Part shown: positions 1 through 14,087 of the stretch, in pieces
Position numbering within the stretch: the first letter of the stretch is position 1
How the letters are laid out: each line of letters starts with the position of its first letter
DNA from: Amoebophrya sp. A120
Taxonomy: Eukaryota > Protista > Dinoflagellata
NCBI GenBank assembly: GCA_905178155.1
Contig: CAJINV010000026.1
Span: 116,091-130,177, forward strand
Length of the DNA stretch: 14,087 bases
Direction: 5' to 3'
Program-made: the position numbers and the translations under genes
Notes under the pieces: model-generated
The model's input: only the letters and a program-made list of their open reading frames with translations
Told to the model about the DNA's origin: nothing
Database searches by the model: none

Positions 1-3000
1 CAAGATTGATCATAGCCCCCAGGATTGAAAAGAAAAAGCAGCACTTTTGCGAAAAAATTGCACCCCGAGCCGAAATCCCCAAAACCCCAGAAGCCAGATT
101 CCCAGGGTGATTCGTGACGCGCAAGAATTTTGGCTTCAGAAATTATCCGGCAAACCCAGAAAGCGTCTTTTTGGGCAAGATTGATCATAGCCTCCAGGAT
201 TCAAAAGAAAAAGTCGCGCTTTTGCGAAAAAATTGCAATCCCAGCCGAAAACCCCAAGACCCTCAGAAGCAAGATTCCCGGGGTGATTGGTGAAGCGCAA
301 GACTTTTGGCTTCAGAAGTTATTCTGCAAAAGCTAGAAAGCGGCTTTTTGGAAAAGATTGATCATAGCCTCCAGGATTGAAAAGAAAAAACAGCACTTTT
401 GCGAAAAAATTGCACCTCGAGCCGAAAACCCCGAGAACATCAGAGGCAAGAGTCCCGGGGTGATTCTTGGCGCGCAAGACTTTTGGCTTCAGAAATTTTC
501 CTGCAAAACCAGAAAGCGTCTTTTTGGGAAAGATTGATCATAGCCTCCACGATTGAAAAGAAAAAGTCACGCTTTTGCGGAAAATTGCAACCCCAGCCGA
601 AAACCCACAGAAACTAAAAAGCAAGATTCCCGGGGTGATTGGTGACGCGCAAGACTTTTGGCTTCTGAAATTTTCCTAAAAAGCCAGAAAACACGTCTTT
701 GAGAAAGATTGATCATAGCCTCCAGGATTGAAAAGAAAAAACGCCACTTTTGCAAAAAGAATTGCACCTCGAGCCGAAAACCCCAGAACCTCAGAAGCCA
801 GATTCCCGGGGTGATTGGTGACGCGCAAGACTTTTGGCTTCAGAAATTCTCCTAAAAAGCCAGAAAGCTCGTTTTTGAGCAAGATTGATTATAGCCTCCA
901 GGATTGAAAAGAAAAAGTCACACTTTTGCGGAAAATTGCAACCCCAGCCGAAAGCACACAGAAACTAAGAAGCCAGATTCCCGGGGTGATTCTTGGCACG
1001 CAACACTTTTGGCTTCAGAAATTCTCCTAAAAAGCCAAAAAGCTCGCTTTTCAGCAAGATTGATCATAGCCCCCAGGATTGAAAAGAAAAAGCAGCACTT
1101 TTGCGAAAAAATTGCACCCCGAGCCGAAATCCCCAAAACCCCAGAAGCCAGATTCCCAGGGTGATTCGTGACGCGCAAGAATTTTGGCTTCAGAAATTAT
1201 CCGGCAAACCCAGAAAGCGTCTTTTTGGGCAAGATTGATCATAGCCTCCAGGATTCAAAAGAAAAAGTCGCGCTTTTGCGAAAAAATTGCAATCCCAGCC
1301 GAAAACCCCAAGACCCTCAGAAGCAAGATTCCCGGGGTGATTGGTGAAGCGCAAGACTTTTGGCTTCAGAAGTTATTCTGCAAAAGCTAGAAAGCGGCTT
1401 TTTGGAAAAGATTGATCATAGCCTCCAGGATTGAAAAGAAAAAACAGCACTTTTGCGAAAAAATTGCACCTCGAGCCGAAAACCCCGAGAACATCAGAGG
1501 CAAGAGTCCCGGGGTGATTCTTGGCGCGCAAGACTTTTGGCTTCAGAAATTTTCCTGCAAAACCAGAAAGCGTCTTTTTGGGAAAGATTGATCATAGCCT
1601 CCACGATTGAAAAGAAAAAGTCACGCTTTTGCGGAAAATTGCAACCCCAGCCGAAAACCCACAGAAACTAAAAAGCAAGATTCCCGGGGTGATTGGTGAC
1701 GCGCAAGACTTTTGGCTTCTGAAATTTTCCTAAAAAGCCAGAAAACACGTCTTTGAGAAAGATTGATCATAGCCTCCAGGATTGAAAAGAAAAAACGCCA
1801 CTTTTGCAAAAAGAATTGCACCTCGAGCCGAAAACCCCAGAACCTCAGAAGCCAGATTCCCGGGGTGATTGGTGACGCGCAAGACTTTTGGCTTCAGAAA
1901 TTCTCCTAAAAAGCCAGAAAGCTCGTTTTTGAGCAAGATTGATTATAGCCTCCAGGATTGAAAAGAAAAAGTCACACTTTTGCGGAAAATTGCAACCCCA
2001 GCCGAAAGCACACAGAAACTAAGAAGCCAGATTCCCGGGGTGATTCTTGGCACGCAACACTTTTGGCTTCAGAAATTCTCCTAAAAAGCCAAAAAGCTCG
2101 CTTTTCAGCAAGATTGATCATAGCCCCCAGGATTGAAAAGAAAAAGCAGCACTTTTGCGAAAAAATTGCACCCCGAGCCGAAATCCCCAAAACCCCAGAA
2201 GCCAGATTCCCAGGGTGATTCGTGACGCGCAAGAATTTTGGCTTCAGAAATTATCCGGCAAACCCAGAAAGCGTCTTTTTGGGCAAGATTGATCATAGCC
2301 TCCAGGATTCAAAAGAAAAAGTCGCGCTTTTGCGAAAAAATTGCAATCCCAGCCGAAAACCCCAAGACCCTCAGAAGCAAGATTCCCGGGGTGATTGGTG
2401 AAGCGCAAGACTTTTGGCTTCAGAAGTTATTCTGCAAAAGCTAGAAAGCGGCTTTTTGGAAAAGATTGATCATAGCCTCCAGGATTGAAAAGAAAAAACA
2501 GCACTTTTGCGAAAAAATTGCACCTCGAGCCGAAAACCCCGAGAACATCAGAGGCAAGAGTCCCGGGGTGATTCTTGGCGCGCAAGACTTTTGGCTTCAG
2601 AAATTTTCCTGCAAAACCAGAAAGCGTCTTTTTGGGAAAGATTGATCATAGCCTCCACGATTGAAAAGAAAAAGTCACGCTTTTGCGGAAAATTGCAACC
2701 CCAGCCGAAAACCCACAGAAACTAAAAAGCAAGATTCCCGGGGTGATTGGTGACGCGCAAGACTTTTGGCTTCTGAAATTTTCCTAAAAAGCCAGAAAAC
2801 ACGTCTTTGAGAAAGATTGATCATAGCCTCCAGGATTGAAAAGAAAAAACGCCACTTTTGCAAAAAGAATTGCACCTCGAGCCGAAAACCCCAGAACCTC
2901 AGAAGCCAGATTCCCGGGGTGATTGGTGACGCGCAAGACTTTTGGCTTCAGAAATTCTCCTAAAAAGCCAGAAAGCTCGTTTTTGAGCAAGATTGATTAT

Positions 3001-5019
3001 AGCCTCCAGGATTGAAAAGAAAAAGTCACACTTTTGCGGAAAATTGCAACCCCAGCCGAAAGCACACAGAAACTAAGAAGCCAGATTCCCGGGGTGATTC
3101 TTGGCACGCAACACTTTTGGCTTCAGAAATTCTCCTAAAAAGCCAAAAAGCTCGCTTTTCAGCAAGATTGATCATAGCCCCCAGGATTGAAAAGAAAAAG
3201 CAGCACTTTTGCGAAAAAATTGCACCCCGAGCCGAAATCCCCAAAACCCCAGAAGCCAGATTCCCAGGGTGATTCGTGACGCGCAAGAATTTTGGCTTCA
3301 GAAATTATCCGGCAAACCCAGAAAGCGTCTTTTTGGGCAAGATTGATCATAGCCTCCAGGATTCAAAAGAAAAAGTCGCGCTTTTGCGAAAAAATTGCAA
3401 TCCCAGCCGAAAACCCCAAGACCCTCAGAAGCAAGATTCCCGGGGTGATTGGTGAAGCGCAAGACTTTTGGCTTCAGAAGTTATTCTGCAAAAGCTAGAA
3501 AGCGGCTTTTTGGAAAAGATTGATCATAGCCTCCAGGATTGAAAAGAAAAAACAGCACTTTTGCGAAAAAATTGCACCTCGAGCCGAAAACCCCGAGAAC
3601 ATCAGAGGCAAGAGTCCCGGGGTGATTCTTGGCGCGCAAGACTTTTGGCTTCAGAAATTTTCCTGCAAAACCAGAAAGCGTCTTTTTGGGAAAGATTGAT
3701 CATAGCCTCCACGATTGAAAAGAAAAAGTCACGCTTTTGCGGAAAATTGCAACCCCAGCCGAAAACCCACAGAAACTAAAAAGCAAGATTCCCGGGGTGA
3801 TTGGTGACGCGCAAGACTTTTGGCTTCTGAAATTTTCCTAAAAAGCCAGAAAACACGTCTTTGAGAAAGATTGATCATAGCCTCCAGGATTGAAAAGAAA
3901 AAACGCCACTTTTGCAAAAAGAATTGCACCTCGAGCCGAAAACCCCAGAACCTCAGAAGCCAGATTCCCGGGGTGATTGGTGACGCGCAAGACTTTTGGC
4001 TTCAGAAATTCTCCTAAAAAGCCAGAAAGCTCGTTTTTGAGCAAGATTGATTATAGCCTCCAGGATTGAAAAGAAAAAGTCACACTTTTGCGGAAAATTG
4101 CAACCCCAGCCGAAAGCACACAGAAACTAAGAAGCCAGATTCCCGGGGTGATTCTTGGCACGCAACACTTTTGGCTTCAGAAATTCTCCTAAAAAGCCAA
4201 AAAGCTCGCTTTTCAGCAAGATTGATCATAGCCCCCAGGATTGAAAAGAAAAAGCAGCACTTTTGCGAAAAAATTGCACCCCGAGCCGAAATCCCCAAAA
4301 CCCCAGAAGCCAGATTCCCAGGGTGATTCGTGACGCGCAAGAGTTTTGGCTTCAGAAATTATCCGGCAAACCCAGAAAGCGGCTTTTTGGGCAAGATTGA
4401 TCATAGCCTCCAGGATCCAAAAGAAAAAGTCGCGCTTTTGCGAAAAAATTGCAATCCCAGCCGAAAACCCCAAGACCCTCAGAAGCAAGATCGCCGGGGT
4501 GATTGGTGACGCGCAAGACTTTTGGCTTCAGAAATTTCCCTGCAAAGCCAGAAAACGGTTTTTTGGACAAGATTGATCATAGCCTCCAGGATTGAAAAGG
4601 AAAAGCAGCACTTTTGCGAAAAATTTGCACTTCGAGCCGAAAACCCAGAGAACATCAGAAGCAAGAGTTCCGGGGTGATTGTTGGCGCGCAAGACTTTTG
4701 GCTTCAGAAATTTTCCTGCAAAACCAGAAAACGTCTTTTTGGGCAAGATTGATCATAGTCTCCAGGATTGAAAAAAAAAACACCACTTTTGCGGAAAATT
4801 GCAACCCCAGCCGAAAGCCCGCAGAAACTAAAAAGCAAGATCCCGGGGCGATTGTTGGCGCGCGAGACTTTTCGCTTCAGAAATTCTGTTGTAAAGCCAG
4901 AAAACACCTTTTTGAGAAAGATTGATCATAGCCTGCAGGATTGAAAAGGAAAAACAGCACTTTTGCGAAAAAAATTGCAACCCTAGCCGAAAACCTACAG
5001 AAACTAAAAAGCCAGATTC
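1..5019. repeat. Tandem satellite, 173-177 bp monomer, about 28.6 monomers, 1054-bp six-monomer higher-order repeat (HOR)
   Basis: The anchor (C/A/G)AAGATTGAT(C/T)ATAG starts at 1, 176, 353, 529, 704, 880, 1055 and so on. HOR copies are 1-1054, 1055-2108, 2109-3162 and 3163-4216, and the ORF track repeats identically every 1054 bp. Diverged monomers start at 4217, 4392, 4568, 4744 and 4917; the last is truncated after GCCAGATTC at 5019. The array runs off the left edge of the window. Confidence 0.98.
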
Positions 5020-5634
5020 AAGATCTCTTACAATTACTTCTACGAAACGGTGGTGTGTGTAAAAGCGTTATCCTACAGTCAAGCCTCTATTCGGTTTGCA
5101 ACTCGCTGATGGCGCACTAACATCGACGAACAACAAACAAACACGTGAACTCTGATTCCAGGTAGCAGGCGCGCATCGCGATACTGCCAAAAATGCTATC
5201 GGCGTTCTCATGTACATCAATGCCTGTCGTGTCTTCAAAATGTCTGATATTTGCAACATTATTCTTGCGGCGTGAAACAAGGAAATCGTACAAGCATAGA
5301 GTGCTTGGTGTAAACATAGATAGCGGAGGACAGGGATTTTTCAATTTATTCTGATATGTGTACTAGTGCAGTGTGTTTCTCATTGTCATCAATTATGAAT
5401 CAAAAGCTTTAGCCCAGAAGTTAATGTACAGGATGTGTAATCTACGCGATCTGATGAAGTTGACTTTTCGATAGTTCCATGCGGTTCTGATGATGTGGCT
5501 TCTCTCATCGATCTTGTAGCGCCAATCTTTTCAATATTTATGAATTGCTTTTGCTATATGAAATACTGGACACGAACAAAAAGATGTCATCGCCTGTAGT
5601 TGTTCTTCTCGCCATCCACGAATTGGCAGCCCCC

Positions 5635-6823
5635 CTACGCGTCCTCCGATTCCGCGAGGGGAGACATCTCGTCCTCCCGCTGCTGGTCTTTCGCACGCAG
5701 GTCCCGGACCCACTGGCCGTTCGCATGCATCACCTTCCTCCGGTTTTCGACGCGTTTTTCGTCTATGCCACCCTCAGCCACGACAGCATCAAATTAGTTT
5801 GGCAAGGTCGACCCTTTTCGTCATTATAATCATGCCAATGCTTTTTAGGTGCATGTGGTCAGGAATAAGATTATCACAGCCGTCGTTTGTGCTTCTGAAG
5901 ATTTTGTGCAATCTACATTGCTGAAGTTGGAACTGTCCTGTCCGAACGAATCATATCACACTCTTCCAGACGTATCCTGAGCAAAAACGCCCCCGCCCCA
6001 TAGTGAAGATGGGGATTTTGCAACACAAGCCTACGAGTTTTGCCCGTCACGCATGCGAAGTTGCAGTCCGTATTGCAGTGTGGGTTAGCAAGAAGGGCAG
6101 CCGCATCACAAATCCCTCTGCTCATCCTCTTATTTGCATCGTTGCTTAGACTTACAAATGCCAAATAAACACGATAAAAATAGAAAGAGGTCTCTGCTCG
6201 TGGGGATGCGCATTACAAATCTTCCGTCAAGTAACAGCAAAGCGGCATGACAACTATGGGGTGGTGACGTTTTTGCTCAGGATAAAACGCGGTTTGTGGT
6301 CACTGTGGGTCCGCAAGAAGGCACGTGGTGTATCCGGGTTCTCGTGCTCCAGCTGCTCCATGCAAGACCGGCCTCCTTCCGGAGTCAGCGGAGTCTTGGC
6401 GACCGGGCTGATCGCGGTCGAATTGGACGTGTTCGCCAGGATGTTGAGTGTTGTGTTCACGATACCCCCGAAGGCTGAGGGGACGTCCACGACCTCCGAC
6501 ACGTGCAGCATGAACACCAACATAGCGACCAGGAGGACCACCAAGGCTAGAACCTCCTCGCAAGTTGTGCCATCTATACGAAATTTCCGTTTTTTTACAT
6601 CTACAGTCAAGTGCTATGGCTGTGTCACGTGAGTGTGACTGGTAGAAGTACTTTGCATCACATCATCTAAAAGCCGGTCTCTCAGCCAAGATAAGGCGGC
6701 ATTGTATTCCGTCTTCTTCCCTAAGAACAATCGCAAATATGTACCTTGTTGTGTCTTCGGGAGTCGAATCCCACCCGGTATCTTCGTGTTTTTCACCTTA
6801 CGCTGGCCGCCAACATTGCCCAC
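5635..6823 (-). pseudogene. Degraded protein-coding region of unknown product, possibly with a transmembrane segment, interrupted by one introner-like element
   Basis: ORFs 6614-6823 and 6254-6610 share a frame separated by one TAG (6614-6616). Removing element 5973-6284 plus one direct repeat continues the frame (...HSDHKPR|LEECDMIRSD...) to a TAG at 5913. Shifted frames then read FQLQQCRLHKIFRSTNDG...TKRVDLAKLI and DAVVAEGGIDEKRVENRRKVMHANG...ESEDA* (TAG 5635-5637). Hydrophobic run VLALVVLLVAMLVFML. Confidence 0.5.
5973..6284. mobile_element. Introner-like MITE, family C (312 bp)
   Basis: Perfect 17-bp terminal inverted repeat TATCCTGAGCAAAAACG / CGTTTTTGCTCAGGATA; direct repeats AGACG (5968-5972) and AAACG (6285-6289); colinear with 10730-11015. 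Confidence 0.9.
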
Positions 6824-6945
6824 TATTCAGTGCAAATATGTCTGGGTCTGGAGAATTGCGAAAATTGTCACGCTTGTCAGACATGGCTGTAGAGGTTCAG
6901 GTTGTCACGCATGTCCACGAACAGATCTTCTCTCTTGTCATATGA
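6824..6945. mobile_element. Truncated introner-like MITE, family A (left end only)
   Basis: TATTCAGTGCAAATATGTCTGGGTCTGGAG matches the family A terminus and starts exactly where ORF 6614-6823 begins. No right inverted repeat found, so the end coordinate is approximate. Confidence 0.7.
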
Positions 6946-7011
6946 AATTATCCTAGATTCCCACATGTTTTTTACTATATTTCAGCAGCTCCTCCACCAG
7001 TGGCGAAGCCG

Positions 7012-7091
7012 AAATAGAGACTCTCCATCCCAAATAGAGATTCTCCATCTGGGATAGAGAATCTCTATCTGGGATAGAGATTCTCTATCTG
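7012..7091. repeat. Four 20-bp tandem units with palindromic core GATAGAGA(A/T)TCTCTATC
   Basis: AAATAGAGACTCTCCATCCC, AAATAGAGATTCTCCATCTG, GGATAGAGAATCTCTATCTG, GGATAGAGATTCTCTATCTG. Confidence 0.9.
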
Positions 7092-7099
7092 TGATGCTA

Positions 7100-7386
7100 G
7101 GTTGCCAGCCAGCAACCCAGGAGCCCTGGCTACCAGCCTGGCAGCCCAGGCTTTGCTAGCCTGCCAGCCTGCTGGCAACCCAGGCTTTGTTAGCCTGCCA
7201 GCCTGCTGGCACCCAGGCTTTGCTAGCCTGCCAGCCTGGCACCCAGGCTTTGCTAGCCTGCCAGCCTGGCACCCCGGCTTTGCTAGCCTGCCAGCCTGGC
7301 GCCAAGGCTTCGCTAGCCTGCAAAGCCTGGGCGCTAGTCTGCCAGCCTCTCAACCAAGGCTTCGCTAGCCTGCAAAGCCTGGGCGC
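7100..7386. repeat. 30-33 bp minisatellite (GCTAGCCTGCCAGCCTGGCACCCAGGCTTT)
   Basis: Several consecutive units at about 7145-7320, plus a duplicated CCAAGGCTTCGCTAGCCTGCAAAGCCTGGGCGC at 7302 and 7354. Confidence 0.9.
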
Positions 7387-7559
7387 AGCCCGGCCGTCTA
7401 GCGGCAGCCCGCACGATTATCTTCGCGACACACGCCCACACCAGCTAGGTGTGGCGCGCGATAACGTAGGAGCGCGCGGCGCTCCTCGAAAATCTTTGAT
7501 GGACCCACTTAGCGGCCTCCCACCCACGGCGCCAGACACGGCACGCGAGAACACCCACG

Positions 7560-9340
7560 CGCCTGCCCGAGAGGTGGCCCGCGCGCGCAGCGCGCGAATT
7601 TTTTTTTGGCCCCCACAACGTCGGTCCGCCGGCCGCCACCTAGGTGCGGCGCGCAGAAAAAGGGAGCCAGCACGAAAGAAAAAGCCCAGGCGGGCGGAGC
7701 GCGAGGAGTTTTTTTTTTCATTCCCGCAAACAACGCAGGGGGGTCGCGGCGCACGAAAAGGAGCGCGCGCCGCCTGCTCGAAAAAACGGACACCAGGCGC
7801 GCAACGCAGGAGAATTTATCCCATTCCATCGATCCAACCACGACGCATGGCTGCAGCCCGCGCGAGAGAATTTAACCCATCACCTCCGCACTCCGCGCGC
7901 GCGACCTCAATGCGCGAGAACTTCTTGTCAATCCCAGCAAACGCGCCACCATGTGTGGCGCGCGCAAAGGAGTGCGCGGCCGCGCGCCCAGTAGAAGAAA
8001 AAGCGCGCGCGCAGCGCGCACAAAGTTTGTAGCCCGACCCCACATCGCCACCAAGCGCGAAGCGCGGGCGACGAAAATACGCGACCGACCAAGGAAAAAG
8101 AAGCGCAAAAACTTTTCGCATTCGATTCTGCACCCATCGCTACCAGGCGCGCCACGCGGGCGCCGGGGGTGCGCGGCCGCCCAGAGAGAAAAATTCGCGC
8201 GCGCGCAGCACGCGAAATTTTTTTCGAATTCGGCCCCATTCCCATCGCCTGCCAAAAGGGACGCGCGGCGCTCGGGCGGCCGGGGTGCGCGGCCGCTCTG
8301 AGAAACAAATTCGCGCGCGCACAGCGCGCGAAATTTTTTGGAAGTCGATCCCACACCGCCACAACACACGGCGCGCGGGCGATCGGAGTGCCCGGCCGCT
8401 CAAAGGAAAAAACTCGCGCGCGCGCAGCGCGCGAAAATTTTTTGAATTCGCTTCCACATGCACCACCACCAAGCGCGGCGCGCGAAGAGGGCGACGGGGG
8501 TGCGCGACCGCTCAAAGAAAAAAACTCGGGCGCGCGCAGCGCGCGAAAATTTTTTGAATTCGATTCCGCATGGCCACCCCGCGCGGCGCACGGGCAACGG
8601 AAGCGCGCGGCCGCTCAAAGAAAAGAATTGGCGCGCGCGCAGCGCACGAAATTTTTTGGAATTCGATCCCACACCGCCACCAAACGCGACGCACGGGCGG
8701 TGGGAGTGCCCGGCCGCTCAAAGAAAAAAACTCGCGCGCGCGCAGCGCGCAAAAATTTTTTGAATTCACTTCCACACGCACCGCAGCAAAGCGCGACGCA
8801 CGGGGGGGCCGGCGGCGGGGGTGCGCGGCCGCTTAGAGAAAAAGCCCCGCGCGCGCGCAGCGCCCGAAAATTTTTTGAATTCGATTCCGCATGGCCACCA
8901 AGCGCGACGCGCGGGCAACGGGACTGCGCGGCCGCTCAGAGAAACAAAATCGCGCGCGCGCAGCGCGCAAAAATTTTTTGAATTCGATTCCGCATGGCCA
9001 CAAAGCGCGGCGCGCGGGCATGCAACGAGAGCGCGCGGCCGCTCAGAGAAGCAAACTCGCGCGCGCGCAGCGCACGAAAATTTTTTGAATTCGATCCCGC
9101 ATCGCTACAAAGCGCGGCGCGCTGGCAGCGGCGCCCATATTTATTTTTCGATCCCAGCACGCCACAAGATTGATGTGGTGCGCGGGCCGGCGAAAAGAGG
9201 CGCCCGGCTGCTCACAAGAAAAAGCCCCCGCGACGCAGCGCGCACAAATTTTTTTCATTTCCGCCACGCCGCCAGATGCCGCGCATCGGCGAGCAAGAAC
9301 GTCTGGCCGCCCAAAAAGAAGCCCGCGCGCGCACAGTGTG
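7560..9340. repeat. Degenerate GC-rich tandem repeat with a ~102-116 bp unit (A-tract, (CG)n, T-tract, GAATTC)
   Basis: The anchor CGCGCGCGCAGCGCGCGAAAATTTTTTGAATTCG or a close variant recurs at about 8197, 8313, 8415, 8527, 8631, 8733, 8848, 8951 and 9058, with more diverged units on both sides. Confidence 0.88.
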
Positions 9341-10249
9341 CGCAATATTCTCTATTTCCCCTACGCCGGCCGCCAGGTCGGTGCGGAGTTATTCTTTCTT
9401 TCCCCGCAACTGACGGCGGGCAAATAAAGAATGAAAAAGCTGAACCCCCGGAGGCCGAAACATGCACAGGAACTTTTTTCCCCGTCCATGGGCACGGAAC
9501 AAAAAAAGCACTTTGAAAAAGTCAAGCGAGAGCGGCCTTTTGCGCCAGAGGAAGGTCAGCAGCTTTTCTTTGCGCCAGGCGAAGGCGAAGAGCAGACGCA
9601 ACCGAAGACAAAGCGGGAGCCGATAGATTCGACGCGGGAGATTCTCTATACGGAGAATCTCTATTGGGGCGTTGGAGAATTTCTATTGGATTTTTTTTTT
9701 ATAGACATTTTCTCTCATTTTGAAAAAAAAAATCTTCCCAGCCTGCGGGCTGTACTCGATATTTCCAATTTTCTTTATCAGCGCATTTCCGGTGATGGTC
9801 AGTCATAACAATGTGTCAGTCTGTTCGAGTTCATCGACTCGGTGGGAGTATCTCATATGTGTCTTCTTGCCTAAAATAAATACGGCATTACCTTTGGCGG
9901 TCTTTTGCAAAAAAAAAACTCAAAGTTGCTTCTTTTGATACGGACAAGTGGCTTCTTCTTCTTTAGGAAAGTTAAAGACTTATTTACCATCAGTGGCCTT
10001 CTACCCTGAAGTACTAGTTCCAGCGTGGATCTATCTTTATCTCAAAGTGTTCTTTTACAGACCTAATGTGCACCAGCGCAAAACCAAAATTGTGTCAAAG
10101 TGGAGGTGAACAAAATGTACATTCCTCTTCCTCTCATGATATGGAGAAGATCAAATAAAGTTGTGTCGGAGCATCATTCCAGCATCTCTGTATCATCTGC
10201 CAACTCGTAGGCAAGCCCGTCGCGCAGCTTATTGTGAAACTTCCCCGTC

Positions 10250-10397
10250 TATGAACTGCAAAAGTTAAAGTATCGCACTCGTATAAATGCATTTCGTCCG
10301 CCTGAAAAATAAAATTTGTACTGCGGATTTACGATAAGAAAAAAATTTGCAATGCAAGACTTGCATGTATACGAGTGCCATACTTTTGCAGTGGATA
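10250..10397. mobile_element. Introner-like MITE IE11, family B (148 bp)
   Basis: Ends TATGAACTGCAAAAGT...CACTCGTATA and TATACGAGTGCCATACTTTTGCAGTGGATA; perfect direct repeat CCGTC/CCGTC. Confidence 0.9.
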
Positions 10398-10406
10398 CCG
10401 TCCCGC

Positions 10407-13400
10407 CTACCAACTCTCCACGCCGGCGGCACCTGGCGCGGCCTCGTCCTATCAAACGTAAAAATGTCTGGGTCTGGAAGGTTGCCAGGTTTGTCATGCA
10501 TATTTCACATGACTCAGGATGTCTGTAATGCATGATCTGGCATCACAAATTTTTAGAGGCCTTCGCCTTCCTGATGCCTCTTGCGCATGACAAATACCCT
10601 CCCTGCGTAGCAAAAACTGGGCTCCTATTGCTGGCCATGCAATACTTTTTTAGAGTCCAAAGTTGGCATCACAAGTTCCAACCTTCCAGACCCAATCATG
10701 TTTACATTTGATACGTCTGCGTCGCTGTTTCTCCTGAGGAAGAACGTCCCCACCCCATAGTCAAGATGGGGATTTTGCAACACAAACCTGCAAATTTTCC
10801 GACTCATGCATTATACGTTGCAGTCCGTAGCGTAATGCAGGCTATAGCAAGGGCAAACGCATCAGAAATCCATCTGCTTATCCTAGCTGCAGCATTACAA
10901 ATGCCAAAACACGACTGAAAGTTCCTCTCATGAAGATGCCCATTAGATTACAAATGTTCCTGGCATTGCAAATCTCCATGACAACTCTGGGGTGGGGACG
11001 TTTTTACAAATGATATCGCTGCTTCCATCTTCTTCTCCCTCTTGGACGAAGGACGACATGTACTTCTTGGTTTTGCTTTTCGTTATCAAATGCAAACATG
11101 TCTTGGTCTGCAAACTTGTAATGCAGGAAAGGGAAAAATAGTGAGCTCAGTGTAAAAATGCGCTGGCCAGCATGACAAGTTTCTCCGTTTTTTCTGAGTT
11201 GCGTACTACTCTGCATGAGAAACTGCGTTTTTGCATGACAAACAAGACGAGCTCTTCGCGGCAACGCAATACAGAGCTCAGAGTCATGCCAGACTATCAT
11301 GACAAGTCATATTCCAGACCGAGACATATTTGCACTTGGTAGTCGCTTTCTTCTCCTTCTTCGGATCTTCTTTTCCTTCCATGAGCGCGGCTTCGTATCA
11401 AAAGCAAAGCTCCCCCCTCCCCATATCAAAGGGGAGCTTCATCTGATGCTGGATTTGCGTACACGAATCGGGTCTGTCTTGCAGCAGAGGACTGCAGGCC
11501 CATGCCAAGCCTAAGCAGGAGGGTTTTGACGTAGGCGCGTAGCATGGCAAATGTGTACTCTGTAGGCCCCATAGCATCACAAACCGCCTGCATACTGCGG
11601 CGGAGTCACTGGACTGGCCTTCTTGCAATACAGAGACTATTTGTGTCCACAAATCAGCATCACAAATTTGCAGAAGTCTCCCTTTTGGCATGGGGAGGGG
11701 GGATTTTTCCTCAAGATACTTCGTTCTTTTTCTCTTCTGCCTTCGCCTTCGCAGCTTTCTCCTTTTCCCTGGCAATATGAACTGCAAAAGTATCGTACTC
11801 GTATAAATGCAATACAAATTTCCTCAGCATGAGAAAGGAAATTTGTAATGCGGATTGACGCTTGTAATGAGTATTAACCTTAAGAAAAGGATTTGTAATG
11901 CATGATTGCAATACGAGTATCAGATACTTTTGCACAGGATAGGCCACCAGTTTCGCCGATTTTCCATGCGCGCCGCCGATCTATCAAATGCAAAAATGTC
12001 TGGGTCTGGAAAAATGCAAGATTTGTGATACAGGTTTTCCACGACCCATGAGGTCTGGAATGCGAGACCCAGCATGATAGATTCTTGGAGGTCTCTATCA
12101 TGCCTTTCCTGCATGAGAAACTCCCTCCCAACTTGGTCAAAAGCGGACAGCTTTCCGTACTCACGCAACACAGATTTTTGCATCATTCAGATTTAGCATG
12201 ACAAGTTCTAATCTTCCAGACCCAGACATTTTTACATTTGATACGATCTCGTCGGGTCCCACGTACTTCCCGGTCCACGCGTCGTAGACCATCTCCTTGC
12301 ATCACACTGAAAAACGCCCCCACGACCCCCAAAGTTGCAATAATTTGTGATGCGACGTTTCCAAATGAAAACTTTTCGTCATGCATGAAAGGACTACGAA
12401 TCTTTCTGATGCAGAGTCTAGGCGTATATAAGTAGCTGCATCGCTTGCATGACAAGCGCCACTCCTCCTAGGATCTTTTGCAATACAAATTTTTGCTATT
12501 TACGATTGAAAATCTGTGATGCTGATAGAGGCAAGAGGGCGAATGTTTCATTTGGAGATATTTGCAATACAAATGCGCCCAAGTTCTGGGGAGGGGGGAT
12601 TTTTCCTTTTGATACCTGGCCCTTCAGATTCTTGTCCGGGGTGTTGTCGGTCATTATGCCGTATCCTGTGCAAAAGTATCTGATACTCGTTTTCTTGCAA
12701 TCATGCATTACAAATCTTTTTCTCGAGGTGCGTCAGCATCACAAATCTTATTTCTCATGCTGGGGACGTTTGTAATGCATTTATACGAGTACAATACTTT
12801 TGCAGTTCATATGCCGATAATCCGCTTCTTGTTCCGCGTAAAAGCCTATCGACTGTAAAAATGTGTGGGTCTGGAAGAATTCATGTTTGTCATGCTTGTC
12901 TGGCATGACTCTTAAATCTGTCATGCACGTTACCCAAGAGCTCCGCTTTGCTGTGTTGCAGAAGCGCAGTTTGTCATGCAGAGTAGGCAACTACACCTAG
13001 GAGCTCAGAAACTTGTCATGCTGAGCCAGCATCTGTAACCTCATCATGAGACGCCACCCAGCGTCACAAGTTTCCAGACCCAGACATAATTTTTACTTTT
13101 GATAAAGCCAGGGTGGTATACTCCAGCCCGTAGTCCGGGTACACGTATGGATTGCAAAAATGTCGGGGTCTGGAAGATTGCAACTTGTCCTGCTAATTCC
13201 GAATAATGCAAAAATCAGCGTTGCATGAGTGCCAAAAGCTGTCCACTTTCGACCAAGTTAGTAGTAGTAGTAGTACCATTTAACTCCTGGCGGGTGGGCG
13301 TTAGAACAGATTTAGCCTCTGCCGATACCTGGGCGTTAGAACAGATTTAGCCTCTGCCGATACCCCTAGGTGGAGACCCGGCCCACGTCCTAACTACCAC

Positions 13401-13755
13401 CCGGCTGCACCTGCAAAACCGCTATCGATTGCTTACGCATGGCTGCCAAGTTGAAAGGAAGTTTCTCATGCAGGATAGGCATGATAAAAGTCTCACAGAA
13501 TCTGTCATGCCATGTCCTACATACCAGACCTCATGGGTCATGGAAAACCGTCATGACAAGTCTGGCACTCTTCCAGACCCAGACATTTTTGCAGTTGATA
13601 ACGCGTCCTGGTGATTGAAGAGACCTTGCATGTCCTTCTCTTTCGTGTGCTTCAGCATCGTGGCAAGATTGAAGCCCCACTTCTTCGCCTGCTCGTAGTT
13701 GAAAGCATAGTCCAGTGACAGCGCATGCGGCAGCGGGTACCCAGTAAAGTGCAGC
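10407..13755 (-). CDS. Multi-exon gene of unknown function, probably the 3' part, with a Lys/Glu-rich C-terminal region; split by 10 introner-like elements
   Basis: Segments 13755-13601, 13145-13105, 12846-12812, 12661-12615, 12299-12244, 11981-11942, 11775-11719, 11395-11342, 11083-11016, 10729-10714 and 10449-10407, joined by dropping one direct-repeat copy each, give LHFTGYPLPHALSLDYAFNYEQAKKWGFNLATMLKHTKEKDMQGLFNHQDVYPDYGLEYTTLAFTRNKKRIIGIMTDNTPDKNLKGQEMVYDAWTGKYVGPDEIGGAHGKSAKLVAREKEKAAKAKAEEKKNEAALMEGKEDPKKEKKATSKTKKYMSSFVQEGEEDGSSDADEAAPGAAGVESW*. A pyrimidine tract and CAG|G acceptor precede 13755. The true start and the last exon are uncertain. Confidence 0.85.
10450..10713. mobile_element. 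Introner-like MITE IE10, family A (264 bp)
   Basis: Ends TATCAAACGTAAAAATGTCTGGGTCTGGAAGGTTG and CAACCTTCCAGACCCAATCATGTTTACATTTGATA; direct repeat CGTCC/CGTCT. Confidence 0.92.
10730..11015. mobile_element. Introner-like MITE IE9, family C (286 bp)
   Basis: Ends TCTCCTGAGGAAGAACGTCCCCACCCCA and TGGGGTGGGGACGTTTTTACAAATGATA; flanks TCGCTGTT/TCGCTGCT (8 bp); similar along its length to 5973-6284. Confidence 0.85.
11084..11341. mobile_element. Introner-like MITE IE8, family A (258 bp)
   Basis: Ends TATCAAATGCAAACATGTCTTGGTCTG and CAGACCGAGACATATTTGCACTTGGTA; degenerate direct repeat TTCGT/GTCGC. Confidence 0.85.
11396..11718. mobile_element. Introner-like MITE IE7, family C (323 bp)
   Basis: Ends TATCAAAAGCAAAGCTCCCCCTCCCCAT and ATGGGGAGGGGGGATTTTTCCTCAAGATA; perfect direct repeat CTTCG/CTTCG. 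Confidence 0.9.
11776..11941. mobile_element. Introner-like MITE IE6, family B (166 bp)
   Basis: Ends TATGAACTGCAAAAGTATCGTACTCGTAT and ATACGAGTATCAGATACTTTTGCACAGGATA; direct repeat GGCAA/GGCCA. Confidence 0.9.
11982..12243. mobile_element. Introner-like MITE IE5, family A (262 bp)
   Basis: Ends TATCAAATGCAAAAATGTCTGGGTCTGGAA and TTCCAGACCCAGACATTTTTACATTTGATA (29/30 match); perfect direct repeat CGATC/CGATC. Confidence 0.95.
12300..12614. mobile_element. Introner-like MITE IE4, family C (315 bp)
   Basis: Ends CATCACACTGAAAAACGCCCCC and GGGGGGATTTTTCCTTTTGATA; direct repeat CCTTG/CCTGG; right end resembles IE7. Confidence 0.85.
12662..12811. mobile_element. Introner-like MITE IE3, family B (150 bp), inverted relative to IE6
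   Basis: Ends TATCCTGTGCAAAAGTATCTGATACTCGT and ATACGAGTACAATACTTTTGCAGTTCATA; perfect direct repeat TGCCG/TGCCG. Confidence 0.92.
12847..13104. mobile_element. Introner-like MITE IE2, family A (258 bp)
   Basis: Ends TATCGACTGTAAAAATGTGTGGGTCTGGAA and TTCCAGACCCAGACATAATTTTTACTTTTGATA; perfect direct repeat AAGCC/AAGCC. Confidence 0.92.
13146..13600. mobile_element. Introner-like MITE IE1, family A, inverted relative to IE5, with a nested insertion
   Basis: Ends TATGGATTGCAAAAATGTCGGGGTCTGGAAG and CTTCCAGACCCAGACATTTTTGCAGTTGATA; direct repeat ACACG/ACGCG; colinear with the reverse complement of 11982-12243 apart from 13260-13452. Confidence 0.92.
13260..13445 (-). mobile_element. Short non-LTR retroposon-like insertion (186 bp) with an (ACT)n tail and 7-bp target-site duplication
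   Basis: CCAAGTT at 13253-13259 and 13446-13452, whereas the uninterrupted paralogue IE5 has one copy; (AGT)5 at 13260-13274; exact internal 35-bp tandem duplication 13295-13329/13330-13364. Confidence 0.72.
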
Positions 13756-14087
13756 CTGATGAAGATGAGAAACAAGAGCATAATAATCAGTATAATATAC
13801 AAGTCGGCAGTTTTTGTCGCCACAGAGCCTCGATCAACGAGAATCGGGAAACCGAGAAAAAGGGAGAGGCTTGCAACCTAGGAAGCCCCGGCCACCTCTC
13901 TGGGCCCCGACGCGATAGGCTATGGGGCCGTAGGCCGGGGCCCCTAGGTGGGCGAGTGAGGCCAAGCAGGCCGAGGCCCCGGGGGCGAAGGAAGGAAGCG
14001 CCAGCGGCCAGGCGCGAAGGGAGGCCATTTGAGAAAGCTGGGGCCCAAATGCGAGAAAGCCAAGGCCGAAACAAAGCGACCGCGACA

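Follow-up and report, generated by a model that had tools for sequence, protein, structure and literature searches.

Among the closest described systems are the introner elements of Amoebophrya, which are reported to run to tens of thousands in a genome and to tens in a gene (Farhat 2021, PMC7789003; Gozashti et al. 2025, PMC12130899). As set out in the accessible sections of Farhat 2021, those of Amoebophrya sp. A120 average ~240 nt, fall into many families and end in TAT, seven nucleotides and AAA, the inverted ends forming a hairpin. Inverted motifs are given as 8–20 nt, border direct repeats as 3–5 nt (5 bp in the legend of Fig. S19) and splice positions as variable, and U1 snRNA went undetected in this organism. 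For A120, the available part of Gozashti et al. 2025 describes introners derived from TIR transposons, with tens of introns in one gene, and also a family that combines TIRs with Copia/Gypsy-like reading frames. The nonconventional introns of euglenids and the MITE introns of Fritillaria borealis likewise have inverted ends, border duplications and no GT-AG, according to excerpts of PMC11282704.

The window analyzed here, a 14,087-nt stretch of A120 DNA, contains a span that is probably the 3’ end of a minus-strand gene interrupted by 11 MITE copies, each likely removed together with 5 nt of flank (‘element+5’) under the guidance of its hairpin. Introns of this kind are already described in Amoebophrya, and the gene is not new in kind. 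Like the published A120 introners, the elements belong to several families, lie in a host gene of unknown function and are of comparable length (median 262 nt in related loci). With these data the published description narrows to a single rule: duplications are strictly 5 nt long and free in sequence, as opposed to 3–5 nt, and one removal length, element+5, fits where variable splice positions were reported. This rule is directly usable by gene finders, and any mechanism must account for it.

Results

Eleven hairpin elements with 5-nt duplications

A sequence-only reading of this DNA had described 11 inverted-repeat elements separated by GC-rich pieces of 16–68 nt, and their ends, flanking duplications and predicted hairpins bear this out (Table 1). 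The elements are 148–455 nt long and occupy 2,885 of 3,351 nt; their GC content is 34–51%, against 47–77% in the spacers. All have inverted ends of the form TAT...ATA and a 5-nt flanking duplication. TAT itself, followed by an A-run, is present at 19 of the 22 ends, the exceptions being one end each of E3 (TCT), E4 (TAC) and E8 (CAT), and the window elements carry the end motif published for A120 (TAT, seven looser letters, at least three A). Their inverted arms are longer than the motifs in the accessible A120 text, at least 30 nt with mismatches included. Both orientations occur within the same gene.

From E1 to E11, the two copies of the flanking repeat match at 5, 4, 2, 3, 5, 4, 5, 4, 5, 5 and 4 of 5 positions. 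Together 46 of 55 letters match, whereas 37,007 re-pairings gave 14.3 on average and never more than 26. E3, the poorest case, also has an 8-nt repeat matching at 7 of 8 positions inside an AGC run; an 8-nt duplication was considered there, but the 904-nt total described below favors 5 unless another junction compensates. A profile detector recovered nine elements, missing E3 and E8 with their decayed ends, and found none in 30 of 30 shuffled sequences. A long hairpin fold is predicted for all 11 elements (z = −4.0 to −12.3; 25 dinucleotide shuffles per element). The predicted fold of E3 leaves its outer 12 positions unpaired; this, with the decayed terminal triplets of E3, E4 and E8, suggests that a perfect TAT/ATA stem is dispensable, if these elements are spliced. 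Read depth in the DNA-like data set X1 reaches thousands on the elements and 32–45 on the flank, which indicates that the elements are repeated in the genome. An Rfam search returned no matches, and a search for the end motif in viral contigs found none.

Table 1. Elements, exons and flanking features of the interrupted gene, in window coordinates; net lengths are those after element+5 removal.
Feature	Position	Strand	Details
Likely 3’ untranslated region	9913..10249	-	X4 contig ends at 9913; record 10 = 9913-10244, 0 differences
E1	10250..10397	.	148 nt, short family, repeat CCGTC/CCGTC; in likely 3’ untranslated region
Last coding exon	10398..10449	-	TAG at 10409-10407
E2	10450..10713	.	264 nt, repeat CGTCC/CGTCT
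Smallest micro-exon	10714..10729	-	16 nt (11 net)
E3	10730..11015	.	286 nt, C-run family, decayed end TCT; 5-nt repeat 2/5
Micro-exon	11016..11083	-	68 nt (63 net)
E4	11084..11341	.	258 nt, decayed end TAC, repeat TTCGT/GTCGC
Micro-exon	11342..11395	-	54 nt (49 net); both borders bridged by X1 record 2
E5	11396..11718	.	323 nt, C-run family, repeat CTTCG/CTTCG
Micro-exon	11719..11775	-	57 nt (52 net); spanned with element borders by X1 record 3
E6	11776..11941	.	166 nt, short family, repeat GGCAA/GGCCA
Micro-exon	11942..11981	-	40 nt (35 net)
E7	11982..12243	.	262 nt, ends 29/30 complementary, repeat CGATC/CGATC; orientation opposite to E11
Micro-exon	12244..12299	-	56 nt (51 net)
E8	12300..12614	.	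315 nt, decayed end CAT, repeat CCTTG/CCTGG
Micro-exon	12615..12661	-	47 nt (42 net)
E9	12662..12811	.	150 nt, short family, repeat TGCCG/TGCCG; orientation opposite to E6
Micro-exon	12812..12846	-	35 nt (30 net)
E10	12847..13104	.	258 nt, repeat AAGCC/AAGCC
Spacer/micro-exon	13105..13145	-	41 nt (36 net)
E11	13146..13600	.	455 nt, family ‘GTCTGGGTCTGGAA’, repeat ACACG/ACGCG; contains 35-nt tandem duplication
Coding exon	13601..13756	-	156 nt, after canonical acceptor; X4 record 10, 0 differences; 52-residue translation P0001
Likely canonical intron, 3’ end	13757..13780	-	Pyrimidine-rich tract + CAG; X4 contig departs, X1 contig continues

The duplication rule in related loci

By blastn, 1,850 pieces in 146 loci land on the elements and next to none on the spacers. 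The duplication was surveyed in 259 elements from these 146 fetched loci, chosen without regard to their flanks. A 5-nt duplication flanks 239 of the 259 (203 perfect and 36 with one mismatch), while no other length from 3 to 10 yields more than five perfect duplications, and the duplicated letters have no base preference. No autonomous element was found in a search for one, nor any element with a long reading frame (longest element 972 nt, 86 codons), which differs from the Copia/Gypsy-like family in the excerpted account of Gozashti et al. 2025. A second long candidate proved to be a chance pairing around nested elements.

One related locus, L067, contains the gene for RPB1, where the length of removal can be read from the protein alignment. 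For five of the six detected elements, no length but element+5 avoids a gap, and for all five of these exonic elements +2 and +8 each require a one-residue gap; the sixth lies inside a GT-AG intron. In the related loci RPB1 is of an early-branching dinoflagellate type: its branch falls between the apicomplexans and the core dinoflagellates, and its sister protein is 72–86% identical. From sequence, a likely parasitic host of the Amoebophrya type is indicated by these loci and by the end motif; the window has no conserved gene, and the RPB1 comparison had no row for a named Amoebophrya.

An assembled sequence without the elements

An assembled contig of the X4 data set (record 10; 2,762 nt, depth 12.3) contains the gene without its elements. 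Positions 1-332 of the contig equal 9913-10244 of the window and positions 749-904 equal 13601-13756, and the 416 nt between these blocks equal the 471 non-element nt of the span minus 11 × 5. The contig thus sets the total removed (55 nt beyond the elements) rather than each single junction, and it is one contig from one run; at one junction the exon retains 3 nt or more of the upstream duplication copy. The match ends at a pyrimidine-CAG acceptor, where record 7 of X1 reads through; the exons upstream of 13601-13756 are beyond the match. In X1 contigs the elements are still in place, and records 2 and 3 bridge element–exon borders at a depth of 27–35, compared with 31 on single-copy flank. 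X1 depth is 31.9 at 9994-10140 and 37.6 upstream of the end of the X4 contig.

We conclude that this assembled sequence, shorter by exactly 11 elements and 5 bases each, is likely the messenger RNA of the gene. X4 was taken as RNA by guess, and it also carries intron and element sequence, which points to DNA or unspliced RNA in the same data set. The contig could then represent element-free DNA, the elements having been excised by a programmed or somatic process as in ciliates or lost through a processed retrocopy; precise transposon excision would leave the same product, the element and one duplication copy gone. However, the X4 contig also lacks the sequence past the canonical acceptor and ends ~500 nt behind the stop codon, as an mRNA would. 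The X1 contigs keep the element borders at single-copy depth, a comparison that allows for a minor DNA form since contigs drop rare variants, and the accessible text of Farhat 2021 reports such elements as RNA-seq-supported introns. We therefore consider excision from DNA improbable. Removal at the RNA level, which the sequence-only reading had preferred, draws support from the X4 total and from the X1 contigs that keep the elements.

The reading frame

Deleting each element with 5 nt leaves a minus-strand frame that is open over 10 junctions to the TAG codon; the eleventh element, E1, lies 9 nt behind this stop. The stop-free frame noted earlier from the sequence is thus real, but it is poor evidence for coding, as 39,366 of 59,049 phase combinations are stop-free and a second frame is open too. 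For the same reason, the earlier statement that open exons imply selection is weaker than written. Coding is supported by the coding score and the length of the X4 contig: removal of 5 nt at every site ranks 5th in coding score among the 59,049 combinations, and its score was reached by 8 of 5,000 random removals. GC by codon position in this frame is 0.57/0.38/0.74.

These figures bear on whether the span could instead be a dead gene or a non-coding region that accumulated MITEs, with a frame open by chance. With two thirds of the phase combinations stop-free, chance would suffice for openness, and the 52-residue exon had no homologue in database searches and no Pfam family; an Atlas search with it gave only short clusters with low recognition. 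Exon reads are also absent from X10 and X11, raw RNA data in which 5 and 3 bins out of 30, respectively, show any depth, all of them on elements, and which are hence uninformative on expression. Against this stand the rank of the coding score, the presence of the same elements in the essential RPB1 of related loci, and the element-free contig of exactly the predicted length, which largely refutes the idea; of all the alternatives weighed here we give it the least credence.

Splice signals at the borders

GT-AG is present at no more than 1 of the 11 window sites in any register of element+5; among 244 oriented elements of related loci, the count stays at or below 3 in every register. The absence of GT-AG as a shared border signal suggests that removal is likely guided by the hairpin. 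A canonical U2 introner with GT/GC/GA-AG borders does not describe these elements, 8 of 11 of which lack such a donor/acceptor option at the observed length; E8 alone in the window has a GT-AG option at element+5.

They might still be ordinary spliceosomal introns if GT, GC or GA and AG were drawn from the duplications or the element ends, at the cost of one codon gained or lost. An example is GTAT...ATAG, the element plus one G on either side (element+2), and such an in-frame GT-AG is indeed available at E1, E2, E4 and E7; the frame is kept equally by +2, +5 and +8. Removal at +2 throughout would, however, give a total of 937 nt where 904 are seen, E3 and E11 have no in-frame GT/GC/GA-AG option within 8 nt, and both the RPB1 gaps and the lack of base preference in the duplications speak against it. 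We find this explanation very unlikely. The reading of the elements as non-canonical introners of the Amoebophrya type, removed with one repeat copy, agrees with the X4 arithmetic, with RPB1 and with the published A120 motif.

The free 5-nt duplication also sets these borders apart from the systems excerpted in PMC11282704, where euglenid introns keep purine/pyrimidine borders and CAG/CTG and those of Fritillaria borealis keep AG-AC/AG-AT. Ginger/TDD transposons, in the part of PMC2836005 at hand, are likewise TIR elements, and TDD-4 and TDD-5 give 5-bp duplications; membership was rejected, since that group has TGTNR termini and a Gypsy-like integrase, as against TAT ends and no transposase or long frame here.

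Discussion

The sequence-free 5-nt duplication suggests that the elements were inserted in trans by a DDE transposase or integrase. The elements would very probably be removed from RNA rather than DNA. We think it reasonably probable that the paired TAT/ATA ends position both cuts at a constant distance, such that the exon keeps the letters of one duplication and the coding sequence is restored for any target and orientation. The exact register is less certain. Four letters of the upstream copy and one of the downstream copy, for which we see an even chance, would yield an NT 5’ end of the kind listed in the published A120 table, whose entries include the dinucleotide pairs GT-AC, GT-CG and GT-AA that this register yields here; the data support ‘at least 3’ letters of the upstream copy. 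The direction of mismatches (GC versus AT copy) in the 244 oriented elements gave no consistent signal, and mismatches by codon position (16/15/25) fit one free copy of the duplication, which does not fix the cut.

As catalyst we lean slightly toward the major spliceosome in a modified form, with the hairpin standing in for U1 and for recognition of the acceptor; otherwise a separate nuclease and ligase would act. Removal from RNA by a structure-specific endonuclease and a ligase, possibly transposase-derived, has been proposed for euglenid nonconventional introns, and it would suit elements in which donor, acceptor and orientation are all unconserved and whose removal is the exact reversal of insertion; the hairpin introns of euglenids are released as circles, according to a review (PMC11282704). 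We hold this route to be a tentative possibility, given that the available text of Farhat 2021 (PMC7789003) lists 83 of 89 spliceosomal proteins and most snRNAs as found, that canonical introns coexist within the same genes, and that Fritillaria transposon introns reportedly use a changed U2 spliceosome (PMC11282704, in part). A more specific form, which we consider somewhat more doubtful still, is an ‘RNA excisase’ independent of U1 and the spliceosome that would ignore border sequence, recognize the paired TAT/ATA hairpin whichever way it is oriented, and cut with a constant stagger of 5 bases. It may descend from the transposase or have evolved together with it; the stagger would exactly reverse the transposase insertion, and if such an excisase exists, any exonic insertion of the element would be made harmless.

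Under the hairpin-guided removal of element+5 that we favor, the locus is a compact test bed: its 11 elements, packed into 3.4 kb, represent about three families and occur in either orientation, one of them lying in the untranslated tail and three having a decayed end, and the shortest exon nets 11 bases. Because six duplications are mismatched (E2, E3, E4, E6, E8 and E11), one cDNA read would be enough to settle the cut register. The RT-PCR product predicted from the sequence, about 0.5 kb versus 3.3 kb genomic, matches the sum of the spacers, computed at 494 nt versus 3,281 nt.

Hairpin elements in the minus-strand gene

Eleven elements (E1 to E11, numbered by rising coordinate) of 148–455 nt each occupy 2,885 of the 3,351 nt between 10250 and 13600, leaving spacers of 16–68 nt and confirming the sequence-only reading that inverted-repeat elements fill most of this span. 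Their inverted arms are at least 30 nt long, with mismatches, all eleven give long hairpins when folded (z = −4.0 to −12.3), and 19 of 22 ends carry the TAT start or ATA finish. Direct repeats of 5 nt border every element; across the eleven, their copies agree at 46 of 55 letters, as compared to at most 26 in 37,007 re-pairings. A profile detector trained on other loci recovered nine of the eleven and none in 30 shuffles. Grouped by arms, the elements form roughly three families in both orientations (E7 versus E11, 82% over 155 nt; E6 versus E9, 88% over 80 nt); the larger size of E11 is due to its internal repeats.

Features of the window and of RPB1 in related locus L067
Feature	Position	Observation
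Satellite	2–5019	175-nt units, 28.6 copies; six-unit higher-order repeat of 1,054 nt, copies 98–100% alike
Apparent second gene	about 5640–6610	minus strand
Twelfth element	5973–6284	repeat AGACG/AAACG; 78% like E3 over 113 nt
Lone element end	6824–6870	GTCTGGGTCTGG family; no partner ahead of tandem repeats starting at 7014
Further tandem arrays	7014–9690	units of 20, 30, 52 and 103 nt
ATAGAGAATCTCTAT-like motif	7014–7095; near 9640–9690	brackets GC-rich arrays
E1	10250–10397	9 nt behind stop codon
Stop codon (TAG)	10409–10407	
E7, one end	12157–12243	87 nt
E8	12300–12614	one decayed end
E11	13146–13600	(GTA)n run and perfect 35-nt tandem duplication at 13255–13364
L067 element	6024–6995	972 nt; 22/22 end letters complementary
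L067 element	7540–7779	240 nt; nested inside canonical GT-AG intron

Transcript evidence for removal

Four of twelve sequencing runs were compared with the window. None of the runs listed as containing its sequence is recorded as RNA; X4 is RNA by guess and X1 is DNA-like, its kind not being on record. A 2,762-nt contig of X4 matches 9913–10244 (contig positions 1–332) and 13601–13756 (749–904) with no differences. The intervening 416 nt equal the 471 non-element nt less 11 × 5, and the matched stretch is 904 nt where removal of each element plus two bases would give 937; this evidence is one contig that fixes total length only, from a run in which unspliced sequence is also present. The contig departs from the window at 13756, exactly at a pyrimidine tract followed by CAG, and its other end lies some 500 nt past the stop codon, as would be expected of a spliced mRNA. 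X1 contigs instead continue through this acceptor; X1 records 2 and 3 bridge element-exon borders and record 5 bridges one, at a depth of 27–36, like the single-copy flank. Together these contigs support the earlier proposal that each element is removed with one repeat copy (element+5) at the RNA level. In X10 and X11, no raw RNA reads covered the exons. Because the E11 repeat copies differ at their third letter and the X4 contig is identical from 13601 onward, the exon bordering E11 there retains at least three letters of the upstream copy.

In X10, 188 RNA reads match only one end of E7, running into foreign sequence on either side of it, and X4 carries the same loose end. This suggests a transcript from another locus that retains half an element with only one inverted end, as would follow if removal needs both ends. 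Also in X1, contigs join two element ends over 19–40 unrelated letters, which suggests that other loci, too, have micro-exons between elements.

Reading frame and product

With element+5 removed, a minus-strand frame reads without a stop from 13754 to the TAG, passing 10 junctions. While the frame claimed from sequence is thus open, its openness is weak evidence, since a second frame is likewise open and 39,366 of 59,049 phase combinations are stop-free. More telling is a coding model built from 97 unspliced frames of related loci: the element+5 frame scored +28.6 versus −36.6 and −77.2 and ranked 5 of the 59,049 combinations, a score attained by 8 of 5,000 random removals. Its GC content by codon position is 0.57/0.38/0.74. 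The predicted product has a tail rich in lysine and glutamate; database searches with its largest exon (52 residues) returned no homologue, and the exon matched no Pfam family. Although E1 is located in the likely 3′ untranslated region, it too is part of the removed length; removal is therefore independent of reading frame.

The five-base rule at related loci

An end-motif search of metagenome contigs gave at least 150 stretches out of an estimated 520 or so; 146 of the 150 were analyzed, and all 80 listed share one assembly prefix. Window elements match these loci many times, spacers next to never. Among 259 distinct elements, picked without regard to flanks, 203 have perfect and 36 one-off 5-nt duplications with no base preference, and other duplication lengths are at chance level. 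Removal at +2, +5 or +8 left 200 nt open on either side in 56% of 241 cases, compared to 27–31% at other lengths. In RPB1 of L067, which also has several canonical introns, only +5 gives a gap-free alignment to the nearest homologue for five of six detected elements; the sixth sits within a GT-AG intron. With plants and fungi taken as the outgroup, this RPB1, which groups with one other protein, branches off in an intermediate position between the apicomplexans and the core dinoflagellates; the comparison used 31 rows and left out those with alignments of at most 250 residues, such as Perkinsus.

Splice-site letters and proposed mechanism

In related loci, no register gives GT-AG at more than 3 of 244 oriented elements, and 8 of the 11 window elements have no GT/GC/GA-AG option at +5. 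E8 is the sole element with CAG/GT ... AG at element+5 and may have been converted into an ordinary GT-AG intron. A 4+1 register, the exon keeping four letters of the upstream copy and one of the downstream, would yield NT 5′ ends, e.g. GT-AC, GT-CG and GT-AA, which are within the nine commonest A120 intron types (Farhat et al., 2021, PMC7789003), a table possibly shaped by aligner preference. The mismatch test for cut register was blank.

The likely inserting enzyme is a transposase or integrase that works in trans, staggering its cuts by 5 bases and accepting any target sequence. In pre-mRNA, each element would likely fold as a hairpin, drawing its two duplications together, and each cut would probably be made within a duplication, a set number of bases from the paired ends, restoring the original sequence. 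Border letters and orientation are unconserved, so recognition must rest on the symmetric end or on its structure. A strict stem rule is opposed by three elements with a decayed terminal triplet and by E3, whose outer 12 positions are predicted unpaired. As catalyst, a spliceosome in changed form is somewhat favored over a separate nuclease-ligase. U1 is reported as undetected in A120 (Farhat et al., 2021, PMC7789003).

The locus belongs to a published class, of which it is a new and densely packed case: in Amoebophrya sp. A120 the same source counts 29,850 elements of this sort, with TAT + 7 + AAA ends, 3–5-nt repeats and hairpins, tens of such introns per gene are described by Gozashti et al., 2025 (PMC12130899), and two reviews mention parallels in euglenids and Fritillaria. 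A literature search, with most subscription journals outside its reach, found no paper resolving the removal mechanism. The locus contributes one quantitative rule, together with a site at which a single read would settle where the cut falls.

Elsewhere in the window

Another element of this type, the twelfth, lies within what looks like a second minus-strand gene, whose frame at 6254–6610 had no Pfam match. The lone end beyond it is possibly a truncated element.
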